In this document: positions 1-64,000 of the stretch, piece after piece
How positions within the stretch are numbered: the first letter of the stretch is position 1
How the letters are laid out: the number at the start of each line of letters is the position of its first letter
IMG/VR virus record: IMGVR_UViG_3300009506_000001
Span: 91,246 to 155,245 of that record
Source: a virus
Direction: 5' to 3' (one strand)
DNA: 64,000 nucleotides
Translations under genes and position numbers: made by a program
Notes under the pieces: generated by a model
The model's database searches: none
The model's input: the letters and a program-made list of their open reading frames with translations, nothing else
What the model was told of the DNA's origin: nothing

Positions 1-121
1 TGTTCATGCTCATTAGTCCTGTGTGGTGAGCAAGCCCAGTACTTGTGTCTACATCGTGCTGTTTGTTAGCGAAGAACGTACGGTATAGCACGTTCGAAAT
101 ATCAAAAACAAGGTACTTCAT
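1..121 (-). CDS. rnh: 5'-3' exonuclease / T4-like RNase H, N-terminal part (truncated at window edge)
   Basis: Manual translation MKYLVFDISNVLYRTFF... matches the PIN/FEN-like N-terminal motif; ATG overlaps the upstream TAA. Confidence 0.7.
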   Translation of the reverse strand, partial: MKYLVFDISNVLYRTFFANKQHDVDTSTGLAHHTGLMSMN

Positions 122-516
122 TATTCGTTCTCGTTGTATTGGTCGTCAGCCATATCTTCTGCTACCTGCTTAGCAAGCACAGCGACGTAGCGTTGGATAA
201 CGGCATTGTCATCGACGCCAGTGTATCCATTGTCACGGAGATGCTTTACAAAAGCATCATTCCAGTCGAGGTCAATCTTGATGCCTTTTTCGGGGTCTTG
301 GACGATACCTTTGATCTCGACCCATGGTTCCTCAGAGGCCTTCATTCGAGCAGCCTCTTCTTCACGAGCCTTTTCCTCGGCAGCTAGACGAGCACGCTCT
401 TCTTCACGAGCCCTTTTTTCAGCTTCAGCAATTTCCTTGCGACGCCTTTCGTCCTCTTCACGAATCTCAGCGAGAAGCTCATCTTTTAGTGTTTTTCTGC
501 TTTTCCATCCGAACAT
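121..516 (-). CDS. hypothetical phage protein (charged coiled-coil N-terminus)
   Basis: 131-aa ORF, translationally coupled within the operon. Confidence 0.7.
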   Translation of the reverse strand: MFGWKSRKTLKDELLAEIREEDERRRKEIAEAEKRAREEERARLAAEEKAREEEAARMKASEEPWVEIKGIVQDPEKGIKIDLDWNDAFVKHLRDNGYTGVDDNAVIQRYVAVLAKQVAEDMADDQYNENE

Positions 517-701
517 TGTTGGTTCCTTATATGAATCTTTTTAAGTGCTTCCAACTGTCGTTTGGCCCTACAACATTTAAGCAGTTCCTCAGATGAGCAG
601 GAAATAACCCCAGGACCAGAGATCCGAACTGACTTCTTGTGTGGACATTCCTTAGAAGGATCTTCCTCACAACGTGTGTTGTATAGACGTTCGTCTGACA
701 T
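486..701 (-). CDS. hypothetical protein
   Basis: 71-aa ORF filling the operon gap. Confidence 0.5.
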   Translation of the reverse strand: MSDERLYNTRCEEDPSKECPHKKSVRISGPGVISCSSEELLKCCRAKRQLEALKKIHIRNQQCSDGKAEKH

Positions 702-702
702 C

Positions 703-1407
703 TTATACCTTTGGAAGTACGTAGACTCCTAGACCACTGACCTTGACGAGCATGGTGCCTTTTCCGCCGACGCTGAAATGATCAACAGAACTATCCTTAA
801 ACAGAGCCAGGAGTGTCTTTACAGGGTACTTATACGTAAATTTACCTTCGCTTCCCTCTGTGAGCGGTGTTGCTTTTTCAGCAAACTGGTGCTCAAACGT
901 GTCATTGTTCACGTCAACCAGCGAGAAATGCACTCCGTCTCCGTCGCTGTGAAACTCGACAAGGTCAGAGCCCATTGCAGCAGCACCTTTCTGGAGTAGC
1001 TTGACAGCCTCTGCTGTGACATCTACACGAGCACTTGGTTCGTCATTAATGACACGAGGAGCACGGATCGTTGTTGGGTTGGCACACCGATAATCAACTT
1101 TGGTGCCTTTTGCTTTCAGTGTTAGGGACCGAACGAATCCTTTGTCGCTGCCATCCATCACAGCCTCGACTGCAAACCCGTCTAGGTCTTTAACAACATC
1201 CAGACGCTGTAGAAATACATCTGTACGATTCAGGCCAATCGAGCCAATTTCCAATTCAGGGACCTCCTTTTCAAGAAGAACGACTGTGTGGTTATCGGCA
1301 AGGCCTCGTACACTTTCAGGATCGATGATGATGCTGTCAATATCAACGATACCAGCAGTGTGGACAACATTCTGAATAAAGGAAAGGGTTTCATCGGATA
1401 GTTTCAT
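703..1407 (-). CDS. DNA polymerase sliding clamp (gp45-like)
   Basis: 234 aa, MKLS..TL start, clamp-like size, located near PolB. Confidence 0.7.
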   Translation of the reverse strand: MKLSDETLSFIQNVVHTAGIVDIDSIIIDPESVRGLADNHTVVLLEKEVPELEIGSIGLNRTDVFLQRLDVVKDLDGFAVEAVMDGSDKGFVRSLTLKAKGTKVDYRCANPTTIRAPRVINDEPSARVDVTAEAVKLLQKGAAAMGSDLVEFHSDGDGVHFSLVDVNNDTFEHQFAEKATPLTEGSEGKFTYKYPVKTLLALFKDSSVDHFSVGGKGTMLVKVSGLGVYVLPKV

Positions 1408-1439
1408 TGTTATTATCTCTTATTGTTAGTTTGGTCTTA

Positions 1440-1468
1440 ACTATACTAAAATTGAAGCAAATTGTCAA
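1440..1468 (-). promoter_or_regulatory. sigma70-like promoter TTGACA-N17-TATAGT
   Basis: Consensus boxes with a 17-nt spacer upstream of the clamp gene; the same motif recurs near 4940, 10340, 11720, 31980 and 40850. Confidence 0.7.
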
Positions 1469-1856
1469 CCACATCCTGTTGCTTTTGTTCTTCAAGCTCT
1501 TTTGGGTTTTTCCATTCTTGAATTAGAAAACCGTGCTTTCGTTTAACCCATTCAGCGAAAACGTGCCGATGACAAAAGTCGGTAGGTGTTTCATAACACA
1601 GGAAGTATGTTGGATGTGGCCAGGAGTTCAACCAGTTGAGCCATCCCATGCTGAGTTCCAGTCTGTTTAGCTGGGCTAAGTACTGCCGTGCATATTCTTC
1701 TTCGCTAATGCGACCCTCTTTCACGCCGCAGATCATGTCCCATGTTGGGGCAATAATTTTTAGGTGTGGCCCTTTAAACCAATCAGGGGGTCTGCGGCTA
1801 ATTGAAACCGCGTTTGGGTCTGTTCCCTTACGAGCGTAATTAGATGTGTAGATCAT
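1446..1856 (-). CDS. DUF488-like protein
   Basis: IYTSNY, ISRRPP and LCYE..FCHRH motifs. Confidence 0.7.
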   Translation of the reverse strand: MIYTSNYARKGTDPNAVSISRRPPDWFKGPHLKIIAPTWDMICGVKEGRISEEEYARQYLAQLNRLELSMGWLNWLNSWPHPTYFLCYETPTDFCHRHVFAEWVKRKHGFLIQEWKNPKELEEQKQQDVVDNLLQF

Positions 1857-2071
1857 TCTTTATCTCGAACAACCAGGGCAAGTGCACACATGGCACTGTA
1901 ACGCATGTCCCTTATGCGAGGGTTATTGATGGCCTCTTCCATTTTTTCGACCATCATTAGTATGCTCTTTCGAAGAAAGTCCTCATCGACGTCCTGACGT
2001 TCGGTCAGTGCACCAAGCACCTTCATGTCGTTACAAACGATCGCCGCCACTTTCTGGTATTCGTCAACCAT
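1853..2071 (-). CDS. hypothetical protein
   Basis: Coupled ORF. Confidence 0.6.
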   Translation of the reverse strand: MVDEYQKVAAIVCNDMKVLGALTERQDVDEDFLRKSILMMVEKMEEAINNPRIRDMRYSAMCALALVVRDKE

Positions 2072-4623
2072 TAGAACCCTAGTAAATCTTCTACAACAAG
2101 CGATTGTGCTGTTGGTACTTCTTTACCAATAGCCTTGATAATGTTACCCAGTGGATTGTCAACAAGTCGTTCAATGTGCATTTGTCGATTGATTGTGAAG
2201 TTCTCCAAGAACCACTCCGGTACATCGTGCAAGTCAGTTGGAAGTGCAATGCTCTTGAACTTGCCGTACTTCTTCGTTAGGTAGAAAACCTTAATCTTCA
2301 TACCAGACGTAATTGCACCGCTAACACGATCGCCGTGCTGCTCGATCATCTTGTTGTAGTGAATTGCTGCAGCAACATGCCCAGGCAAACGAGTATTCGG
2401 ATCATGTTCAAGGTTGGTTGTGTATTCCTCAACCTTGTTGACGCCTTTAGGAAGACCAATCGCCATAATGTCATCGGTGGTTTCAATGTAGTGCTTGAAT
2501 TCAACAATATCGTTAGCGATATCGGCCCATTCTTCGCCCTTGAGCAACCGACCCACGTATTCATTCAACTTTTTACCAACAGCAGGTGGAATTGTTGTTT
2601 TCTTTGTGTCCAAGCCCATAACTTTGAGCTTATCAACCTTCTCGCCTTCGTTGTCGATTACACGAAGGATGTAGCGTTTCTTTTCAACGAAGATCCCACG
2701 AGAAGCGACAACTTCTCGACCAGCCTTGATAATATCATCGAACCCTGGCTGACACAAGAACGTCTCACGCATGAATTCCTGGAACGATGCTGTGACCTTT
2801 TCGCCAGCAGCATCAGCAATCACAACAGCCTCTTCAGCATTCTCGGCAAACAAGGCAAAGTATGTGGAGTCTGTGTCACCATATAGAACAGCCTCACCGC
2901 TAGCATCATATACACCAGTCATCACTTCGTTCGTTTTTGCACACTGATGTCGAAGGATAGCACGACCTGTGCCAGTTGTACTCTCGCCCATACGTAAGTC
3001 AGAATACCTGAAGTATGCGTTGTTGAGAGCACCGTACAAGCTGTTTAGCTTGATCTTGTATACGTATTGTAACCGGTCATAATACGACTTCTTGCCTTTG
3101 TCCTCTGCCTCTGCTTTCAGTGCCTGATATTTCTTACGAGTAGCGTACCAGTCTTCAAGTATGGCTGGAATGATGCCTTTCTTCTCCTGTGAGAAGACAG
3201 TACCGAACCCACTGATGGCCCATTTACGTTCTCGCATTACAGAACGCCACTCTTCGCCCGTGTATTCTTCTTCGGAGCCATCTTCGTAGGCAAGAACTAA
3301 CGTCACCATTGTCCCTTTAGCAATGTTCTCGGCCGCCTTCGCACAGTCGTCAAACTGACCAATGAGCGTTTCAGGACTAATATTGATAGAGCGAATAGCA
3401 GAAGGATACAGCGAATTGATGTCGATTGATCCAATCCAATCATGCATACCTGTCTTTGGTTCGAGCACAAACGCCCCTGCAATACTGCCCTGCTCGGGAT
3501 CACCCATGTCAGGAAAACGCATGTCCATCTCATGCACAATGTAGTTGTTGATAGCAAGCTCAGCGAGTTTTAGTGTGCCTGTAACATGCTTCCACAACCC
3601 AGTAGAAAGGTGGTACATTTCATTTGCCAGAGCAACGTATCCTAGCTTTTCTTCAAACCCCTTTAGGACCTCCGTGTCACGAAGGTTGTATCGACAGAAC
3701 CAAGCAAAGTCATTTCGATACAAATCAGCCAAGGTGCCATTGTATTCCAACTTTGGTAGGTCAGGAAGCATTTCGTCGGCAATCGATTCCAACTTGTACG
3801 AAGGACGTTCAGCCATCTCATACTTCTTGAATAGAGCAAGATAGTCACAGCTGATACGACCATGAAGGTCAATTGTTGTGTTAGTGCGACCGAACATCTC
3901 AACTTCACGATACTTAGGGCGTCCAGCATGTGGGAATGACAACATGTCGAAGTACTTCATGCCAAGCGTGCGTTCAAGGCGTTTCGCTATATAAGGTACG
4001 TCGAAGAAGTCACTGTTCCAACCTGCAATGAGGTCAGCATCTTCAATCTCGCCAATAATGCTGAGAAGCAATTCTTTTTCGTTTTCGCAGAGGTAAACTT
4101 CGATCTCTGTGTCATCTGGATACTCCTCGATCTCGTTCATCTTCTTGGAGAGAGATTCTTCGGTCCAGGTTTGACCGTCAGGAGGAACCGCGTACAACAC
4201 CATCCTATGTTCCCATTGGTGATACATAGCGATGGAGTTGATTGGAGCGTAAGGGTTATCAACGCTAGAGAACCCTATCTCGGTATTGTAATCAACCTCA
4301 ATATCAAGAAAGGTGATATGGAGCTTGGGAGCTGGAACCTGATAGTACCGCTCGGAAAGAAACTTTAGTTCGGGTGGAAGATCTGACTCGAACATTTCAA
4401 CACCACTGCCACGACATTCACTACGAGCGGCGTTGTATTCTTCGTTTGTTGCAAAATCGTGACGAGTGAGTTTGTCACCGTAAATGCTTACGTGCTTACC
4501 TTTGGGATCTTTCGTGAAGAAATAGTACGGAGCACGGTGATTGTTAAGAGTTCTTTCACCGTCCTCCGTACGTTCCCAAACAATGATATCGTCGCCCTTT
4601 CGGACAGCAGATATGTAGCTCAT
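2071..4623 (-). CDS. family B DNA polymerase (gp43-like)
   Basis: Exo DIE and WNSDFFD motifs; DINSLYPS, KIKLNSLYG and YGDTDS. Confidence 0.97.
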   Translation of the reverse strand: MSYISAVRKGDDIIVWERTEDGERTLNNHRAPYYFFTKDPKGKHVSIYGDKLTRHDFATNEEYNAARSECRGSGVEMFESDLPPELKFLSERYYQVPAPKLHITFLDIEVDYNTEIGFSSVDNPYAPINSIAMYHQWEHRMVLYAVPPDGQTWTEESLSKKMNEIEEYPDDTEIEVYLCENEKELLLSIIGEIEDADLIAGWNSDFFDVPYIAKRLERTLGMKYFDMLSFPHAGRPKYREVEMFGRTNTTIDLHGRISCDYLALFKKYEMAERPSYKLESIADEMLPDLPKLEYNGTLADLYRNDFAWFCRYNLRDTEVLKGFEEKLGYVALANEMYHLSTGLWKHVTGTLKLAELAINNYIVHEMDMRFPDMGDPEQGSIAGAFVLEPKTGMHDWIGSIDINSLYPSAIRSINISPETLIGQFDDCAKAAENIAKGTMVTLVLAYEDGSEEEYTGEEWRSVMRERKWAISGFGTVFSQEKKGIIPAILEDWYATRKKYQALKAEAEDKGKKSYYDRLQYVYKIKLNSLYGALNNAYFRYSDLRMGESTTGTGRAILRHQCAKTNEVMTGVYDASGEAVLYGDTDSTYFALFAENAEEAVVIADAAGEKVTASFQEFMRETFLCQPGFDDIIKAGREVVASRGIFVEKKRYILRVIDNEGEKVDKLKVMGLDTKKTTIPPAVGKKLNEYVGRLLKGEEWADIANDIVEFKHYIETTDDIMAIGLPKGVNKVEEYTTNLEHDPNTRLPGHVAAAIHYNKMIEQHGDRVSGAITSGMKIKVFYLTKKYGKFKSIALPTDLHDVPEWFLENFTINRQMHIERLVDNPLGNIIKAIGKEVPTAQSLVVEDLLGF

Positions 4624-4902
4624 TTACGCAGCATCCTCGTCTTCTTTGCGGCCTTCAACAAGGGTTTCGTACAGGATCGAAAACTCTTCATTCTCTGCCT
4701 GAACATCTGCGTAGTTGTGTTTGTACATGGTGCTGGCGATCTTGCGAATCATCTTCTTGTCGACGCCATACTTGTTTGCTGCTTCGGCAAGAATTTCCTT
4801 GATAGCGTCACGCTCGGCATCGATGCGAAGGAAACAGTTGGTGATTTCGCCAATGGCCATCTTGAGCTTCTGACGATCGTTCGGACTGCTAGGTAGGGAC
4901 AT
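4624..4902 (-). CDS. dsbA: T4 DsbA-like dsDNA-binding protein
   Basis: 92-aa helical protein, DAIKEI...KKMIRKIA..YKHN..E..E...LYE pattern. Confidence 0.7.
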   Translation of the reverse strand: MSLPSSPNDRQKLKMAIGEITNCFLRIDAERDAIKEILAEAANKYGVDKKMIRKIASTMYKHNYADVQAENEEFSILYETLVEGRKEDEDAA

Positions 4903-4968
4903 AGTTATTCTCCTTATAGTTATAATTTTGTGTTGTTACTATACGACGGGGAGCCGTATTAGACAACT

Positions 4969-5565
4969 TTACCTGTAAAATAGGTGGGAACCTATTTGTG
5001 CTACTTGCTTGTAATGGTTGCTCCAGTATGGGTCAACATACTTGGCATGATAGAGGTAAGCACCATTAGTGAGGTCATGGATGTACGCACCATCAGCAAA
5101 CGCACTCGCTATGAGTTGGGCACGTTGCCATGCTTGAGGGTTTTTGGGTTTGTCGGAGCGACCATCTAGTGTCCATGAAAATTGGGCCACGTACTTGCCT
5201 GTACGTTTGTCTTTGTTTTTCTGCCACACAACCTCACAGACCGTGTTCGGATAATATTTAGACCGGACCCTATGCATGGTCACTAATCCGATGGCCAATT
5301 TCCCCTCTAGGTCTTGGTCGCGGGCCTCCCAGTATATGTTGAGTGCGAGACACTTTTCGTCCTCCGATGAGAACGTGTAAGACATTGGTATTTTCAAGTC
5401 CTTTTTCTGAGCGGGTGGGGCTTTCGGTATAGGCAGGCTTTCCTGTGGAGGCAGGATAAGAACGGTGTGGGTCTGGGCCATGCCCACGTTCACACCGAGT
5501 TGGAAAGCAATGTAAAAGTCGATCACGAACATTGTGATCGCCACGAAAACTGATAGTGTCCTCAT
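4969..5565 (-). CDS. cell wall hydrolase (SleB / Hydrolase_2)
   Basis: CLALNIYWEAR, YPNTVCEVVWQ, QFSW, YHAKYVDPYW and IGSHLFY motifs; N-terminal TM segment. Confidence 0.9.
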   Translation of the reverse strand: MRTLSVFVAITMFVIDFYIAFQLGVNVGMAQTHTVLILPPQESLPIPKAPPAQKKDLKIPMSYTFSSEDEKCLALNIYWEARDQDLEGKLAIGLVTMHRVRSKYYPNTVCEVVWQKNKDKRTGKYVAQFSWTLDGRSDKPKNPQAWQRAQLIASAFADGAYIHDLTNGAYLYHAKYVDPYWSNHYKQVAQIGSHLFYR

Positions 5566-5600
5566 TTCCCCATATTACTATAGAATAGGGGTTAAGTCAA

Positions 5601-6221
5601 CTAGGCGATCTCCTCAAACCAAGTTGTGTAGTCACCTGGAAAATCAGCGGGATCATACAGATAGGGCTCAGATGCAGCAATATGAAAACGCACTTGGTAG
5701 GAATCCCCTGCTAGAATAGGTGTTGTGCCATTAATAAAGTGAGGTTCACTAGGGAACAAAACCAATGTGCTACGATTAGGATTGAAGCCAAATTGGTGCT
5801 GTGGGAATTCAACTTTGCCACCATATACTTCGAAGTCGCCATCGAATGGAACACAGTCTTGATAGTCACACAAAAATATGATACCCGTAAGGTCCCGATC
5901 TTTTGTGCGAACCCACTTCTTGCCCATATAGCTGCTGTTCTCGCAGTGAGGCTTTTCACCTTGGCAGCCTTGCGGATACCATTCGAACATCATTGTGGTG
6001 GTGCCACGATACTCAAACCCATAGTGCTCTTCGAGTTTTGGAATCAGTGGACGTAGGTGTTCAAATATTACCTCTTCGGAGCGATCATGTGATCGCATCG
6101 ACTTAATAGGTACGTCCTCTACGTTTCGGTCGGGGTAATTGAAGTTGAGATCATCAACAATTTGTTCGCACAGAAGTGGTGACAGGAAATCCTGTACCAC
6201 ATAGAACGGTGACTTAACCAT
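5601..6221 (-). CDS. 2OG-Fe(II) oxygenase family protein
   Basis: PHCEN, GGKVEF and LVLFPS motifs of the prolyl-hydroxylase-like fold. Confidence 0.7.
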   Translation of the reverse strand: MVKSPFYVVQDFLSPLLCEQIVDDLNFNYPDRNVEDVPIKSMRSHDRSEEVIFEHLRPLIPKLEEHYGFEYRGTTTMMFEWYPQGCQGEKPHCENSSYMGKKWVRTKDRDLTGIIFLCDYQDCVPFDGDFEVYGGKVEFPQHQFGFNPNRSTLVLFPSEPHFINGTTPILAGDSYQVRFHIAASEPYLYDPADFPGDYTTWFEEIA

Positions 6222-7126
6222 TATTTCACCTGCTTTATGATTTCGTCAGCTAAACCAAATTCCTTAACAAGGCCAAGGATCATTTGGTGTACCTTTTCGT
6301 TAGTCAGAGTTGTCTCTTCAAGTACAGTAATGTCTTTGTATAGGTCCTGGAGTGCATCCCAATCTACATCCTCGAAACGGTTATGTTGCTTGGTAGGATC
6401 AACAAGGAAGTTTCCTCGCTCAAGGATATTCTGTCCGATAAGGATTTTATCCTGCATCTGTGAGCGATCATTTAGATTGAATTTGGCATTCTGAATATCT
6501 TTACCGGCAATGGAAATATTCAAAGCAATGACAGGACGGTACTCCGAACCTTCCGACGTCTTAATAGCAGCCTGATCGATGAGCTCGGTACGAATCGTGT
6601 TATTGGATAGTAGGCTAGAACGGAACTCAACCATGTTGCGCCCGGAATCAACTTTCCATTCTTCGCAGTGTAGAGAGGATAAGTTTGCACCTGTATCAAC
6701 TTTACCGGTCAGCTGTTTATTGAACTGTGGGAAACGAATCGTAACACTATCAGCAACGACAGCTTGGTTTTCACGAAGACTGTGCTCACCGGTTTCTAGG
6801 TCGGCTCTTGCTCTTGCGGCACTGTTTGTAACGGCACGGGCAGGTCGAACAGAAAGGGTGCGATCTAGTGCCCAAATAAGAATGATCCACTCCTGCAACC
6901 GCCGCTCCTCAACTGTGTTTTTCCAGTCGGGGCTGGCCTTAACGTGTGGCTCAACGGCGTAAACAACAAACAGTTTTTTGTTTTCGTTTTTCATCTCAGG
7001 AACAGTATGGCCAACAGCAGTAGAGTAATGGTATGGAATGCCCATAACCATAATGTCGCGAGGTAGCGTGAATCGACCTAGTCGAAAGGCCTCGTTTAGC
7101 TGTTCTAAAGATTCAAATTCGTTCAT
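6221..7126 (-). CDS. retropepsin-like aspartic protease (RimK-associated 'Zn_protease' family) domain protein
   Basis: KVDTGANLSSLH, RPVI and LNDRSQM..ILIGQN motifs. Confidence 0.8.
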   Translation of the reverse strand: MNEFESLEQLNEAFRLGRFTLPRDIMVMGIPYHYSTAVGHTVPEMKNENKKLFVVYAVEPHVKASPDWKNTVEERRLQEWIILIWALDRTLSVRPARAVTNSAARARADLETGEHSLRENQAVVADSVTIRFPQFNKQLTGKVDTGANLSSLHCEEWKVDSGRNMVEFRSSLLSNNTIRTELIDQAAIKTSEGSEYRPVIALNISIAGKDIQNAKFNLNDRSQMQDKILIGQNILERGNFLVDPTKQHNRFEDVDWDALQDLYKDITVLEETTLTNEKVHQMILGLVKEFGLADEIIKQVK

Positions 7127-7794
7127 GACTTCCCTTTCTGTTTCTTGTAAAACATATTTATGCGATCCACTAAAGGCTTGACGTAATCGTCAATTTTTCG
7201 CTTGAATAACAACGGCATCATGCCTTTTTCCACCGCTATAAGCACGACAATGTCCTCAATAAACTCACCGAACAGTTCATCATACATCAGAGCATACGCT
7301 GTACATTGGAGGAAATAATCTTCAATCATGTCTTCAGTTTTGTTGTTATTTGAGGTCTTGAAATCGATGATAGATAGCACACCGTCGTATTCGGCAACTA
7401 GATCAACACGCCCTGCTATTTTGAGCATGTCGCTGTAAAGCGGAACCTCTTGGGCACGAATGTTGCTAACCTTATTCAAACGAAGCTTCAACTGGTTGAA
7501 CAGCTTCACGTTTAATGGGTCGTGTCCCTTAGCGGGGTTCTCGACGTTATTAAGGTAATCCTCAGCCAGTTTGTGAACAGCTGTGCCACGTTCGGCACAT
7601 CGCTTCATCTCCTTATCAGCCTTTTGAGGACCAAGACTGTTACGCCAATCTTCTAACCAAGGTTTTTCTTTGGCACCAAGAACGGTGGTGACGGATGGGT
7701 ATTTCACCCCCGAAGGTGTTGTGTACCAACGTTGTCCGTTTGTGATTTTGTCTGTAAGTTCCTGAATAGGTGGAACGTTTGTGTGAATAAACAT
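7123..7794 (-). CDS. PD-(D/E)XK exonuclease (Cas4-like phage nuclease)
   Basis: YPSVTTVL, RGTAVH, AGRVD, IIDFKTS and QCTAY motifs. Confidence 0.9.
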   Translation of the reverse strand: MFIHTNVPPIQELTDKITNGQRWYTTPSGVKYPSVTTVLGAKEKPWLEDWRNSLGPQKADKEMKRCAERGTAVHKLAEDYLNNVENPAKGHDPLNVKLFNQLKLRLNKVSNIRAQEVPLYSDMLKIAGRVDLVAEYDGVLSIIDFKTSNNNKTEDMIEDYFLQCTAYALMYDELFGEFIEDIVVLIAVEKGMMPLLFKRKIDDYVKPLVDRINMFYKKQKGKS

Positions 7795-7809
7795 GAAGTA
7801 TTTAGCTTC

Positions 7810-8142
7810 TTATTTTCCTGCCAAACGTCTGTTCATCCTTGTGACTAGTTTCGACTGTTGTTGGTGCTTAGAGATTCTGGTCTTCATGACACGTACTCCC
7901 TTGCGAGCACGGTTGACTTTCTTACCATGACGACGTTTCTTAGGGTCCTTTCTTTTCGCACACGCTTGTGGTGTAGCGACTATTTTACCTTTTTTTGGAC
8001 CAGAAGTGCAACGGAATTGACGCTTTATTTGTCCACCCACCCGTTTGAACTGACGAATAGCGGCTTCAGAAAGAATGTTACCCTCTTCGTCTAGGTATAC
8101 TTCCTCGCAACATTCTTCACAAATGATTTCGAAAAGTTTCAT
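7810..8142 (-). CDS. basic hypothetical protein (putative head-internal protein)
   Basis: K/R-rich; MKLFEI..E N-terminus. Confidence 0.6.
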   Translation of the reverse strand: MKLFEIICEECCEEVYLDEEGNILSEAAIRQFKRVGGQIKRQFRCTSGPKKGKIVATPQACAKRKDPKKRRHGKKVNRARKGVRVMKTRISKHQQQSKLVTRMNRRLAGK

Positions 8143-8504
8143 GCTGGTACTCCTGTTGTTCCTGGTGTAGCGGCTCCCTGCTGTTGTCCCTGTGCTTTTG
8201 TCTGGGCAGTCAACGCTTGTTCTTTGCGAGCAAGGTCCATTTTCATTCTAGCGATTCGCTCTTCCATCTTTTTGATCTGCAGGCGTTCCGTAGCTAATGG
8301 ATCATTAGCCTTGTTGGCTTGGATTGCCTTTTCTTTATTCTGTAGGTCCTGCTGCTGAGCACGAATAGCACGTTGCGGTGATGCAGTTGCAACTTTTTGT
8401 GCTTTCTTTGCCTGAGCAACAACGTCGGCCGGCGACATCGTGGCAGGGTCAAAGGAGATGGTCTGCTCAAGCTCGGACAGATATTCTTTGAATGTCCTAT
8501 CCAT
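8139..8504 (-). CDS. hypothetical protein (putative head-internal protein)
   Basis: N-terminus MDRTFKEYLSE resembles the T4 capsid-targeting sequence. Confidence 0.6.
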   Translation of the reverse strand: MDRTFKEYLSELEQTISFDPATMSPADVVAQAKKAQKVATASPQRAIRAQQQDLQNKEKAIQANKANDPLATERLQIKKMEERIARMKMDLARKEQALTAQTKAQGQQQGAATPGTTGVPA

Positions 8505-8505
8505 T

Positions 8506-9606
8506 TTAACGACGCAATGCCTTCAGAAGCATGTCAGCAAGTTCCATCTTGGAGATGGATGTGTTGCCAATTCCCTTGCCACTGACCTCTTCCATTTCAG
8601 GCTCAGCGTTGATATCAATGTCTTCGGGCTTAGCCTCAACGTTGATGTCAACGTCTTCAGCAGGGGCACTTCCAAGACCTTTGCCTTCATCGGATGCAAG
8701 ATCGTGCTTATATTTTGCTAGTTTTGCGATCTGCTTAGATTCTTTCTCGGCTTCCTTCTTGTCATTGTAGTAATCTTCCATGTCAAGAATTTCTTCCTCC
8801 TGCTTCACTTTCTCAGCAGCTTGACGAGCCGTTGCCTCAGCAGCACGGGCTTCTGCTTCGGCCTTGCGGGCCTCTGCGTCAGCTTTCATCATATCGATGA
8901 CCTGTGTTAGAGCAGATGCAGCAGCTTCTTCACCGGGAGGCTCAGCACCAAGGTCAGCAACCTCACCTGTGTCGGCTGTCATATCCTCACCTTCGCCCGG
9001 TACAGGGGCTTCACCTTCAGCAGGTGCCTCAGCTCCAGCATTCATGTCAACACCTTCGCCAGCACCGCCCTCAACGTTGATCTCCTCTTCCTCGTCTTCG
9101 GGAATATCTCCCCACTCAACGTTGATGATATCAAACTGCTTTCTTAGCTTCCAAAGAACCTCAGCAATTTCGATTGAATCGTTTTCGTCGTCCTCGTCCT
9201 CGTCCGCACCGGCAAGTGCAGACTGAAGTGCCTGTGCGAAACTGTCTGCCTGGTCTTCAGGAACCCAAACCTTTACCATTGACCCTTTTTCATCTTCTAG
9301 GACAAACCCTGCACTATCATCACCCTTTTCTTCGGCAGCCTTTGCAGCAGTCTTTAGTTTGGCGATAACATCATCACGGTCGAAGTCACTCTCTTCGGCC
9401 TCATTAAGGAAACTGCTGAACTGAAACCCTTCACCGACAAGATGGAAGGAATAAGGCAACCCTACTGCACGTCGGTGCACCTTTCTTTTCTTGCTCTTTT
9501 TCTTTGTTTTTGAGCCGAGAGGTTCACGAAATCCTGCGATAGCACCAGCAGATGTGACGCCTGCAGCACCACCAGCAGCCGTTTCTTTGATGAGTTCTTT
9601 TAGCAT
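8506..9606 (-). CDS. acidic hypothetical virion/scaffold-like protein
   Basis: 366 aa, E/D/A-rich; TAAATA late-promoter motif at 9638-9643. Confidence 0.65.
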   Translation of the reverse strand: MLKELIKETAAGGAAGVTSAGAIAGFREPLGSKTKKKSKKRKVHRRAVGLPYSFHLVGEGFQFSSFLNEAEESDFDRDDVIAKLKTAAKAAEEKGDDSAGFVLEDEKGSMVKVWVPEDQADSFAQALQSALAGADEDEDDENDSIEIAEVLWKLRKQFDIINVEWGDIPEDEEEEINVEGGAGEGVDMNAGAEAPAEGEAPVPGEGEDMTADTGEVADLGAEPPGEEAAASALTQVIDMMKADAEARKAEAEARAAEATARQAAEKVKQEEEILDMEDYYNDKKEAEKESKQIAKLAKYKHDLASDEGKGLGSAPAEDVDINVEAKPEDIDINAEPEMEEVSGKGIGNTSISKMELADMLLKALRR

Positions 9607-9666
9607 AGTGAGTTCCTTATATAAACCAATTCGTTTATATTTATGGTTTTAGACGTTCTTACTCAC

Positions 9667-9693
9667 AAAAAGAAACCCGCAGATGCGGGTTTC
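9667..9693 (-). terminator. intrinsic terminator
   Basis: GAAACCCGC/GCGGGTTTC stem followed by a T tract on the minus strand. Confidence 0.8.
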
Positions 9694-9721
9694 AGAACAG
9701 AATGCGAAATCTATGATTGCA

Positions 9722-10051
9722 TTACGATATTTGGCTAGGTTTGAAAGTTCTCCATTTGATATCAGGAAGTTCTCGACCAGTGTGCTCGATAAAATCATCA
9801 AAAGCAAAGAGGGTTCGACGCTGCTGTTCTAGATATTCCTGATATTCATTCCAAGCGGTCAGCATTTCTTCTCGTTGTTCCTCAGAGAGATCCGTGACGT
9901 CAATCGCTTTCACATTCAGGTTCTTTGGGCTAGGAACATACGTAGGGATAACTACACGGTGGGTAACTTCCCCGTGAATGACCTGTTTACCTAGTACCTC
10001 GGTTTTGTGGTACGAGATGCTTTCAAGCTGATTTTCTTTCAACTTAGGCAT
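9722..10051 (-). CDS. hypothetical protein
   Basis: Probable start MPKLKENQ overlapping the upstream stop. Confidence 0.6.
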   Translation of the reverse strand: MPKLKENQLESISYHKTEVLGKQVIHGEVTHRVVIPTYVPSPKNLNVKAIDVTDLSEEQREEMLTAWNEYQEYLEQQRRTLFAFDDFIEHTGRELPDIKWRTFKPSQIS

Positions 10052-10310
10052 CGCCCTCGGCCTCGTTTGCGGCATCGACCCCTGCTCCAGCCTTTTCCTC
10101 TTCGGCCTGCATAACGACTGCAGCAATCTGGTTAGCGAGACCCTTCATGGCTGTCTGGGCCATCATCATGTCGGAACGGAACTCAAGCTCCTTCTGCTTC
10201 CAGTCGTCGTAGAAGGCGACCAGCTGCTGAGCTTCGGCGGGAAGGGACTCGACCACAAGCGTCTTGCCTTCGATGGTTACAACTTTGGTTTCTTCTGCGT
10301 GTAGTTTCAT
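10044..10310 (-). CDS. hypothetical protein
   Basis: GGAG SD and sigma70 promoter upstream. Confidence 0.7.
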   Translation of the reverse strand: MKLHAEETKVVTIEGKTLVVESLPAEAQQLVAFYDDWKQKELEFRSDMMMAQTAMKGLANQIAAVVMQAEEEKAGAGVDAANEAEGDA

Positions 10311-10359
10311 TATTATCTCCTGTTGCGTTTAACTACTATACAATGGTTTTGTTTCTTTG

Positions 10360-11688
10360 TCAACCGTTGATCGATGACATCAATCCTAACAAATTGTTAC
10401 CACTGTTATCTATGTCAGAATCTTCTGGTGTTTCCTTTGGTTTTCCGCCCTTTGGTGGTAAGTTAAGATTATTTGGGTCTGTGATTCGTAGTGTGACTTT
10501 GTTATAGTCGAGGTAGATTGTTTGACCAACACCATCGCTGGAACGTGTTTTGAGAAACTTCAAAGCCATCTCACCCTTTGCTCTCATTGCGTCTGTCATT
10601 AGGATGCTAACGTAAACGTCAGTGGTATTGATCTTACTGATACCACCAGCAATGTGACTGTGATTGACTTCCGTTGCAGTAACAGCACCACGATTCTGCT
10701 GGGATGCTGTAATACCAACAGCGTTGTAGTCGTTTGCTATTTCACGAAGCTCTTCTGATGCTCGCTTATCTTTCTCGTGGATATTGTCGGCTGAGATCTT
10801 CTCATTTGAACCCATCAGATCGATGTAGTCGATCGCAATAACGTCCGGGATGAATCCATTCTTCAACTCGAACTCTTTTAGGTATGCTCGAATCTGGTTG
10901 CTTGTTGCACCCTGTGACATACGCTTGATGAACAACGAGCCAGACTTATCACCCGCACAGTTAATGCGGTGTGCAACTTCGTCCTTTTGCCTCTGCCAGT
11001 CTCTCGTACCAACGCCTGCGACCATTGCAATGTAGCGTTGGTAAATCATTTCCTCAGACAACTCTAGACTAATATAGAGAGCGTTTAGTCCACGCTCGAC
11101 ATAGTTGAGAGCTAGGTTTGCCATAACGATCGACTTACCGCCACCTGAGTTAGCAGATAGTAGGAGCAACTGCTTACGAGCAAGACCACCACCAAGAACG
11201 TCATCAAATTCTTTCCAGCCAGTTGGCTCGTAAATTTCTGCGGTTAAAAGACGTTCAAGAGTCTTATTGACATCGTCAAATAAACTCGTACCCAAATCTT
11301 TCTGGAGGGAGATCAAGAGGGCATTCGTAACAAGGGTTTGAATGCCAGGAAACTCTTTCTCATTGCCGCTCTCATAAATTTCGGCGGCGTTCATTATAGC
11401 CTTTCTTAGGGCTTTGTCACGACAAAACCTTTCAACCTCGTTGGAACAGTAATCAACTTTGTCTCGGGTTATATTGTCGTGGAGAGCAAACGCCTGGCCT
11501 GTTTCAGCGGCGATCTGTTGAGGTGTAGGTAGACTATTGTAGTCATTGTAGTACTCCTGAATAAACTTGACAGAGTCACGAGCCTCTGGGTCAAAGTATT
11601 CAGGTTGAATAATTGTAGTACACTTTGCGAAGACGTCGACCGACGATAGCATGTACTCAATAAGCAAGATTTGCTTTTTCAGATTCAT
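10360..11688 (-). CDS. replicative DnaB-like helicase (gp41-like)
   Basis: Walker A ANSGGGKS, YISLELSE, IDYIDLM and TASQQNR. Confidence 0.92.
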   Translation of the reverse strand: MNLKKQILLIEYMLSSVDVFAKCTTIIQPEYFDPEARDSVKFIQEYYNDYNSLPTPQQIAAETGQAFALHDNITRDKVDYCSNEVERFCRDKALRKAIMNAAEIYESGNEKEFPGIQTLVTNALLISLQKDLGTSLFDDVNKTLERLLTAEIYEPTGWKEFDDVLGGGLARKQLLLLSANSGGGKSIVMANLALNYVERGLNALYISLELSEEMIYQRYIAMVAGVGTRDWQRQKDEVAHRINCAGDKSGSLFIKRMSQGATSNQIRAYLKEFELKNGFIPDVIAIDYIDLMGSNEKISADNIHEKDKRASEELREIANDYNAVGITASQQNRGAVTATEVNHSHIAGGISKINTTDVYVSILMTDAMRAKGEMALKFLKTRSSDGVGQTIYLDYNKVTLRITDPNNLNLPPKGGKPKETPEDSDIDNSGNNLLGLMSSING

Positions 11689-11744
11689 AGCGTTCCTTAT
11701 CTTATTATTGTGTGGAACAACTATACTGTGCTAGGAGATGTAAA

Positions 11745-12797
11745 TCAACTGATTTCACGTATAGGAGGATACGTTGAATCAATAACGGTATCGAACGCAA
11801 ACAGCTCACGACCCGAAACAAATAGGGACAATTCTGCGTTGGCAGCAGTAATCTTACTTGCATCAATGACTTGGTTTTTAACCTTATCAATGTTCGTGTA
11901 TGGGTCTAGTCCAAGAAGCACATACACTTCTCGAGCTCCAAGACCCCTTGGTCCTGGTGGAGTGCCTGTGCTGTCGGTGTCAAGGGAACTAAAGTAGAAC
12001 GATGAACCATCAGGTAGGGTTCCATCGGTCATTTCAGGTATGAGTGCATCGAACGTTCGAACCTTGTATCGCTTACCCTGAATGAGAATGGTTCCATAAT
12101 CATCCCAAGGCGAATCAACGCTCGGTAGTGTTCCAATGTTGTATGTCTGGACAAGGCTGGTTAATCCATCCGGAGACTTATAGGTAATGTCCAGCGATAT
12201 GCTGTTAGGTTCAGGGATAACATCGTTGAGAGTTGCAACTGTAAGAAGCGTCCCTGTCGCAGTTAGCTGGAACTGCTCGGCAGCTGTTGTAGTTGTTGTT
12301 TCAACAACACCGGTCGATGTTGATCGGGCAATCATCTGTGCTAGACCGGACTGTGGGTCTGGGAAATGAATGATCAGGTTGTTTGCATCAACAATCTCAA
12401 TGGTGAAATTTGTAGTTTCAATCTGAGTCTGAGCTTCCGTTGTGCCACGCAGTGCACATGAGACGGTGTTGTCCGTATCAACAGATGTTGCAGCTGTGCT
12501 ATTAATGAGCACCTGAACCGAAGGCACAACGCCCATGTTGTGATTGACAAACCAATCTGTAGCAGCCACAGATTGTGTGTGGTTGTAGAGAGCACGCCGG
12601 GCTGAGTAGTCAGTCAGCCCGGGAACCCGTGCTGGTAAATCTCCACGAAGGTAGTCCTGTTTCCGGCCAATGCGATACAATTCACCACGACAGCCTTCTG
12701 TGATGGTGCAACGTTGCACTACCTCAAGGCCATACTTGTTTTCAGGAATTTCAATTTCCCTTTTACATACGGTGCATTTGTAGTCAATGACAGCCAT
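11745..12797 (-). CDS. hypothetical (probable virion structural) protein
   Basis: 350 aa, T-rich and beta-rich, N-terminal CxxC. Confidence 0.6.
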   Translation of the reverse strand: MAVIDYKCTVCKREIEIPENKYGLEVVQRCTITEGCRGELYRIGRKQDYLRGDLPARVPGLTDYSARRALYNHTQSVAATDWFVNHNMGVVPSVQVLINSTAATSVDTDNTVSCALRGTTEAQTQIETTNFTIEIVDANNLIIHFPDPQSGLAQMIARSTSTGVVETTTTTAAEQFQLTATGTLLTVATLNDVIPEPNSISLDITYKSPDGLTSLVQTYNIGTLPSVDSPWDDYGTILIQGKRYKVRTFDALIPEMTDGTLPDGSSFYFSSLDTDSTGTPPGPRGLGAREVYVLLGLDPYTNIDKVKNQVIDASKITAANAELSLFVSGRELFAFDTVIDSTYPPIREIS

Positions 12798-12806
12798 TAA
12801 ATATCC

Positions 12807-13094
12807 TTATTTGGCTAGAGCAATACTTGTGGTCTGCTCCAGATATGGCTTTTCAGCGTCTGTGGAAGGTTCCATTGGATCAACAGCAAGTGCAGCCTTA
12901 CGAATGGTGATGTCACCATCAATGTTTGTTGCTAGGAATGGGGCCATTGCCATGCCCATCTGTTGTGGACCAGTCTGGACCATCTGGATGGCTCGGACCT
13001 TGGATAGTGTGAGGGTAAACTCATCGTCGCTCTCGATACGACCAATGATTTCTTCACCGGAAAGTAGCTTCATGGAACGGATTTCTTGTGACAT
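12807..13094 (-). CDS. Sm-like fold small phage protein
   Basis: KLLSGEEIIG motif; TATAAATA promoter upstream. Confidence 0.55.
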   Translation of the reverse strand: MSQEIRSMKLLSGEEIIGRIESDDEFTLTLSKVRAIQMVQTGPQQMGMAMAPFLATNIDGDITIRKAALAVDPMEPSTDAEKPYLEQTTSIALAK

Positions 13095-13115
13095 AATTAT
13101 CTCCTGTTTGTATAT

Positions 13116-13373
13116 TTATATGCGGATGCCTATTGCATAAAAATCAAAAGGGAACAAGCCAATCTGCATCCAAAGCAATGAATATTCCTTTTGATAGAAG
13201 GCGTAACCAGACCAGATGAGGTGTGTTCCTAGAAACAAACAATATGGGATTGCACTGTGGGCAGCCATAAATGGCGACACACTAATAATACAGGCAGCCG
13301 TCAGCATCATTACGGTAGCCAAGCCCTTCAATAGACCATGTCCGTTGAATCGTTCCTTGGAAGATTGAGTCAT
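13116..13373 (-). CDS. small membrane protein
   Basis: Three hydrophobic segments. Confidence 0.6.
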   Translation of the reverse strand: MTQSSKERFNGHGLLKGLATVMMLTAACIISVSPFMAAHSAIPYCLFLGTHLIWSGYAFYQKEYSLLWMQIGLFPFDFYAIGIRI

Positions 13374-13377
13374 ATTC

Positions 13378-13746
13378 TTATTCTTTTGATTTTAGTTGTT
13401 TTCTTCTTTGTTGAGCTTTTTGACGCTGTTTCGCAATACGATCAGCGTGCTGAGAATTATCCTTTACTTCTTTGGATGAATCAACTAGCTCGCCCTCGTG
13501 GACCACAGTAACCGACTTTTTCAGAGCACGGTCAAACACTTCTTGCTCTTTTGGGGTGAGCTCTTTGGGTGGTTTTGTTCGGAGTTGGCGACGCTGCCTT
13601 GGTCGTGGAGGATGTTCCAAAAGTTTAAATATGGTCAGTGGTTTAGTAGGAAGACCATCCCTTTCCCGCCGGGCATTTTCTCTGCGTTCTTGGCGTGTTT
13701 TGATTTTGGCTTCTTCGGTGGTTTCTACAAAAACTACTTTACTCAT
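13378..13746 (-). CDS. basic hypothetical protein
   Basis: 122-aa ORF. Confidence 0.6.
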   Translation of the reverse strand: MSKVVFVETTEEAKIKTRQERRENARRERDGLPTKPLTIFKLLEHPPRPRQRRQLRTKPPKELTPKEQEVFDRALKKSVTVVHEGELVDSSKEVKDNSQHADRIAKQRQKAQQRRKQLKSKE

Positions 13747-14314
13747 AATCCTTTAAATCCTGTAATAGTGTTTCGTAACTGGATGTGCTGTCCCTACGAA
13801 TGGCATAGCAATATGGGATGTTGTAGAGAATAATCTCCGAACCGTGCTCGATTCCTTCGTGGAGATTTTCACGTGTGTATGTATATTTGAGGACCTGTTC
13901 CATCAGCTGGTTGTTGCCGTGAAATTGGGATAAGATCGCATCAAATGCTTCCATATAATCGGTGCTAGAATTGGTCACTTCCAGGCTATACATAAACTCA
14001 AACCCATTGATTGGAAATATATAAAATGGTTCTTTGTCATTTGTTTCAGCTATGAACGAAGTGGGTCCATTGGCAAACATTGCCCGTTGCCGTAAGTTTG
14101 GAATATCGTCAAACGCTTCGTTAAACGTCTTTGCAAACTGGTCTTTGCCCTTTTGTTTGCGGCGGCGCAACTTCACTTTTTGGAAATCTTCGTAGCGTGA
14201 TGGAAGGTTTTTAAGCAGTGGAAGTCCTTCGGCCATTTTCAGATAGGCTGAACACTCCGCAACGACCGGGTGTACCTTTTTGGATTTGCCGTGTAATACT
14301 TCGTCTAAATTCAT
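13739..14314 (-). CDS. hypothetical protein
   Basis: Probable start MNLDEVL downstream of a TAAATA motif. Confidence 0.65.
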   Translation of the reverse strand: MNLDEVLHGKSKKVHPVVAECSAYLKMAEGLPLLKNLPSRYEDFQKVKLRRRKQKGKDQFAKTFNEAFDDIPNLRQRAMFANGPTSFIAETNDKEPFYIFPINGFEFMYSLEVTNSSTDYMEAFDAILSQFHGNNQLMEQVLKYTYTRENLHEGIEHGSEIILYNIPYCYAIRRDSTSSYETLLQDLKDYE

Positions 14315-14333
14315 TTGTTTGACCCTCAAAGGG

Positions 14334-14354
14334 TATTTATCCTTTTCATAAATA
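14334..14354. promoter_or_regulatory. divergent pair of T4-like late promoter motifs (TAAATA)
   Basis: TATTTA at 14334-14339 and TAAATA at 14349-14354, between divergent genes. Confidence 0.6.
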
Positions 14355-14380
14355 CGAAGACACCAAGGAGACTGCACTCA

Positions 14381-16930
14381 ATGAAGCATTATGGAATTGT
14401 TAACCCCGAAGGATCAATTATCATCAACCCTGTTGTTCCTTCGGGAACAAGTGACCCTACCCAACCAGACACGGGTGAGTTATTCTTTCGGACTGATTCG
14501 AGTCGTTTGCAAGTATATGGTGGGGGATCTTGGGATAGTCTAATTCCATCAACCGAACTGTCTACTTTATACGGACCGTTGGCCGCCGACAACTCGTGGG
14601 CAGGTATTAACTCATTTCTGCAACCAGTTCTGATTAACGATCCCGTTCTTTCCATTCTTGAAATTCGAGCAACAACAGCACCCTCGGATTCCGCATTTCA
14701 AGGTATGATTACAAAGCGGTACGATGGAACGCATCGTGGATTCTTTGGTAGCGTTCCAGGTGACGTGTCCGGATATGCTTACATTGCCACTTGGGACGAC
14801 ACTGGCAGCCCACAGGGTTGGAATAAAATTTTTGCGGGTTATCCAAACTCTAATGAGTTGAAGCTTGGAACGGGCAATGATTTTTACTTCAATGATATTC
14901 TTGTTGCAATGGCTGGCTCCACAAATACATTTACAGCAGCTAATACGTTTTCCACATCCTACGCTGTCACGGATCAAAGATTCTGGGACGGCGTTGATTC
15001 TTCTGGTGGTATTGTTATTGAGCAGGAGACCTCTAACAGCTACTCAATAGCATACAACGACGATGGCGTCGGTAGTCTTTTTAATTCAACGTTAGCAGCT
15101 GTCAAGATTAGCTTCAACTCCTCAAATGGTTTCACTATTTCTGCACGACCACCAGCTGGTTCTCCAACGAGTGTATACACACCTGTATTTTATGCAAACC
15201 ATGGATCCCAACTGCTTGCACTTGGTGCGAACCTCCAGTATGGTGGTGATAACGTTGCACTTGAGTCCCGTGCAAACTTATTCAAAGTTGGACAGACACT
15301 ATATCATAACAACCCATCACTCAATTGGTTTGATACAGCAACTGTAGATCAAAACTTTACAGCATATGTCCAAAGTGGTGTGTTCAACCTTCGTGGTATG
15401 TTGGACAGTTTTGTAACAACAGCCTTTACACCACTCAAAGTAGACTACAATGCTGATACTCTTTACATTCAAAGTGGTGATATTACATTTAATGGTACAT
15501 CTTTGCTAACAGGCGGCCTGCTGAGTAATCTTGCAGATGTTGATCTAACTGGTTCACCTCCTCCACAGGTTGATGATATTCTCTACTATGCAGATGGTTC
15601 TCCTCCAACGTGGAAATTCAAAACACCAATCAAGAATGCATTGCTTCCTTATCAGTATACCGCAACAGCAGGACAGACAACGTTCAGTGGCACCGATGAT
15701 AAAGGTATCACACTTGTGTATACACCAGGCTACTTGATGGTATTCCGGAATGGTATCTTGCTCGATCCAGATGACTACACAGCAACAGATGGCACGAGCA
15801 TTGTACTTGGTGCAGCTGCAAGCCTGAATGATACTATCAACATTGTTGGCTTTGGTACTTTTGATGTTGCCAATACTTACACGAGGACAGAGGCGGATGC
15901 AACATTTGCTCCTATTGCAAGAGCAAAACCAAACCTTATTATCAATGGTGACTTTCGTGTGTGGCAACGAGGTACATCGTTCGCAGCCGCTGTTGGTGTT
16001 TATACGGCAGACCGATGGAAGCAAGGTGGAAACCACGACGGTGCTATCACTGTCCAGAAAACTTCCACATACCTTGAAGTGGATGTAACAACCGCTGACA
16101 CATCCATTGGGGCAGGACAGTACTGCCAGATGTTGTACGGCATTGAGGGATATGATGTAGAGTTCTTGGGTTGGGGTACAGCAGACGCAAAAGATGTAAC
16201 TCTTTCTTTCAAGCATGCTCACACAAAGACAGGAACATACTGTGTAAAGATTGGTAACGCTGCTGCAAATAGATCCTACATTGCAGAATACACCCAGGGT
16301 GTTGCTGACACTTGGGAAACATCCACTATTACTATTCCTGGTTGCACGGATGGTACGTGGGAGGTAACAACCTCTGCTGGTATCTATATTGTATTCACTT
16401 ACGCTGCTGGTAGCAACTATCAACTTCCTGGTAGTCCTCAACCAACCAACTCCTGGGAGGTAGGCAACTACCTCGCTTCGACTAATCAAGTAAATGCTCT
16501 GGATAGTACAAGCAACTATTTGAGATTTGATAAAGTGAAACTTGAAGAAGGTTCCATTGCAACAGATTTTGAGCCAAGACCATTTAGTGAAGAACTCACT
16601 TTGTGTCAAAGGTACTACCAGAAATCGTACGAACAGGGAACGGCTCCTGGTAGTGTCACCGCCAATGGTGCTTGGAACTTGGCTGCGGACCGTGCTGCCT
16701 TGGTCCAATACATTAGTGAACCATTTTTGGTGATGATGAGAACAACACCAACGTTTGCTGTATATGGAACAACAGGAACAAGCAATGAGATTACGGGGGT
16801 TGATTCGGCAAGCCTTACTTTTAGCACTTTTGCTGCAACCGAAAGAGGAATCCAGAATGTTGCTGCAACTGCAGCATTTACAGCCACAGACAGATACCGC
16901 TTACATTGGACAGCAAATGCTGATTACTAA
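14381..16930 (+). CDS. tail fibre / receptor-binding virion protein
   Basis: G/T/S-rich; PDTGELFF, YTATAGQTTF..VFRNGILL..DYTATDG and C-terminal NLIINGDFRVWQRGTSF...ELTLCQRYY modules; start at ATG 14381 after a GGAG SD. Confidence 0.8.
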   Translation: MKHYGIVNPEGSIIINPVVPSGTSDPTQPDTGELFFRTDSSRLQVYGGGSWDSLIPSTELSTLYGPLAADNSWAGINSFLQPVLINDPVLSILEIRATTAPSDSAFQGMITKRYDGTHRGFFGSVPGDVSGYAYIATWDDTGSPQGWNKIFAGYPNSNELKLGTGNDFYFNDILVAMAGSTNTFTAANTFSTSYAVTDQRFWDGVDSSGGIVIEQETSNSYSIAYNDDGVGSLFNSTLAAVKISFNSSNGFTISARPPAGSPTSVYTPVFYANHGSQLLALGANLQYGGDNVALESRANLFKVGQTLYHNNPSLNWFDTATVDQNFTAYVQSGVFNLRGMLDSFVTTAFTPLKVDYNADTLYIQSGDITFNGTSLLTGGLLSNLADVDLTGSPPPQVDDILYYADGSPPTWKFKTPIKNALLPYQYTATAGQTTFSGTDDKGITLVYTPGYLMVFRNGILLDPDDYTATDGTSIVLGAAASLNDTINIVGFGTFDVANTYTRTEADATFAPIARAKPNLIINGDFRVWQRGTSFAAAVGVYTADRWKQGGNHDGAITVQKTSTYLEVDVTTADTSIGAGQYCQMLYGIEGYDVEFLGWGTADAKDVTLSFKHAHTKTGTYCVKIGNAAANRSYIAEYTQGVADTWETSTITIPGCTDGTWEVTTSAGIYIVFTYAAGSNYQLPGSPQPTNSWEVGNYLASTNQVNALDSTSNYLRFDKVKLEEGSIATDFEPRPFSEELTLCQRYYQKSYEQGTAPGSVTANGAWNLAADRAALVQYISEPFLVMMRTTPTFAVYGTTGTSNEITGVDSASLTFSTFAATERGIQNVAATAAFTATDRYRLHWTANADY

Positions 16931-16942
16931 TAAGGAACAACA

Positions 16943-18058
16943 ATGAGTAAAAACCAAGAAGCTGCAGAAAGAGCATATAAAGAAACCTCAAATCCAAATA
17001 TCATTATCAATGGCGATATGCGTGTTGCTCAACGAGGCACATCCTTTCCAGCAATAACAAGTACGTATCACCTTGACCGCTGGACCTATGGAGCAAATAG
17101 TGATGCAGTTGTAACTATTAGCCAGGGGACAAATACTCCTGGTGGTTCACCACAGAATCTTTGTCCCTTTACCAAATACCTTGAATTGGATGTTACAACA
17201 GCGGATGGATCATTGTCAGCAGCACAATACAGCCACATATTGTATAATGTAGAAGGAAACGACGCTGAAATCCTCGCTATGGGTTCCTCCCTCGCTAAAG
17301 AGTTTACGATATCGTTCTGGCACGCCCATACGAAGACAGGTACACAATCAATAGCAGTCCGCAATAATGGTGGGTCACGGTCGTATGTTGCAGAGTACAC
17401 ACAGTCGGTAGCAGATACTTGGGAATATACGGAGATAACAATTCCTGGAGATACATCTGGCGCTTGGACAACTGGAACAACTCTTGGATTGAGTCTTATT
17501 TTTACTCCTGGCACTAGTAGCACATATGCTGGAACTCCTGGTTTGTGGTTGAGTGGCAACTACATTGGATCTACCGGTCAAGTAAACAATCTGGATAGCA
17601 CTAGTAACTTTTTCCGCATCACAGGTGTCAAGCTGGAAGTTGGGGGGTATGCCACACCTTGGGCACATCGTCCTTTTGCAGAGGAGTTGGCGTTGTGTCG
17701 TCGTTATTTTCAAACAAGCGACGCATACGGCACTGTGCCTTCAAATGGCGGACAGAATACAGTACAAAATGCCACTGTCGCTTACACAACTGTAGCAGGT
17801 CGGTGCCTAATAGTCCTACCAGTTGAGATGCGTACAAATCCAACAATGACTTACTACCATCCCTTGAACGGATATTCGGGGTCTCCTGGGCAGGATGGTC
17901 ATTGGCAGTATTATAACTCTGGTTACAATGATACAACCTCTGCCGTATCAACAGCAACAGGCAACACAAAGGTGATTTCGGTACAAATGCCTGGGTCTTA
18001 CACAGTCAATGACAGTATGCTGACTATTGGCTCTTGGTCAGCATCCGCTGAACTATAA
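16943..18058 (+). CDS. tail fibre-associated protein, paralog of the upstream C-terminal domain
   Basis: NIIINGDMRVAQRGTSF...EELALCRRYF is colinear with the upstream gene. Confidence 0.8.
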   Translation: MSKNQEAAERAYKETSNPNIIINGDMRVAQRGTSFPAITSTYHLDRWTYGANSDAVVTISQGTNTPGGSPQNLCPFTKYLELDVTTADGSLSAAQYSHILYNVEGNDAEILAMGSSLAKEFTISFWHAHTKTGTQSIAVRNNGGSRSYVAEYTQSVADTWEYTEITIPGDTSGAWTTGTTLGLSLIFTPGTSSTYAGTPGLWLSGNYIGSTGQVNNLDSTSNFFRITGVKLEVGGYATPWAHRPFAEELALCRRYFQTSDAYGTVPSNGGQNTVQNATVAYTTVAGRCLIVLPVEMRTNPTMTYYHPLNGYSGSPGQDGHWQYYNSGYNDTTSAVSTATGNTKVISVQMPGSYTVNDSMLTIGSWSASAEL

Positions 18059-18066
18059 GGAACATC

Positions 18067-18089
18067 AAAGGGGGCGATCGCCCCCTTTT
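18067..18089. terminator. bidirectional intrinsic terminator
   Basis: AAAGGGGG-CGATCG-CCCCCTTTT between convergent genes. Confidence 0.85.
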
Positions 18090-18106
18090 CGATTCCTCCG
18101 AGTAGC

Positions 18107-18361
18107 TTACTTCTCTTCAGGTTTGAAGTTCGCTACCTTCTCGATGAGCTCATTCGCAGTTGTAATCAACTTTGGTGCGAAGTATTTGGGACCACGACGA
18201 ATGTCGTCGATCAGGTACATGAACTCTACCTGAAAATCATAAAGGTCGGTGCCCTTCTGATTTTTGTACCCAAGATGACGACTTGCCTTGCTAAACGAGT
18301 TAGTAAGATAAGCAATCACCTGCTCGAGATTGATTTCCTTCTTCTCTTCTCTTTTGGCCAT
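18107..18361 (-). CDS. hypothetical protein
   Basis: 84-aa ORF with SD. Confidence 0.6.
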   Translation of the reverse strand: MAKREEKKEINLEQVIAYLTNSFSKASRHLGYKNQKGTDLYDFQVEFMYLIDDIRRGPKYFAPKLITTANELIEKVANFKPEEK

Positions 18362-18423
18362 ATGATTCTCCTGACCAGAGGTTTAACACAACACCCTAAT
18401 AATAGGATGCACCTACAAGTATA

Positions 18424-18642
18424 TTACTTGCCTTGCTTAGATGAGTCAACCGATGCTTCGTACAAACGATGGTTAGCAATTTCGGTGGTTAATTCATCTA
18501 CAATCTCAAATGCTTTATCGAAGCACGCCGAGACGACATCTTCGTCCTTCACATGTTTGACGATTATGGGCTCGATCAATTGCTTGACGAGTAGGAACTC
18601 GAGGTATTGGCCAATGGCCTCTTTTTCAGATTCAGTAATCAT
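18424..18642 (-). CDS. hypothetical protein
   Basis: 72-aa ORF. Confidence 0.55.
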   Translation of the reverse strand: MITESEKEAIGQYLEFLLVKQLIEPIIVKHVKDEDVVSACFDKAFEIVDELTTEIANHRLYEASVDSSKQGK

Positions 18643-18649
18643 GACCTAT

Positions 18650-19114
18650 TTAGTGTGGTACACTGACATCAAAAAGTGCGGACAGTGTGGCATACGCCTC
18701 CTCTAGTGTTTCTACACGGAAGGGACAAGCCTCACGCAGCATGGCGTGCTCATGGATGTTACCTTCCTTCTCCATCACCAATACGATAGGTTTCCGTGCT
18801 GCCTGTGCCCAAGCAATTTCCATAACGGTACCAATGCTGACACGATCCGCACCCAAAAGATTAACAAGCAGGGCGTCGCAGCGGTGTGTGTCCCACGAGT
18901 CTCTGGCAAATATGCCACGCTGACACGAAAGCAGGCTTTCTGTGTATTGGTCTGCTACAGATGTCTCTTGGCGAAGGTATTGTTTGGAACGCATTGGAGA
19001 AAGACCTACCAAACCGGCAGGGGCATTTTGGACAAAATGTTCACGCCAGTCCGTACAACCAGTATATGTTTTTCCGGTTATGGGCCCAGCTAAATAAATG
19101 AGTGCCTCGGTCAT
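18650..19114 (-). CDS. nucleoside 2-deoxyribosyltransferase-like protein
   Basis: IYLAGPI, RD..CD, SIGTVMEIAWA and KPIV motifs; start moved to MTEAL. Confidence 0.8.
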   Translation of the reverse strand: MTEALIYLAGPITGKTYTGCTDWREHFVQNAPAGLVGLSPMRSKQYLRQETSVADQYTESLLSCQRGIFARDSWDTHRCDALLVNLLGADRVSIGTVMEIAWAQAARKPIVLVMEKEGNIHEHAMLREACPFRVETLEEAYATLSALFDVSVPH

Positions 19115-19263
19115 AATTGTACCTTTTGATTTTGTTGTTATTCGTTGTTGAGCAGCGTACAATAAAAAACCAAGCAGGGCAACACACCATAACCCTTGAC
19201 GGTCAGTGGGGTTTGAAATATACTGCCAAACAAACATAATAATAACTAAATAGACCTTACCTA

Positions 19264-19707
19264 ATGAAAGAAAAATTCATCACAGCCCACATGCGTGCGG
19301 CATTCGTATATGCCGAGCTATCTTCTTGCGTTCGCAGGAAGGTTGGATGTGTCATTGTTAAGAACGGCACCCCAATTGCGATTGGGTACAATGGCACGCC
19401 GTCGGGAGAGGACAACTGTTGCGAAACGGAAGAGAATGTGACAAAACCAAATGTAATCCACGCCGAAGACAACGCTCTTCGCAAACTCACAAAGAGTTCC
19501 GAATCCGCAGAGGGAGCGATCATGTTTGTCACAACAGCTCCATGTGAAAGCTGTGCATCCAGGATCATCGATGCTGGTATTTCAAAGGTATATTACGTAG
19601 ATCTGTATCGCAACAAAGACGGTATAGACTACCTAAACGCACGCCGTCTGGAAACGCATCAGCTCCCAGCTGAACTCTTTCCCGACCGCTACCAACCTAA
19701 CAATTAA
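19264..19707 (+). CDS. dCMP deaminase
   Basis: GYNGTP, HAEDNA and PCESC motifs. Confidence 0.93.
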   Translation: MKEKFITAHMRAAFVYAELSSCVRRKVGCVIVKNGTPIAIGYNGTPSGEDNCCETEENVTKPNVIHAEDNALRKLTKSSESAEGAIMFVTTAPCESCASRIIDAGISKVYYVDLYRNKDGIDYLNARRLETHQLPAELFPDRYQPNN

Positions 19708-19734
19708 TAATAAAAATAATAAGGAGCATTATCG

Positions 19735-22290
19735 ATGTCTAACGACACTATCTTTGAGGATTCCTTTTCGGAAGAAGTATGGAGCACTACGTATAAAGAC
19801 CACAACGACAAAACGATCGATGATACATTAAGAAGGGTTGCAACAGCTGCAGCAAGTGTCGAAAAGAACAAGGCATTGAGAGAGGAATGGGCAGACAATT
19901 TCTATGACATGCTAAGTGGCTTCAAGACCACATCTGGTGGTCGCATCTATTCGAACGCTGGTACTGAATGGAAAGGCACTACCCTAATGAATTGTTTTGT
20001 TGCCCCTCGTGGTACTCGTGACATTGACTCTCTTGAGAACATCATTAAGAACGTCCGCAATCAGTCCTTCACGTTGAAATCTGAAGGTGGTTGGGGTGAG
20101 AACTTTTCGTACATCCGGCCTCGTGGTGCATTCATTCATGGCATCGGCGTTGAGACGCCGGGAGCTGTCAAGTACATGGAAATGTTTGACAAGTCCTCCG
20201 AGATCATCACTTCCGGTTCTGGCAAGAAGTCGAAGAACAAGAAGGCCAAAGGCAAGATTCGTAAAGGGGCAATGATGGGCGTGCTTGATGTTTGGCATCC
20301 TGACATTGTCGAGTTCATCACTGCGAAACAGCAGCCTGGACGCCTCACGAAGTTCAACGTTTCTGTTAACTGCACAGATGAATTCATGAACAAGGTCCTT
20401 CGAGTTCTTGAAATGAAAAAGGCTGGTATGTCGGAGGTTGAAATCGAAGCCGAAGACCAGTGGTTGTTGCGTTTCCCTGATACACGTCACGAGAAGTACC
20501 GCACACAGTGGACAGGTAACCTTGCACAGTGGGAAGCCAAAGGATTCGATGTTGAAGTCTACAATACAGTTTCTGCGTTGTGGCTTTGGAATCTCATTAT
20601 GGAATCCACATACAACCGTGCCGAGCCAGGCGTTCTCTTCCTCGACCGTGCAAACCATTTTGGTCCTCTAAACTACGCCGAGACAATCGTCGCTACTAAT
20701 CCTTGTGGTGAGCAGACACTTGCCGCTGGTGGGGTTTGTAATCTTGGTTCCGTTAATCTGACACAGTTCATCAACAAGGACCGTACAGGATTCAACCTGC
20801 GAGCTATTCGAAAGACTGTCCGCTCGATGAACCGCTTCCTAGACAACATCAACGATCTTTCCGACGCCCCGCTTCCTGAGTATGTGGACTCGATGCGTAA
20901 AAAGCGTCGTGTTGGTATTGGCATTTTGGGTTGGGGCTCTGCTCTATTCATGCTAAAGGTCCGCTTTGGTTCTGAGCGTGCAACTGAACTTCGTGAGCAG
21001 GTTATGCGAACGATTGCACGTGAAGCATATATGTCTTCCATTGACCTTGCCGAAGAGAAGGGAATGTTTGAATACTGCGAACCTGAGAAACATGCAGAAG
21101 GTGTATTTGTCAATAGCCTTGAACTCCCTGCTGAGTATATGGACAAGCTTCGTACAACAGGCATTCGCAACAGCTCGCTGCTTTCGATTCAGCCAACAGG
21201 CAATACCTCGATTCTTGCTAATGTTGTTTCTGGTGGCCTTGAGCCAATCTTCATGCCCGAGTATGTTCGTACGGTTATTGTCAACACAATGCCCGAAGAG
21301 ATCGCTGACGTCTGTCCAAAGTGGTACGAGGGCGAATGGAAGGAGACTTCCATGTTCAAGTTTACCAAAGAAGGCGATGAAGAAATCCTCAAGGGTAAGC
21401 ACAACGGTATCACATACAAGATCGACAAGAATCGTGGTCTGACAAAAGAAGTTCTTTGTCAGGATTACGGAGTGCGTTGGTTGACTGCTCGTGGTGAGTG
21501 GGATCCAAACGCCGAATGGGCGGTCACAACTCTGAACATGACAGTGCAGGATCACGTCAACGATGTGAAAGGTTTTGCTCGTTGGGTTGATAGTGCTATG
21601 TCAAAGACGGTCAACGTTCCACACGATTACTCGTTTGAGAAGTTCAAGGACATTTATCTGGACACGTTCGCAAGTGGCTTCGTGAAGGGTGTTACTACAT
21701 ATCGCTCTGGTACAATGACAACCGTGCTTTCCGCTAAGGATGAGAAAGACGCAGACGCATCTGATGAAGAGATTATCAAGGAAGATGTCAAGCTGCCTGA
21801 CTCTGCACCTGCTGTTATGAAGACACTTCGTGCAGAGGGCCGCAAGTGGTATCTAACAGTTGTGTACCATGAAGATAATCCAGATCGTCCTTTTGCTTTG
21901 TTCGTTAAGACAAACTCTCCAGAGAAGAGCATCGTATCCGATGAGGCTGTTGATCTTTTGATGGCCCTCGCACGCAAGAAGAGGATTCCAAAGCGTCACC
22001 GTGATGATGTAGAGTCCAAGATGGTTCACGACACAAACTCAAGCAAAGTTGCCCGTTTAATCAGCTTCTTGCTACGCCACGGTGTCCTGATCAAGAACAT
22101 CGTCGCTACACTTGACAAGTGTGAGAGTGCGTATGTTGGTACATTCGCATTCCAAATACGTAAGTTCTTGTCCACCTACATCAAAGACGGAGAGACGGTT
22201 GAAGATGAAAAATGTCAGGAGTGTGGTGGGCAGGTTATATATTCTGAAGGTTGTTTCAAGTGTGCAAATTGTGGAACGTCTCGCTGCTAA
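19735..22290 (+). CDS. nrdJ: class II (B12-dependent) ribonucleotide reductase with C-terminal Zn-ribbon
   Basis: GGRI..NAG, NCFV, TNPCGEQ, CNLGS, QPTGNTS, KGVTTYR motifs; C-terminal CxxC...CxxC..RC. Confidence 0.9.
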   Translation: MSNDTIFEDSFSEEVWSTTYKDHNDKTIDDTLRRVATAAASVEKNKALREEWADNFYDMLSGFKTTSGGRIYSNAGTEWKGTTLMNCFVAPRGTRDIDSLENIIKNVRNQSFTLKSEGGWGENFSYIRPRGAFIHGIGVETPGAVKYMEMFDKSSEIITSGSGKKSKNKKAKGKIRKGAMMGVLDVWHPDIVEFITAKQQPGRLTKFNVSVNCTDEFMNKVLRVLEMKKAGMSEVEIEAEDQWLLRFPDTRHEKYRTQWTGNLAQWEAKGFDVEVYNTVSALWLWNLIMESTYNRAEPGVLFLDRANHFGPLNYAETIVATNPCGEQTLAAGGVCNLGSVNLTQFINKDRTGFNLRAIRKTVRSMNRFLDNINDLSDAPLPEYVDSMRKKRRVGIGILGWGSALFMLKVRFGSERATELREQVMRTIAREAYMSSIDLAEEKGMFEYCEPEKHAEGVFVNSLELPAEYMDKLRTTGIRNSSLLSIQPTGNTSILANVVSGGLEPIFMPEYVRTVIVNTMPEEIADVCPKWYEGEWKETSMFKFTKEGDEEILKGKHNGITYKIDKNRGLTKEVLCQDYGVRWLTARGEWDPNAEWAVTTLNMTVQDHVNDVKGFARWVDSAMSKTVNVPHDYSFEKFKDIYLDTFASGFVKGVTTYRSGTMTTVLSAKDEKDADASDEEIIKEDVKLPDSAPAVMKTLRAEGRKWYLTVVYHEDNPDRPFALFVKTNSPEKSIVSDEAVDLLMALARKKRIPKRHRDDVESKMVHDTNSSKVARLISFLLRHGVLIKNIVATLDKCESAYVGTFAFQIRKFLSTYIKDGETVEDEKCQECGGQVIYSEGCFKCANCGTSRC

Positions 22291-22325
22291 ATGTAAGTTG
22301 TTAGAAACACCTTATAAATAGTGGT

Positions 22326-23060
22326 ATGGAAAGAAATTACTATGTATATCTGCTATGTGACCCTCGTGTCCCTTTTCGACACGATTCGGTGAAAACAAAA
22401 TTTCAACCGTTTTATGTTGGGAAGGGAAAGGGCAACAGGTACCAAAAACATCTGTATGAAACGGAAAGCAGTCACACAAATGATTCAAAGTTTGATACAA
22501 TTCAGTCTATATTACAGGAGGGGTTGTTGGTCAATTGTGAAATATTCCGTGAAAATCTAACCGAGCATGAAGCATATGAACTGGAAGAAGAAATTATCTT
22601 TTTGCTTGGTCGTGAACGGGATGGTGGTATTCTTACAAATATAGCTTTCGGCGGTCGTTCGCCATCGGCACTTCCTGAGGTACGTAGGAAAATTGGAAAT
22701 GCAAATCGAGGTAGAAAACAATCTGAGGAACATATTCAAAAACGAGTAGAAAAGAATACAGGACAGAAAAGGACAAAAGAGCAAAGAAAGCGTATTCAAC
22801 AAGCGACCGTTGGAATAAAAAGAACTAAAGAAGCTCGTAGAAATATTCAACGGGCGGCACGAAATAGAAGTCAAGAGCATAATCAACACATTTCGAACTC
22901 ATTGAAGGGTAGAAGTATTCCCGAAAGTGTTAGAGAAAAAATTAGTCAAACGCTAAAAGGCAAAGCAAAGCCCAAACGTTGTTGCCCCCACTGCGGTATA
23001 GTTTGTGCCCACAATGTCCTCAAGCGATTTCATATGGATAATTGTAAGTGCAAAAAGTAA
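22326..23060 (+). CDS. free-standing GIY-YIG homing endonuclease with NUMOD3 repeats
   Basis: YYVY..DPR..PFYVGKG..R; repeated SEEH/..KIS..LKG units; TATAAATA immediately upstream. Confidence 0.85.
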   Translation: MERNYYVYLLCDPRVPFRHDSVKTKFQPFYVGKGKGNRYQKHLYETESSHTNDSKFDTIQSILQEGLLVNCEIFRENLTEHEAYELEEEIIFLLGRERDGGILTNIAFGGRSPSALPEVRRKIGNANRGRKQSEEHIQKRVEKNTGQKRTKEQRKRIQQATVGIKRTKEARRNIQRAARNRSQEHNQHISNSLKGRSIPESVREKISQTLKGKAKPKRCCPHCGIVCAHNVLKRFHMDNCKCKK

Positions 23061-23180
23061 AACACGAAAGGCAAAACTTTTCTACAGATAATAAGGTCCC
23101 TCCCGTCAACCTCTGGTCATACCATTTATTTTTGAATGCGGTGTTGACCAGAGGTTCGACTTCATTGTATAGTATACGTA

Positions 23181-23360
23181 ATGGATGACCTTTGTAAAGC
23201 ACTGGCACTAATAACAGGAGGGTTCTTTTCTGTTACCCTTATTGCTCTTGGTGTTCAGATCTGGAAGATTCCCAACCATGTTTGGGAGAAGGCTCGTCAG
23301 GAGCTACTGGAACGACGCAAGATTGCTCGTGATATTGTGCAATTTTTTGAAAACAAGTAG
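23181..23360 (+). CDS. small membrane protein (59 aa, not in ORF track)
   Basis: MDDLCKALALITGGFFSVTLIALGVQIW...; TTGACC-N18-TATAGT 7 nt upstream, so possibly leaderless. Confidence 0.55.
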   Translation: MDDLCKALALITGGFFSVTLIALGVQIWKIPNHVWEKARQELLERRKIARDIVQFFENK

Positions 23361-23371
23361 TAAATACTTGT

Positions 23372-23608
23372 ATGCACCTTCAGGAAATCATAAATTACGA
23401 GAAGCCTTATGCTTTAATGATTGATGGTAAACTAAAAAAGACGTTTGCCGCACAATCACAGGCTATTGACGCTGCTCCAAAGGACGGTTCATGGAAGATC
23501 GTCGACACAGTTAGGAATACTGTGGTTGCTACTGCACGAAACATGGAGTATTCCCCTGAAGACGTGCTAAAGGATCTGCAAACTCGTGCAGCCACGGCGG
23601 GGGATTAA
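23372..23608 (+). CDS. hypothetical (putative head-internal) protein
   Basis: MHLQEIINYE; TAAATA at 23361. Confidence 0.6.
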   Translation: MHLQEIINYEKPYALMIDGKLKKTFAAQSQAIDAAPKDGSWKIVDTVRNTVVATARNMEYSPEDVLKDLQTRAATAGD

Positions 23609-24169
23609 ATGAAGCTTTCTGACATAATCAATGCCGAACTAAGTCTCTACAATTCCCTTGGTAAAAAAGGCGGCACAGCTCTGCCTTATCACGGGAAAGA
23701 GACCACTATTGATGGCATCACAGTGTGGCAACGCAAGAACCTGAAAGAGTCACTGAAACCAGGTGATTCCGTCACAGCAAGCAGTCCAGGCAAGAAAACG
23801 AAGAAAGTAATGGTTCGTAAAGTGGGCAACAGTTCGATCGAGACGATCGATGATGAAGGCAACCATAAACTATACAACAAGCAAGGTAAGTTGAAAGTTG
23901 GTGCCATTCACTACAAGAACATGCACACTGGTATACGATCTGAGGGTACTTCTGGTGTTGGCCCTGCTGGATTAGCGGGAGCAAACCAACACACCGGAAC
24001 CGGTCCGTCTGAGTTGGAGTACGATCTTTCAAAGGTTGACGATGAGTTCAAGGGTAAGGATACTCGTGCAGACATAAAGAAATCAAAAGATAAACGTATA
24101 ACCCTAAAACAATTTTTGGATAAGAGGACAGACCGTGAGACTGAACGAGTTACGGCCGGAGCAAGATAA
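23609..24169 (+). CDS. hypothetical (putative head-internal) protein
   Basis: MKLSDIINAE N-terminus. Confidence 0.6.
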   Translation: MKLSDIINAELSLYNSLGKKGGTALPYHGKETTIDGITVWQRKNLKESLKPGDSVTASSPGKKTKKVMVRKVGNSSIETIDDEGNHKLYNKQGKLKVGAIHYKNMHTGIRSEGTSGVGPAGLAGANQHTGTGPSELEYDLSKVDDEFKGKDTRADIKKSKDKRITLKQFLDKRTDRETERVTAGAR

Positions 24170-24674
24170 CGATCAACAATACAAAATTTTCGTAGACATG
24201 GATGGCGTGCTCGCTGATTTCGACAAAGGAGTCAGTGAGAAGATGGGAAAGAAGCTAGACCAACGACAGTACGATACAGATCCGAAGTATCGCAGCAAGA
24301 TGTGGAGATGGGTCACAAATTACTCCAAAAGGGGTGGCAAACTTTGGTACGAATTGCCGCTAATGCCCGACGCCATGCAACTCTGGAACTATGTCAAAAA
24401 GTTCAACCCCCAAATCTTAACCGCTCAGGGTAACCCCGAATACGGCGCCGAACCGCAAAAACGCAAATGGATTGCGGAGAAAATTGGCTCGAACGTCCCT
24501 GTTTTAGTCACGCAGAAATCACGAGAGAAGGCTCAATACGCCGCTCCAAATCATATCCTTATTGATGATCGGAAGAAGGCTATTGGACCGTGGAGAGAAG
24601 CAGGTGGTATCGGCATTTTGCATACCAGTGCTGCTGACACAATCAAGCAACTAAAGGAACTAGGAATCGAATGA
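24135..24674 (+). CDS. HAD-family 5'(3')-nucleotidase
   Basis: IFVDMDGVLADF, ILTA, KRKW, LIDD and GGIGILH motifs. Confidence 0.88.
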   Translation: MRLNELRPEQDNDQQYKIFVDMDGVLADFDKGVSEKMGKKLDQRQYDTDPKYRSKMWRWVTNYSKRGGKLWYELPLMPDAMQLWNYVKKFNPQILTAQGNPEYGAEPQKRKWIAEKIGSNVPVLVTQKSREKAQYAAPNHILIDDRKKAIGPWREAGGIGILHTSAADTIKQLKELGIE

Positions 24675-24799
24675 TCTGTGACCAGTGTTACAAGACGATG
24701 AAATTTGTTTCGAACACAAAGAAATGGTTATGCCCTTGCTGCGGATTGACAGTTGCATCCGCACACAAGGACCCTAAACCAAAAGACCAAAAGGATTAA
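24671..24799 (+). CDS. 42-aa Zn-ribbon protein (not in ORF track)
   Basis: MICDQC...WLCPCCG; ATGA overlap with the upstream gene. Confidence 0.55.
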   Translation: MICDQCYKTMKFVSNTKKWLCPCCGLTVASAHKDPKPKDQKD

Positions 24800-25062
24800 T
24801 ACTCGTCGTCGAATATACGGCCGCTTGAGTGAGGGTGAGCCATGCCGCTCCATCCCTCTTCTTCCACCTGAGCCGCGGCCCATTCGGCCAGCGTAGCATA
24901 CTCTTTCATCGCTACAGGATCATACACTCGACCCGACTTGGAGTCGGGGTCTTCGAAAAACTCAATGCCGTAAAGATCCTGCAACTCCCTTGCGGAGAGG
25001 TGCTGAATGTCGTGATCGATTGAATTGGCCTCGTGTGCCTGTACGTAATGCTGTCTACTCAT
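24796..25062 (-). CDS. hypothetical protein
   Basis: 88-aa ORF. Confidence 0.6.
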   Translation of the reverse strand: MSRQHYVQAHEANSIDHDIQHLSARELQDLYGIEFFEDPDSKSGRVYDPVAMKEYATLAEWAAAQVEEEGWSGMAHPHSSGRIFDDEY

Positions 25063-25066
25063 ATTG

Positions 25067-25435
25067 CTATACCTTTATTAAGAGCACTCCAAGTATGATA
25101 AGGTTTAGGGCAACCGAACCAAATAAGGCATATTTAAGAGTGTCTATGTTGCGACGAAAACGGTTGATCGTGTTGTTCATGTTCTCGTCTGTGTTCGCTG
25201 CAAACTGCTGAAGAGCAGTGTACAGCTGATCAGTGTCTTCACGTGTCTCTTTCAGGTCACGTTCGACATCCTGTTTGTGAGTCGTGGATTGCTCAAGGAT
25301 ATAGTTGAGCGAATCCAGAATAACTTTCTGGCCTTCGTCCAAGTCCTCAACGGCATTGTTCAGCTCGCCAATGATGAAGTCTTGTTGGCTCTGTAACAGC
25401 TTTTTTAATTCCGGGTCGTCACCAAAGTTTCTCAT
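25067..25435 (-). CDS. coiled-coil protein with C-terminal TM helix
   Basis: ORF with a hydrophobic C-terminus. Confidence 0.6.
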   Translation of the reverse strand: MRNFGDDPELKKLLQSQQDFIIGELNNAVEDLDEGQKVILDSLNYILEQSTTHKQDVERDLKETREDTDQLYTALQQFAANTDENMNNTINRFRRNIDTLKYALFGSVALNLIILGVLLIKV

Positions 25436-25701
25436 TTGCCTTTACTCAAAAGTTTTTCAGTCGTGTCCCATTCGATGCAGGCCATGTGGTAGTCGTGCAG
25501 GGCATCGACACCAAATTTGTGTTGCGTAATGTGTTCGATAATACGATCACGTTTCGCATTCATGACCAAGGTGTGGGGAAGGTCTTCATTCAGAATCCGA
25601 TACTTGCCTCTCAACGTTTTCGTGTCGAGCAAGGAAAGCTGGAACATGTAGTGACCGATCTCACCAAATTTTTCGGCGTGGATCGAAGTTGATTCAGGCA
25701 T
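25432..25701 (-). CDS. hypothetical protein
   Basis: Coupled ORF. Confidence 0.55.
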   Translation of the reverse strand: MPESTSIHAEKFGEIGHYMFQLSLLDTKTLRGKYRILNEDLPHTLVMNAKRDRIIEHITQHKFGVDALHDYHMACIEWDTTEKLLSKGK

Positions 25702-27010
25702 AGTACCCTTTGTTGTATTTCCTCAAAATTTCTCGAAGTTCAGTAACGTATATCTTACTACGTTCGGCAGACTTTGACAACAACATTTTATAGTGCTTCA
25801 TCAAGTCTTTAGCGTCAGCGAGCTTGGCCTCCGTCTTCATCTTCTCCTGTTCTGTGAACCGATAAACAGGGAGGTCAGCTATGTAATCGATGTGGACAAT
25901 TCCAAACTCTTCGAGCAACGATTTCAGCTCAGCACGTGACTGGGTCTTTTTGGCCAACCCAGCAACGTTTTTCTGGATTGCCAAAAGTACGTCCAAGTAC
26001 TTCTGAATGTCGATTTCGAGTAGTTTGGCAAGTCGTTCATACCGCTTCTTATACCATGACAACCGCCAATCAGTGAAGTCCTGTACGACTTGTACATAGT
26101 CGGACGCAATAACACGCTCACCATCAAAGTCCAACAGGTTCATGTTTTCGTTTGCAGTGGCAGACAATTTTAACATGCTGAACACTTTATCTAGATTGGA
26201 GGTCAGCGCACCTCGTTTGAATTTGACAACGATGTCGTACTTGTCTTTAGAGTTGTCCTCGAAGTCAACGATAGAGCCCTTTTCTTCGAGCTTCATTAGG
26301 TGATCGACAAACTTCTCGTGGCTTGCACCATAAGGAAGCTGTGTGATACGAAGTGTCGTCGCATTGACTTGCTCAGCCTCACCAAAGAACTCCCACTTGT
26401 TCCCATCAACGTGCTCAACAATACTACTCGTTGGATAGAAAGCAGGAAACTTCTCTTGAAATTTCTTGCCTTGAAGGTGCTTGATCTGGTCTTCGATAAT
26501 GTCTTCCAATGCACGTGGAAGAATATTGGAAGCAAAGCCGACGGCGATACCCTCACTTGGGTTCAACAAAGCAACTGGAATAAGTGGCAAAAAGTGAACT
26601 GGTTCCTCAAGCGTTCCGTCATAGTTATCTTGCATCGGAACCAATTCAATATCGGCAAAGACAACGTCTTTTGTAAAATCTGATACCTTAACGGAGGTGT
26701 AACGAGAAGCACCATAAGCAGTTGGATTAAGCAGCGTGCCAAACGCTCCATCGCCATGAAGCAATGGAATGTTGTTCCCATAAGGAGCAGCCAGAGTATT
26801 GATTGCACCCTCGGGCTGAGCGTGTGGATGAATCGGCATTGTTGCACCAGCGAGGGTAGCACTTTTATATTTCTTGCCGTCTCGTGCAATCCACAATACA
26901 CGACGCTGTGCAGCCTTCAATCCATCGGCGATTGCTGGAATGGCTCGCATTTGCAATACGTAGAGTGAATACTCTCTGCGCTGCTCATTTACATAACTAC
27001 TGTTGCTCAT
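25694..27010 (-). CDS. type IIA topoisomerase, breakage-reunion subunit (gp52/GyrA-like)
   Basis: RAIP..DGLK..QRR, HPH, G.FG and ASRYT (active Tyr); start moved to MSNSS. Confidence 0.93.
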   Translation of the reverse strand: MSNSSYVNEQRREYSLYVLQMRAIPAIADGLKAAQRRVLWIARDGKKYKSATLAGATMPIHPHAQPEGAINTLAAPYGNNIPLLHGDGAFGTLLNPTAYGASRYTSVKVSDFTKDVVFADIELVPMQDNYDGTLEEPVHFLPLIPVALLNPSEGIAVGFASNILPRALEDIIEDQIKHLQGKKFQEKFPAFYPTSSIVEHVDGNKWEFFGEAEQVNATTLRITQLPYGASHEKFVDHLMKLEEKGSIVDFEDNSKDKYDIVVKFKRGALTSNLDKVFSMLKLSATANENMNLLDFDGERVIASDYVQVVQDFTDWRLSWYKKRYERLAKLLEIDIQKYLDVLLAIQKNVAGLAKKTQSRAELKSLLEEFGIVHIDYIADLPVYRFTEQEKMKTEAKLADAKDLMKHYKMLLSKSAERSKIYVTELREILRKYNKGYYA

Positions 27011-27332
27011 CTTCTCTTTGCTTCCGCTTTTCTTCCCATCGATCTCGTTTTCGTTGAATCTGTGCAGCATTTCGGTCCATTTGCTCCGCCAGCGTGACTT
27101 CATGTCGACACGATCCACACAAACTGTATTCGCTAAGGACGGTGAAAGAGCCAAATTTCGGTTCAAATGTGCGGTACGGTACTTCCACCTTACGTCGTTT
27201 TGAAATAAGTTTGCCACCAACGCACATGGGGCACAGCTGATCTGTACGCTCACGATTTTTAGGTGCCTTTCTCGTCCTTGGCTTATTTTCTTTGAGTGGC
27301 TCGGGTCCTTTTTTTGGTTTGTCTAATAGCAT
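26997..27332 (-). CDS. Zn-finger protein (YgiT/MqsA-like)
   Basis: CPMC...CGSC..E. Confidence 0.55.
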   Translation of the reverse strand: MLLDKPKKGPEPLKENKPRTRKAPKNRERTDQLCPMCVGGKLISKRRKVEVPYRTFEPKFGSFTVLSEYSLCGSCRHEVTLAEQMDRNAAQIQRKRDRWEEKRKQREDEQQ

Positions 27333-27333
27333 T

Positions 27334-27513
27334 TTACTTTCCTTTGTTATTCTCGTGCCAGATCAAACTGCACTGTGGGCTACAGTAAACGTGTTCGATC
27401 TTTTGCGTTTGTTGGTCCTTTTTATAATATTTAGGCACCATGTTCCGCATGTCAAAAAATGCACTTCCTGGTCCAAAAGTCTTCCCACATTGCTGGCACT
27501 TAAACGTCTGCAT
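27334..27513 (-). CDS. 59-aa Zn-binding protein (not in ORF track)
   Basis: MQTFKCQQCGKTF...YCSPQC. Confidence 0.6.
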   Translation of the reverse strand: MQTFKCQQCGKTFGPGSAFFDMRNMVPKYYKKDQQTQKIEHVYCSPQCSLIWHENNKGK

Positions 27514-27847
27514 CCTTTTCGGCCTTGGCTACCGCATCATCAAGTACTTCGCTCATGCTTGCCCCACCGTTGTACCACGACATGAAATACTCAATGCGTC
27601 CGTCGGGATGTTTAGTGGCCTCAACGAATCCATATGGGTCAACCTCTTGATCTTGTATTTCGTAGATAGTGTCACCACGAATATACGCAGAACGGTAGCC
27701 TCTGTCCTGCAAAACCTCAACCCACGAATCATAGTCGTCCAGTTTATACCCAAGCAACCGACAAGCGTCCTGTGCTCGTTCTTCGAGCGTTGCACCTTTC
27801 AGCGACATCGGCACTAGTGTGCCTTTATGTGTTTCCATCTCACTCAT
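27500..27847 (-). CDS. hypothetical phage protein
   Basis: MSEMETHKG..WYNGG. Confidence 0.65.
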   Translation of the reverse strand: MSEMETHKGTLVPMSLKGATLEERAQDACRLLGYKLDDYDSWVEVLQDRGYRSAYIRGDTIYEIQDQEVDPYGFVEATKHPDGRIEYFMSWYNGGASMSEVLDDAVAKAEKDADV

Positions 27848-28337
27848 TGTCTTTTGCCTCTTGGAAGCGTTCATCCTCTGGATCGTTTTCTCTTAACTCC
27901 ATAAAGAGAATTGTTGCTTCTCGCTCAGTAAATTTGTAGTGAGCAAGCAGTTCATAAGTCTCCCATGCGTCATATTCGTAACCACAGTCCGTCCAGTACT
28001 TTTCACCGAACGTCTTAGCCCCAAAAGTTAATCGATACACACCTGGCTGGCTTACATCCATTTCGGAGGTGTCTTGCAGGTTCAGGTGCCCAGTAACTTC
28101 GGTTGGTAGAATGTCTGACGGTGATACATTATCAACACACTCAGAAAAATAGAAGGCCGAATTCATATCACCAATCATGGTGAGATAGCTAGAATCCAAA
28201 ATGTCTGGATCTTCCGGGTATCGTAGATCGACAATAAACTCGACAATGTAGTGCCACTTGGTCTTGTTGGTAGCTGGGTTTTCCTCGGGCTCCATCTTGG
28301 ATAGCCTCTTGAAGAGGTCACGTTCGGATTCACTCAT
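27840..28337 (-). CDS. hypothetical protein
   Basis: Coupled ORF. Confidence 0.6.
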   Translation of the reverse strand: MSESERDLFKRLSKMEPEENPATNKTKWHYIVEFIVDLRYPEDPDILDSSYLTMIGDMNSAFYFSECVDNVSPSDILPTEVTGHLNLQDTSEMDVSQPGVYRLTFGAKTFGEKYWTDCGYEYDAWETYELLAHYKFTEREATILFMELRENDPEDERFQEAKDNE

Positions 28338-29010
28338 AATGATATAATCTCATCTTTGCATCTTGAATAAGTCGTTGAAGGTTAACGGGTCTGTAGTTGT
28401 GTAATTCGCAGCATACGTTAATATGCAGCGGATGTCCAGAGACAGCGTTGGGATATGCGTGCAAGTGTCCGTGGATGTTCACCCAAGGATATGGGATGTT
28501 GTCCATTGGATAATGGGTCAACAACAATCCAACTTCGGGTGTCTCAATCGGGTACACGAGATGAATCTCATCAAAGTTCAGCTTCAGAGGTCTCTTTTTC
28601 CGATGGAAATCGTGGTTGCCAAGAATGAGAATCTTGTAACCATTGCATCGATCTAGTAGTTCGTTGATCTTGGTTTCACTTGCAAATCCAACATCGCCCA
28701 CCCAAATGCTAATGTCATCGGGCTCAACGTACTCGTTGTGGCTAAGAATCAGCGTTTCGTTCATCTCCTCTACATTTAGAAAGGGGCGATCGCTAAAGTC
28801 AATGATATTCTTGTGGTAGAAGTGCAGGTCGCTCCAGACCCACACCTCTCTACCTGCTAACGAAACCTGATCCTCTTTCAGGTAAATGACACGATCAAGT
28901 GCCTCCCATTTCTGAGGATGTCGAACACGAGGACGAGGACCTCCACCGTAGTTCACGATCTTGGTGAGGTCCTCGATGTACAACTGATGTAGGCAATCAA
29001 TCTCGGACAT
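28330..29010 (-). CDS. calcineurin-like metallophosphoesterase
   Basis: SDLHF.H, VGD, GNHD, THYP and HGHLH motifs. Confidence 0.9.
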   Translation of the reverse strand: MSEIDCLHQLYIEDLTKIVNYGGGPRPRVRHPQKWEALDRVIYLKEDQVSLAGREVWVWSDLHFYHKNIIDFSDRPFLNVEEMNETLILSHNEYVEPDDISIWVGDVGFASETKINELLDRCNGYKILILGNHDFHRKKRPLKLNFDEIHLVYPIETPEVGLLLTHYPMDNIPYPWVNIHGHLHAYPNAVSGHPLHINVCCELHNYRPVNLQRLIQDAKMRLYHYE

Positions 29011-29225
29011 TAGAATGGCCTTGGACGCTCCATTAACATTTGAGTGTTACCGGTATTGGCAAGAGTTAGCTCGCCAATCAAAATGATCAACTCCGTAACC
29101 TGCTTTGGTGTCAAAAGGACATCTTCGTCTTCCTTTGCCGCTGCGATCATCCCAGACAACAGCCGGGTCTTTGCCTGAATGTTGTTCAGTAATTCGAAGT
29201 GTCTCATAATATCATCGTTAATCAT
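29010..29225 (-). CDS. hypothetical protein
   Basis: Coupled ORF. Confidence 0.5.
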   Translation of the reverse strand: MINDDIMRHFELLNNIQAKTRLLSGMIAAAKEDEDVLLTPKQVTELIILIGELTLANTGNTQMLMERPRPF

Positions 29226-31110
29226 CTTGTAACCACCTTTTCCGAACATCACTGTCCGGTCCGAATAGAAGTTTTAGCGTTGCTGCCATGTTACCATCAT
29301 CTATAACTGGAACGAGAGTATCAGTCTTACCGGACAGAATCATCTCCCAGTCTTCCTTCACCATGCTACCAAGTCCTTTGTAGTAACGGACTTCGTAACC
29401 ACGATACTTGCCCTTTTGTTTTTCATATTCTTTACGAGTGGCAAAATGAATTCGTTGTTTGCCTTTGACAAGGCACACGTTTGGAGCAACCAATCGGTAC
29501 ACGATTGGATCGTAATTTTTGTCGAACAGCTCAGGCCATTGATAGAATAGGTTGACAAGCAGTGTAAAGATATCACCACCGTCAACGTCAGCGTCAGTTG
29601 CGATAACGATCTTGCCAAAACGTAGTTCACTACGCAATGCCTTCCTGCCAGGAATGAGACCAATTGCAGCGAGTAAGTTCGTAATTTTGCCCATCTTTAG
29701 CAACTGTGCAGGAGTGCAACCATACACGTTGTTGATCTTACCAGTGAGAGGAAACGAAGCAGTTGTCTTTGGATCTCGTGCCTCAGTGATCATGCTGGCA
29801 GCGGATAGACCTTCAGTAATGAGCAATTGTGTCAGAGCACGATTCTTGTGTGTTGCATCAGTGAGGCCCGCTACTTTCTTCTTGAGACCCTTTGAGTGTT
29901 CTTTGATTGCTTTGGCGTTCGCTTTTGAGTGGTGACGAATCATTGCACGTTCGAGCACTTGTTCAAGCCATCCCTTTTGCTGTCGGGAGAAAGAACGCCA
30001 AGCGTCTTCGACCATCTTTTGCATATCAGTGCGAAGGTTTGGGCCAGTTAGGCGAGTTTTGCTCTGTGCATCATATTCGGGATTAGCAATACGAAGGTTG
30101 CCAAATACAAGCAGCCCTTCACGTACGTCATTCTTGGTTACCTCGGCCTTCTCCTTTTTGGCCTGAGGCTGTAGGTGTTTGATAGCCTTATCAATAAAGG
30201 CATTCATGAACTGAGTGTTACACAAGCCGCCATCAAACAGAAGCGAACTGTTCACCCAAGTGAATACCTGTTCATCCACAGAAGAGTTTACACCAAATAC
30301 AACATAGAACTCCATATCGCCTGCTTGAAACTTGTAGTACGAGCCTTCACCAAGTACGTTGTTCTTGATGATCTTCTTGACCATTTCTTCCATGCCTTTA
30401 TTGTACTTGTACCTCTGTTTGTTGTATGAAACGCCTACGCCAGGATTGGTCATGGCAATTTCAACAGCACGATTCCGCATCAAGTTGTCAGGCAGAGTAA
30501 TGTCACTGAATACTTCAGGGTCGAGGGTGAATGTGATTTCGGTACCAGTCTTTGCTGGTCCCTTGCGGATAGATGGCTTGCTGATCTTCGAAGCACCGTT
30601 ACTGAACGACTGCTGATAACACTTGCCACTGCGGTTGATTTTAACATGGAAGTCAACCGAACAGAAGTTTGTACAAGCTGAACCGACACCGTTCTGTCCA
30701 ATGACACCAGCCTCTTTATCGTCAGAAAAGTTACGTCCTGAACGCAACGAGGCAAGTGCTACTTCTGGTGTGTACTTGCCTGTCTCGTGTTTATCAATTG
30801 GAATGCCACGGCCGTTATCGGCAATGAGATACTCACCAAGCAGCGGATTGGCTTCAATTGTGAGCTGCTTATTTTTGATATCAATGTGAGCAAACTCATC
30901 AACACTGTTGTCAAGGATCTCACCGATTGCTTTGTAGACGGCAGGGATGAAGGTTACTTCTTCAACTCGAAACTGTCCATCCTCGAAAATGGGAATCTGA
31001 TAAGGGGTGGGGTGCATGTTCCCCAAGTATATCTGAGTACGAAGTCGCACGTGCTCCTGATCGCTCAGAACCTGAATGTCTTTTCCTGTATATTCTTTTT
31101 TTCGTGCCAT
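29218..31110 (-). CDS. type IIA topoisomerase, ATPase/TOPRIM subunit (gp39+60/GyrB-like)
   Basis: EILDNSVDE, DNGRGIP, GQNGVG, TEGLSA, DADVDG and YYKGLG motifs. Confidence 0.95.
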   Translation of the reverse strand: MARKKEYTGKDIQVLSDQEHVRLRTQIYLGNMHPTPYQIPIFEDGQFRVEEVTFIPAVYKAIGEILDNSVDEFAHIDIKNKQLTIEANPLLGEYLIADNGRGIPIDKHETGKYTPEVALASLRSGRNFSDDKEAGVIGQNGVGSACTNFCSVDFHVKINRSGKCYQQSFSNGASKISKPSIRKGPAKTGTEITFTLDPEVFSDITLPDNLMRNRAVEIAMTNPGVGVSYNKQRYKYNKGMEEMVKKIIKNNVLGEGSYYKFQAGDMEFYVVFGVNSSVDEQVFTWVNSSLLFDGGLCNTQFMNAFIDKAIKHLQPQAKKEKAEVTKNDVREGLLVFGNLRIANPEYDAQSKTRLTGPNLRTDMQKMVEDAWRSFSRQQKGWLEQVLERAMIRHHSKANAKAIKEHSKGLKKKVAGLTDATHKNRALTQLLITEGLSAASMITEARDPKTTASFPLTGKINNVYGCTPAQLLKMGKITNLLAAIGLIPGRKALRSELRFGKIVIATDADVDGGDIFTLLVNLFYQWPELFDKNYDPIVYRLVAPNVCLVKGKQRIHFATRKEYEKQKGKYRGYEVRYYKGLGSMVKEDWEMILSGKTDTLVPVIDDGNMAATLKLLFGPDSDVRKRWLQDD

Positions 31111-31970
31111 TATTTCTTTCCATCTAAGTGTTTCAGCAGCGTCTCTCGGAAGCTACTTTTCGGAGCATCACTTTCCACAGTTGTATATGCCCGATCAACT
31201 TTTTCTTTTGCAATGATTGGGTCGAAGGCAGGTGTACATCGTTCGGCAGCAGTCATCATAAAGCCAACAGCCAGTTCATAACTGATGCCCCGACCTTTTA
31301 GGAACCAAGCGAATTTATTCAGTTGCTCGTCACGCTGACCTTCCGTCATGCCGCTGATAACGGACTCTAAGTTTAACCGTCCGTCGTCCTTTTGTCCAAC
31401 CATCTCGACAAGCTTGTATGTCCAAGGCTGCATTGGAGATATGGGTAGGTCAATATCGTTCCAACGATACTCTAACCACTCACCGTTGATATTACGAGAG
31501 GAGGGTGCAACGATGATCTGTCCACCCGCACCACGCGTGTCGATACCAGGTAGAATATTGGAGGTGGTCTTTACTTGGTAATCGTCATCCCATTGGAATA
31601 GCAAATGGATACCGCCAGTCGGCGTTTTGCCAGCGAGATACTTTTTAATATTGAAGACGAAATCTTCACCGAAAAAGTTAGAGAGACTCTCCAACCCATT
31701 AACTTCATCCTTTTCCTCAGTCGCATCACGCATGTCAATGTCGCAGACCCAGAAACCACTTTCTGGTCCGGTGAGGATGCCGACGTTAGCAGACGGAAAT
31801 TCCATCCACCACTTAACGATCTGTCGTTCATCGACAGATGCGTTCTTCGACCATTGTTGGATCAGAGGACGTTTGTTCTTGCTAACAGGTAAGACATGCC
31901 AACCTCTTTCGGTTGCATACATCAAAGCATGTTCAAGAGTACGTTCTTGAAACTTATTCAATTTCGCCAT
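31110..31970 (-). CDS. bifunctional DNA primase/polymerase (Prim-Pol) with PriCT domain
   Basis: GW.VLP, ANVGILTG, DID, TPTGGIH and IDTRG..G.IIVAPS motifs. Confidence 0.85.
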   Translation of the reverse strand: MAKLNKFQERTLEHALMYATERGWHVLPVSKNKRPLIQQWSKNASVDERQIVKWWMEFPSANVGILTGPESGFWVCDIDMRDATEEKDEVNGLESLSNFFGEDFVFNIKKYLAGKTPTGGIHLLFQWDDDYQVKTTSNILPGIDTRGAGGQIIVAPSSRNINGEWLEYRWNDIDLPISPMQPWTYKLVEMVGQKDDGRLNLESVISGMTEGQRDEQLNKFAWFLKGRGISYELAVGFMMTAAERCTPAFDPIIAKEKVDRAYTTVESDAPKSSFRETLLKHLDGKK

Positions 31971-32015
31971 GCAGCTACTATACTGAATTTAAGACTAAAA
32001 GTCAAATTCCCAATT

Positions 32016-32573
32016 TTAAAAGGGTTCGAAACTGTCTTTAAATAGGTCAAGCAGTAGGGTCATTGTGTGTTCGTTTGTGGGTACTGTGATGAACTCCTGA
32101 CCCAACTCTCTCAGGCTATTCTTAATAGCCTCATCGATCGCTTGTGACTCTTCCAAGTTGTGATCACGCCCATTTGTTTCAAAGTGAGTAGGACGTTCAA
32201 GGAAGATGTTGATGTTGTCGTAGGTGTCATTGACAGCTACAACAAAATCAAGGAAAGCATCAAGAGCAGGCCAAGGACTGACACCCCTTTGCTGTTCGTT
32301 CATCTTTGGATAGATGTAGGAGAACAAGATTGGACTATCTACGATTGCGTAGTCAACATTGTTACGCAACCGACGGATTCGCTTCTGTTGTTCTACAAAG
32401 ATGTCTTCTTGTTTGTCGAGCATCTCTTGAAGACGACCTTCCCAAACAAGTTCCTTTGCGTATTCTGTCACCAAATCGACACTCTGGTGACGCATTTTCA
32501 TGAAGTAGAAAAGGCCTGCGGCAGTAGTGCTTTTACCTGATCCAGGCCCACCGAACAAATTGATTACTTTCAC
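32016..32573 (-). CDS. P-loop ATPase/kinase (NadR/AAA_28-like)
   Basis: INLFGGPGSGKST, EYAKELVW and DSP motifs. Confidence 0.85.
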   Translation of the reverse strand: MKVINLFGGPGSGKSTTAAGLFYFMKMRHQSVDLVTEYAKELVWEGRLQEMLDKQEDIFVEQQKRIRRLRNNVDYAIVDSPILFSYIYPKMNEQQRGVSPWPALDAFLDFVVAVNDTYDNINIFLERPTHFETNGRDHNLEESQAIDEAIKNSLRELGQEFITVPTNEHTMTLLLDLFKDSFEPF

Positions 32574-33265
32574 TTGGCAGCTTTCTTTTTAGATGCTCGC
32601 TTTTTCCTTGGCTGTGGTTGTTTAGCTGCTTCCTTTTCAGCCTCTTTGGCTTTCTGCTCTGCTTCGAGATGTTTCACAAACAACTGTAGTCGTTCACGAA
32701 CCTCTGACGAAGTCATCCAGAAATCTTCACCAGCCAACATACGATTGATCTCTTCTTCCGTCATGAAACCCAAATACGTATCTCTAGCCAGTTCTGCATA
32801 CCACCGAGCTGTTGCGGTTGCCGAAGCAAGATACTCATGGCCTTTGCCATAAGCACCACCACTATGGTTGTGGATCATAAACAGACAGTGGTCATTAACT
32901 ACCATTTCATCACCGTGAAGGAATAGTAGTGTACCTAAAGAGCATACCTCACCTTCCAGCACTGTGACAACATGGCCTTGGCTCATCTTCATCGCACTGA
33001 TGATCTGAATGCCTGTGCTAATGTAACCACCAGGAGTGTTTAAGTAGATGTAGATGACATCATGAGGACCAGCGGCCTTGATACGCTGAATCATCTCGAC
33101 GTAATCTTTTGGAGCACCAATTGAATCGCTTATATAGAAGTGGTATTGTTTCCCTGCAAGAGGAGCCTCGTAGAATTGAACCGCAGGTTCTTTCTCTGAA
33201 TCATCACCACCAGATTCGTATTCGTACTCTTCTTCCTCTGTCGCAACCTTCTTCGTTTTGCTCAT
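32570..33265 (-). CDS. clpP: ClpP-like serine protease
   Basis: YLNTPGG, CSLG (Ser), MIH (His) and DFWM (Asp). Confidence 0.85.
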   Translation of the reverse strand: MSKTKKVATEEEEYEYESGGDDSEKEPAVQFYEAPLAGKQYHFYISDSIGAPKDYVEMIQRIKAAGPHDVIYIYLNTPGGYISTGIQIISAMKMSQGHVVTVLEGEVCSLGTLLFLHGDEMVVNDHCLFMIHNHSGGAYGKGHEYLASATATARWYAELARDTYLGFMTEEEINRMLAGEDFWMTSSEVRERLQLFVKHLEAEQKAKEAEKEAAKQPQPRKKRASKKKAAK

Positions 33266-33268
33266 GTT

Positions 33269-33427
33269 TTATTTTTCTTTGTGGAGCAGTTCTGCGACTT
33301 TTGCCTTAGCAACTAGAAATAGTTCTATGGCCTTAACCTGTAGTCTCTTTGCAAGCTCAGGCTGTGGGAAGTTCCAACCAACGTAGGCACCAACAACTAC
33401 ACCTACGGCAAGACTTAATACGGACAT
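33269..33427 (-). CDS. 52-aa membrane protein (not in ORF track)
   Basis: MSVLSLAVGVVVGAYVGWNFPQP...; GGGAG SD. Confidence 0.6.
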   Translation of the reverse strand: MSVLSLAVGVVVGAYVGWNFPQPELAKRLQVKAIELFLVAKAKVAELLHKEK

Positions 33428-33456
33428 CTCACGTTCTCCCTTATTATTGTTATAAA

Positions 33457-33720
33457 TGGGAGCCTTTATTTGGTAACAAGGAAAAGGCTCCTCTATAAAA
33501 CCCCGATGAGGCTTACGCTGCTAGGCGAAGGTCCTCATAGTAGTTGTCATCGTTTGCAACTAAAGTTTTGTGCTGGTTACGCCAGTCACCTCTCGGCTAT
33601 CTCCTGTCCTCTTATTCGCCCCGTCGAATGCCGTGTCATCCCCAATAACTACTTGTTTTAGTGGAGAAGATGGGAGTCGAACCCATGTCCGCAACGCTTC
33701 CAATTTCTATCATCGATAGC
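33457..33720 (-). ncRNA. ssrA: circularly permuted (two-piece) tmRNA, tag (A)ANDDNYYEDLRLAA
   Basis: T-arm plus CTTCTCCA 3' acceptor strand (33686-33662) precedes the 5' end GGGGATG..ATTCGAC (from 33643); G3-U70 pair; tag ORF at 33557-33513. Confidence 0.88.
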
Positions 33721-33792
33721 AGTGGTATTTATTGTCTAAATGCCACACCTCAGATTATACTGAGAGACGCTTGATAAGACAACAAAAACTAA

Positions 33793-34203
33793 TTAGGGAG
33801 ATGTATAGACGAAGCTACCCTGAGACATACATTCGGAGAAAAATTGCACGTAAAAATGGTCGAGATCCATCTTGGGGTGACGATAAACCGTGTAAAACAT
33901 ACGGGAAAGTTCGAGATACGTCGCTTGGAGCAGGTGATGACCCTGGCTTCTGGCTGTTTCTACTGAGGCATTCAGCTCAGCCAGTGCTTCGCTACGGGTT
34001 TTGCCCTTATCACGAAGGTCAAAGGCTGTTGCTCCTGTTGCAACAACATGGTTACACTCATCTATCTGTTCCTTTGGGAAATCACCGACGTGGGAGTGTG
34101 CCTGTGTCCAGCGAATTGAATCGCTCAGATAGAACATCGTGTAGGCGTGGGCGGAGGTCATAAGGCCCATAGTCAAAAATGCTGCGAGAATCGATTTACG
34201 CAT
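33793..34203 (-). CDS. secreted hypothetical protein
   Basis: Signal peptide MRKSILAAFLTMGLMTSAHA. Confidence 0.65.
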   Translation of the reverse strand: MRKSILAAFLTMGLMTSAHAYTMFYLSDSIRWTQAHSHVGDFPKEQIDECNHVVATGATAFDLRDKGKTRSEALAELNASVETARSQGHHLLQATYLELSRMFYTVYRHPKMDLDHFYVQFFSECMSQGSFVYTSP

Positions 34204-34213
34204 GATATTCCCC

Positions 34214-34702
34214 TTATTTGTTCCACTCGTCTTGCAGTTCCTCCTGATATTCCTCGACTGCATCGATTTCTTTGATGGTATCTCGGATGTCAGGGAGTTC
34301 TGCGATGTCCAAATCGCCAATGTCGTAAGACAATGTGATATGCGGTTTGTACTCGTCAAAATCATATGTAGCCTCGTGTTCATCCATGAGTTCTTTGTGA
34401 CGCTTGTTCATTTCAGGGGCATCGAGCTTAACCACCAGGGCGTTCTTTTTGGACTGTGTTGGCCAGACTTCCATTTTGCCAACCTTGCATTTGATAGGCT
34501 TGTCCAGCTGACCCAATGCCTCATAATCGGGGCAAGGCTTTCTACTGTACAGAAGCGTTGTATGAACCTTTTCAGGGTCAAGTGGATTAGGAAGGTTGTT
34601 GTCTTTGGCATATTTGCTGAGCAGTGCTACGCCATCTTTGTCGTACTTGTATCCAGCGTATGTCCCTGCTTCCTTCTTTTCCATTAGTTCTTGTAACCTC
34701 AT
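34214..34702 (-). CDS. acb1: anti-CBASS 2H phosphoesterase (T4 gp57B/Acb1-like)
   Basis: GTYAG, HTTLLYSR and YKPHITLSY (two HxT motifs). Confidence 0.82.
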   Translation of the reverse strand: MRLQELMEKKEAGTYAGYKYDKDGVALLSKYAKDNNLPNPLDPEKVHTTLLYSRKPCPDYEALGQLDKPIKCKVGKMEVWPTQSKKNALVVKLDAPEMNKRHKELMDEHEATYDFDEYKPHITLSYDIGDLDIAELPDIRDTIKEIDAVEEYQEELQDEWNK

Positions 34703-35286
34703 TTTGTGGTCCTCTGATACTTCATAAACATCAGTTTTTCGTCATCGTTGGTTTTACCTTCGGCGATTCGGAATTTCTTGGTTAGGTATTCGAGCGGGAA
34801 GAATCTATCACAGTCGTAATAGTCATTCACTATTGTCATGTATACCGTGTGTACAAAGGGCAGCGACTCAACAAATAGTTTCTCACCACCGATCACGAAT
34901 ATCGGCCGCTTGTCATCTTCTGGAAGATCGGCGATGGCCTGGATCAAAGATGAAGCAACATCGGCCCCTTCTGCTTTGTAGTTCTCCTGCCGTGTCAGAA
35001 CAATGCAGTGGCGACTAGGGAGAATCTTGCTAACCTTCCTCTTTTTCTTTTGTCGGGCCTTCACCATCTCGAGCATATCCTCATACGTCTTACGACCCAT
35101 GATACAAATGCTGTCCTTTGTGACTTCTTTAAAGTGTTTGAGGTCCTCAGGAAAGTGCCACGGAATTTTTCCGTCTTTGCCGAACCCACCAGCTTTGTCA
35201 ACACCAACAATGATGTTGAGGGGCTTCTGGATAGGACCGACGCCCATGAGACGAGGTTCTTGTGGCCGACCATTAACAAATATCAT
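34699..35286 (-). CDS. folA: dihydrofolate reductase
   Basis: G..G.IPW..EDL..FK, IMGRKTY, LPSR and VIGG motifs. Confidence 0.93.
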   Translation of the reverse strand: MIFVNGRPQEPRLMGVGPIQKPLNIIVGVDKAGGFGKDGKIPWHFPEDLKHFKEVTKDSICIMGRKTYEDMLEMVKARQKKKRKVSKILPSRHCIVLTRQENYKAEGADVASSLIQAIADLPEDDKRPIFVIGGEKLFVESLPFVHTVYMTIVNDYYDCDRFFPLEYLTKKFRIAEGKTNDDEKLMFMKYQRTTK

Positions 35287-35606
35287 CTTTTCCTATACCT
35301 TGATCGTGTGGAGCCTGGCAACGTTGGACGATCGACAAGTCGTTCTTTACGTTTCTTTTTCGGTTCTACGTTTGGTTGTGGAATGTCATCAACTTTCTTT
35401 TGTGCCTGCTCTGCACGACGTTTACGTAGAATATCAGAGCGGCTGCAACACTCAACGTGAGCATTGTAAACGTGCGAGACAATATTCTCGTGACACTTCG
35501 GACACTCAAAGCAACACGGAATGGGATGTTTTACCTCAGGGTCTGTGTGGCACTCACAATGACATACATCGTTGCTTGGCTTTAATTTTTTGTTTTCTCT
35601 TCTCAT
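35283..35606 (-). CDS. Cys-rich hypothetical protein
   Basis: CHCECH...CC.ECPKC. Confidence 0.6.
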   Translation of the reverse strand: MRRENKKLKPSNDVCHCECHTDPEVKHPIPCCFECPKCHENIVSHVYNAHVECCSRSDILRKRRAEQAQKKVDDIPQPNVEPKKKRKERLVDRPTLPGSTRSRYRKR

Positions 35607-35941
35607 CAGTCCCTTGTTTTTCGATTAAGAATGTGATACTCGATCACGGTTGTATTCAAACATCCTGGCTGTTTGTAATATACTTCGAACAGATACTCTT
35701 TTGCGAGGTTGGAAAACGATCTGTTGTTTCTCTTGTCACAAATAACTTTTGGCTGTTCGATTTTACCACTCTCCTCAATTTCGAGAAGGTAGTCTTCGAT
35801 AACTTCGACGAAAGACTCACGGTGGCTCTCGCTGGTCCATTTGACGCCGAACGATCCTATGGCATCGTAAATTGCATCGTTGATCTCGTTGAAAAGTGCT
35901 TTGCTATTGACACTCTTTTGAACTACTTTGATTTTCTTCAC
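35606..35941 (-). CDS. hypothetical protein
   Basis: GTG start overlapping the thyA stop, GGAGGT SD. Confidence 0.6.
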
Positions 35942-36891
35942 ACCGACACCTCCATTTTCAGTAAAGGATGACACTCGTATTTAACGATTTCGAAATCTTC
36001 GAAAGTGAAATCCGTGATCTCCTTGACGTCGGGGTTCAACTTGAGATATGGTGATGGATATGGGTCACGAGTCAACTGTTGAACAAGTGGACCGAAGTGG
36101 TTTTCGTAAATGTGCACATCACCACCATTCCAAATGAATTCCCCTGGAACCATATTTACGACTTGAGCAATCATGTGCAAGAAAATACTGTACTGCACAA
36201 TGTTGAATGGAACACCAAGTCCGACGTCACAAGAACGCTGGTTGAGCATCAGGGATAGTTCATATTTCGGCACGCCACGATTATCGAAGATTTCGTGCGT
36301 CGCATCGAGGTGAAGGTTGCCATCGTATCCGATACGCTCTGTGCGAGTCAGCGGACGAGTGTAAAACTGGAACGCATAGTGACAAGGAGGAAGTGCCATG
36401 TTAGGCAGTTCAGCAACATTCCACGCACTGATGATCAAGCGACGATCCATTGGGTTGTTGCGAAGCTTGTCGATCAGCATAGCGAGCTGGTCGATTCCCT
36501 TTTTGTGTCCAACGAGCTTGCTTTCGTAAGTTTCTGGATCAAGCTGGTATTCGTCCTTTCCACCCCAGTCTCGCCACTGGGCACCGTACACGGGACCAAG
36601 ATCACCGTTCTCGTCGGCCCACTCGTTCCAGATTCGTACACCGTTGTCTTGTAGGTACTTGATGTTTGAATCGCCCATGATGTACCACAGCAGCTCGTGG
36701 ATGATGCTACGGGTGTGCATCTTTTTGGTGGTAAGCAATGGGATCGTACCATCACTCAGATCGAACCGCATCTGTCGAGAGAACACAGCGAAGGTGTCCA
36801 TGCCTGTGCGATTCTCTTTGCGGACGCCATTGTTGACGACGTCATTTACAAGATTCAGATACTGCCAGTCGTGGGATTTCTCGTTATTCAT
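35938..36891 (-). CDS. thyA: thymidylate synthase
   Basis: RTG, PLLTTKK, IWNEW, GPVYG.QW, LPPCH and QRSCD..LGVPFN motifs. Confidence 0.96.
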
Positions 36892-36899
36892 TATTACCT

Positions 36900-38177
36900 C
36901 TAGTATCGAGTTGGATATCTTTCGTTGTTATATTCGATCAATACCTGGTGGGCAACTGCCCGATGTTCAAGGTCCTTAATATTGATCTTTTGCTCGCTGC
37001 GAACTTGCCAAGAGCGAGCACCGTAAGAGAAACGTTGGCTCTGGGTTGGCAACTGTTCTTTCAGTTTGGTTTCTCGTTGTCCATTGAGAAGTTTAACACG
37101 GTACACTTCCTGGAGATCGAGTATGCCTTGAGGGCGGGCATGCTCGATCATCCACGTGCTTTCATTGGTGAAGGTCAGTATGATATTCTCGTGCTCTGGT
37201 ATGGTTGGAGAATTGTACGTAACGTTGTCGTCAATCAACTCTTGGAGCACAGTATACGTAACTGGCTGTAGAACGGTGCGATAGTCGTCATCCTTAATCG
37301 GTTTCGGTGAAACAAAGATGACGGGCTCACCGTCTCGTGTCAGTGTGTCCACTCTATATCGGCTACGCAGTGCCTTGTTGATACGTGCAGCTCCCTCTTC
37401 GAGAGTGATTTCTTTTTTAGCCCTTGCAACAATCTTAGCCAACTTTGGTGACGGTACCATCAGGATACGATGGTTGCCAGGCATGCGAAAGAAGTGGTTC
37501 TTCTTTTTGCTCTTTGTAAGGACACGAAGGTTCCGCTGATAATCGTATCGATCATAATCACCGGAACTCCAATCGGTCCTTAGAAAGTGATGATAGCCAA
37601 GGTACGTACCAACGGTACCGTTTTTGAGCTCGACCTGATCACCAAGGCTAACTTCCTTTATGGACACATTGCTGTTGTGCCGTTTGGTGTCCTCTATTGC
37701 CTGCTGATACGGTTCGGAGTGTTCGGGAAGCAGAACGACTTTGCTGCCACCAGTTGTGTTCCATCCCCACTTGCACTTGCCTTGGATTTCGCCATTGACA
37801 ATTGTGGAGCAGTCCATAATAGCGGCCATGTTGGCAGAGCTGATCTCAAGTTCAAAGCCACGAGGGTCTTCGATACGCCAAACAACATTACCACCGCCCC
37901 AACTAGCATCCCGCCGAACCTCACGAGCGATCTGGAATCCTCCTAACAGATCGTTGTCGATAATCTTGGAAGGCAGTGCATCAATCTTTTGCCAATAGCG
38001 ACCACTGGCCCAGGAGTCGATCGTTTCTTTACGCTTTTCGAACTTTGCGTTTTCTTCATAGTACGTAGCAAACCCAAGTAACACTTCCTTGCAGTCCTTT
38101 TTAGGAGTGTTCCACGATTCGCCTTCGTGTCTTTTCTGAAAGCCAATGTATATTTGTTTGGAAACGATGATAGCCAT
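36900..38177 (-). CDS. hypothetical conserved jumbo-phage protein
   Basis: 425 aa, contains [15 protein letters not shown]. Confidence 0.7.
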
Positions 38178-38395
38178 TAGTCACCTACAATCTCATAAAG
38201 GTCAGACATTTTAACCCACTTCTTCCAGCTACCACTTTCTAGGTTAGCGGGAGTAATTTCATACAGTACGCTTGGAGCGGCAGCTGTACGCCGTGTAGTC
38301 GTTCTGCGTTCTTTTTTCGCAGTGCGACCAGTCATAACAACTTCCACGTTGTCGTAGACGTATTTCTTACTGTTGGTTTCTGAGGATTCGCTCAT
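38177..38395 (-). CDS. hypothetical protein
   Basis: Coupled ORF. Confidence 0.55.
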   Translation of the reverse strand: MSESSETNSKKYVYDNVEVVMTGRTAKKERRTTTRRTAAAPSVLYEITPANLESGSWKKWVKMSDLYEIVGD

Positions 38396-38693
38396 ATTTG
38401 TCGCCCTTCTCAGAAATTGCAACGTGCAAGTCCTCAACCAAATCGTATGGCGACTTGTCGGGATACAGTTGCGTCAAACAACCGATAATAACGTTGATCA
38501 TATCGGCCGCCTCGTGGATCGGATCTTCCTTTACTTCTTTGTGTTGCAAATACCCAAGATGGTGAAGCACTGACTCACTGAACTCACCGAACTCTTCGGC
38601 CAGTTTCACGTTCAGCACAAGAGGGTGGCCCTCTTCGAGCTCTCGGGTTAGTGCGAAAAGGGAAAGGATCTCTTCATAAAGTTGTGCTTTCAT
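38367..38693 (-). CDS. MazG-like NTP pyrophosphatase
   Basis: KLAEEFGEF...HEAAD motif. Confidence 0.75.
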   Translation of the reverse strand: MKAQLYEEILSLFALTRELEEGHPLVLNVKLAEEFGEFSESVLHHLGYLQHKEVKEDPIHEAADMINVIIGCLTQLYPDKSPYDLVEDLHVAISEKGDKYERILRNQQ

Positions 38694-38935
38694 CGTCTGT
38701 ACCTGTCTGCTTGGTCCTGATCGGCTCGTGCCCTGTTTCGAATACGAACATAGTCGAATACTAAAAGTTCAAACGCTCGGACGAGGTCGGCGTTTGTCAT
38801 GTTATCGTAATCGTATGCACGTTTGTCGGTTGGATCGTAGAATGAAATTCCATCAACATACGACTCAATTCTGTAAATGACGACCTCTCTGCATGTTCTC
38901 TCGTCTTTCATTTTACTTCTTCTTATACTGGTCAA
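38690..38935 (-). CDS. hypothetical protein
   Basis: Coupled ORF. Confidence 0.5.
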   Translation of the reverse strand: MTSIRRSKMKDERTCREVVIYRIESYVDGISFYDPTDKRAYDYDNMTNADLVRAFELLVFDYVRIRNRARADQDQADRYRR

Positions 38936-39761
38936 CGTCTATAGGGCCACCCTTCTTAACAAGACTTTGGCCTTGTTCAGCGAGTAAATCTTCCTCTGGC
39001 ATGAGGTACCGCTCTATATAGTTGCGGTCCTGTGTAAAGATGGGGATGTCCTCATCCTTAACATAAGCGGCAGATGAATCGAACGAGTTCGGGTTTGGAA
39101 TGATACAGCTACCACGCTTCATCCACGTTGGCAGATCATTCCAGTTAACCGGAGTGTCCATAGCCATCAACATATCCTGCACATCGCTGTTACTCTTGCC
39201 GTGCATTTGTTTGGCTGAGAAAAAGTGCCGACCGAGCATCTGCACACTGTTGCGAGACGCATCCTGTTGCCGCCAGATGAAGTAGTTTGCCACCTCCTCT
39301 TTCGGCAAGTTGAACACACGGGCATCGAATAGTGGAATATCCCCAAACCAACTTGGCTCCATCTCCTGAAATTTGTGGTAGAGATGATAGTTGAAGAAAC
39401 CCGTGGCCATGGCGGCAGCAACGGAAACAATTTTCTGTACCTTGGCATCAAACCACTGCTCCGTCTCATGCTTGTCCCAATCACGAAGAAGGATCGAGAT
39501 CTCATCGGACTGTGTGTATGCAAGTTCAGCGTTCTGCATGTGGGCACACATACCACGAGCGGTGACTGTCATAGTCTCGTGCAGCTTCACACTAAAGGGG
39601 GTTGCAACCAAGGACGGGTCAATGGCGTCGTTGATCTTTTTGGTCCATGTATGGAACGCTTTACCGTCCACACGAATGATAACGGGTGTACGACGCAGCA
39701 GTTTAGACTGCGTTGTCGCCTCGTAGGTCTTCATTCTGTTGCCGAGTGCTGTTTTGTCCAT
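38913..39761 (-). CDS. thg1: Thg1-like tRNA-His guanylyltransferase / 3'-5' polymerase
   Basis: RMK.YE, IRVDGKAFH, YTQSDEIS, FDAR and YFIWRQQDA.RNS motifs. Confidence 0.92.
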   Translation of the reverse strand: MDKTALGNRMKTYEATTQSKLLRRTPVIIRVDGKAFHTWTKKINDAIDPSLVATPFSVKLHETMTVTARGMCAHMQNAELAYTQSDEISILLRDWDKHETEQWFDAKVQKIVSVAAAMATGFFNYHLYHKFQEMEPSWFGDIPLFDARVFNLPKEEVANYFIWRQQDASRNSVQMLGRHFFSAKQMHGKSNSDVQDMLMAMDTPVNWNDLPTWMKRGSCIIPNPNSFDSSAAYVKDEDIPIFTQDRNYIERYLMPEEDLLAEQGQSLVKKGGPIDVDQYKKK

Positions 39762-39762
39762 T

Positions 39763-39993
39763 TCAATTCTTTTGGTGGATGGCTGTCCAAAACCAGTTGT
39801 CGCTACCCTCGTCGGAAGTCATCTTCTCTTCCAATTGTACGGCAGCTTCTCGTAACAGGGCAATGGTTGCTTGAACATCTTGGTTCTGGATGTAGGTCGT
39901 CTCCTCAGTGTTTGGTGAAATATTACGTAGAGCAAGTTCCACCATGTTCTTTGCAGAGTGTACCTCACTTGCATGTAATGACTGTCTGCTCAT
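39763..39993 (-). CDS. hypothetical protein
   Basis: Probable start MSRQSL with SD. Confidence 0.5.
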   Translation of the reverse strand: MSRQSLHASEVHSAKNMVELALRNISPNTEETTYIQNQDVQATIALLREAAVQLEEKMTSDEGSDNWFWTAIHQKN

Positions 39994-39995
39994 GG

Positions 39996-40289
39996 TTACC
40001 TCGTTAGTGTTGGATCGACTGGCGTCTCTTTGTTGAAACAGAATAGACCACCTTTGCCTTCGTTGCCGGCAACAAACACGCACTGTTTGTGTGGCGATGT
40101 TTCCGGTGTGAATTCGTATACACGCAAGTCTTCGCCTTGGGCTTCAAGCCGAGTGACGACATCGCTTGAGCGCGTGCTTGATGTTAGAATTGACCCATCC
40201 TCGAAAAGATAGATATCGGCCAAAGACCACAGGGCCATTATCACAACAACGGCCACTGCTACACCAATGTATTTCTGCATCTGAGTCAT
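39996..40289 (-). CDS. membrane-anchored hypothetical protein
   Basis: N-terminal TM; RVYEFTP..CVFV. Confidence 0.6.
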   Translation of the reverse strand: MTQMQKYIGVAVAVVVIMALWSLADIYLFEDGSILTSSTRSSDVVTRLEAQGEDLRVYEFTPETSPHKQCVFVAGNEGKGGLFCFNKETPVDPTLTR

Positions 40290-40291
40290 AA

Positions 40292-40822
40292 TTACCTCGC
40301 AAGTCCGAATTGATTGAGACGATTCATCAGATCGTACTCCCATTTGGAGATAGCAAACATTGTTTGCTCCTGAACATTGAACCCCAAGTTGTTGTCTGGG
40401 CCGACAACAATGTTCCCTTCTTCTTCCAACATCTGCCGGATTGTCCGAGTGCCATCACGACGAGGACGTTCACTGCGGATGCCTTTGGCGATCAGGTAGA
40501 TTTCCTCAGGCAAGACGATACTGAGCGTCGTTAATATACCGCCGAGTGAATCGTCGCCCTCGTAGAATGGTGCCCACGGATACGGATTTTCGTCCGTGTC
40601 GAAGAATTCCATTAACTCTTGAATGGTTTCCATATAGCCGCCATTGAGCAAAACCATTGTTTTGTGCTCACGTGCCCATTCATCTAGTACTTCGAATTCG
40701 CCACTGGGATCGTCGTTGAAACCAGGCATGTATTTGGTGAATAGTTCGTGAGTGGCATGGGCAGCCTGAATGCCCTGTTGGATAGACGACAAATACATAT
40801 TGCCGAAGTAGTATGCGCGCAC
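40292..40822 (-). CDS. Pth2-like (peptidyl-tRNA hydrolase II fold) protein
   Basis: LSSIQQGIQAAHA, W....KT.VLL and F.E....G..T pattern. Confidence 0.55.
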   Translation of the reverse strand: MRAYYFGNMYLSSIQQGIQAAHATHELFTKYMPGFNDDPSGEFEVLDEWAREHKTMVLLNGGYMETIQELMEFFDTDENPYPWAPFYEGDDSLGGILTTLSIVLPEEIYLIAKGIRSERPRRDGTRTIRQMLEEEGNIVVGPDNNLGFNVQEQTMFAISKWEYDLMNRLNQFGLAR

Positions 40823-41024
40823 GGGAATCTCCTTAAATTTGCTTTTCTACACTATACCCAAAGAGGAACGGCGTGTCAAGCGTAAATACGAGCCACTCCA
40901 TGCAATATTGACCAAATATTGAAGGACTTTTCCGAAATTTTGTAAATACGCTGAGGTATGGAGGATATCTGGTGTATTCTCCTAATTGCAACTTAAACAT
41001 CTGTTATAGAGGTTAAATCATATT

Positions 41025-41480
41025 ATGGCCACAAAGGTGTGTAAAACCAACGTTAAAGGTGACGTGACTGAGCTTTTAGCAAAACTAGTAAGTCAAACTG
41101 AGGAAGCGATCGTTTGCGTAGAATGTGACCATAAGGCCATCGTTCTATTCAATGCCGGTGCGGAGCGACTATTTGGCTGGAAGGCTGATGAAATACTAGG
41201 CAAGGATGTCGCTACAATCATGCCTCATCAACCCCGTAAAGAGACAAAAGTAAAAGCAATTGGAACACGTCACGATGGAAGCAAGTTTCCAATTTCAATT
41301 TCAATTTCAACCGTCGATTTTAATGGAAAGGAATATTGTGCAGCAATAGTTCGAGAAGTTGAATCGTCTCTGACGGACGAAATGGCCGAATTGGTGGCCT
41401 ACCGAAAGACAAGAAAGCAAGAGTTGTTAAAAGAAATTGGTACGATTGTAGATCTAAAAATCGCAAGCCGCCAAAGATAA
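41025..41480 (+). CDS. stand-alone PAS-domain protein
   Basis: EAIV..D..IVLFNAGAERLFGW...E.LGK.V..IMP; R.DGS.FPI.ISIS. Confidence 0.85.
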   Translation: MATKVCKTNVKGDVTELLAKLVSQTEEAIVCVECDHKAIVLFNAGAERLFGWKADEILGKDVATIMPHQPRKETKVKAIGTRHDGSKFPISISISTVDFNGKEYCAAIVREVESSLTDEMAELVAYRKTRKQELLKEIGTIVDLKIASRQR

Positions 41481-41509
41481 CAGTACACGCAGTAGAGGGA
41501 GAAACTGTT

Positions 41510-41893
41510 TTGGAAAGTTTTGTAATAACTATTCCTGAGGCAATTGCTATAGTTGGGTCTGTTGTAACCATTGTTTTGGGTCTTTTTGGGTACTTACTTA
41601 AAGTACGTCCAACGCAGACAGCAAAACAAGAACGACAAGAGAAACCAGCTGAGGCCGGAGTACCTTATTTGGAAGGGCAGGTGCAATTGGCTCATGAGCG
41701 TATTTCAGAGGTCAAGGATCGGGTTATCGTCATTGAAGGTGATGTGCGGTTGACTGTGTCTAAATTGGAAGCAGTTCGTGCCGCAATGAGCGACCATCAA
41801 GCACGTGATGATCAGGATCATGAGATGTTTGAAAAGAAACTCGATAAGATGATGGATATTCTTATCAAGATATTAACCGACGACAAACTATAA
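41510..41893 (+). CDS. single-TM coiled-coil protein (holin/antiholin-like topology)
   Basis: N-terminal TM helix followed by a coiled coil. Confidence 0.5.
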   Translation: MESFVITIPEAIAIVGSVVTIVLGLFGYLLKVRPTQTAKQERQEKPAEAGVPYLEGQVQLAHERISEVKDRVIVIEGDVRLTVSKLEAVRAAMSDHQARDDQDHEMFEKKLDKMMDILIKILTDDKL

Positions 41894-41894
41894 T

Positions 41895-41919
41895 AAAAGG
41901 CCGCTTAAAGCGGCCTTTT
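41895..41919. terminator. bidirectional intrinsic terminator
   Basis: AAAAGGCCGC-TTAAA-GCGGCCTTTT between convergent genes. Confidence 0.85.
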
Positions 41920-41937
41920 GGTCTCCAGGGTTGTTGT

Positions 41938-42726
41938 TTATTTTAGATCTGCTAGATGTTCTGTAGCAATGATCCACCTCTTACAAAAATCACCTCGTAC
42001 AATATCATGCTTTGTAAACTGGATACTTTCGAAGTTTGGTAGATCCTTCATCACATCAATCAGTACTTTCATGCCGCTCTTATCACGACCGCTGTGAGGC
42101 AAATCTGCCTGTGGGATGTCACCTGTATAGATAACACGTGAATTGTGTCCCACACGAGTCATGACAGAGTCAATTTCATGAAAGTTCATATTCTGTCCTT
42201 CCTCAACAATAACAACGGCATTGTTCCAAGTCAGACCACGAATGAAGGAAGTAGGCATAAACGAAATCAAACCTGCGTCTTTCATATCTCTGTATGTGGA
42301 TGGGCGATCAAATAGTTCAGCACAGATCTCGCGATAAGGAGCTTCATACTCAGACATTTTCTCATCTAGTGTGCCAGGTAAGTGTCCGACATCTCGTGTC
42401 GCAACATTGGAACGCACGATGATAATGTGAGTAGCTTCTGTTCGCTGATCAAGAACTTCTTGGAATGCTAGATATAATGCTAGGAAAGTTTTACCTGTAC
42501 CGGCAGTGCCGTGTGCACAGATATCTTCCCCGTTGTAGAACGCATGGAACATATCTTCCTGCGTTGGTGACATTGGTCGAATTGTCTTCAAATCATGAAG
42601 AGTCCATTTCTTCTTAATAGGTCCTTCCTCCATTGCTTTCGTATTGTTGATGTTTATGTCGTTTAGAAATCTGATTTCTTCACGTAGTTTGGATTGTGTC
42701 TTGCGTTGTCTTGACTTTCTAGCCAT
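41938..42726 (-). CDS. phoH: PhoH-family ATPase
   Basis: GTAGTGKT, G.LPGTLDEK, FIRGLT, EEGQN, TRVG, GD..Q.D and DIVR motifs. Confidence 0.93.
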   Translation of the reverse strand: MARKSRQRKTQSKLREEIRFLNDININNTKAMEEGPIKKKWTLHDLKTIRPMSPTQEDMFHAFYNGEDICAHGTAGTGKTFLALYLAFQEVLDQRTEATHIIIVRSNVATRDVGHLPGTLDEKMSEYEAPYREICAELFDRPSTYRDMKDAGLISFMPTSFIRGLTWNNAVVIVEEGQNMNFHEIDSVMTRVGHNSRVIYTGDIPQADLPHSGRDKSGMKVLIDVMKDLPNFESIQFTKHDIVRGDFCKRWIIATEHLADLK

Positions 42727-42786
42727 AGGAGACGCTCTCCCTTGTTTTGGTTGTTATGGACGTCCTGTCCGTGTTTGTATTACATA

Positions 42787-43119
42787 CTACACAATCTGTT
42801 CTTCGTTAAAATCACCCCCTAGTTCTGGTTCCGTAAATTGTAGATTGTTTAAGATGGCAAACGATCTGACGTGCTGATAGGCCAAAGGATGGATATCTTT
42901 CAGTTCTGAATTGACATGCACCTCGCAATAGTGAGGTGTGCAGCAAATGGTGATGTATCGGGAAATTGAAATGCACGCTTTACGTTCTTCGATTGAATGA
43001 GCGTCCGTTGCGAAAGCGAGGTGTGTGCAAGCGTGAGTATAGTGCCCAACCAGCATTTCAGCCCAATCGCTTGGGCGAAACTTCTTACCCTCATTTGTGA
43101 TGCCACGCACCACCAACAT
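42787..43119 (-). CDS. DUF3579-like protein
   Basis: GIT..GK.FRPSDWAE...FA..NNL. Confidence 0.7.
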   Translation of the reverse strand: MLVVRGITNEGKKFRPSDWAEMLVGHYTHACTHLAFATDAHSIEERKACISISRYITICCTPHYCEVHVNSELKDIHPLAYQHVRSFAILNNLQFTEPELGGDFNEEQIV

Positions 43120-43198
43120 CCGCAGGAACTCCTGTTACCTCTGTGTGAGTAATTGTCTTCTTATAACTTTAGGGAAGCAATTGCTTCCCTAAAAGTAT

Positions 43199-44773
43199 TT
43201 ATGCATCATCGTCGATGAAGACGTCAAGCGAGGAACGCTCGTCCGTAAGTTCGTATAATGCCCAGGTTTTTCCTGTGGCGTCCGTGCTCTCTAATTTGAC
43301 GTCGTATCCCCACAGCACTCGAGCGTGCTTCAACGTCTCCTGAGCAGAGTCCTGATCGAGCGGACGACGATCACGGATAATGTGCTGTAGAGTCATCGAA
43401 CGATCGCCCCATCTGTCAACACCACCCCTTTTCACCTGGATCTCAGGTACGTTCGTTCCACGATTGTACTGGTTGGAAAGAGCAGAGCGGATGTGTCTGT
43501 ACCCGTCGTAGTTGTGGATGGCGGAGATTTCAAGCTTTGGATCTTGGTCGTCATCAAGAACTGAAAACAGATGGAAGTCACGGATTACTTTTGGTGACAG
43601 GAACTCGAGAACGAAGCTGTCATCTTTGAAGTTTGCAGCGGCCCACAGAATGTTGTCAAGCCATTTGCCATTGCCGACCCAATCCTTATGCTTGAACCAG
43701 TCAAGGTCTTCTTGGGTGGGCTCCATGCTGATTCGCTTGATATCTTGGTACATAGCAAAACCGAGAGCATATACGTTAATGCCGCTGTACCACTTCGAGT
43801 CGTAACCAGGCTGGAATGTGACGTTTGTGTGGCTCTCGAGGAACTCCATCATGTAGCCATCACCGATCAGACCTTCATCATACAACTCGTTGAGAATGGT
43901 GTAGTGGATGAAAGTCGCAAACCCTTCGTTCATCAGCTGCGTCTGCATTTGCGGATAGAAGTACTGGCTCAGCTTGCGGACAATGCGGATGATTTCACGC
44001 TTCCACTGAGGAAGGTTTGGAGCACTCTTTTCGATGAAGTATAGAAGGTTCTCCACGCTGTCATCAGGGAACGCAGGACCTGAATCTGTAGCTTGTTCAG
44101 GCTCGGTGTTCGGAACAGTCGTCATCCAGACTTCATTGATCTGGGACTGAATCCATTTTGCACGCTCCTCCGCTTCGGCCTTTTCTTGGGCAGCAGACGG
44201 TTGAGGTGGACGTTTGTACTTATCGATTCCGTAGTATTGAAGTGCATGGCACGCATCCAACACCTCTTCGACTTCTTCATCGCCGTACATCTCTTCGCAT
44301 TCACGAATGTACTTTTTGGCGAATGACAGGTAGTCCACGATCGAACTGGCATCTGTCCACTGCTTGAACATGTAGTTGTTTTTGAAGAAGTGGTTGTGGC
44401 CGAATGATGCGTGAGCCATGACAAGGATCTGCATCAGCATGGTGTTCTCTTCCATTAGGTATGCAATGCAAGGATCGGAGTTGATAACAACCTCATATGC
44501 CAGGCCCATACGACCACGCTTGTACCGTTCCATCTCTTCCACAAACTGCATGCCCGTTGACCAATGGTCGTAGTAAAGCGGCATTGCGTGTGTGGCGTAT
44601 GCCTCAAGCATCTGCTCAGCGGAGATAATCTCCAACTGGTTTGGATACACGTTGAGTTTGAGCTTTTCTGTTCCTATACGAGCGATCTCGTTGTAGTAGT
44701 CATCGAGCAGGTCATAGTTCCATTCCGCCCCTGTCGCCAACGGCTCAACTCGCTTTTCGGTGTTTTCGCTCAT
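43199..44773 (-). CDS. ycgB: SpoVR/YcgB family protein
   Basis: YPNQLEII, MP..Y.HWS.G, GLAYEVVINS.PCIAYLME.N, GHNHFFKNN and MNEGFA motifs. Confidence 0.93.
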   Translation of the reverse strand: MSENTEKRVEPLATGAEWNYDLLDDYYNEIARIGTEKLKLNVYPNQLEIISAEQMLEAYATHAMPLYYDHWSTGMQFVEEMERYKRGRMGLAYEVVINSDPCIAYLMEENTMLMQILVMAHASFGHNHFFKNNYMFKQWTDASSIVDYLSFAKKYIRECEEMYGDEEVEEVLDACHALQYYGIDKYKRPPQPSAAQEKAEAEERAKWIQSQINEVWMTTVPNTEPEQATDSGPAFPDDSVENLLYFIEKSAPNLPQWKREIIRIVRKLSQYFYPQMQTQLMNEGFATFIHYTILNELYDEGLIGDGYMMEFLESHTNVTFQPGYDSKWYSGINVYALGFAMYQDIKRISMEPTQEDLDWFKHKDWVGNGKWLDNILWAAANFKDDSFVLEFLSPKVIRDFHLFSVLDDDQDPKLEISAIHNYDGYRHIRSALSNQYNRGTNVPEIQVKRGGVDRWGDRSMTLQHIIRDRRPLDQDSAQETLKHARVLWGYDVKLESTDATGKTWALYELTDERSSLDVFIDDDA

Positions 44774-44784
44774 TCTAAATCCTC

Positions 44785-46086
44785 TTAGTTCTTACGGAAC
44801 AAATCTTTGAATACTGGGTATATGTCAGCAGCGTCAGTAACCTTTTCCATTCTAAAGTTCTTGTGCTGTGCCTGCAGTGATTCAAACTTGGGCCACAAAT
44901 CGGACTGGCGGTTTGGATTCTCCGCAAGTTCAATATACGCATAATAGCGTAGGATTGGCAACAGATCGCTCTTCAAAATATCGATTGCGACATGCGTATC
45001 GTCTGACCAGTTGTCACCATCAGATGCCTGTGAAGCGTATATGTTCCACTCAGCTGGGTCAAATCGTTCAGCGATAATCTCTTTGGTTAGATCCAACGCT
45101 GACGACACAATAGTACCACCAGTCTCCCGATCGTAGAAGAACGTCTCTTCGTCCACTTCATCGGCCACAGTGTGGTGACGAATGAACACAACTTCTACAC
45201 GTTCATAGCTTCTAGTCAAAAACAGATACAGCAGCATGAAGAATCGTTTGGCCATCTCTTTGTGCCATTCTCCCATACTGCCTGATACGTCCATGATGCA
45301 GAACATAACAGCCTGTGTTGTGGGAACTGGAACTCTTTCCCAACGGTTGTAACGAAGGTCCGTGTCGTCGACAAAAGGAATGGCTCGTAGCTTTCTCTTC
45401 AGTTTCTTGATTTCCTCACGAAGGCGAGTCTGTTCATCACGCATGTCTTGAGGAACTGGCTTTCCTTGTGATTCAAGGTCAGCGATGTTTACTGTAAGGG
45501 TTGCCTCTTCTACTTCTAGTTCTTTCAACTTCTTCTTCTTGCCCTTACGCATTAGACCAATGCGACGTCCCTTCGACTGACGCATTGTCCTTTCAATGTT
45601 CAACTGTGCCGCTGTTCCATCTACTGAGAACCCAGCACGTTTGTTTTCGAAGTTTTCGGTTTGCTTGATGGTGTTGTTTTCGAGATCAGGCAGCTCACAA
45701 TCCTCGAAGAATATGTCGAGGAACTCTTTCTGTGTCAGGGTGAACTCGAACTCGTCCTGACCTTCGCCATCTTTGGAACCGCCACTACCACTACCACTGC
45801 CACCGGATGGACGGTCAATGCGTTCGCCTTGTTGGAATTTCTTGTTGCCAGGATGAACACCTTCGCGTTTACCACCCTTGCCGTGGTTGAAGGTTGGCTG
45901 TCCAAGATCCTTCTTAGGAATGTTAATCTTTTTGCCGTTGCCGTTGACAAGGTCATCGATACTTCCAGAAGCGATAGCCTCTTTGATACGTTCCTTTACC
46001 TGATTCTTGACACGTCTGAGGAATTTTTGACGATTACCAGAACTACGCTTTGGGTTCTGTGTCCGGTCGATTATCGTGTAAGCCAT
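44785..46086 (-). CDS. yeaH: YeaH/YhbH (UPF0229, VWA-like) protein
   Basis: NRQKFLRR, PGNK.F..G, AVMFCIMDVSGSM, ETGGT.VSSAL and QASDGDN motifs. Confidence 0.93.
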   Translation of the reverse strand: MAYTIIDRTQNPKRSSGNRQKFLRRVKNQVKERIKEAIASGSIDDLVNGNGKKINIPKKDLGQPTFNHGKGGKREGVHPGNKKFQQGERIDRPSGGSGSGSGGSKDGEGQDEFEFTLTQKEFLDIFFEDCELPDLENNTIKQTENFENKRAGFSVDGTAAQLNIERTMRQSKGRRIGLMRKGKKKKLKELEVEEATLTVNIADLESQGKPVPQDMRDEQTRLREEIKKLKRKLRAIPFVDDTDLRYNRWERVPVPTTQAVMFCIMDVSGSMGEWHKEMAKRFFMLLYLFLTRSYERVEVVFIRHHTVADEVDEETFFYDRETGGTIVSSALDLTKEIIAERFDPAEWNIYASQASDGDNWSDDTHVAIDILKSDLLPILRYYAYIELAENPNRQSDLWPKFESLQAQHKNFRMEKVTDAADIYPVFKDLFRKN

Positions 46087-46116
46087 TTGAACTCCGTTGT
46101 TGTAAGTGAAGAGTTT

Positions 46117-46136
46117 GGGGCCTCTTTCGAGGCCCC
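46117..46136 (-). other. GC-rich hairpin between prkA and yeaH
   Basis: GGGGCCTC-GAAA-GAGGCCCC with no U-tract. Confidence 0.5.
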
Positions 46137-46147
46137 GCCTCTAGTAC

Positions 46148-48100
46148 TTAGTTGTGCTTACGATAACGCATGAACCATTCAACAAGCAAGCGAACCTGCT
46201 TCTTGGTGTATCCCTTCTCAGTCATACGATTAACGAAGTCATCGTGCTTCTGCTGTTCGTCCTTGGAAGCCTTCTTGCCGAAAGAAATGACTGGCAGAAG
46301 TTCTTCGGTGTTGGCGAACATCTTCTTCTCGATGACCTCACGGAGCTTCTCATAGGAAGTCCATGCAGGAGACTTGCCGGCGTTGTTGGCCTTCGCACGT
46401 AGGACGTACTGGACAACTTCGTTACGGAAGTCTTTCGGATTGGCGATGCCAGCGGACTTCTCGACACCTTCTAGCCATTCGTTCAGACCTTCACGGTCGA
46501 ATGCTTCACCTGTATCGGGATCACGATAATCCTGATCCTGAATCCAGAAGTCAGCGTACTGGATGTAACGCTCGAACAGATTCTGTCCGTACTCGTCGTA
46601 CGCTTCCAGATAGGCCTTCTGGATCTCGTCGCCGATGAAGTCAGCGTACTTCGGTGCCAGGATGCCACGAATGAAGCTGATCCACTGCTCTTCGATTTCC
46701 TTCGGATACTGCTCCTGCTGGATCTGCTTCTCGAGGATGAACATCAGGTGAACAGGGTTGGCTGCAACCTCGTCGCTGTCGTAGTTGAAGACCTTCGACA
46801 TGATCTTGAAAGCCTGACGAGTGGAGAAGCCACTCATGCCTTCATCAACACCTGCGAACTCACGGTACTCTGTGATTGACTTCGCCTTTGGATCTTTGTC
46901 CTTCATGGACTCGCCGTTGTAAATCTTCATCTTCGAGTAGAAGACGCTGTTCTCTGGCTGATGCAGACGGGACAGAACGGAGAACTGTGCCATCATCTCA
47001 AGAGTGCCAGGTGCACATGCAGCTTCGCTCAGCTCACTGTTTGCCAGCAGCTTCTCGTAGATCTTGACCTCTTCGCTGTAGCGAAGGGTGTATGGGACCT
47101 TCACGATGTAAACACGATCCAAGAACGCTTCGTTGTTCTTGTTGTTACGGAAGGTTGTCCATTCCGACTCGTTCGAGTGAGCAAGCAGAATACCCTGGAA
47201 AGGAATGGCACCGAACTGCTCTGTACCGTTGTAGTGACCTTCCTGTGTGGCGGTCAGCATTGGGTGGAGCATCTTGATTGGAGCCTTGAACATCTCCACG
47301 AACTCCATCATGCCCTGCGTGGTGACGTTCAGACCACCGGCCCAGTTGTATGCATCGGGATCGTCCTGATCGTAGTCCTCAAGGAGACGGATATTGACCT
47401 TACCAACCAGAGCGGAGATATCCTGATTGTTTTCATCACCAGGCTCAACTTTCGTCACACCAACCTGATTCAGAACAGAAGGCCAAACCTTCACAACCTT
47501 AAACTGGGTGAGGTCACCGTCGGCCTCTTCGAGACGCTTGACAGCCCAAGGCGAAAGGATGGAGCCGAGATAACGTGAAGCAATGCCGTATTCGGACTGC
47601 AGTTCGTCGGCGTCGCTCTCTTTGTCGAACAAGCCCAGTGGGTTTTCGTAGATTGGGGAGATTTCCCAACGGCTGTGATCCTTGTTGTATGCCTTGAGAG
47701 CATAGAAAGGAACTCGCTCGATCAGAGCCTTGAGGCGTTCAGCCAGTGAGGACTTACCACCGCCGACCGGACCCAATAGATAAAGGACCTGCTTGCTTTC
47801 TTCAAGGCCCTGTGCGGCGTGCTTGAAGTAGGCGACAATCTTCTCGACAACCTCTTCCATGCCATAGAATTCGCTGAACGCAGGGTACACACGAATTTTG
47901 CGGTTCGAGAACAGACGGCTCAGATGCTCGTCTTTGCGTGTATCGATGACCTTGGGTTCACCGATCGCCTTGAGCATTCTTTCGGATGCTGTGGCATAAG
48001 CCATAGGATCAGTCTTACAGAGTTCGAGATACTCCATGACTGTCATTTCCTCTGGCTTGTGGGTCTCAAACCGCTCTTTGTATTTGTCGAGAATACTCAT
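46148..48100 (-). CDS. yeaG: PrkA/YeaG AAA+ serine protein kinase
   Basis: LLGPVGGGKSS, EPGDENNQDIS.LVGK, EFVEMFKAPIK.LHP.LTATQEG and NNEAFLDR motifs. Confidence 0.95.
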   Translation of the reverse strand: MSILDKYKERFETHKPEEMTVMEYLELCKTDPMAYATASERMLKAIGEPKVIDTRKDEHLSRLFSNRKIRVYPAFSEFYGMEEVVEKIVAYFKHAAQGLEESKQVLYLLGPVGGGKSSLAERLKALIERVPFYALKAYNKDHSRWEISPIYENPLGLFDKESDADELQSEYGIASRYLGSILSPWAVKRLEEADGDLTQFKVVKVWPSVLNQVGVTKVEPGDENNQDISALVGKVNIRLLEDYDQDDPDAYNWAGGLNVTTQGMMEFVEMFKAPIKMLHPMLTATQEGHYNGTEQFGAIPFQGILLAHSNESEWTTFRNNKNNEAFLDRVYIVKVPYTLRYSEEVKIYEKLLANSELSEAACAPGTLEMMAQFSVLSRLHQPENSVFYSKMKIYNGESMKDKDPKAKSITEYREFAGVDEGMSGFSTRQAFKIMSKVFNYDSDEVAANPVHLMFILEKQIQQEQYPKEIEEQWISFIRGILAPKYADFIGDEIQKAYLEAYDEYGQNLFERYIQYADFWIQDQDYRDPDTGEAFDREGLNEWLEGVEKSAGIANPKDFRNEVVQYVLRAKANNAGKSPAWTSYEKLREVIEKKMFANTEELLPVISFGKKASKDEQQKHDDFVNRMTEKGYTKKQVRLLVEWFMRYRKHN

Positions 48101-48173
48101 GAATCTTATACTCCTATTGGATTATGGTGTGCTGGTAAATAACCTTACTTCAAATGTGAGATGATTTCAACTC

Positions 48174-48830
48174 TTAAGCGTACCATAAAAATGGCCGCAA
48201 TTTAATTGCTCGTACGAGCATCTCTTCGTCTTCCTCTCGCCACCTTTCTTCCTCTTTCATCAAATCGTCCAAGTACTTGCGATAAGCAACAACATCGAGG
48301 TCTTCTCTGTACTTATCGTTCATAAACCTGTCCATACTAATACGAGGTTCAGGACGCTGTTTTTCGAATTCCTTTTCACGATTGGGATAAATTTCTTTAT
48401 ACCAATGAACTAGTTCCATCATTTCTTTCCACGCTGTTGCGTGGGGCAAATCAAAATCCCAATCTACAACATCCCACGCCTTGTTGTTCTCAACGAACTC
48501 GCAGAGTAAAGCGAACACTGCCTCGAACATACGAATATCTGGGTCATAGTAGCCAGGTTTAAGGCGAGTGCGGACAACGTGATATCGGTGTCGGGGATGA
48601 AAACGATGATAGATTTTTGCTTTAAGACGACTGAAGAATCTGTGGATGCCATACTTCCAAATGTCGTCCCAAAAGTCAGGGAGGCTCTCATAAAAGAAGT
48701 AACGGACGGGATAATTGGACTGCATGTCCTCTCTCCATTCGTCCCACTCGTGCCATTGAAGAGCGAGCGGCTTGTGCCAATCGAATCTTCCTGTGGGATC
48801 TGCCCATCTCTTATTTGAGTCGGATGTCAC
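48174..48830 (-). CDS. hypothetical phage protein
   Basis: 218 aa, W-rich. Confidence 0.65.
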   Translation of the reverse strand: MTSDSNKRWADPTGRFDWHKPLALQWHEWDEWREDMQSNYPVRYFFYESLPDFWDDIWKYGIHRFFSRLKAKIYHRFHPRHRYHVVRTRLKPGYYDPDIRMFEAVFALLCEFVENNKAWDVVDWDFDLPHATAWKEMMELVHWYKEIYPNREKEFEKQRPEPRISMDRFMNDKYREDLDVVAYRKYLDDLMKEEERWREEDEEMLVRAIKLRPFLWYA

Positions 48831-49432
48831 TTGTGTCCTTCGTTTAGAATGTCTTTCTCAGCATCGGTGTCACGATTGATCGCTTCCTCTGCTGTAAATC
48901 CGTCTTTGTAACGGCCCTTCTGTTTGTCCTGCAACTTCTTGATGTTGGTCTCGAGGTCATCTTCCCAGTGGCCTTCAAATCCCAACTCTTCCATGGCATC
49001 GTAGAAAATGGCCTGATACCAATTAATGTCGCCATTCTCCTCTCTTAGGTTGACTAAGTCAACCTCACCGCCGGTCAAAACATTATAGAGAGCCTCACAC
49101 AGTTCAACCGACTCAGTCCCGATGCCAAAGATGGCGTGCAGAATACGTAGATTGATTTCCTTAATAGGTTCTTCATCCATTTCCTCACTTGTGCCATTGA
49201 CACGTACGCCTTGCAGATCATATAGAGCACGTTCAATCATTGCATAGTCAGTGCTGAAGTTCTCAATGGAATAATCCTTTCCATAAAAAGCATGTTTTTT
49301 GATCTGGTCAAGCATGCGACCAGATGCTGTAAAGATGTAAAGGACATCAACGAGCATCTGATGATTGACCTTGACCTCTTCGGGACGTGATTCAGTTCGT
49401 ACTGCGAGTTTGGTATATTCTTTTAGGTTCAT
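48827..49432 (-). CDS. MazG-like pyrophosphatase
   Basis: LHAIFGIGTE..E, NLREE.GD..WY and NI.KL..RY motifs. Confidence 0.75.
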   Translation of the reverse strand: MNLKEYTKLAVRTESRPEEVKVNHQMLVDVLYIFTASGRMLDQIKKHAFYGKDYSIENFSTDYAMIERALYDLQGVRVNGTSEEMDEEPIKEINLRILHAIFGIGTESVELCEALYNVLTGGEVDLVNLREENGDINWYQAIFYDAMEELGFEGHWEDDLETNIKKLQDKQKGRYKDGFTAEEAINRDTDAEKDILNEGHK

Positions 49433-49446
49433 TATTCTTCTCTTTA

Positions 49447-50010
49447 TTAGAATCCGATCCAAGTGGTTGCAATGTACTTGGCTACTTTCTTAGGCATGTT
49501 GGCCCGATGTGGGTACATCCAGTTACAAGGAAACACCAGAGCACTGCCAGCTTTTGGTTTTACTTTCTTGCCCCACAAGAACTCCGTTTCGCCACCATCC
49601 GTGACAGTGTTCAGGTACCACATAATGACGATTACCCGGTTGCAAAGCGACGGAGCGTTGGTATCGATATGCCAGTTATAGAATCCCTCAGAGGGCTCGT
49701 ACTTTTGGATTTGATAGCCACTGTCAACTGTTGCTGGTGGATAGTATCCGTCCATAGCGTTGGCATACTTCTCGAGTATGTTGCCGGCGGAGTTGAAAAG
49801 TAACTCGTCGAGCTCTTTATCCGTGTCTTGTTTGATACGGAGTTGTTTGGCCCTCTTGAGATCCAAATCGATCTCAAATGAGCCATCGTTACCAACGACT
49901 GGTCCCCAGTGAGTCTCATTCGACTCAAAGTGAGTGATGAGTTGGAAACACTCGTCAGCCGTCAGTACGTTTGGGTAGGTTTTGATAAACTGTGATAGGG
50001 TATTGTTCAT
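49447..50010 (-). CDS. 2OG-Fe(II) oxygenase (prolyl-hydroxylase-like)
   Basis: WHID, YLN.V.DGGETEF, FP..W.YPH and KY motifs. Confidence 0.9.
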   Translation of the reverse strand: MNNTLSQFIKTYPNVLTADECFQLITHFESNETHWGPVVGNDGSFEIDLDLKRAKQLRIKQDTDKELDELLFNSAGNILEKYANAMDGYYPPATVDSGYQIQKYEPSEGFYNWHIDTNAPSLCNRVIVIMWYLNTVTDGGETEFLWGKKVKPKAGSALVFPCNWMYPHRANMPKKVAKYIATTWIGF

Positions 50011-50189
50011 TTTGCCAATGTGCCGGTTTGTGCTTCCATCCATGCATCAAACCCGTCACGCATTGCTTCTAGCTCTTGTTCTGTTGGCACCACTTCCTGT
50101 GGATTGGTTGTGAAAGGAACGTCGTGGATTGTCATTGTGGTATCGACAACACTCCAGCCAAGCTCTTTCATACGATCACTCGTGTTCAT
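50007..50189 (-). CDS. hypothetical protein
   Basis: Coupled ORF. Confidence 0.5.
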   Translation of the reverse strand: MNTSDRMKELGWSVVDTTMTIHDVPFTTNPQEVVPTEQELEAMRDGFDAWMEAQTGTLAK

Positions 50190-50283
50190 TGTCGTCCTCT
50201 TTCATATTGGATGTGTGAATCCACTGTGCCACAAGAACGAACAACAGTGCAGCACCAACTGGTAAAAGATTCCACCAGCTCAT
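50176..50283 (-). CDS. 35-aa membrane peptide (not in ORF track)
   Basis: MSWWNLLPVGAALLFVLVAQWIH...; ATGA overlap. Confidence 0.45.
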   Translation of the reverse strand: MSWWNLLPVGAALLFVLVAQWIHTSNMKEDDNEHE

Positions 50284-50528
50284 GCTCTGTTCCAACGGGC
50301 ACCTTTGCGATTGGAAACACCCTTGCCAGTGCCACGATTGCGACGACGAGACTCTTTCTGAATCTTACGCAGACGTCTACGCTTGGCAGAGGAAACACGC
50401 TTTTTGGTTGGGTTCCAATCAAACTGCATCCGAAAGCCCTGACGCAGGTTGTGGATCTGTTCGGGAGTTGCACCGGCGTCACGTGCCTGTGCGAGAAGGG
50501 AACTAATTGCAGTTGCAATGTTTTTCAT
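50280..50528 (-). CDS. basic hypothetical protein
   Basis: GGAG SD; R/K-rich. Confidence 0.6.
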   Translation of the reverse strand: MKNIATAISSLLAQARDAGATPEQIHNLRQGFRMQFDWNPTKKRVSSAKRRRLRKIQKESRRRNRGTGKGVSNRKGARWNRA

Positions 50529-50581
50529 TTTGTATCTCCATACAAGTTCAGGTTACAGCATAACGGAACGATAGGAAGAAA

Positions 50582-51091
50582 TCAACCCATAACTTTTAGG
50601 GTTTTGTCAATTTTTTTCTGTACTCGGGATTTTTTGAAAGGCGAAAGGTCATCGACAAAGACTTTACCCTTTAGGTGATCCATTTCGTGTTGAATTGCAA
50701 ATGCCCACAGGTCTGAGAATTCACGTTCATGTATTTCACCCAAAACATCCTGAAAGCGAACTTTGATCCGCTTCGGACGATCACGCTCCTCGAAGTATCC
50801 TGGCACAGACAGGCATCCTTCACGCCAAGAGAAGAGGTCATCGGACTGTTCGAGGATTTCAGGATTAACAAGGCATAGCGTCTCATCCTCATCTGGTAGT
50901 ACCATGACAAACATTTGAATGTTGTGCCCAACTTGAGGTGCAGCGAGGCCAACCCCGGAACGATGGTACATGGTGACAATCATATCACCATGCAGACGCT
51001 CCAAAGATTCGGAAAAGTCAGTAACGGGTTTGCAAGGCTGATGAAGTCGTTCATCAGGCCAATAAACAAGATCAAGGATTTTATGGATCAT
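50582..51091 (-). CDS. def: peptide deformylase
   Basis: GVGLAAPQ, EGCLS and QHEMDHL motifs. Confidence 0.96.
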   Translation of the reverse strand: MIHKILDLVYWPDERLHQPCKPVTDFSESLERLHGDMIVTMYHRSGVGLAAPQVGHNIQMFVMVLPDEDETLCLVNPEILEQSDDLFSWREGCLSVPGYFEERDRPKRIKVRFQDVLGEIHEREFSDLWAFAIQHEMDHLKGKVFVDDLSPFKKSRVQKKIDKTLKVMG

Positions 51092-51297
51092 TAAGTACTT
51101 AGTACTTTCAGAATGCCGTCCTGTGGTATGTTTTTACGTTCTCCCTTTATAACGTAATAATACTTGCCATCCGATACTTGATGGCTCGACTTGATCTTAC
51201 CAGTAGCAATAGCGAATCTCTTCCCGCTGCATGGGCAGCGGGGTGAGAGATATTGGACGCTTGTGTTGACAGCTAAAGGATGTGTGATGTTGCCCAT
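51091..51297 (-). CDS. hypothetical protein
   Basis: 68-aa ORF. Confidence 0.55.
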   Translation of the reverse strand: MGNITHPLAVNTSVQYLSPRCPCSGKRFAIATGKIKSSHQVSDGKYYYVIKGERKNIPQDGILKVLST

Positions 51298-51300
51298 ACT

Positions 51301-51879
51301 TTAGCTCTGGTGCAGACGGCTATGCTCAGGAACGTTTTTGAGCAAGAACTCCATCTGGTCAGCAAGGATTCTTCGGTTTTCAAGAATCAGCCACTCGTAA
51401 CGGTTTGGAGCGTATGGTACGTACAGTAGTGGCATGTGAGCCTCTTCTGGTGTACGACCATCCTTCCGCTTGTTACAGTGTCCACAAGCTGCTACAACGT
51501 TAGTCCAAACGTCAGGGCCATTCTGGCACTGAGGAACAACATGATCACGTGTTAGCTGAGTATTTGGATACTCATCGCCACAGTATGCACAGATGTTACG
51601 GTCACGACGGAACAACGCCTTGTTGTTCAGAGGTGGGATCATGCTCATGTTCTTGTACTTGTGCTTCACGTCGCCACGAACAGCAATGATGGTGTTCATC
51701 GTAAGTGTGGATTGTTCACCTGTCGCAGCGTTTGTACCACCATGCAAAGTGAAAGCAACAGGGGCCATAGCCCAAGCAATCAGATCTTTGGCTGCATAGT
51801 AGGCACTATCCTGATATGTGATCCATCCATCTGGCTGGCCACTTACATCAAGTTTCAATACTAGCGGTAGATTAACCAT
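51301..51879 (-). CDS. HNH endonuclease (McrA-like)
   Basis: RD...CAYCG, TRDHVVP..G...W.N.V.AC..CN..K..RTP. Confidence 0.9.
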   Translation of the reverse strand: MVNLPLVLKLDVSGQPDGWITYQDSAYYAAKDLIAWAMAPVAFTLHGGTNAATGEQSTLTMNTIIAVRGDVKHKYKNMSMIPPLNNKALFRRDRNICAYCGDEYPNTQLTRDHVVPQCQNGPDVWTNVVAACGHCNKRKDGRTPEEAHMPLLYVPYAPNRYEWLILENRRILADQMEFLLKNVPEHSRLHQS

Positions 51880-51955
51880 CGGTAAACACTCCTTTTAATT
51901 ACAGTTATTACTGTATTTATTGGCTTGGACATTGTCCTTGATTTTCTTGAAATTG

Positions 51956-52600
51956 TCAACGAGGGCGGCTCCAATATTTGAATTGATACCAATGAAATTC
52001 ACCGAGTTTTTTACCCGATGTTGGCTTTGTATCTGGCCATTCGTTGGTATTTTTGTAGTACTCCTCAACTTGCTTCTGAGTACTCTCTTCACGAGGAATG
52101 GCCATAATCTCAGGGTGATGATCACACCAATCACTCACGTCTTTACGGAAAGCGAAATACTGTGCAATCTCGGCTTTGATTTGTTCTTCGGTGAGTTCAT
52201 GAAGAGCGAAAATACGATCACCCTCGTCTGTCTCTTCAATGCAATTGAAGTACACCCACTCGCCGTTGTACTTAGCCATGCCACTCAGCGGACCATCATA
52301 GTAACCAGTGTGCCACCACATGACAAGATCAGGTTGATCCTTCTCATCGTCATAGAACTGAGTGAGTGGCACGTCCTCTGTGCCACCGTCCCACTCAAAA
52401 TGCATCACGCCTTCACTGATACGAGGTCGCCACCGGTAATGTGCTGGTACGCCATCCACAACAGCATCCCAGCCTTCGTGGTTTATGTTCCGGCGACCTA
52501 TGCCTGCTTGTGTGAGACGCCAATCAATCCAGCGATCCCATACCCACATGTCGATGGTATCCATCACATGCCACGCTGTAAAAAGTTCAGTCTTCTTCAT
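51956..52600 (-). CDS. hypothetical protein
   Basis: Contains YYDGPLSG. Confidence 0.6.
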   Translation of the reverse strand: MKKTELFTAWHVMDTIDMWVWDRWIDWRLTQAGIGRRNINHEGWDAVVDGVPAHYRWRPRISEGVMHFEWDGGTEDVPLTQFYDDEKDQPDLVMWWHTGYYDGPLSGMAKYNGEWVYFNCIEETDEGDRIFALHELTEEQIKAEIAQYFAFRKDVSDWCDHHPEIMAIPREESTQKQVEEYYKNTNEWPDTKPTSGKKLGEFHWYQFKYWSRPR

Positions 52601-52991
52601 TTTCAAACTCCTTGCAAAGATCAAGATACATTTCATATCGCTTTGCTTTATCTTTCATTGCTTGTACCTTTTCCTTTTCGGCACGTTCTTGCATTGCCTT
52701 CAGTTGAGCATCTCGGCGTTTCTTGATTTCTCGTCCAATGAGCTCATCATCCCAAAACACAGCCAAAGGAATTTTTTCAGAGCCTTCGGTGTCGTACCTT
52801 CCACAACTGCCCTCTTGTTCGTACATGTATGTCATTGTGATGTAAGGAGGATACTTGTGATTGTGCACCTGAATTGTAGGGTCCCAAATCTGACGACCAT
52901 ACCCAAGCTCTGCAACCCAGTCCTCGCACTTCTCAACGAGCTCTTCGTGAATCTCGAGGTACGTATCGAGTCTTTCTTTTGCTTCGTTCAT
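52587..52991 (-). CDS. hypothetical protein
   Basis: C-terminus similar to that of the neighbouring 52991..53416 gene (Y..Y..L..E.E). Confidence 0.6.
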   Translation of the reverse strand: MNEAKERLDTYLEIHEELVEKCEDWVAELGYGRQIWDPTIQVHNHKYPPYITMTYMYEQEGSCGRYDTEGSEKIPLAVFWDDELIGREIKKRRDAQLKAMQERAEKEKVQAMKDKAKRYEMYLDLCKEFENEED

Positions 52992-53416
52992 TAGAAACCT
53001 CCTTCATATTGCTCTTTGAGTTTGAGGTACTGTTTGTACTCTCGCTCTTTACGGTCAGCTTCAGCTTTGAGACGCTTACGCTCCGCCTTCTGTCGCTCCT
53101 CTTCCTCTTTGGCTGCGATTGTCGCTTTTGCGTCCTCTATCCATTCGGGATCAAAAAGGTACGATGTGGGAATGAGCTCACTGTGGCTTTCGTAACAACC
53201 ACAACATCCCTCCTCATAATCGAAGTAAAGGTTTCCATACTCAATGTAAATCTCATCAGGGTCCACCGTTCCTCGACCGTGCAATTTGTTGATTGCAGTT
53301 GCAATTGGGGCTGCTTTTTGCTGCAACCGCTCAAAAGCCTCAGCAAAGATCATGTAATCGTCTTCATTCTCGATCGTGAGCTGTTCGTCACCGTGTTCAT
53401 CTTTGATAAGTTTCAT
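52991..53416 (-). CDS. hypothetical protein
   Basis: Coupled ORF. Confidence 0.6.
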   Translation of the reverse strand: MKLIKDEHGDEQLTIENEDDYMIFAEAFERLQQKAAPIATAINKLHGRGTVDPDEIYIEYGNLYFDYEEGCCGCYESHSELIPTSYLFDPEWIEDAKATIAAKEEEERQKAERKRLKAEADRKEREYKQYLKLKEQYEGGF

Positions 53417-54048
53417 TACGCCACCTCATAAAGTGCTTGCAGTTCGTCGTATGTGATAACAGGCTTGCCATCAGCAAGCATCTTATCAACAACCTTCTTG
53501 TCTTTGCCGTACGTTACGTACATTGGCTTGACAGTAGGTACCTTAACGGCCTTGAGAATTGCACGATCTATTGTGCCATCAAATGGTGCAAGGAATTCAT
53601 CAATTATGGAAGTCCCATAAAAAGGCTTGTCCACCACTTCAGGTTTTCTTCTGAATAGGTCGCTCAACCGCTTCTTACGTGCTTCGTTCTTGACAGGGTC
53701 AGTGTGCTCCTCTTCCTCCTTGATCAACTTCTGAATGTGCTTCAGTTCACGAACAGCTTGCTCAAGACCCAGCTGTGGACTGGTCCCGTTGCGTAGCTTG
53801 TTAGCGTTGGAGATCATTGTGAAGCCGTAGTGGAATGGCTTACCACGAAGGATGTTGTACAGCACGTGGTGAGCGGACGTTAGCCACCCATCAACTGTGA
53901 CGGTATACTCCTCGACCGAACCCTTCCAAGTGGAAGTACGAACTTCGGTGTGCTCTTTTGCCTTGTCAGAATTGACAGCGGCTGCCCATGCTTTACGGAA
54001 AGCGATGTAGTGCTCTTTAGAAACGAATTGTGAATTTGTCGTAGTCAT
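53416..54048 (-). CDS. hypothetical protein, first gene downstream of the amber leader
   Basis: 210 aa, GAGG SD. Confidence 0.7.
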   Translation of the reverse strand: MTTTNSQFVSKEHYIAFRKAWAAAVNSDKAKEHTEVRTSTWKGSVEEYTVTVDGWLTSAHHVLYNILRGKPFHYGFTMISNANKLRNGTSPQLGLEQAVRELKHIQKLIKEEEEHTDPVKNEARKKRLSDLFRRKPEVVDKPFYGTSIIDEFLAPFDGTIDRAILKAVKVPTVKPMYVTYGKDKKVVDKMLADGKPVITYDELQALYEVA

Positions 54049-54076
54049 TGTAGTGTCCTCTTAGGTTAATGTGAAA

Positions 54077-54249
54077 TTTGTTTACGACGTGAATAGCGGT
54101 AAACAAAGTCACGGAGGACCTCGACTACAAACCTACCAGAACGGCAGGGTAAAGAAAGTAACCTACGTATGAGGCATAGTCACGATAGGACCCGTATCGC
54201 CGGGTTCGGCGTTTGCTGGTCCTGTATCTCTTGGTTTCATGTTCATCAT
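54077..54249 (-). promoter_or_regulatory. putative leader peptide with two in-frame TAG codons and an RGPP-stop end, followed by a hairpin
   Basis: MMNMKPRDTGPANAEPGDTGPIVTMPHT*VTFFTLPFW*VCSRGPP-TGA (54249-54109); hairpin TTTGTTTAC/GTAAACAAA at 54107-54077. Confidence 0.55.
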
Positions 54250-54275
54250 AAAAGTATATATGCTTGTTTCAAATT

Positions 54276-54354
54276 TGGATCGCCGTACGGGATTCGAACC
54301 CGTGCAGACAGTGGTTTAGAAGCACCCGCTCTGGCCAGGCTGAGCTAACGGCGA
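54276..54354 (-). tRNA. tRNA with CUA anticodon (amber suppressor)
   Basis: Acceptor TCGCCGT/ACGGCGA-T-CCA, D-arm GCTC/GAGC, anticodon loop TT-CTA-AA (C31-C39 mismatch), T-arm ACGGG-TTCGAAT-CCCGT. Confidence 0.8.
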
Positions 54355-54355
54355 A

Positions 54356-54646
54356 TTATCCTAGTGCCCAATTGATTACTCTTTCACTCCATTCAGGCTT
54401 CTTGCACAGTTCCCATTTTTCCTCGTCCCTGTTCCACTCAAACCAAGTCTCAGCTTCGGACATTGGGTGAATGCCAGGACCAATCTTCTCAACAACAGCG
54501 TGCGTATAAAGACATTCGTGTATGTCGCACGCATTTTGCAGTACAGCTCGTATCGCATCCAGGCTGTGTTCGTAATATCCAAAACATCTTGTGTCTCGGA
54601 AGTAGTCGGATCGACTGTTGTTGCAAATTGTTGTTACGAAGTACAT
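54356..54646 (-). CDS. hypothetical phage protein
   Basis: RCFGYY..A...N.CDIHE..Y..AVVE. Confidence 0.65.
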   Translation of the reverse strand: MYFVTTICNNSRSDYFRDTRCFGYYEHSLDAIRAVLQNACDIHECLYTHAVVEKIGPGIHPMSEAETWFEWNRDEEKWELCKKPEWSERVINWALG

Positions 54647-54891
54647 TTATAAATTCGTCTCACATCCTCTATCATGCCTGCTGCTGTTTGCAACGGCGTT
54701 AGCTTGTCCCGCATACCCTTATATACTTCACTCCGAAGATCAATAACGGCAACACGAGCCTTCTCAAGCGGAACCCCCGATTTTATCAGGACTGATTCAA
54801 CTTGCTCCTTATAAGCGAACGAACCGTTTTGTTTCTTCGTCAGGTTGTGCGAAGGGGGTGATTCGGGGTTCGTAAGAAAAAATTCACTCAT
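54634..54891 (-). CDS. hypothetical protein
   Basis: 85-aa ORF. Confidence 0.55.
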   Translation of the reverse strand: MSEFFLTNPESPPSHNLTKKQNGSFAYKEQVESVLIKSGVPLEKARVAVIDLRSEVYKGMRDKLTPLQTAAGMIEDVRRIYKCTS

Positions 54892-54912
54892 GGGGAACGA
54901 GTGTACTACAAT

Positions 54913-55146
54913 CTATCTATTAGGGCAACGTTTTTCCCAAAGTCTGAGCATGAATTTGAAGTATGGTGAATTTGGGTGCTCGTCAAGTTTCTTTTCGTAG
55001 TCCATCACCTTTTGCTCACACTCTGTTGCCTCACGAATTTCAATCTGCTGCTGAACTGTGGGCACTGGGGGCTGTTGAGCGTTCATGGCCAATGACGAAC
55101 TGCTGAGGAATAAAGCAAGAAAGAAGATTTTAAGGTGTGTTCCCAT
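54913..55146 (-). CDS. small secreted protein
   Basis: Signal peptide. Confidence 0.55.
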   Translation of the reverse strand: MGTHLKIFFLALFLSSSSLAMNAQQPPVPTVQQQIEIREATECEQKVMDYEKKLDEHPNSPYFKFMLRLWEKRCPNR

Positions 55147-55450
55147 TTTTCAGCTCTTCTATCTGTCTGGATATTTGTCTGTGCTTTTCGGCGAGATGCC
55201 TGTGCAGATCTGTATTGGGGTCAACGCTTTCCATGTCCCACAGGATGTCATCGGCCTCTCGCTGCATGTTGGAGATCATCACGCCACGATTCTTCACAAC
55301 CTCACGACGCAGCTCGCCGACAATCTCGTGTTTGGTGGCAAGCAGTTCATCATCGGTGGCCATTGTATTATAACCAGCAATGAGTGTGCCTGCCAATGCA
55401 ACGACAGCGGAGATACCACCAAAAATACTCAGAACTTTTGCCCAATTCAT
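55130..55450 (-). CDS. TM-anchored coiled-coil protein
   Basis: N-terminal TM; TAAATA upstream. Confidence 0.6.
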   Translation of the reverse strand: MNWAKVLSIFGGISAVVALAGTLIAGYNTMATDDELLATKHEIVGELRREVVKNRGVMISNMQREADDILWDMESVDPNTDLHRHLAEKHRQISRQIEELKNGNTP

Positions 55451-55492
55451 ATGAGTATTTACTGGTGGCCAGTAAAACTAATTAGGGTGTGA

Positions 55493-55738
55493 CTACTTCT
55501 TTCCTCGACTACCAACCCGCTGACTTGGTGGTAGCAGTGCTTCCGCTGCCTCCTGTACTCGTCGCTGGTTACGCTTTTTTGCTGCGGCTTTGTTACGCTT
55601 GCGGACCACACTTGGCTTCTCATAAAATTCACGATTGCGAACTTCTTGAATGATGCCGTCTTTGTCCACGTTACGCTTGAAGCGACGCATTAGGGACTCA
55701 AAACTTTCTTTGTCGTGCCTTAATTTTGCTGATGCCAT
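55493..55738 (-). CDS. rpsU: ribosomal protein bS21
   Basis: [33 protein letters not shown]; own promoter TTGCCT-N17-TATAAT. Confidence 0.93.
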
Positions 55739-55801
55739 TATAAATTCTCATTGTTAAGTTATGGTGTTATTATATATGCTTCATAAAACACAGGCAACAA
55801 A

Positions 55802-56257
55802 TTACTTGTGAACTTCCCTATGACAAGAACGACATAAGTGTACAATGTTGGTAGGCACATTACGCCCACCGTGTTGTAATTGTATAATGTGATGTCTGTG
55901 ATGTGGTTCTTTGGAACAGACAAAGCAGTGCTCATTCAACGTGAACATTTGACGTTCTTTTAGGGTGGTTAGTTTGTTTGGGTTATCTCTCCGTTCGTTG
56001 AACCCCTCTCGTCTTCTTTTTCGGACGCTATATGTGGGTCGTTTTAATACAACTCCAGCCATAGCCTTTAAAACGTTCATTTTGTAAGAACGATCAAACT
56101 GCTCAACGTTACACGACCGAACATCTTTAACTTTTTGATTGTTAGTTTGAAATTGAGCCCAGAACAAAGCCAGACAGGTTTTGAGGTCGTTTGGAATTTT
56201 CTTTTCTTGAATAAAACGAGCTACAACTGTTTTAACGTTACGATTTTTCTTTTGCAT
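55802..56257 (-). CDS. HNH endonuclease
   Basis: CFVC..HHRHHII....GG.N...NIVHLC..CH..VH. Confidence 0.8.
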   Translation of the reverse strand: MQKKNRNVKTVVARFIQEKKIPNDLKTCLALFWAQFQTNNQKVKDVRSCNVEQFDRSYKMNVLKAMAGVVLKRPTYSVRKRRREGFNERRDNPNKLTTLKERQMFTLNEHCFVCSKEPHHRHHIIQLQHGGRNVPTNIVHLCRSCHREVHK

Positions 56258-56277
56258 ATCAATACACCAAGATGGTC

Positions 56278-57187
56278 TTCGGGCTGAGAATACACCGTCA
56301 GTATTCGTACCTTTGAAGGATTATCCCATCACCTGCTACAGCTAGGGTTCCCTTCGTTTCCACTCCGTCAAACAGAGTCTACGAACAAGGTTGCCTTTTT
56401 AAAGTGGTGGCGGTTCCACTGTCCACTGATGCTACTCTGCAGTCTATCTACCGTCAACCTTGCGGGCTGTAAAGGCTTGCGGGCCACCGTGCGACTTTCT
56501 ACAAATGCCTTCCGCCTTGCGAGCTTCGGACACCTTTATTCACCGTAGTGTAAAGAATTAAACCTCTTTAACACCAGTGCGGCCGCAACTTTGCGTTTTC
56601 GTTTAAAGATAGTGGGTTTGAATCCACAGCCTTCTGTTCCTAAAACAGACGCTCTACATTGAGCTATATCAACCAACCAAGATGTGTGCGGCCAGTAGTT
56701 TCGTGAGTTTTTGGCCCACGAGATGCTACACACCTCATGTCTATTTTCCTTGCGGGAAATATGACCGTTCTTCAAGACTGATGGGCAAGCATTTATCCTA
56801 CACTCGTTGTATGAGTGGTCTCAGGACTTACCCGACAACCTTTCAAACTGCGACGACGCCCTTGATTGCAGTCTCGGACTATCCGTCACTACCCTTTACC
56901 TCTTACGACTCGTTAGCTTGGTATGGTTAGGAGGGGGTACCAGCCCTCTCTTGAATCCCCTGTTCCCGCACGTGGCGGCAGGTCAGATTCTGCTCTTTCC
57001 CTAACACACTAACTTCACCGTTAAGACCGCCGCTCTTATCAACGATCTCCTGTCACCAGGGAGGTGAGGCTTGCATAGGAATACCTCCGAAGAGGTGCAG
57101 GTTAAGTTGGATCCCCTGCTTTCCCCTAGTCACCTAGGTTTATGCCCCTATGCGGCAATTCTGTAGTAATACTCTCTACACTTGATT
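56278..57187 (-). ncRNA. large structured ncRNA, GOLLD-like
   Basis: ~900 nt with no credible ORF; own TTGACT-N16-TATAGT promoter; many GCAA/TTCG hairpins; 3' end CGGTGTATTCTCAGCCC; embedded tRNA-like domain; family call is from recollection of GOLLD features. Confidence 0.6.
56604..56673 (-). pseudogene. degenerate tRNA-like element inside the large ncRNA
   Basis: D-arm GCTC/GAGC, anticodon arm TCTGT-TTTAGGA-ACAGA, GTGG-ATTCAAAC-CCAC T-arm; acceptor only partly paired; no CCA. Confidence 0.65.
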
Positions 57188-57240
57188 CGTCTTACTATAC
57201 AGATGTTCTCTCAAAAGTCAACACCTGTATTTGAAATTTA

Positions 57241-57412
57241 GGTGGTGGGACATTCCACCACCGCCTTACGCTCTATAAAATATTCAACCGCAATGCCGCG
57301 GCCGCCTCGTATTCAAACGCTTCTATGGCTTTCGCCTCCACTCATACGATTCTGCAGGATTCAATACCCAGCGTGTCGGTCGGCAGAACAACGCCTAACG
57401 CCTTAACGGGCA
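57241..57412 (-). ncRNA. unassigned ~170-nt small RNA
   Basis: Promoter TTGACT-N17-TAAAAT (57447-57419), terminal hairpin GGTGGTGG/CCACCACC, no ORF. Confidence 0.5.
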
Positions 57413-57445
57413 AGAAATATTTTATGGAAAATGATGGAAAAAGTC

Positions 57446-57470
57446 AACGGGGGATAAAAATCCCCCGTTT
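57446..57470. terminator. hairpin terminator downstream of the metacaspase
   Basis: AACGGGGGA/TCCCCCGTT stem. Confidence 0.7.
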
Positions 57471-57505
57471 TCTAGATAATTACAAATTGAAAAAATTTGA
57501 ACTTT

Positions 57506-58603
57506 TTAGGACATTGCGAAGAAAGCAACCACGGCGATCAAAAGGATAGCACCAGCTACGTACAGCAGCTTATTGCCACCCCCAGAGTCTCCACCGTTTC
57601 CATCCGCCGTGCCGCCAGTAGAATCGCTTCCAGACTCTGGAACAGCGACAGTGTTTTCTGGACTTGCGGCATCTTGTACAGAGTTTGACTCGTTTGCGTT
57701 TAGGCTCGACGTGTCGCCCTCCGACTGGGAGTCGGATGAAGTCTCTGCAGTACCCATTGGCTGCAAGAAACGATATGTGAACAGAGCGGCACTGCCGTTT
57801 AGTTCTGGACGCTGTGTGAACCCATACTTAACCATCTTGTTGTTGATGTCTTCAACCAGCTTCTTATAACCAACGTTATAAGCGTTTGCCTTTAGAGTAT
57901 CAACTAGCATGTAGGTAAAAGCACCCATGTACTTGCCACCAATGTATGCATCAGCAGAGGTTTGATCAGATTCACAACCAGAAAGCAAAAGACCAGTCTG
58001 ATTAAGATCACGAGCAACTGCACGTGGCTTATTGAAAGTTAATTCACGATCTTCAACAAGCGTCTGAACGTGAGCTGGTGGAGGAAGATAACGACCACCC
58101 TTTGCATGTGGCTTTCTGAGAACCTTCTTGATAAGACGTGTTGCAAGAGGCTGGTATTGGTTAGCTTGATCAAGACCAGAACCACTGTGGCAGCTATCAA
58201 GAGAAACCGTTAAGTTAACACCAGCTGGAACTGTATCAAAGATGCGGTGCAGGTCATCGTCACGGATCATCTTGTCAGCCCAGTTTAGATCAACAGGGCA
58301 AATGATTTCGTCCATGCCGTCTGGCTCATTATCACCACCTGGCTGGTTAGGGAACTGCGAACCGTGTCCACTGTAGTGAAAGTAAAGGACATCACCTGGA
58401 GCAGCATTTGCAACCAGATTTCGAAGGCCTTTAATGATTGCAGCGGTAGTTGCTGCGTTGTCGGTTAGCATTGTGATGTCTGTGAAACCATAATGGTTCT
58501 TTAAGACATCTTTCATTGCCGTGACATCATTTACACACCCACGTAGTGAGTAAGTGGTGCCAGGGTAGTTGATTCCTACTAGAAGTGCACGTTTCTTTGC
58601 CAT
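57506..58603 (-). CDS. metacaspase (peptidase C14) with C-terminal TM anchor
   Basis: ALLVGINY, L.GC.ND, HYSGHG, DSCHSG and SGC...QTSAD motifs; hydrophobic C-terminus. Confidence 0.92.
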   Translation of the reverse strand: MAKKRALLVGINYPGTTYSLRGCVNDVTAMKDVLKNHYGFTDITMLTDNAATTAAIIKGLRNLVANAAPGDVLYFHYSGHGSQFPNQPGGDNEPDGMDEIICPVDLNWADKMIRDDDLHRIFDTVPAGVNLTVSLDSCHSGSGLDQANQYQPLATRLIKKVLRKPHAKGGRYLPPPAHVQTLVEDRELTFNKPRAVARDLNQTGLLLSGCESDQTSADAYIGGKYMGAFTYMLVDTLKANAYNVGYKKLVEDINNKMVKYGFTQRPELNGSAALFTYRFLQPMGTAETSSDSQSEGDTSSLNANESNSVQDAASPENTVAVPESGSDSTGGTADGNGGDSGGGNKLLYVAGAILLIAVVAFFAMS

Positions 58604-58640
58604 ATATTTCCTCCTTGAAATGATATGGTATTTATGAAAA

Positions 58641-58887
58641 TAGTTGGCCTATAGCCAGGGTTCTGTCGAGGACAATCATCCGTCTCTGGATTTCTCCAGG
58701 CTCGTGTGGGCCATACGCCCACCGTAGCTGCCACAACCCGACCTCATAGCGTGGAACTTGGCTCGGTCTGTTTGTGTTGCACGCCCCCTTTCGGTATCAG
58801 CAGTAAAGCGACTTTCGTCTCCTACAGGTTCCTGGCGTGCCCTGAACTTCCTCTACACTTAACGTGCAGCGATTGTCTAGCCAACTA
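58641..58887 (-). ncRNA. rnpB: RNase P RNA, minimal form with reduced specificity domain
   Basis: P1 TAGTTGGC/GCCAACTA; P2 GACAATC/GATTGTC; CR-I GAGGAAGTTCAGGGC; CR-V ACAGAACCCTGGCTA with a compensatory P4; promoter TTGATT-N17-TATAAT. Confidence 0.85.
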
Positions 58888-58923
58888 TAAATACTATTAT
58901 ATGTCAAAATTGGAGAAAAATCA

Positions 58924-59763
58924 ATGCCGTTAATTATGTCAACCCCATTTGGTGCAGAAACAGTTGTGTATCCGCCTTGGGATCTAACAGGGTTTACATT
59001 ATCTTCGTCATTTTCTGTCGCAGGTGACGGTGCCAGTTTTCTACACGGCGTTGATTTCAACAATGATGGTACAAAAGGGTATGTTATTGACCAGAGTACT
59101 CATAAGGTATATCAATATTCACTATCAACTCCATATGACTTTTCTTCGCCATCGGCATCATACGAATCGCAGTATGATTTCACAGCACAGACAAACCTTG
59201 CTGGTGATATGGCGTGGTCCCGCAATGGACTATTCTTGTATGTGTTGAGTCAGTCTGGACAGAGAGTATACCAATACGAGCCTACGATTCCTTTTGATGC
59301 TAGTACGGCTGTTTATAGTGGTACATTTGTAGCCCTTAATCCTTTGAATGCCGGCATAGTAAATCCAAGGGGATTAGCGATTAGTGAAAATGGCGATCGG
59401 TTGTATGTGACAAACAGCGGTAGTGGTACTAATGGTGTTTATGAATTTATTCTTGGAACGAACTATGTGGTTAGCAGTGCTTCTTTTTCCTACTTTATAC
59501 CACCTGAAGGAACGTCTACGTGCCCTGGAATTCGATTCCAGCCAGGTGGTCTTTATATGACGTATATTAGTGATGCACCTGATAATGTTTACTTGTACCA
59601 ATTGACGTCAGCTTATGATCTTTCAACGGCAACGTTTATTCAAACCTTTGCTACAACTGATCCCGGCAACTTCCCTTCAGGCATTGCATGGAATCCAGAT
59701 GGTAGTTCGTTCTGCACCTGTGACTTTGGAACCAATACGGTTTATAGGTATGTTAAGGCTTAA
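58924..59763 (+). CDS. beta-propeller virion-associated protein
   Basis: Repeated F..DG.K.YV...VYQY.L..PYD.S blades; TATAAATA at 58886-58893. Confidence 0.75.
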   Translation: MPLIMSTPFGAETVVYPPWDLTGFTLSSSFSVAGDGASFLHGVDFNNDGTKGYVIDQSTHKVYQYSLSTPYDFSSPSASYESQYDFTAQTNLAGDMAWSRNGLFLYVLSQSGQRVYQYEPTIPFDASTAVYSGTFVALNPLNAGIVNPRGLAISENGDRLYVTNSGSGTNGVYEFILGTNYVVSSASFSYFIPPEGTSTCPGIRFQPGGLYMTYISDAPDNVYLYQLTSAYDLSTATFIQTFATTDPGNFPSGIAWNPDGSSFCTCDFGTNTVYRYVKA

Positions 59764-59975
59764 TAGTCCTTAGGGATTCTCTTGCCTTCTTTGCGGGAAT
59801 ACTTTTTCTTGTCTTCATGACGACCAGCACCAGATGTCTGAGCAAATTTTGCCACGGGATTAGATGGCTTATCCATTGTTGGATTCTCCACCTTCTCTTT
59901 GCGTGCTCGCTTTGCCTCACGCTTCCGTTTGTTTGCACTCTTTGCCATCTCTGTTAGTATCTCTGCTAGTTTCAT
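59760..59975 (-). CDS. small basic (putative head-internal) protein
   Basis: MKLAEILTE; NPVAKF..GAG.H.DKK. Confidence 0.65.
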   Translation of the reverse strand: MKLAEILTEMAKSANKRKREAKRARKEKVENPTMDKPSNPVAKFAQTSGAGRHEDKKKYSRKEGKRIPKDY

Positions 59976-59976
59976 T

Positions 59977-60495
59977 TTACTTTCCCAAAAAGTATTTGCG
60001 AGCTGCTTCTAGATTTGCATCTAGTTCTTCCAGTACTTCAAAGTCATCGATGTTTGGCATAACCCAAATGACTTCCATTGGAAACTTGTTTGTAATCGCA
60101 TGCCACAATGCGTTATGCTTCTGCACATTGCGATAGAGCTCATCATCAGCGGCAGCCTTTTGAATTGCTCGACGCAATTTTTCTGGTGCCCTTGTTAAAC
60201 GATGACGCCAACTCTTTAATGCATCGTTCAAATCATATCCCGATTTGAAGCCACCTGACATAACAGGACGCTTCAAAAACGCCTGCATCTCTCGCATTTG
60301 AGGTCCGTATTTACGCTGAACGTCCATTGCAAGTGCTTGATCTCTTGCATCAGCGGCGTCAATGTCTGCAGCGATTGCATCTACGTCCAGACCATGATCC
60401 CGCTGTTTGGTGGAAATGTTGTTGATGAAATCTCGTTCTTGCTTTTTCGCACCGAAGTCAACAACATCACCCTCAAGAATGTCAGATAGTTTCAT
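59977..60495 (-). CDS. hypothetical (putative head-internal) protein
   Basis: MKLSDILE; TATAAATA upstream. Confidence 0.65.
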   Translation of the reverse strand: MKLSDILEGDVVDFGAKKQERDFINNISTKQRDHGLDVDAIAADIDAADARDQALAMDVQRKYGPQMREMQAFLKRPVMSGGFKSGYDLNDALKSWRHRLTRAPEKLRRAIQKAAADDELYRNVQKHNALWHAITNKFPMEVIWVMPNIDDFEVLEELDANLEAARKYFLGK

Positions 60496-60718
60496 AAAGT
60501 GTATTTATATCTGACAGCTTTCGTTTGTGGAACTTTGATTTGATGCGAATTGTATAGCATCTGTGGGCAGAATTATAATAGATTGAGTTTGGTGATTTCT
60601 GAATTTTTTCACAGAGTTCAACAAGCGATTGCTTGTTTGAAGAGTATGCATATACATTTCCACCTATTCCTGTCTTGATGGTTGCTTTCTCAGAAACAGA
60701 TGTGAAAATCCTACTCAT
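60482..60718 (-). CDS. hypothetical protein
   Basis: 78-aa ORF. Confidence 0.5.
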   Translation of the reverse strand: MSRIFTSVSEKATIKTGIGGNVYAYSSNKQSLVELCEKIQKSPNSIYYNSAHRCYTIRIKSKFHKRKLSDINTLYETI

Positions 60719-60725
60719 AAAGAAT

Positions 60726-60810
60726 TGGTACCCGAGGAGGGAATCGAACCCCCACGCCTTGCGGCACTAGAACCTAAATCTAGCGTGTCTACCAGTTCCA
60801 CCACTCGGGC
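60726..60810 (-). tRNA. tRNA-Leu(TAG)
   Basis: 85-nt cloverleaf with long variable arm, loop TT-TAG-GT, CCA end. Confidence 0.93.
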
Positions 60811-60813
60811 AAA

Positions 60814-61026
60814 TTAACCGTACTTTCGTTCTTCATTTTTCTTGGCAAGGTATTCGAGAAAGCGATCCAGCTCAAATTCCTTACCTAGCATGGAAGTTGT
60901 TTTCTTCCATTCAACGAGCTCGTAACACTCGTGGCTACAAACAGTTCCGCCGTATACGTGGAATGTGGTTGGGAAAGGCCTACCACATCCGTTGCAAAAA
61001 ACTTCTTGTTCAGAAAATAATGCCAT
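60814..61026 (-). CDS. small Zn-binding protein
   Basis: CNGC...CSHEC. Confidence 0.55.
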   Translation of the reverse strand: MALFSEQEVFCNGCGRPFPTTFHVYGGTVCSHECYELVEWKKTTSMLGKEFELDRFLEYLAKKNEERKYG

Positions 61027-61247
61027 TATGGGTTCAAAAAGTCCATCGCTCTATCGTATGCATCATCGCCTGGATCCGAACCAGAGTCAACAGCATCAGG
61101 AGCACATGGGGCTAACACAACACCCAACCCAGCCCAAAGTGCACGACACTCCTCGAATTCATCTTCTGTCATTCGGATGCCACGGATTTGATCCGCTGCA
61201 GCGTCTAGTAGTTCTTCGAAGGTGAAGTCATTGACCAGATCGACCAT
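61026..61247 (-). CDS. hypothetical protein
   Basis: Coupled ORF. Confidence 0.55.
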   Translation of the reverse strand: MVDLVNDFTFEELLDAAADQIRGIRMTEDEFEECRALWAGLGVVLAPCAPDAVDSGSDPGDDAYDRAMDFLNP

Positions 61248-61389
61248 CCTGAATCTCTTTTATTATCTGTTGGCGTTGCTCCTCAGTATATTTGAGCCAT
61301 TCACCAATCTGTTGTTTTGTACGCTTACAGCCTGTGCAGACTCCGTCTTTCAGCTTACAAACATTGATACAAGGAGTCGAAACTTTCAT
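61228..61389 (-). CDS. DUF1289 family (putative Fe-S) protein
   Basis: STPCINVC......C.GC.RT..QI..W; start moved to MKVST. Confidence 0.8.
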   Translation of the reverse strand: MKVSTPCINVCKLKDGVCTGCKRTKQQIGEWLKYTEEQRQQIIKEIQDGRSGQ

Positions 61390-61507
61390 GTTCTTAGTAG
61401 TTAGGTTTAAAGGGACCTTCAGCTCAGTAATTACGACATTGACGTTTGCAACCATCTCTGACAACCTACCCACTCTCCCAGCAGCGTCGTGGGTCCGCTG
61501 AACTACT

Positions 61508-61583
61508 TGGAGCGGGCGAAGAGGCTCGAACTCTCGACCTGTTGCATGGCAAGCAACTGCTCTACCAACTGAGCTACACCCGC
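61508..61583 (-). tRNA. tRNA-Gly(GCC)
   Basis: 76-nt cloverleaf, loop TT-GCC-AT, TCCA end. Confidence 0.93.
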
Positions 61584-61591
61584 TTGTGTTT

Positions 61592-62143
61592 TTATTTATT
61601 GCGACTCCGTCCGACGACAACCATTCCGAGAATACCGGAACCAAATAACCATCCAGCCGCAGGGACCGGAACAGTAGTCACATTCTCGTACACATCAAAC
61701 GAGTACGAAAGTAGGTTATAGTCCGCGACTCCCGGATAGTTAGACGTAAATGTTGCCTGGACGGGGTTTGACAATATTGCTGCAACCTGTTCTAGTGTTA
61801 GCGAAACGTTGTATACTGTTGGGCTGATGCTTGGGCTGTACGAGGCGGATTCGAACACGCTGCCCACGTCTGAGAATGTTACCACAGCACCATCGTATCC
61901 TTCGTTGGAAGTGGAATCGTCTTTCACTGTGAACGTAAAATCAACGCCGACCAGATCACCGGAAAGAAGCATGTCAAGGGTGACAGCATTGTTACCATTG
62001 ATATACAGTCCAGAACCAAAACTGTCGGAATATGTGGTACAGAGGTTCGCACCCGTAACACCTGAAGGGTCACAGGACGACACAGTCACAGCTGAACTTG
62101 CGGCTGAAAAAAGCATCAGCGCAGCGAAAACGAGTTTCTTCAT
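61592..62143 (-). CDS. secreted protein with VPLPA/PEP-CTERM exosortase signal
   Basis: Signal peptide; C-terminus VPVPAAGWLFGSGILGMVVVGRSRNK. Confidence 0.85.
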   Translation of the reverse strand: MKKLVFAALMLFSAASSAVTVSSCDPSGVTGANLCTTYSDSFGSGLYINGNNAVTLDMLLSGDLVGVDFTFTVKDDSTSNEGYDGAVVTFSDVGSVFESASYSPSISPTVYNVSLTLEQVAAILSNPVQATFTSNYPGVADYNLLSYSFDVYENVTTVPVPAAGWLFGSGILGMVVVGRSRNK

Positions 62144-62178
62144 TAAATCATCTCCTAGGGGTTGCGAATGGTTAAAAT

Positions 62179-62255
62179 TGGTCGGAGTACGAGGATTCGA
62201 ACCTCGGACCCCCTGCTCCCAAAGCAGGTGCTCTACCAAGCTGAGCTACACTCCG
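62179..62255 (-). tRNA. tRNA-Pro(TGG)
   Basis: 77-nt cloverleaf, loop TT-TGG-GA, ACCA end. Confidence 0.93.
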
Positions 62256-62306
62256 ATCTGATGATAGATTACATGAAATGTCGGAAAAGGACAACATATA
62301 TTTACT

Positions 62307-62384
62307 TGGAGTCCCTAGCGAGAGTCGAACTCGCATCTAATCGTTTAGGAAACGATTGCTCTAGTCCATTTAAGCTATAGGGAC
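62307..62384 (-). tRNA. tRNA-Arg(CCT)
   Basis: Cloverleaf, loop TT-CCT-AA, CCA end. Confidence 0.9.
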
Positions 62385-62388
62385 AAAA

Positions 62389-62580
62389 CTATTTGAGGCC
62401 AAGAGCACGCAAGTTTTCGTCACTTTCAATGTAGCGACCAATTGCTTTGTTCTTGGCAATTATTTCGGCTCGTTTTTCTTCGGTGGGTAACAATTCGTAA
62501 TGACCATTACCCTTATCGACCAATTTGTACCCTTTAGTTGCACAGAAGGCTTTTCCCTTTTCAAATTGTTCTGGTGTCAT
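62389..62580 (-). CDS. hypothetical protein
   Basis: Probable start MTPEQF. Confidence 0.5.
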   Translation of the reverse strand: MTPEQFEKGKAFCATKGYKLVDKGNGHYELLPTEEKRAEIIAKNKAIGRYIESDENLRALGLK

Positions 62581-62584
62581 TGTG

Positions 62585-62854
62585 CTACCACTCCATATCG
62601 GCGTAGAGATGATCTCCCCATTCGCCATCAAAGTAATCGTCATCTGGGCCATCGGGATAGAGGTCCGAAAACGCATGAGCCTCAAAACTACGCTCGAGAT
62701 CCTCTTTGCATTCAGGATGCAAGTAAAAGCCCTCGATGTTCCCAGCACACCAGATGATGTACTGTGGATCCTTGTTGATGACATCGATAAGCACCTCTCC
62801 TTTGTACTTACCAAATGTCATTTTGTGGTTGAGTTTGAGTATAGCAAACATCAC
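62585..62854 (-). CDS. hypothetical protein with FGKYKG motif (ExoX C-terminal-like)
   Basis: MTFGKYKG......DPQYI.W. Confidence 0.6.
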   Translation of the reverse strand: MMFAILKLNHKMTFGKYKGEVLIDVINKDPQYIIWCAGNIEGFYLHPECKEDLERSFEAHAFSDLYPDGPDDDYFDGEWGDHLYADMEW

Positions 62855-63087
62855 TTTTTCGGCTCGTATACGATTTCTATCTCTGATCGATAAAGCTCCA
62901 CGACAGAACCCGTACCATCCATTTTACAATAGACGTACTCACCGTTGCGGGATTCGACAACACCTTTGCTGTCGCCCCGAACGATCATATTGTCGGGAGC
63001 GTTTATCCATTTGACTCGCTCGCCAGGTTCAGGATACCTAGCCATTGAGATAGTCCCGAACCAAAGTGCTCGCTGCTTTTCCATCAT
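62851..63087 (-). CDS. hypothetical SH3-like protein
   Basis: Coupled ORF. Confidence 0.5.
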   Translation of the reverse strand: MMEKQRALWFGTISMARYPEPGERVKWINAPDNMIVRGDSKGVVESRNGEYVYCKMDGTGSVVELYRSEIEIVYEPKK

Positions 63088-63484
63088 AGGAACCAGCGTA
63101 GCGTTCTTTGAGTGCCTTCATCATCGTTCCCATGTCCTTTGGAGACGACAGACCGAGCTCATCGCCGATCTCGGTAATCTTGATGCGAAGGACTTCGTCG
63201 GACATTTGTCGAGGCAGGTACATCGCAAGGAAGTTGACCTCAAACTCAGCGACTTTGTGTGCAACAGAATCGGTTGCAGTTCGCTCCATCACTTCGGTGC
63301 TGCCTTTGATGAACTTTTTGATAACGGCAACAACCTCTTCGTCTGTTGTCTCACGGTTACCATCATTCTTGCCCACCATAGCAGCCTCACCAATTAGCGT
63401 GGTGAGAATTGCAGCAGGCTCATTCTTTTTCGTTTTACGAGCAGCGAGTTGATCAACTCTGAGTTGCTCCATTAGCGTTGCCAT
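63038..63484 (-). CDS. YqeY (GatB/YqeY) domain protein
   Basis: D...ARK, YLPRQMS and KDMG.MMKALK....G..DGK..S..V motifs. Confidence 0.88.
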   Translation of the reverse strand: MATLMEQLRVDQLAARKTKKNEPAAILTTLIGEAAMVGKNDGNRETTDEEVVAVIKKFIKGSTEVMERTATDSVAHKVAEFEVNFLAMYLPRQMSDEVLRIKITEIGDELGLSSPKDMGTMMKALKERYAGSYDGKAASTLVRDYLNG

Positions 63485-63540
63485 GTTGACTCCTCCAAAT
63501 AGTTTTTACAAGTATACATCGTTCTTAAATTACAGGCAAC

Positions 63541-63566
63541 AAAAAGGGCCACCGAAGTGACCCTTT
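63541..63566 (-). terminator. intrinsic terminator
   Basis: AAAGGG(T)CAC-TTCG-GTG(G)CCCTTTTT on the minus strand. Confidence 0.75.
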
Positions 63567-63587
63567 GATATTACCCGATGTGGGTTG

Positions 63588-63998
63588 TTAATGGTTGCCG
63601 CTGTTACCGGGATGTTCGCCAGTCGCATGCTCGATGGCATGCTCATTGGCATGCTCGGTCCCCTGACCAGATTCAGCACCGAATCCGAGACGCTCCTGCT
63701 CGTCGTTGCTTTCGTCATCGCCACCACCAGAACCGCCAGTGTCATCGCCACCACCAGAACCGCCAGTGTCATCGCCACCACCAGAACCGCCAGTGTCATC
63801 GCCACCACCAGAACCGCCAGTGTCAGTGTTACCAGGCGTGGAGCCACTACCGGAACCGTTGTCATCGGGATCGCTATCACCGTCACCAGAACCGCCAGGA
63901 GTTGCACCGCTGCGACCACTATCGTCATCAGCAGGAACCGCTGCACCACGACCGCTGTGGTTGTCGTCGTGATCGTAGTAGCCGACACCGAAGTAACC
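63588..63998 (-). CDS. C-terminal part of a Gly/Asp/Ser-rich protein (truncated at window edge)
   Basis: Open frame ...GYFGVGYYDHDD...(DTGGSGGGD)x4...EHANEHAIEHA..GNH*, a different frame from the listed ORF. Confidence 0.7.
   Translation of the reverse strand, partial: GYFGVGYYDHDDNHSGRGAAVPADDDSGRSGATPGGSGDGDSDPDDNGSGSGSTPGNTDTGGSGGGDDTGGSGGGDDTGGSGGGDDTGGSGGGDDESNDEQERLGFGAESGQGTEHANEHAIEHATGEHPGNSGNH
63714..63821. repeat. 4 x 27-bp perfect tandem repeat (coding)
   Basis: GTCATCGCCACCACCAGAACCGCCAGT repeated four times. Confidence 0.95.
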
Positions 63999-64000
63999 AT

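Follow-up and report, generated by a model that had tools for sequence, protein, structure and literature searches.

A candidate translational switch with amber readthrough as its input in a T4-like phage

Why phages that use the standard genetic code carry suppressor tRNAs is an open question, to which the usual answer is that they represent a step towards recoding. In ermC, a stalled ribosome frees the Shine–Dalgarno (SD) sequence of the resistance gene. For recoded phages, dependence on a suppressor tRNA has been proposed to serve as post-transcriptional timing (Borges et al; 10.1101/2021.08.26.457843; PMC9523058). Among arrest peptides, RGPP is the strongest known core (PMC12992588, PMC10951233, PMC10951299). 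In experiments, RGPP and RAPP were the most robust, context-tolerant, and EF-P-refractory arrest cores, and RGPP arrested ribosomes in several unrelated N-terminal contexts (PMC12992588). The phage locus described here would join three known parts, a suppressor tRNA, an RGPP arrest, and SD sequestration, into a switch whose logic is new and whose response is inherently squared.

Layout of the locus

All features of interest lie on the minus strand of the window, that is, of the whole 64,000-nt stretch of DNA that was analyzed (Table 1). The tRNA-CUA gene begins 1 nt past the stop codon of an upstream 96-aa gene; ARAGORN folded its product into a cloverleaf whose anticodon loop has 7 nt, with U33 and with CUA at positions 34–36; CCA is encoded, and the pair that closes the anticodon stem at its base, C31–C39, is mismatched. 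The leader frame opens 26 nt past the tRNA at ATG 54249, with more ATGs at 54246 and 54240. No SD precedes this start; the sequence TATACT is found at 54258–54253, and a candidate sigma70-like pair (TTGAAA/TATGAT, 54272–54245) was also flagged. In relatives, TATAAATA, the T4 late-promoter consensus, is located exactly 5 nt ahead of the first ATG. The leader begins with M-M-N-M-K-P-R-D-T-G-P-A and runs to a threonine codon, TAG1, nine codons ending in L-P-F-W, TAG2, and V-C-S-R-G-P-P followed by TGA. Both ambers share the context G-TAG-GTT, DTGP is present twice, and TAG2 is contained in the 3′ arm of a small hairpin (54148–54132) returned by a hairpin scan. Inspected by eye, the leader (46 residues) has a polar N-terminus (K-P-R-D-T-G-P-A-N-A-E-P-G-D), a single hydrophobic stretch of nine residues, and no N-terminal signal or membrane segment. 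Beginning 1 nt after the TGA is a 9-bp hairpin, and an overlapping four-gene operon spans 54048–51956. An earlier note, made from the letters of the window alone, had singled out the tRNA with its CUA anticodon ∼26 nt upstream of the leader on the same strand, the two in-frame ambers before V-C-S-R-G-P-P and TGA, their shared context and the repeated DTGP, the TATACT box without an SD, the perfect hairpin 1 nt after the TGA, and the coupled operon further downstream; every one of these was borne out, the tRNA also by ARAGORN and Rfam, and the near-leaderless start is conserved in relatives as well.

Table 1. Coordinates of the features of the locus within the window
Feature	Position	Strand	Basis or remark
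tRNA, anticodon CUA (amber suppressor type)	54276..54354	-	ARAGORN; Rfam RF00005, 47.9 bits
TATATACT box, -10-like	54253..54260	-	3 nt before first ATG
Leader ORF	54109..54249	-	translation; frame conserved through TAGs in 21 loci
Conserved peptide motif K-P-(R/G)-D-T-G-P-A, N-terminal part of leader	54214..54237	-	alignment with third-position changes
Putative gating amber TAG1, context ACG-TAG-G	54163..54165	-	48 nt before CCUCC
Putative gating amber TAG2, context TGG-TAG-G	54133..54135	-	18 nt before CCUCC
GUAGUCG, codons x-S-R	54122..54128	-	predicted to pair with UGACUAC 54041-54047, including UG of the downstream start codon
R-G-P-P codons (CGA GGT CCT CCG), candidate arrest core	54112..54123	-	TGA directly after, 54111-54109
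Anti-SD GUCCUC inside the G-P-P codons	54114..54119	-	predicted to pair with SD 54055-54060; MFE folds, 18 loci
9-bp perfect hairpin, UUUGUUUAC / GUAAACAAA	54077..54107	-	arms 54107-54099 / 54085-54077; between anti-SD and SD
SD GAGGAC of the 210-aa gene	54055..54060	-	predicted to be sequestered by anti-SD
First putatively gated gene, 210-aa protein, conserved family	53416..54048	-	homology; AF2 pLDDT 85
Three more overlapping operon genes: 141 aa, 134 aa, 214-226 aa	51956..53416	-	ORF calls, homologues

The 210-aa family has invariant W55, H60, H61, and R68 and an F-L-x-P-F block, and the 214–226-aa protein (AF2 pLDDT 90) carries a conserved Y-Y-D-G-P-L-S-G block. No match to the 210-aa protein was obtained in Pfam or NCBIfam; when the operon genes were compared with Pfam, PHROGs, and NCBIfam, the sole match was one PHROG of unknown function (1e-5). 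For the 210-aa and 214-aa proteins, the confident AF2 models had no PDB match (Foldseek, VIA-align; the best Z scores, 4.1 and 3.5, are at noise level), and a search of the ESM Atlas with the operon proteins returned nothing usable. No DNA or protein matches to the region, or to two members of the putatively gated family, were present in GenBank phage records; thus, a cultured relative was not found. The two conserved families of the locus share an island with bS21, peptide deformylase, tmRNA, GOLLD RNA, and tRNAs.

Conservation of the leader and its tRNA

Protein homologues of two different downstream genes, rather than the leader, were used to collect related loci, so that the sample is unbiased for the features tested. 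In all 21 loci with a separate leader, an ATG-started frame ran through one or two in-frame TAGs to (R/H/T)(G/A/E/D)-P-P, the ends being RGPP in 17 leaders and RAPP, REPP, HDPP, and TGPP in one each. TAG1 was present in every leader, each time in frame and each time followed by a purine; TAG2 was present in 15, and TGG (Trp) took its place in two (L020 and L021). The frame continued beyond RGPP in L016, L017, L019, and L024. In three further loci (L013–15), M-T-TAG-V-S-T-E-G-P-P is joined to a Pth2-like gene that immediately precedes the family gene; Pth2 is absent from the 155-kb contig to which the window belongs. As the arrangement recurs in 20 other loci found via downstream proteins, it is far beyond chance. 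Conservation of the in-frame TAGs, of the frame, and of the RGPP end had been proposed in the earlier note as a test of its idea, and the element passed it. Scanning IMG/VR with a looser pattern yielded one true locus (L024), and no matches were returned with a pattern for the tRNA anticodon arm. The sole match of an RGPP-TGA pattern in the same database (L006) was discarded as a chance match in high-GC DNA.

The sequence beyond the TAGs behaves like a reading frame. The distances between TAG and CCUCC (18, 21, 24, 30, 45, 48, 51, and 69 nt) are all multiples of three despite indels. After the TAGs, Ser (AGT/TCT/TCA), Arg (CGA/CGT/CGC/AGG), Leu (CTG/CTA/TTA), and Pro (CCN) are retained through synonymous codons, and the second Pro of P-P is written with all four CCN codons among the leaders. 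The ratio of codon columns with synonymous-only changes to those with amino acid changes was 6:5 in frame, compared with 1:11 and 0:11 off frame. A purine follows 37 of 37 of the putative gating TAGs but only 11 of the 27 ordinary TAG stops of this genome; a purine in this position is reported to favor suppression. The N-terminal part of the leader is variable or absent among relatives, and in L003, L005, L007, and L020, K-P-(R/G)-D-T-G-P-A constitutes a separate mini-ORF with a TAA/TGA end before the TAG-containing ORF. Since some leaders have HDPP, REPP, or TGPP in place of the arrest core and CCUCC is invariant, P-P may in part be a by-product of the anti-SD, and simple transit of the ribosome, without arrest, might suffice.

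tRNA-CUA was found in 18 of the 21 related loci, so the linkage between leader and tRNA that the earlier note had wanted compared is conserved; the short DNA available for L016, L017, and L019 contained no tRNA-CUA. Across 16 relatives, the tRNA was conserved and its acceptor stems covaried; U, A, or G served as the discriminator base in relatives, and the first acceptor pair varied as well. By similarity, the closest look-alikes among the tRNAs of Escherichia coli were Arg, Arg (T-arm only), and Thr/Gly, that is, no consistent isotype. The TGG codons at the TAG2 position in two loci hint, only weakly, that Trp may be the residue inserted at UAG.

RNA structure, proposed mechanism, and alternatives

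In the predicted fold, the 9-bp hairpin and a flanking GUGA/UCAC stem (54112–54109/54074–54071) join the strands of a long-range helix, one strand being the x-S-R-G-P-P codons and the other the SD and start region of the 210-aa gene. The same architecture was present in 18 of 18 MFE folds of the loci examined, and the z score of the fold was −3.8 for the window region. Cognate anti-SD/SD duplexes had a mean of −15.8 kcal/mol, compared with −12.6 kcal/mol for non-cognate ones, and a mean as low as the cognate one did not arise in any of 20,000 permutations. In an alignment fitted to a covariance model, itself built from three sequences, 89.9% of the cells were paired (32–52% in slid controls) and 13 of 26 pairs were changed on both sides, which 0 of 500 shuffles reached. 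In the same model-fitted alignment, the helix between x-S-R and the start region was 91% paired, and the anti-SD/SD helix was 84% paired, with compensatory changes. Changes on both sides affected 10 of the 13 pairs of the hairpin with its flanking stem. RNAalifold found no structure on a plain MAFFT alignment because that alignment is not structure-aware. The computed unpaired probability of the SD core in the window was 0.00 in free RNA and 0.26 with a ribosome at the P-P codons. The averages over 17 loci were 0.10 for free RNA, 0.08 when the ribosome was placed at either TAG, and 0.41 when it was placed at P-P; opening of the SD by a ribosome at P-P is therefore predicted to be partial.

With a probability of about 0.68, the locus is a cis-acting translational switch that takes amber (UAG) readthrough as its input and acts by SecM-like unmasking, so that the operon is probably translated only while UAG is read through. 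This reading is built on what the sequences show: features that are conserved among the loci, a stretch beyond the TAGs that bears the marks of coding, an RNA structure that covaries, and a tRNA-CUA linked to the leader. Translation of the leader would begin at or very near the 5′ end of the message, and ribosomes would reach TAG1 and then TAG2. Without suppression, RF1 would release them with 48 or 18 nt still to go to the anti-SD, and the long-range helix would stay closed, with the x-S-R-G-P-P codons paired to SD and AUG, the inner hairpin serving as a brace, and the operon untranslated. If the phage tRNA is charged and suppressing, it would outcompete RF1 at both ambers, and the ribosome would arrive at R-G-P-P and the TGA, where it would be expected to undergo an arrest of the RAPP/RGPP type, the A site holding Pro-tRNA, or at a minimum to terminate slowly. 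RGPP would thus stall in this context, too, and, as the CCUCC anti-SD would then be inside the ribosome, SD and AUG would be free for initiation; stalling would activate rather than repress. With two ambers in series, the output would be approximately the square of the suppression efficiency.

A phage-encoded suppressor tRNA matching the recoded stop would be expected under code 15-type recoding, and tRNA-CUA (54276–54354) is of this kind. If the phage had a TAG-recoded, code 15-like genetic code, the leader would merely be one of many TAG-containing genes, and the contig covers only an estimated 44% of the genome. However, stop-to-stop frames of the standard code that are long enough for genes tile 96% of its 155 kb, 27 of 200 ORF calls terminate at TAG, and turning TAG into a sense codon merged long frames no more than did turning TGA or TAA into one. 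An excess of TAG-interrupted frames over the TGA/TAA controls was absent from the contig, the leader was the only such frame found, and no second copy of the element was found elsewhere in the genome. An off-frame L-P-F-W…R-G-P-P string at contig position 44251 was treated as chance because it has no start codon and is antisense to what, judged by eye, resembles a coding sequence. Genome-wide recoding of TAG, for which the chance is next to nil, was rejected on these grounds, as the earlier note had concluded from normal TAG stops in the rest of the window; the genetic code of this T4-like phage is standard and, the contig being otherwise normal, a bulk-recoding role for tRNA-CUA is not evident. 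The output step could also be transcriptional, with the 9-bp hairpin acting as a terminator, a ribosome at RGPP masking its 5′ arm, and RNA polymerase reading on. The position of the hairpin, 1 nt past the TGA in the window and equivalent in all loci, would indeed place its 5′ arm under a ribosome stalled at P-P. Yet it is A/U-rich, with two G-C pairs among nine, and followed in the window by UUUCACAUU; a U-tract is absent after the equivalent hairpin in all 18 loci examined; a terminator scan did not flag it; and the anti-SD/SD helix encloses it, its covariation being that of a structural brace. As the hairpin is not terminator-like and sits inside a covarying structure pairing with SD and AUG, translational unmasking is likelier, and transcription attenuation is very improbable. 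Hence, the TAGs, the frame, the RGPP end, the tRNA linkage, and the near-leaderless start of the earlier note's reading stand, but its hairpin-based output step does not.

The TAGs might, alternatively, be real stops, so that only a peptide of 6–28 codons is made and the downstream block is purely an RNA element whose codon-like pattern is incidental. The SD-sequestering structure would then open by another factor, by temperature, or by an RNA or protein acting in trans. Constraint on the RNA itself is indeed evident in much of the block: CCUCC does not vary, GUAGUC pairs with GACUAC, in L009 both partners are gone at once (TCT for AGT, and AUGAAAACA at the start of the downstream gene), and the small hairpin holding TAG2 keeps its pairing in variants. 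An RNA element would not account, however, for Ser being retained as TCT or TCA where the pairing is lost, for the use of AGG to retain Arg and of all four codons to retain Pro, for indels between TAG1 and CCUCC coming only in multiples of three, for TGG in place of TAG2, for the invariable purine at +4, or for the linkage to tRNA-CUA in a phage using the standard code. We therefore regard it as unlikely that the block acts as RNA alone. Amino acid-level conservation of the K-P-G-D-T-G-P-A, L-P-F-W, and S-R-G-P-P blocks would also be expected if the readthrough product were a micropeptide acting in trans, with TAG decoding limiting its amount and the SD pairing reflecting ordinary translational coupling. 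Against such a role, the peptide is very short and has a variable middle, many loci lack its N-terminal motif or encode it as an ORF of its own, and conservation is highest precisely in the arrest-type core that overlaps the anti-SD; the chance of a trans-acting product is slim.

Significance and comparison with known systems

A published description of such a natural switch was not found in the literature, and we know of no earlier natural case in which gene control hinges on whether a suppressor tRNA or RF1 wins at a leader codon. The balance tips slightly in favor of the locus belonging to a class of phage riboregulators that is widespread but undescribed, in which tRNA and leader together form a code-state sensor that switches a small regulon. 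If this holds, the regulon (four proteins here, and in relatives a Pth2-like peptidyl-tRNA hydrolase) would be on only during active readthrough, and the suppressor tRNAs of standard-code phages would be regulatory parts, not relics or precursors of recoding. With the tRNA as the input of a switch, the element offers a concrete and testable alternative. As a guess, the switch could turn on functions needed only during active stop-codon suppression (compare the Pth2-like gene in relatives). The two conserved families of the locus are likely to be players in the manipulation of translation by phages.

As with the RAPP/RGPP arrest peptides (ApdA, ApdP, ApcA, and Streptomyces uORFs; PMC12992588, PMC10951233, PMC10951299), a short ORF ending in R-(G/A)-P-P precedes the gene on its own strand, and, as in secM-secA, where the RAGP of SecM controls secA, the predicted stall site covers a sequence pairing with the SD of the next gene. 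The known RAPP/RGPP members serve as monitoring substrates, and secretion or membrane insertion releases them; here, by contrast, a ribosome has to pass one or two UAGs to arrive at the motif, in a phage leader without signal or membrane segment that lies beside its own suppressor tRNA, and the putatively gated genes are unrelated to Sec or YidC. With the recoded phages (crAss-like, Lak, Agate, and Jade; 10.1101/2021.08.26.457843, PMC9523058), the locus has in common that tRNA-CUA is encoded and that in-frame TAGs would tie expression to it; there, however, many late structural and lysis genes contain in-frame stops, whereas here the code is standard and only a short regulatory leader is affected. 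In AMD1 (PMC13025110), too, a readthrough ribosome meets a downstream arrest sequence, and the stall turns readthrough into a regulatory signal. That system is eukaryotic, uses near-cognate readthrough without a dedicated tRNA, and represses the upstream ORF through ribosome queuing; its stall does not unmask a downstream start site, as is proposed here. Leader-peptide attenuators and the translational attenuation of erm and cat share the principle that the position of a ribosome on the leader decides the downstream RNA fold. Their signal, however, is the supply of charged tRNA at sense codons, or an antibiotic, instead of a suppressor tRNA versus RF1 at UAG, and, unlike in the attenuators, a terminator is not involved at this locus. 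Synthetic amber-gated circuits of a similar kind have been built against leakiness (PMC7969014), and the natural version would supply evolved parts and contexts for them, such as a purine at +4 and W-UAG-V.

Proposed amber-gated leaders in the window and in related loci

A check of the sequence recovered every feature that the earlier note had named, each at its minus-strand position (listed below). According to ARAGORN, the tRNA with the anticodon CUA (tRNA-CUA) forms a normal cloverleaf; its CCA end is encoded, and its anticodon stem has a C-C mismatch at the base.

Features of the leader locus and its surroundings (window coordinates)
Feature	Position	Strand	Remarks
tRNA, anticodon CUA	54276-54354	-	ARAGORN; Rfam tRNA model, 47.9 bits
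Leader start ATG	54249	-	26 nt beyond tRNA-CUA
TAG1	54165-54163	-	reached after 28 leader codons
TAG2	54135-54133	-	9 codons past TAG1, those codons ending L-P-F-W
Leader end V-C-S-R-G-P-P, TGA	TGA 54111-54109	-	directly after TAG2
9-bp hairpin	54107-54099 / 54085-54077	-	onset 1 nt past leader TGA
210-aa gene start	54048	-	first of four overlapping genes
GUAGUCG / UGACUAC pairing	54128-54122 / 54047-54041	-	MFE; second strand includes UG of start codon
Anti-SD GUCCUC / SD GAGGAC pairing	54119-54114 / 54060-54055	-	MFE; anti-SD inside G-P-P codons
A/U-rich stretch AUUAACCUAA	54061-54070	-	window copy of AACUUAAU-type stretch
bS21 ribosomal protein	55493-55738	-	TIGR00030, 6e-18; flanks tRNA-leader-operon block
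Peptide deformylase	50582-51091	-	TIGR00079, 9e-47; flanks tRNA-leader-operon block
GOLLD RNA	56281-56736	-	RF02032, 202 bits, full length
Circularly permuted tmRNA	33513-33721	-	RF04321, 114 bits; ARAGORN tag peptide DDNYYEDLRLAA

Related loci were collected with the downstream 210-aa protein, and later the fourth operon protein, as queries, and the upstream DNA was then inspected; the leader itself never served as query, and one locus (L024) was added from a DNA pattern search. At protein identities to the window from 85% down to 28%, one design recurred wherever a separate leader is present (21/21 loci): a short frame starting at ATG, in many cases with M-K-x-x-T/S-D/E-N/D, and then TAG. 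A block ending in L-P-F-W and a second TAG are present in 15/21, and the last TAG is followed by (V/I)-x-S-R-G-P-P, with TGA or TAA immediately next in 17/21. The core reads RGPP in 17 leaders, and RAPP (L021), REPP, HDPP and TGPP in one each. tRNA-CUA accompanies 18 of the 21 leaders, the remaining three loci being short contigs. The copy counted for L025 (about 270-345) is degenerate, with an aberrant D-arm, and was not called by ARAGORN, while the two-amber leader there is intact; L022 carries two different tRNA-CUA genes (2535-2609 and 3726-3800).

In loci L013-15, the family gene lacks a separate leader and is placed directly after a Pth2-like gene (PF01981, E = 5e-14; L013:272-613, L015:2011-2454), which opens M-T-TAG-V-S-T-E-G-P-P; tRNA-CUA follows just downstream of the family gene. 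Here, amber gate and G-P-P block are fused to the Pth2-like peptidyl-tRNA hydrolase itself; Pth2 is absent from the 155-kb contig containing the window. As the 21 leader loci and L013-15 all contain the amber, each locus whose upstream DNA is readable is, judged by its sequence, gated by an in-frame amber codon. The proposed gating withstood the comparative tests that the earlier note had named, the in-frame TAGs, the RGPP-type end, and the linkage to tRNA-CUA being kept in relatives; the arrangement that the note described is genuine, and its conservation is strong.

Evidence for translation past the amber codons, and the R-G-P-P core

The source contig, from IMG/VR, is 155 kb long (CheckV completeness 44%), and the window makes up its final 64 kb. 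With the standard code, gene-length stop-to-stop frames tile 96% of this contig, TAG terminates 27 of 200 ORF calls, and reading TAG as sense merged long frames no more than did reading TGA or TAA as sense. A recoded phage is thereby ruled out, in agreement with the earlier note, and tRNA-CUA therefore has no obvious job in bulk decoding. The nucleotide following the gating TAGs is G or A in 37/37 cases, compared with 11/27 for the ordinary TAG stops of the contig (pyrimidine in 16/27). Bossi in 1983, and Miller and Albertini in the same year, reportedly found that a 3′ purine aids amber suppression in E. coli. A backup stop lies ≤4 codons away at 11/27 of the ordinary TAG stops. Pyrimidine context and backup stops look like a means of shielding real genes from the phage's own suppressor.

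Four lines of comparative evidence indicate that the codons past the ambers are translated. The spacing between TAG and CCUCC (18, 21, 24, 30, 45, 48, 51, or 69 nt) is always a multiple of three, despite indels. Residues are retained while their codons switch synonymously between families (Ser AGT/TCT/TCA, Arg CGA/CGT/CGC/AGG, Leu CTG/CTA/TTA), all four CCN codons being in use for the second Pro of the core; among seven leaders of equal length, the variable codon columns in the proposed frame are synonymous-only in six cases versus amino acid-changing in five (1:11 and 0:11 in the other frames), variation by codon position being 10/19 for the third, 6 for the first, and 5 for the second. TGG occupies the position of TAG2 in L020 and L021, which shows that this position tolerates a sense codon. 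Lastly, no consistent start codon follows TAG2 (the next codon is GTT, GTG, GTA, ATT, ATC, or ATA), and translation must therefore come through the amber.

Fujiwara et al (PMC12992588) showed that RAPP, and especially RGPP, causes robust arrest refractory to EF-P with many N-terminal sequences. In the same study, bacterial proteomes were seen to exclude such motifs, whereas small upstream ORFs are enriched for them at the C-terminus. The six frames of the contig contain five R-(G/A)-P-P strings, of which only the leader copy looks like part of a real ORF; one of the four other copies was inspected and found off frame. An off-frame string similar to the leader end, L-P-F-W-K-H-P-I-A-R-G-P-P, lies outside the window at about 44230-44290 (+) of the source contig (G000:C1); lacking a start codon and being antisense to what by eye is coding-like sequence, it is probably due to chance. 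That Arg is kept via both CGN and AGG, and that an RAPP variant exists, argues that the peptide matters and not CCUCC alone. As CCUCC is nevertheless the sole invariant part, and Arg-Gly/Ala is missing from three leaders, arrest at the core is only probable; simple transit of the ribosome, or slow termination at Pro-Pro-stop, might take its place.

No SD precedes the first leader ATG. TATATACT lies 3-6 nt before the ATG in the window, L004, and L009, and TATAAATA, the T4 late-promoter consensus, exactly 5 nt ahead of it in several loci (e.g., L003, L005, L007, L011, L020, L022, and L024), which fits a putative late transcript, leaderless as the earlier note had suggested. The motif K-P-(R/G)-D-T-G-P-A in the N-terminal part of the leader is conserved with third-position changes; it forms its own mini-ORF in some loci and is missing from others.

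RNA structure and the output of the leader

The region in the window folds more stably than shuffled controls (z = -3.8). In the MFE structure, the 9-bp hairpin and a GUGA/UCAC stem form the inner brace of a long-range helix, an architecture found in 18/18 loci folded. Duplexes between leader and SD averaged -15.8 kcal/mol for cognate pairs versus -12.6 for non-cognate ones (shuffled leader segments, -7.2), and the cognate mean was attained in 0/20,000 permutations; in L010, a change on one side is compensated on the other (GAUCCU with AGGAUC). A covariance model, for which three sequences were used, matched 16 loci; it had a single match in the window and no further one elsewhere in the contig. 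On its alignment, which was fitted to the model and therefore biases both counts its way, 89.9% of cells were paired versus 32-52% with partners slid, and both sides had changed at 13/26 pairs, equalled by 0/500 shuffles. RNAalifold, run on a plain MAFFT alignment that was not structure-aware, found no structure. Between inner hairpin and SD, most loci keep an A/U-rich single-stranded stretch of the type AACUUAAU, which may be a standby or S1-binding site.

The earlier note had proposed an attenuator in which a ribosome stalled at RGPP masks the 5′ arm of the 9-bp hairpin. Transcription attenuation of this kind is less well supported, as the hairpin has only two G-C pairs, is followed by a U-run in none of 18 loci examined, and was not flagged by the terminator scan; unmasking of SD and AUG explains the output better. 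In folds of RNA from 17 loci, in which a ribosome was represented by barring 28 nt from pairing, the SD core was unpaired with a probability of 0.10 in free RNA and 0.08 with the ribosome at TAG1 or at the last TAG, versus 0.41 with the first Pro codon in the P site (Wilcoxon p about 5e-4). Because the SD opened, in part, only with the ribosome at P-P, and the hairpin does not resemble a terminator, the simulation makes translational unmasking, and not transcription antitermination, the likely output: a ribosome on the P-P codons would unmask SD and AUG of the 210-aa gene, and the operon would be translated.

Putatively gated genes, neighborhood, and known systems

Two of the operon products, the first (210 aa) and the fourth (214-226 aa), belong to conserved families. 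Neither matched Pfam or NCBIfam, PHROG gave nothing informative, and their AF2 models, both confident (pLDDT 85 and 90), had no PDB counterpart. VIA-align matched the 210-aa model (53416-54048, -) weakly to several mitochondrial and bacterial large-subunit ribosomal-protein chains, at Z 2.8-4.1 over residues about 31-190, which is below a meaningful level, but the recurrence is curious for a gene under a proposed translation sensor.

Gene order is stable: bS21, sometimes QueC, tRNA-CUA, leader, 210-aa family gene, one to three small genes, HNH endonuclease, peptide deformylase, and often PrkA; from bS21 through tRNA-CUA, leader, and operon to HNH and deformylase, it is retained in most related loci. 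With GOLLD RNA, tmRNA, bS21, deformylase, and several tRNAs, the neighborhood is a translation island. Embedded in GOLLD is a tRNA-like segment (56604-56673) that scores 52 bits with the tRNA model of Rfam and that ARAGORN does not call; by eye, this segment has the anticodon loop UUUAGGA (anticodon UAG), a short variable arm, and poor acceptor-stem pairing. The phage tmRNA, a ribosome rescue factor, may be functionally linked to the amber suppressor because readthrough yields non-stop ribosomes.

A full-text literature search found no published account of a stop-gated arrest leader and returned only its components, namely, RAPP/RGPP arrest peptides, phage recoding with suppressor tRNAs, a synthetic amber-gated circuit, and AMD1. 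The proposed leader resembles secM-secA in that its likely output is translational unmasking, and AMD1 in that readthrough is followed by a stall, although AMD1 is eukaryotic.

Follow-up and report, generated by a model that had tools for sequence, protein, structure and literature searches.

The window analyzed here is the whole stretch of 64,000 nucleotides taken from an IMG/VR virus record (IMGVR_UViG_3300009506_000001, positions 91,246 to 155,245). It contains five tRNA genes, a permuted tmRNA and an RNase P RNA-like gene, and the GOLLD RNA gene described below is situated near tRNAs, the permuted tmRNA, the reduced RNase P RNA and the gene for a phage bS21. The neighboring RNase P RNA to which an earlier note on this DNA had drawn attention is recognizable at 58636-58888 (253 nt), ~2 kb from GOLLD, as a match to the full RNaseP_bact_a model (60.9 bits, E = 5e-18) that falls below the gathering score of 100. 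The same note had singled out a non-coding stretch of kilobase scale: the region from 57505 to 56258 is indeed gene-free, with nothing but short ORFs in mixed frames, and all the elements that had been named within it were found where they had been placed, on the minus strand. Taken as a whole, the locus is likely to represent a complete GOLLD gene, bearing a tethered tRNA-shaped body, in an island of tRNA, tmRNA and RNase P RNA genes carried by an uncultured large phage. Its features are as follows:

57194..57221, minus strand: sigma-70-type promoter-like site TTGACT-16-TATAGT (10/12 consensus positions), predicted start ~57187
56281..57187, minus strand: GOLLD RNA gene, full length ~907 nt (Rfam for the 3' 456 nt, promoter, alignment of relatives)
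56737..57187, minus strand: GOLLD 5' domain, ~450 nt, divergent and outside the Rfam model (alignment A2, RNAalifold)
57125..57138, minus strand: GNRA-capped hairpin of the 5' domain, CCTAG-GTGA-CTAGG (A2 columns 231-246)
56746..56758, minus strand: 3'-most hairpin of the 5' domain, TTCC-CGCAAG-GGAA, and the first of four with CGCAAG (sequence; relatives)
56281..56736, minus strand: GOLLD conserved 3' domain (RF02032, 202.3 bits)
56679..56736, minus strand: first 3'-domain hairpin, interrupted by an internal bulge of 9 nt (Rfam alignment, model 1-62)
56687..56694, minus strand: 5' strand of the closing pseudoknot helix, TGGCCGCA, inside the first hairpin's bulge (helix of 8 bp in the window)
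56604..56673, minus strand: pseudo-tRNA of the variable linker, a cloverleaf putatively derived from a tRNA (RF00005, 52.3 bits)
56638..56644, minus strand: anticodon loop TTTAGGA, anticodon UAG (cloverleaf parse)
56589..56597, minus strand: linker motif AACGCAAAG, immediately ahead of the closing helix (conserved in the subgroup; Rfam consensus AAAGCAAAAG)
56580..56587, minus strand: 3' strand of the closing pseudoknot helix, TGCGGCCG (pairs with 56687..56694)
56404..56423, minus strand: subgroup signature GACAGTGGAACCGCCACCAC (common to XacN1, L004, L005, L007 and others)
56281..56296, minus strand: conserved 3'-terminal hairpin GGTGTATTCTCAGCCC (Rfam alignment, model ~400-416)

The GOLLD gene and its domains

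The earlier note had proposed a GOLLD-like giant non-coding RNA and suggested a cmsearch with the Rfam GOLLD model. This search recovers a minus-strand match to the whole of RF02032 (model positions 1-416 of 416) with 202.3 bits (E = 1.2e-55) against a gathering cut-off of 150 bits; the GOLLD relatives considered below score 172-227 bits on the same model, and the Rfam ROOL model (RF03087) has no match in the window. The 3' limit of the gene is the end of the Rfam model, 3' of which the window sequence has no terminator-like site, while its 5' limit is taken from the promoter and the alignment with relatives. Other hallmarks of the family are also present, namely a phage origin near tRNA genes (the source being a virus record), a structured, less conserved 5' region (~400 nt expected; in the window, promoter and 3' domain are ~450 nt apart), and a variable linker that follows the first hairpin of the 3' domain, with the cloverleaf occupying the unpaired model positions ~60-145. 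The segment 56281-57187 is, virtually beyond doubt, a genuine full-length GOLLD copy, and the RNA adds one more member to a known family, not a new kind of RNA. The ends of the transcript, the intactness of the RNA and its assembly into a cage are predicted.

A candidate for the promoter proper to this gene that the earlier note had claimed is discernible at 57221-57194. Taken alone it is not significant, with six promoter-like sites of that quality in the region against 3.3 +/- 1.9 expected; its support comes from its position. Promoter-like boxes occur at the equivalent place of the alignment in three relatives (L004, L005 and L022), and the predicted start is ~6 nt before a conserved GUGUAG (57181-57176), a few bases before which the relatives show hammerhead cleavage sites. 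Transcription of GOLLD would start near 57187. The hammerhead preceding GOLLD in L022 is detected by Rfam (RF00163, 40.4 bits vs 34), whereas those in L005 and L033 were found by a custom parser; the window has no type I hammerhead core between its promoter and the GOLLD 5' end.

The 5' domain shows almost no primary-sequence similarity to other lineages in BLAST comparisons, a low similarity that has already been published for GOLLD 5' regions (PMC12286853). RNAalifold applied to alignment A2 of eight lineages (the window and seven relatives) nevertheless recovers 22 pairs in three helices, 16 of them with compensatory changes, and the GNRA-capped hairpin at 57125..57138 has a different stem sequence in every lineage with the pairing kept. 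The claim of structure rests on this covariation, not on folding energy, since the single-sequence folding z-score is just -1.4 (20 shuffles). The repeated C-GCAA-G hairpins recorded in the earlier note also stand out from the background: the GOLLD strand has four CGCAAG hairpins between 56459 and 56754, against 0.07 expected per 300 nt (Poisson p ~1e-6), and the count of CGCAAG across the whole window is at chance (31 vs 29.4). Their counterparts in the GOLLD consensus are its GNRA-capped hairpins, and XacN1, L004, L007, L022 and L048 have a CGCAAG at the same relative position as the first of them.

A stem GGCCGCA/TGCGGCC had been described as closing the tRNA-like domain. It is a real, covarying helix of 8 bp (56694-56687/56587-56580): 7-8 bp form in 10/10 GOLLDs with 8 different sequences, as against a mean of 4.4 bp in a mismatched-partner control. 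However, it is not specific to the tRNA domain; it is present too in GOLLDs without a tRNA and is therefore a general GOLLD pseudoknot. As the MAFFT alignment A3 has one-base register slips, the pair tests were register-free instead of being tied to fixed columns.

The linker cloverleaf and its counterparts in relatives

The subgroup signature at 56404..56423 served as the search pattern for relatives, and two family-wide pattern scans gave one locus each. Matches to the subgroup motif at L006, L008-L010 and L015 are chance occurrences in coding DNA. In a scan of genome contigs with the 3'-end motif, 12 of the 20 loci were TPP riboswitches, because the reverse complement of the motif fits the TPP riboswitch core, and one was a GOLLD (L056, Mycobacterium sp. 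IS-836) with no tRNA-model match inside its 3' domain. Unannotated GOLLDs were found in three cultured phages, namely the Xanthomonas phages XacN1 (AP018399.1; 227 bits on Rfam) and X1 (OQ427096.1; subgroup profile E = 4e-56) and the Sinorhizobium phage Phosso (PV764938.1; subgroup profile E = 4e-41); a further one, in Xanthomonas phage BUDD (ON758385.1), is identified by a BLAST match only. XacN1, X1 and Phosso belong to the same GOLLD subgroup as the window and likewise have their copies in tRNA/tmRNA islands. The subgroup is one of large phages, with cultured relatives infecting Xanthomonas and Sinorhizobium, and all have the motif GACAGTGGAANNGCCACCAC. Like the window, Phosso has a frayed, CCA-less cloverleaf in the linker, whereas XacN1 and X1 have none; XacN1 also differs in having a variant hammerhead-like core upstream, which the window lacks. 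The HNH, bS21 and caspase-like neighbors of the window GOLLD have no homologues in the flanks of the relatives, and a conserved protein partner encoded beside GOLLD was hence rejected.

The degenerate cloverleaf with a broken acceptor reported in the earlier note holds up. It scores 52.3 bits on the Rfam tRNA model (RF00005; cut-off 29), is not called by ARAGORN at default settings, and is called as tRNA-Leu(tag) at a lowered threshold. The D stem (4/4), anticodon stem (5/5) and T stem (4/5) are formed, but the acceptor opens with G1.U72, U2.U71 and U3.U70 before four Watson-Crick pairs, i.e. 5/7 positions are paired with one G-C pair in total. The D-loop AATGTA has a single G and is devoid of G18-G19; the T-loop TTCAAA, at 6 nt, is one short and closed by A53.C61 instead of G53-C61; and no CCA is encoded after the cloverleaf, where the discriminator A is followed by AAC. 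Given the frayed acceptor top, the missing CCA, the D-loop without GG and the short T-loop, it should be unable to mature into a chargeable tRNA, and it is very probably not a functional tRNA. The resemblance of its loop TTTAGGA to the TTTGGGA of tRNA-Pro, which had also been pointed out, is real to the extent of a single change. However, it carries no special weight, for the loop is equally one change away from TTTAGGT, the loop of the normal tRNA-Leu(UAG) of the same phage. As the stems resemble neither tRNA, a derivation from tRNA-Pro was rejected.

Comparison of the element across 13 related lineages reveals a marked asymmetry between its stems. The acceptor is paired at 62/91 positions, as against 50/52 in the D stem, 65/65 in the anticodon stem and 63/65 in the T stem; put differently, 29/91 acceptor positions are unpaired vs 4/182 in the other three stems together (Fisher p = 6e-12). 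The anticodon stem is fully paired in all 13 lineages by means of 12 different stem sequences, while the anticodon loops are 13 different ones. A CCA is encoded by 2/13 of the embedded elements as opposed to 41/41 free-standing tRNAs of the same phages or loci (p = 8e-10); in a first set of lineages the count had been 0/8, and wider sampling brought in the two exceptions, L127 and L131. The 41 free-standing tRNAs have acceptors of 6-7 pairs with a mean of 4.3 G-C pairs, a control biased toward good acceptors by its selection with ARAGORN, which leaves the CCA contrast unaffected. The acceptor is frayed as in the window in 11/13 lineages, with L033 having no acceptor helix at all. L127, whose element is the nearest to that of the window, ends in C-CCA behind a flawless 7-bp acceptor, and L131 has a tRNA-Lys(CUU)-like element with 6/7 acceptor pairs followed by T-CCA.

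L080 retains only a hairpin resembling an anticodon arm, and the cloverleaf is absent from XacN1, X1, L041 and ~55 classic GOLLDs. The complete loss in the relatives XacN1, X1 and L041 indicates that it is dispensable for GOLLD. As regards a possible single origin of the embedded elements, their core identity is 0.61 to one another and 0.55 to the free tRNAs. A docking site for the anticodon loop within GOLLD itself was considered and rejected: complements of each lineage's own loop fall into a common alignment bin in no more than two lineages, with no excess over the 2-4 seen in mismatched controls.

Readings of the tRNA-shaped body

We infer that the cloverleaf descends from a real tRNA in the linker, the body of which, and above all the anticodon arm, appears to have been kept by selection after the acceptor decayed; that the body is under selection at all seems reasonably probable. 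The obvious alternative is a dead tRNA gene drifting toward deletion without any role in GOLLD. This would fit the absence of the element from so many GOLLDs, the linker of X1, where just AACTTTG is left as an apparent deletion scar, the defects of the window copy in both elbow loops, and the finding that expression of the pseudo-tRNA in a mycobacterial GOLLD was not detectable (Behra et al. 2019, PMC6582537). Drift, however, should affect the stems alike instead of being concentrated in the acceptor, and it is hard to reconcile with an anticodon stem that is perfect throughout under 12 sequences. Further, L007 and L022 share an identical frayed 5' acceptor strand, the same AACTTTG, around which the D, anticodon and T stems have all been rebuilt by compensatory changes, pointing to selection that acted on the arms at a time when the acceptor had frayed already. 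We regard neutral decay as unlikely. In the window phage, whose copy is among the most decayed (no D-loop GG, a 6-nt T-loop closed by A.C), the cloverleaf may be a relic on its way out. A different possibility, based on published proposals of "inhibited storage" (PMC12990946) and "covalently linked tRNAs" (PMC12286853), is that the linker holds a real tRNA precursor, the maturation of which is blocked by the cage until the cage opens and the tRNA is set free for use. The elements of L127 and L131, with a good acceptor and CCA, do look releasable, that of the window is closest to the former, and the phage encodes its own RNase P RNA ~2 kb away. Yet the window acceptor has U.U at 2-71 and 3-70 and one G-C pair; its CCA is absent whereas all 41 free-standing tRNAs encode theirs, and a CCA-adding enzyme of the host could make up for this only after release of the cloverleaf; the D-loop lacks its GG and the T-loop, too, is faulty. 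Moreover, no standard leucine tRNA combines a UAG anticodon with a short variable arm, a normal tRNA-Leu(UAG) is already encoded by the phage, and 11/13 lineages are frayed alike, one having lost the acceptor helix altogether. Storage accordingly strikes us as highly improbable.

Of the two roles floated in the earlier note, the processing signal, if understood as a conserved one for RNase P, is argued against by the frayed acceptor, the missing CCA and the lineage without an acceptor stem. The other, a decoy, would have the tethered anticodon arm absorb an anticodon nuclease or some other tRNA-directed effector, with the loop tuned in each lineage. Nucleases that cut the anticodon loop are not known to need the acceptor end for recognition, and the anticodon arm is both the best-kept part of the element (65/65 pairs) and the one part that L080 retains. 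The loops differ between lineages as an arms race predicts, and that of the window is one base from the loop of the phage's own tRNA-Leu(UAG). However, absence of constraint predicts such variation equally well, and the diversity of the loops, 13 different ones, speaks against a decoy directed at one anticodon-specific nuclease, an argument that does not extend to lineage-specific decoys. Likewise, the linker lies inside a closed cage in the solved structure (PMC12286853), which would restrict the access of proteins, and no defense or anti-defense gene is conserved beside GOLLD in the flanks of the relatives. On balance, we consider a decoy decidedly unlikely.

The reading that we favor, tentatively but as a serious possibility, is that in this large-phage clade the linker cloverleaf is a dedicated, unchargeable tRNA-shaped body, selected as such after the loss of the acceptor, and not a stored tRNA. 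By analogy with env-38 (PMC12286853), copies of the window RNA would come together as a hollow multimer, a cage in which each chain has its linker, and so its one cloverleaf, turned inward. There, the cloverleaf would remain covalently tethered and act through its shape instead of awaiting release as a stored tRNA, and might present a multivalent tRNA-shaped bait, or occupant, to a factor that recognizes tRNA bodies. This specific role as a tethered bait is itself rather doubtful.

GOLLD was described in 2009, and we know of no function established for it since; the cage structure of 2025 has made it more pressing to ask whether the cage contains anything and, if so, what. Judging by their sequences, the linker "tRNA" of 11/13 subgroup lineages should not yield a tRNA that could be released and charged, and still the body has been retained. 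This argues against simple tRNA storage and suggests that what matters is the tRNA shape, the anticodon arm in particular. If the favored reading is right, each chain of the cage contributes one tRNA body, either displayed or enclosed, that is bait or occupant for some body-reading factor, and the "inhibited storage" hypothesis would be contradicted for these phages. It would also make the pairing of Phosso, with a cloverleaf, and XacN1 and X1, without one, a direct experimental handle on GOLLD function; the availability of both kinds among cultured phages opens the question to bench work.

Comparison with known systems

The GOLLD of env-38 has been solved as a 14-mer nanocage (Kretsch et al. 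2025, PMC12286853), with the linker inside the cage and tRNAs sometimes found in the linker (PMC12286853); self-assembly is known only for env-38 and for the 3' domain of the S. agalactiae GOLLD (PMC12286853, PMC12990946). The window RNA resembles env-38 in its conserved 3' domain and its divergent, structured 5' domain of ~450 nt, and shares with GOLLDs the linker after the first 3'-domain hairpin, the GNRA-capped hairpins and the location in a phage tRNA island. Whereas the linker of env-38 is a disordered loop of 42 nt, that of the window forms a cloverleaf.

Embedded tRNAs and pseudo-tRNAs in GOLLD have been published before (PMC6582537), and Morgado et al. (2020), as cited in PMC12990946, is the source for a mycobacterial GOLLD with an embedded tRNA. 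The mycobacterial GOLLD parallels the window in being part of a tRNA array, in the tRNA-like gene inside it and in an adjoining HNH endonuclease gene, but belongs to another GOLLD subgroup and a different host phylum; the HNH adjacency is not conserved among the window's own relatives. ROOL (RF03087) is another large RNA of phages and prophages that is found by tRNA islands; its nanocage has a disordered linker on the inside (PMC12286853). It is unrelated to the window GOLLD in sequence and secondary structure.

Several RNAs act through tRNA-like folds without being tRNAs, e.g. the tRNA-like domain of tmRNA, the 3' tRNA-like structures of plant viruses and mascRNA. As in the window, a tRNA-shaped fold is part of a larger RNA in each of these, where it is read by its shape. 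They differ in what has been retained: whereas these have kept a functional acceptor, used for aminoacylation or RNase P cutting, the cloverleaf of the window has lost the acceptor and kept the arms.

A GOLLD RNA in the gene-free stretch

The kilobase-scale non-coding stretch singled out in the earlier note is confirmed: it holds only short, mixed-frame open reading frames and is bordered by two genes:

58603-57506, minus strand: caspase-like gene, upstream border
56257-55802, minus strand: HNH gene (Pfam E = 6.6e-7; PHROG 589), downstream border

That note had taken the stretch for a GOLLD-like giant RNA, to be checked against Rfam, and the search is positive: 56281-56736 (minus strand) matches RF02032 across model positions 1-416 of 416 at 202.3 bits (E = 1.2e-55; gathering score 150), and ROOL has no Rfam match in the window. 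The four CGCAAG hairpins it had pointed out are present on the GOLLD strand within 300 nt (56459-56754). Across the whole window the motif is at chance level (31 versus 29.4 expected), whereas 300 nt of one strand should hold 0.07 rather than 4 (p ~1e-6), and the hairpins align with GNRA-capped hairpins of the GOLLD consensus. The degenerate cloverleaf falls in the unpaired linker of the model. The interpretation as a GOLLD RNA with a tRNA-like domain is supported. The IMG/VR source record is 155 kb long, with the window at its end (CheckV completeness 44%).

Relatives were sought in viral and metagenome contigs with two motifs, of which GACAGTGGAANNGCCACCAC is a signature of the subgroup, and the retrieved GOLLDs were verified by Rfam (172-227 bits) or nhmmer profiles. 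Cultured phages with an unannotated GOLLD are the Xanthomonas phages XacN1 and X1 and Sinorhizobium phage Phosso; Xanthomonas phage BUDD matches by BLAST only. In about 55 classic GOLLDs the 3' domain spans 360-426 nt, which leaves no room for a tRNA. A caution for motif-based GOLLD searches is that the 3'-end motif GTGTANTCTCAGCC...GGATTAT coincides, in reverse complement, with the conserved TPP riboswitch core; 12 of the 20 genomic loci fetched with it (L054-L073) are TPP riboswitches.

The 5' domain and the ends of the RNA

Compared by BLAST, the 5' halves of GOLLDs have almost no similarity, which fits the published description of this region as less conserved (PMC12286853). An alignment of eight lineages nonetheless yields three common helices (two hairpins, one of them GNRA-capped, and a long-range helix around ~180 nt), with compensatory changes at 16/22 pairs; the window keeps all three.

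The proposed promoter, TTGACT-16-TATAGT, was found at 57221-57194 (minus strand), and its -10 box predicts a start ~6 nt 5' of a GUGUAG. Three of the relative loci (L005, L022, L033) have a type I hammerhead between the promoter and the GOLLD 5' end, with predicted cleavage directly 5' of the same conserved UG(G)UGUAG; those of L005 and L033 were called by a custom parser rather than by Rfam:

L022:1027-1073, minus strand: type I hammerhead (Rfam RF00163, 40.4 bits, cut-off 34)

No ribozyme was found upstream of GOLLD in the window, L004 or L048. We infer that promoter and ribozyme may be two routes to one GOLLD 5' end, a convergence on GUGUAG that would strengthen both the case for the promoter and the placing of the 5' end near 57187. 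A candidate variant hammerhead core, CTGACGAT(T)-stem-GAAAC...GTC, occurs in XacN1 and L041. In the literature searched, the three papers mentioning GOLLD and hammerheads together draw no link between the two. At the other end, several relatives have a tRNA gene within ~80 nt 3' of GOLLD.

Cloverleaves in the linker

The window cloverleaf (56673-56604, minus strand) scores 52.3 bits on the Rfam tRNA model, with no ARAGORN call at default settings. Its D stem (4/4 pairs) and anticodon stem (5/5) are intact and its T stem nearly so (4/5, with A53.C61 and a 6-nt loop), but the D-loop, AATGTA, lacks GG, the acceptor is broken as first described (G.U, U.U, U.U, then four pairs) and AAAC stands in place of CCA. 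The anticodon loop TTTAGGA is indeed one change from that of phage tRNA-Pro, as had been remarked, but equally one from that of tRNA-Leu(UAG).

A cloverleaf occupies the same linker position in 13 independent lineages, where 62/91 acceptor positions are paired, against 50/52 in the D stem, 65/65 in the anticodon stem and 63/65 in the T stem; unpaired positions thus number 29/91 in the acceptor versus 4/182 in the other stems (Fisher p = 6e-12). All 13 anticodon loops differ: eleven read UAG, GCU, UAU, UCA, CUU, UGU, AUU, UCU, GCA, UCC and AUC, and the remaining two are an 8-nt loop and another CUU, borne on a different stem. A good acceptor followed by discriminator-CCA occurs in only 2/13, which look still releasable:

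L131:8812-9296, plus strand: GOLLD with a tRNA-Lys(CUU)-like linker element, acceptor 6/7 pairs, T-CCA
L127:10630-11095, minus strand: GOLLD with a linker element having a perfect 7-bp A/U-rich acceptor, C-CCA

A first reading from eight elements, that none has CCA, was replaced by this spectrum in the wider sample. Among free-standing class I tRNAs of the same loci, the acceptor has 6-7 pairs and CCA is encoded in 41/41; their selection by ARAGORN favors good acceptors, a bias from which the CCA contrast (p = 8e-10) is free. The L127 element (T-loop TGCGAAT, D-loop without GG) is the nearest relative of the window cloverleaf, sharing its D stem and, nearly, its T stem. Thus, the window element most likely derives from a releasable linker tRNA that lost the acceptor top, the CCA and parts of the elbow.

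Rfam tRNA alignments clip the acceptor, to model positions 3-68 in L007 and L022 and 8-63 in L033. L007 and L022 share an identical frayed 5' acceptor strand, AACTTTG, whereas compensatory changes set apart all three of their other stems (D, anticodon and T). Only an anticodon-arm-like hairpin is present in the L080 linker, and in phage X1 AACTTTG alone remains.

The stem proposed to close around the cloverleaf is real, an 8-bp helix of TGGCCGCA (56694-56687) with TGCGGCCG (56587-56580), but not tRNA-specific. Its 5' strand lies in a 9-nt bulge within the hairpin that opens the 3' domain and its 3' strand past the linker, after a conserved CAAAG motif. When complements were sought independently of alignment register, the longest reached 7-8 bp in 10/10 GOLLDs, with eight sequence versions of the helix, whereas mismatched partners averaged 4.4 bp. 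Since XacN1, L041 and L003 have the helix and no tRNA, it is a general GOLLD pseudoknot closing the linker, probably one of the published P stems.

The D, anticodon and T stems are retained far beyond what neutral decay would leave, an argument that GOLLD still makes use of the tRNA body and of the anticodon arm above all. In the solved cage of another member, env-38, the linker is directed into the interior (PMC12286853); by analogy, the reading to which we commit is that each GOLLD chain would supply one tethered tRNA-shaped body inside the cage. A search within GOLLD for a docking site for the anticodon loop found none.

Neighboring features and published GOLLDs

The HNH and bS21 genes lie directly downstream of the window GOLLD. 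Only 24 nt separate the GOLLD 3' end from the HNH start codon, and no terminator was found after that end in the window, so GOLLD, HNH and bS21 may be co-transcribed. In the relatives, none of the three neighbors (HNH, bS21, caspase-like) is conserved beside GOLLD. Further features are:

55493-55738, minus strand: phage-encoded ribosomal protein bS21 (Pfam E = 6.8e-18; PHROG 21469)
54276-54354, minus strand: tRNA, anticodon CUA ('Pyl' per ARAGORN)
58636-58888, minus strand: much-shortened RNase P RNA (60.9 bits on Rfam RNaseP_bact_a, below the cut-off of 100; E = 5e-18)
33422-33751, minus strand: circularly permuted tmRNA (Rfam RF04321, 114 bits)

Within its 253 nt the RNase P RNA still covers model positions 1-367, and the GOLLD promoter is ~1.4 kb downstream of it. 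In L022, a further hammerhead-like element (~1202-1270, minus strand) lies just upstream of a free-standing tRNA (1131-1201; 66 bits), with predicted cleavage exactly at its +1; if so, a ribozyme would take the place of RNase P in forming the 5' end of that tRNA. At L022 1239-1302, the Rfam model Hammerhead_3 gives 29.3 bits, below the cut-off of 48.5. Permuted tmRNA and GOLLD also occur together in XacN1, L004, L012, L014, L022 and L033. Between the caspase-like gene terminator (57469-57446) and the GOLLD promoter is a separate ~170-nt stretch (57241-57447, minus strand) with its own promoter-like site (57447-57419) and terminator-like hairpin (57304-57285), outside GOLLD by alignment with relatives.

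GOLLD, its cage, the variable linker and tRNAs therein are already published (PMC12286853, PMC12990946). A mycobacterial GOLLD likewise has a pseudo-tRNA inside and an adjoining HNH gene (PMC6582537), an adjacency shared with the window but not conserved in the window's relatives. To these the present comparison adds a quantified pattern of frayed acceptor and intact body, a 5' end probably set by promoter or ribozyme according to lineage, and cultured phages usable for testing the cloverleaf question; it also speaks to one of the hypotheses now held on GOLLD function.

Follow-up and report, generated by a model that had tools for sequence, protein, structure and literature searches.

RNase P RNA is regarded as a hallmark of cells and organelles, and the oldest open question about it is how much RNA the specific cleavage of pre-tRNA needs. 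In type A RNase P, the catalytic (C) domain harbours the active site, located around P4; the CCA of the substrate base-pairs with the GGU loop of P15/16; the specificity (S) domain docks the T-loop of the tRNA; and the single RNase P protein contacts both the C-domain and the 5′ leader. Type B RNAs contain P5.1, P10.1 and P15.1, and have no P6, P16 or P17.

The archaeal type T RNAs of the Thermoproteaceae (RF02357) have a 3-bp P2, a shortened P15 and a 2-nt linker between P5 and P15 (PMC3579882), and are devoid of P18 (PMC5839562). The reduced RNAs of Mycoplasma fermentans and of CPR bacteria are without P12–P14, and sometimes without P18, and fall below the Rfam thresholds; many of these reduced RNAs also have no GGU motif or no P16/P17, and in such small-genome bacteria they constitute the only RNase P of the cell (PMC8172020). 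A bacterial C-domain without its S-domain still cleaves, in the case of E. coli ~500-fold less efficiently in vitro, and such a C-domain requires P15–P17 and is aided by a P6-like contact (PMC5839562).

Here, we analysed a 64,000-nt stretch of DNA, referred to as the window, which is the last 64 kb of a 155-kb IMG/VR virus record estimated to be 44% complete. We conclude that the window most likely carries a functional phage gene for an RNase P RNA derived from a bacterial type A RNA; its activity and expression are inferred. The literature searched contains no account of an RNase P RNA encoded by a phage, a negative that is limited to that literature.

Gene, promoter and genomic setting

An Rfam covariance-model search, run on 1 kb in E-value mode, returns a match to RF00010 (RNaseP_bact_a) with 60.9 bits and an E-value of 6e-18 over model positions 1–367, the best match within the Rfam clan, of which lower-scoring matches, such as any to type T, are not displayed. 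It is the single RF00010 match in the whole 155-kb record (E 2e-19). At curated thresholds, Rfam reports no RNase P in the window and returns a GOLLD RNA, a permuted tmRNA and tRNAs instead; since 60.9 bits is below the RF00010 gathering score of 100 bits, routine annotation overlooks the gene. The alignment to RF00010 retains both ends and the core, and skips ~140 model positions of the S-domain. Such a full-length match, with the loss confined to the S-domain, argues for homology to bacterial RNase P RNA.

The RNA spans 249 nt on the minus strand, from the first base of P1 (58888) to its last base (58640). All 76 of the 76 pairs proposed in a structure drawn by hand are standard pairs, and the fold z-score of the RNA is −3.1. 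A sequence-only reading of this DNA had proposed a phage RNase P RNA with most of its specificity domain gone, a proposal supported by the covariance-model match, by the covariation seen among 23 relatives, P4 and P6 included, and by the location of these relatives in tRNA arrays. That reading had placed the RNA at 58641–58923; the RNA does lie within this interval, on the minus strand, but the interval takes in the promoter as well. The near-consensus σ70 promoter that it had recognized is present (TTGATT-17-TATAAT, 10/12). In related loci, a promoter score of at least 10/12 at such a distance is reached at 0.2% of random positions. No RNA sequencing run containing the stretch is listed, and one marine-sediment DNA run contains it.

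Genes in the window include those for a T4-type DNA polymerase, a DnaB-like helicase, two topoisomerase II subunits, a ribonucleotide reductase and a tail fibre, and the DNA derives from an uncultured jumbo phage of the T4-like kind. By DNA polymerase (~44% identity), its closest cultured counterparts are jumbo phages that infect Xanthomonas, Stenotrophomonas and Ralstonia. No RF00010 match was found in the four nearest of these cultured jumbo phages, indicating that the gene is not essential to the lineage. A BLASTN search of 50,697 phage records with the window RNA found nothing, and megablast of the 12-kb neighbourhood gave tRNA-Pro matches only.

The tRNA genes of the record all lie within its last 10 kb, on the strand of the RNase P RNA. 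The nearest of them is ~1.8 kb away, the RNA stands outside the array, and the array may continue beyond the window because the contig ends at 64000. The Leu, Gly, Pro and Arg tRNAs are likely substrates. All five tRNA genes in the window (5/5) encode a 3′ CCA, which fits the retained GGU loop of the RNA. The region clusters the RNase P RNA with tRNAs, among them a UAG-reading tRNA at 54276–54354, and with a GOLLD RNA (202 bits; 56281–56736, minus strand), located 1.9 kb downstream and with a tRNA-like match embedded at 56604–56673. A permuted (two-piece) tmRNA is also encoded in the window.

Downstream, the ORF of a caspase-like Peptidase_C14 protein starts ~35 nt after the RNA, with a strong AAGGAGG ribosome-binding site from ~20 nt after P1. 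The one terminator-like site is a weak local hairpin, and its formation would be in competition with P1 and P4. In the absence of a clear terminator, the ORF may be co-transcribed, and the ribozyme may form the 5′ part of an mRNA. The caspase-like protein matches no PHROG, and viral contigs contain no relatives of it, so that synteny is unusable.

Relatives and covariation of the helices

Degenerate patterns joining the two core strands at short spacing were scanned in IMG/VR and JGI metagenomes, yielding ~24 distinct candidates and a few coding false positives. The patterns demanded GAGGAA..TC.GGGC and ACAGAACCC, and the conservation of these motifs is thus partly ascertainment. A covariance model, R1, was built from the window sequence alone and the hand-drawn nested structure, with P4 and P6 left out. 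R1 finds 23 relatives in virus/metagenome contigs, with E-values from 2e-35 to 8e-3; together with two cultured phages, its matches comprise 23 virus/metagenome loci and two phage isolates. The pattern matches L002/L013, L012, L015, L025 and L035 lie in coding DNA, are not matched by R1, and were rejected as family members.

MAFFT alignments were good at both ends and poor in the middle of the RNA, and a model-based alignment was used. The relatives have only ~50% of alignment columns in common. In the R1 alignment, 93.2% of cells are standard-paired, compared with 61.0% after shuffling and 31–42% with partners slid; both-side changes occur in 65 of the 76 pairs, and the covariation score is 0.535 versus 0.129 in shuffles. 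The R1 alignment leans to its own model, and P4 and P6, which were not modelled, are the informative helices: alignment fitting cannot account for their pairing. P4 is 100% paired and contains three covarying pairs (GC/AU; UG/GC/UA; GC/AU/CG), its remaining five pairs being fixed by the scan pattern. P6 is poorly aligned by column and was assessed by a partner-permutation test restricted to Watson-Crick pairs, in which the best-run sum with the own partner is 110, versus 82.7 ± 4.1 with permuted partners, and none of 2000 permutations reaches 110.

Copies also reside in cultured phages. The copy of Stenotrophomonas phage vB_SmaS-DLP_6 (DLP6; KU682439.2, ~105774–106022; L071:2460-2708) scores 72.4 bits with R1, is unannotated, belongs to the subfamily of the window RNA with the same S-domain stub, and ends 3 nt before a tRNA-Arg. 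Located by BLAST and not by pattern, it keeps all eight of the eight P4 pairs, while three further pairs are altered on both sides relative to the window RNA. The DLP6 genome paper makes no mention of RNase P. In Microbacterium phage A3Wally (MZ150783.1, ~93852–94072; L072:601-821), and likewise in Zooman and Big4, a family member of 221 nt, again unannotated, is flanked by two tRNA genes; the IMG/VR locus L017 is 99.5% identical to this stretch, and 91% identical to phages Zooman and Big4. Because Rfam thresholds miss these genes, they stay unannotated even in complete genomes of cultured phages, and these unannotated copies make the idea directly testable at the bench.

The tRNA setting recurs among the relatives. 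tRNA genes are present at 18 of 25 related loci, and nearly all of these 18 have several on the strand of the RNA. At L003, L007, L016, L017, L018 and L036, as in DLP6 and A3Wally, the RNA directly adjoins tRNA genes on one or both sides. In several relatives, among L003, L007, L017, L018 and L036, it is within 0–15 nt of tRNA genes on both sides. In such tight arrays, the RNA would be cut from a polycistronic precursor by tRNA-processing enzymes, possibly by RNase P itself. The family thus uses two modes of expression, either inside a tRNA array or from an own promoter as in the window.

Matches to RF00010 of ~250 nt also occur in bacterial genomes; these are mostly host rnpB with assembly gaps (NN) or internal deletions and were rejected as members of this family. 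L047, L058 and L062 contain NN gaps. In a Pseudomonas isolate, a Spirochaetes MAG and a Ca. Gallimonas MAG (L065:1169-1417, L043:4041-4307 and L059:3437-3688, respectively), a ~250-nt match is the only one of the genome, and in the Pseudomonas isolate a mere 3 nt stand in place of ~100 S-domain positions. All three may be real reduced enzymes or assembly errors.

A complete type A catalytic domain and the remnant of the specificity domain

The window RNA holds a complete type A catalytic domain, comprising P1–P5, the P4 and P6 pseudoknots, P15–P17 with the GGU loop, P18, CR-I, CR-IV, CR-V and J5/15 (Table 1).

Table 1. Window coordinates of the RNase P RNA, its structural elements and its neighbours
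Feature	Position	Strand	Details and basis
Miniature type-A-like RNase P RNA gene	58636-58888	minus	253-nt covariance-model match (RF00010 and R1)
-35 hexamer TTGATT	58919-58924	minus	sigma-70-type; 17-nt spacer
-10 hexamer TATAAT	58896-58901	minus	ends 7 nt before first base of P1
P1 5′ strand	58888-58879	minus	partner 58649-58640; 10 bp
P2 5′ strand	58877-58871	minus	partner 58677-58671; 7 bp
P3 hairpin	58853-58869	minus	97.7% paired; 5/6 pairs covary
CR-I: GAGGAA and P4 5′ strand AGU-U-CAGGG with bulged U	58840-58853	minus	RF00010 alignment, hand fold
P5	58839-58834 with 58785-58780	minus	encloses 58833-58786 (48 nt); 89% paired; 5/6 pairs covary
P6 pseudoknot: GGAAC with GUUCC in P17 loop	58828-58832 with 58753-58757	minus	hand fold, permutation test
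Stub module: helix GUAG/CUGC, GA, hairpin GAC-GAAA-GUC, strand GCUUUA	58800-58825	minus	R1 alignment
CC-GAAA-GG hairpin in linker back to P5	58787-58794	minus	window-specific; missing from most relatives
P15-P16-P17	58732-58776	minus	P15 97%, P16 96%, P17 85% paired
Internal-loop strand GGGU of P15-P17	58736-58739	minus	GGGU kept in 19-21/23 sequences
Extra hairpin between P15 and P18 (‘P18a’)	58700-58728	minus	3 bp, 3x3 internal loop, 6 bp
P18, CUGGA-GAAA-UCCAG	58686-58699	minus	5 bp; 98.6% paired; 5/5 pairs covary
J18/2 (CR-IV), AGACGGAU	58678-58685	minus	outside scan pattern
J2/4 and CR-V: ACAGAA and P4 3′ strand CCCUGGCU	58653-58670	minus	RF00010 alignment, hand fold, R1 alignment
Peptidase_C14 ORF, caspase-like	57506-58603	minus	downstream; not part of RNA
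tRNA genes Leu, Gly, Pro, Arg	60726-62384	minus	each encodes 3′ CCA; upstream of RNA

P1, P2 and a P4 pseudoknot with compensatory changes had all been claimed in the sequence-only reading, and all are found. Among the 23 relatives in the R1 alignment, 93% of P1 cells and 96% of P2 cells are paired, with both-side changes in 17 of 17 pairs; P1–P3 together are 93–98% paired, and 22 of their 23 pairs covary. P4 is formed by AGU-U-CAGGG and CCCUGGCU, and contains eight pairs and a bulged U. Compared with the canonical AAGUCCGGG/CCCGGCUU, two of its pairs are altered on both sides, and one G-C has become U-G.

The single-stranded elements of the core are likewise retained. CAA of J5/15, which like the GGGU loop and J18/2 was not in the scan pattern, is kept in 20–23 of 23 sequences. 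J18/2 has the consensus A-G-A-N-R-R-A-U, of which the first A and G and the last A and U are kept in 23/23 relatives. In the internal loop of P15–P17, we take the GGU within the GGGU strand to be the CCA-pairing GGU of type A, which contacts the tRNA 3′ CCA. P18 ends in a GNRA loop, and P8, the usual receptor of this loop, is absent from the window RNA.

The hairpin ‘P18a’ has no counterpart in the RF00010 consensus, with 41 nt in place of 23 model positions, and its outer helix is 95% paired and covarying. It could be a protein-binding or docking element that is not found in canonical type A RNAs. In L003:5460-5711, L010:809-1068 and L037:1177-1432, all close relatives, the hairpin is kink-turn-like (CC, 3-nt bulge, GA / GA, GG); its internal loop in the window RNA is symmetric, 3x3 (ACG/ACG).

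The S-domain is reduced to 48 nt between the two P5 strands, and P7–P9, P13 and P14 are absent. The helix enclosing this remnant had been read as GCACGCC/GGCGUGC with ~50 nt inside; helix and insert are both present, but P5 counts 6 bp, not 7, as the first G of GCACGCC is assigned to P4. From 5′ to 3′, the 48 nt consist of a P6 strand, a 4-bp helix, GA, a hairpin, a G...A strand and a linker. The enclosed nucleotides had been described as small hairpins; two GAAA-capped hairpins are indeed there, but the remnant is not an arbitrary set of hairpins and holds a conserved module.

The architecture of this stub (helix, GA, hairpin, strand) recurs in 14 close relatives. Its two helices are 96% and 100% paired, with covariation in 12–13 sequences, and the GA as well as the first G and the last A of the 3′ strand are near-invariant. 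The 3′ strand is 6 nt long in the window and usually 7 nt in relatives, within a range of 6–8 nt. In the larger phage forms L018, L023, L024 and L027, the place of the stub is held by P10/P11, J11/12 (ACAGAGA), P12 and a GUGAAAC-type strand, while in L032 and L036 the same stub module is placed after P8/P9-like hairpins, which supports reading it as a P10/11–P12 remnant. The stub is probably a shrunken P10/11-J11/12-P12-J12/13 element, as inferred from its position and the shared strand length; the putative elbow contact is not readable from sequence.

RNase P-like RNAs of ~260 nt directly adjoin tRNA-Gly(CCC) in four Bacteroidales MAG contigs of 47–223 kb (L042, L051, L053 and L061). These RNAs keep J11/12 and GUGAAAC and have almost no P12. 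The four contigs may be phage DNA binned into MAGs.

Proposed function and comparison with known RNase P RNAs

We consider it likely that the RNA is the active catalytic subunit of an enzyme that uses host RnpA to mature phage pre-tRNAs, binding them mostly via the acceptor end, a proposal made without activity or transcript data. Specifically, the RNA would be transcribed early from its own σ70-type promoter, fold around P4 and bind the host RnpA protein. It would then remove the 5′ leaders from phage pre-tRNAs, and probably would also cut the leader off the tRNA-like end of the two-piece tmRNA. The substrate would be held mainly by the acceptor stem and by pairing of the encoded 3′ CCA with the GGU loop, and far less by the tRNA elbow. 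The phage could thereby gain extra or host-independent tRNA-maturing capacity during infection. The use of host RnpA is an assumption, as no rnpA (PF00825) was found in the 155-kb record, which is only ~44% complete. Furthermore, since deletion of the S-domain costs ~500-fold in the E. coli RNA, the efficiency of the phage RNA in vivo is uncertain. The distance of the gene from the tRNA array of the window and its absence from the four nearest cultured jumbo phages also count against the proposal.

A different use of host RnpA would be its capture, the RNA occupying the host RNase P protein while performing no useful catalysis, and thereby starving host tRNA maturation or redirecting the protein. 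The lack of a detectable rnpA in the 155-kb record would suit such a decoy, as would the fact that the protein-contacting region (P2–P3, J18/2, J2/4 and P4) is the best-kept part of the RNA and that normal substrates would be recognized less well without the S-domain. A decoy, however, needs no CCA-binding GGU loop, J5/15, bulged U in P4 or P6, all of which are conserved; blocking RNase P would harm a phage whose own tRNAs need it; and the genes are located within phage tRNA arrays. We judge capture of RnpA to be very unlikely. The sequence-only reading had offered three roles, namely processing of the phage tRNAs and tmRNA, relaxed specificity, and sequestration of host RnpA. Judged by sequence alone, the processing of tRNAs is preferred to sequestration, in that conservation extends beyond the surface for the protein to the nucleotides for catalysis and substrate binding. 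Even if the ribozyme is active, its main targets might be the precursor of the two-piece tmRNA, the tRNA-like insert of GOLLD or phage mRNA leaders, its specificity being relaxed without an elbow-reading domain. A permuted tmRNA is indeed encoded in the window, as is a GOLLD RNA that contains a tRNA-like match, and the elbow-measuring S-domain is nearly gone, but the relatives link to tRNA arrays, only one related locus (L006) shows a tmRNA, and the CCA-binding loop and the encoded CCA indicate tRNA-type substrates. Such specialized processing appears unlikely as the main role; it overlaps the maturation of phage pre-tRNAs, which remains the best explanation, and does not exclude it.

The score below the Rfam cut-off and the absence of the gene from the closest cultured jumbo phages could also be expected of a decaying relic, namely a captured fragment of host rnpB that has lost its S-domain and is non-functional. 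This is scarcely tenable in view of helices that all covary across relatives with only ~50% of alignment columns in common, a strong promoter at the right distance and a stub architecture common to 14 sequences; moreover, the random indels breaking P4 and P2 that decay would leave are not seen in relatives. Finally, the DNA might not be viral at all and might come from a cell, for instance a reduced-genome bacterium, for which the RNA would be the only, unusually small, RNase P RNA. Some bacterial MAGs do have a ~250-nt RF00010 match as their only one, and CPR bacteria provide known examples of reduced RNase P RNAs (PMC8172020), but a T4-type replication module and a tail fibre are encoded in the window, the source is an IMG/VR virus record, and family members are found in complete genomes of cultured phages. 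A cellular origin is thus barely conceivable.

A broader proposal is that large phages carry a self-sufficient, naturally minimized RNase P of ~250 nt, with a 26-nt elbow-docking remnant, that processes the tRNA and tmRNA precursors of the phage during the shut-down of host RNA synthesis, assisted by host RnpA or even unaided; we see the chances of this as evenly balanced. If true, such a self-sufficient minimal phage RNase P would be a mobile, virus-borne ribozyme and nature's smallest working bacterial RNase P. A conserved virus-encoded RNase P RNA would join tRNAs, tmRNA and synthetases among the translation-related genes of big phages, and would explain how dozens of phage tRNAs are processed. 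Evolution has repeatedly dropped P7–P9 and P13–P14 and retained P6, P15–P17, P18 and a tiny P10/11–P12-like module, and the family would constitute a natural experiment on the RNA minimum for specific pre-tRNA cleavage.

Among known RNase P RNAs, the phage RNA most closely follows the plan of type A, represented by the E. coli M1 RNA (rnpB; RF00010). It shares with type A the order and pairing of P1–P6, P15–P17 and P18, the P4 pseudoknot with its bulged U, the GAGGAA and ACAGAACCC core strands, CAA of J5/15, J18/2 and the GGU loop. Unlike type A RNAs, it is phage-encoded and not cellular, measures ~250 nt versus a consensus of 367 positions, has an S-domain of 48 nt without P7–P9, P13 and P14, and contains an extra hairpin between P15 and P18. 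Of the criteria for type A, it meets P4 with a bulged U, the P1–P3 frame, P6, P15–P17 with the GGU loop and P18 with a GNRA loop, and fails a full S-domain (P7–P11, P12, P13/P14 and the CR-II/CR-III T-loop site) and the 100-bit gathering threshold. Assignment to type B (RF00011) was rejected, as P6, P16 and P17 are present and no P5.1-like helix is found between P5 and the stub.

The resemblance to type T lies in the retention of the catalytic domain and P6 and the loss of most of the specificity domain, P10 of type T ending in a small loop. Type T, however, has an archaeal C-domain and several archaeal proteins, whereas the phage RNA has a 7-bp P2, a 3-nt CAA linker, P18 and a bacterial GGU loop, and membership in type T was rejected. 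The shared reduction is convergent. The phage RNA is also like the engineered Eco CP RPR (PMC5839562) in being a C-domain without a working S-domain, with P15–P17 and P6 conserved; unlike such laboratory deletions, it is natural, selected and equipped with a conserved stub module. It differs from the RNAs of Mycoplasma fermentans and CPR bacteria in being an accessory copy on a virus that keeps GGU, P16, P17 and P18 and has also lost P7–P9. The window RNA meets the description of, and is a member of, a family of miniature phage RNase P RNAs, characterized by a type A C-domain, an S-domain stub and residence on phage contigs, usually within or close to an array of tRNA genes.
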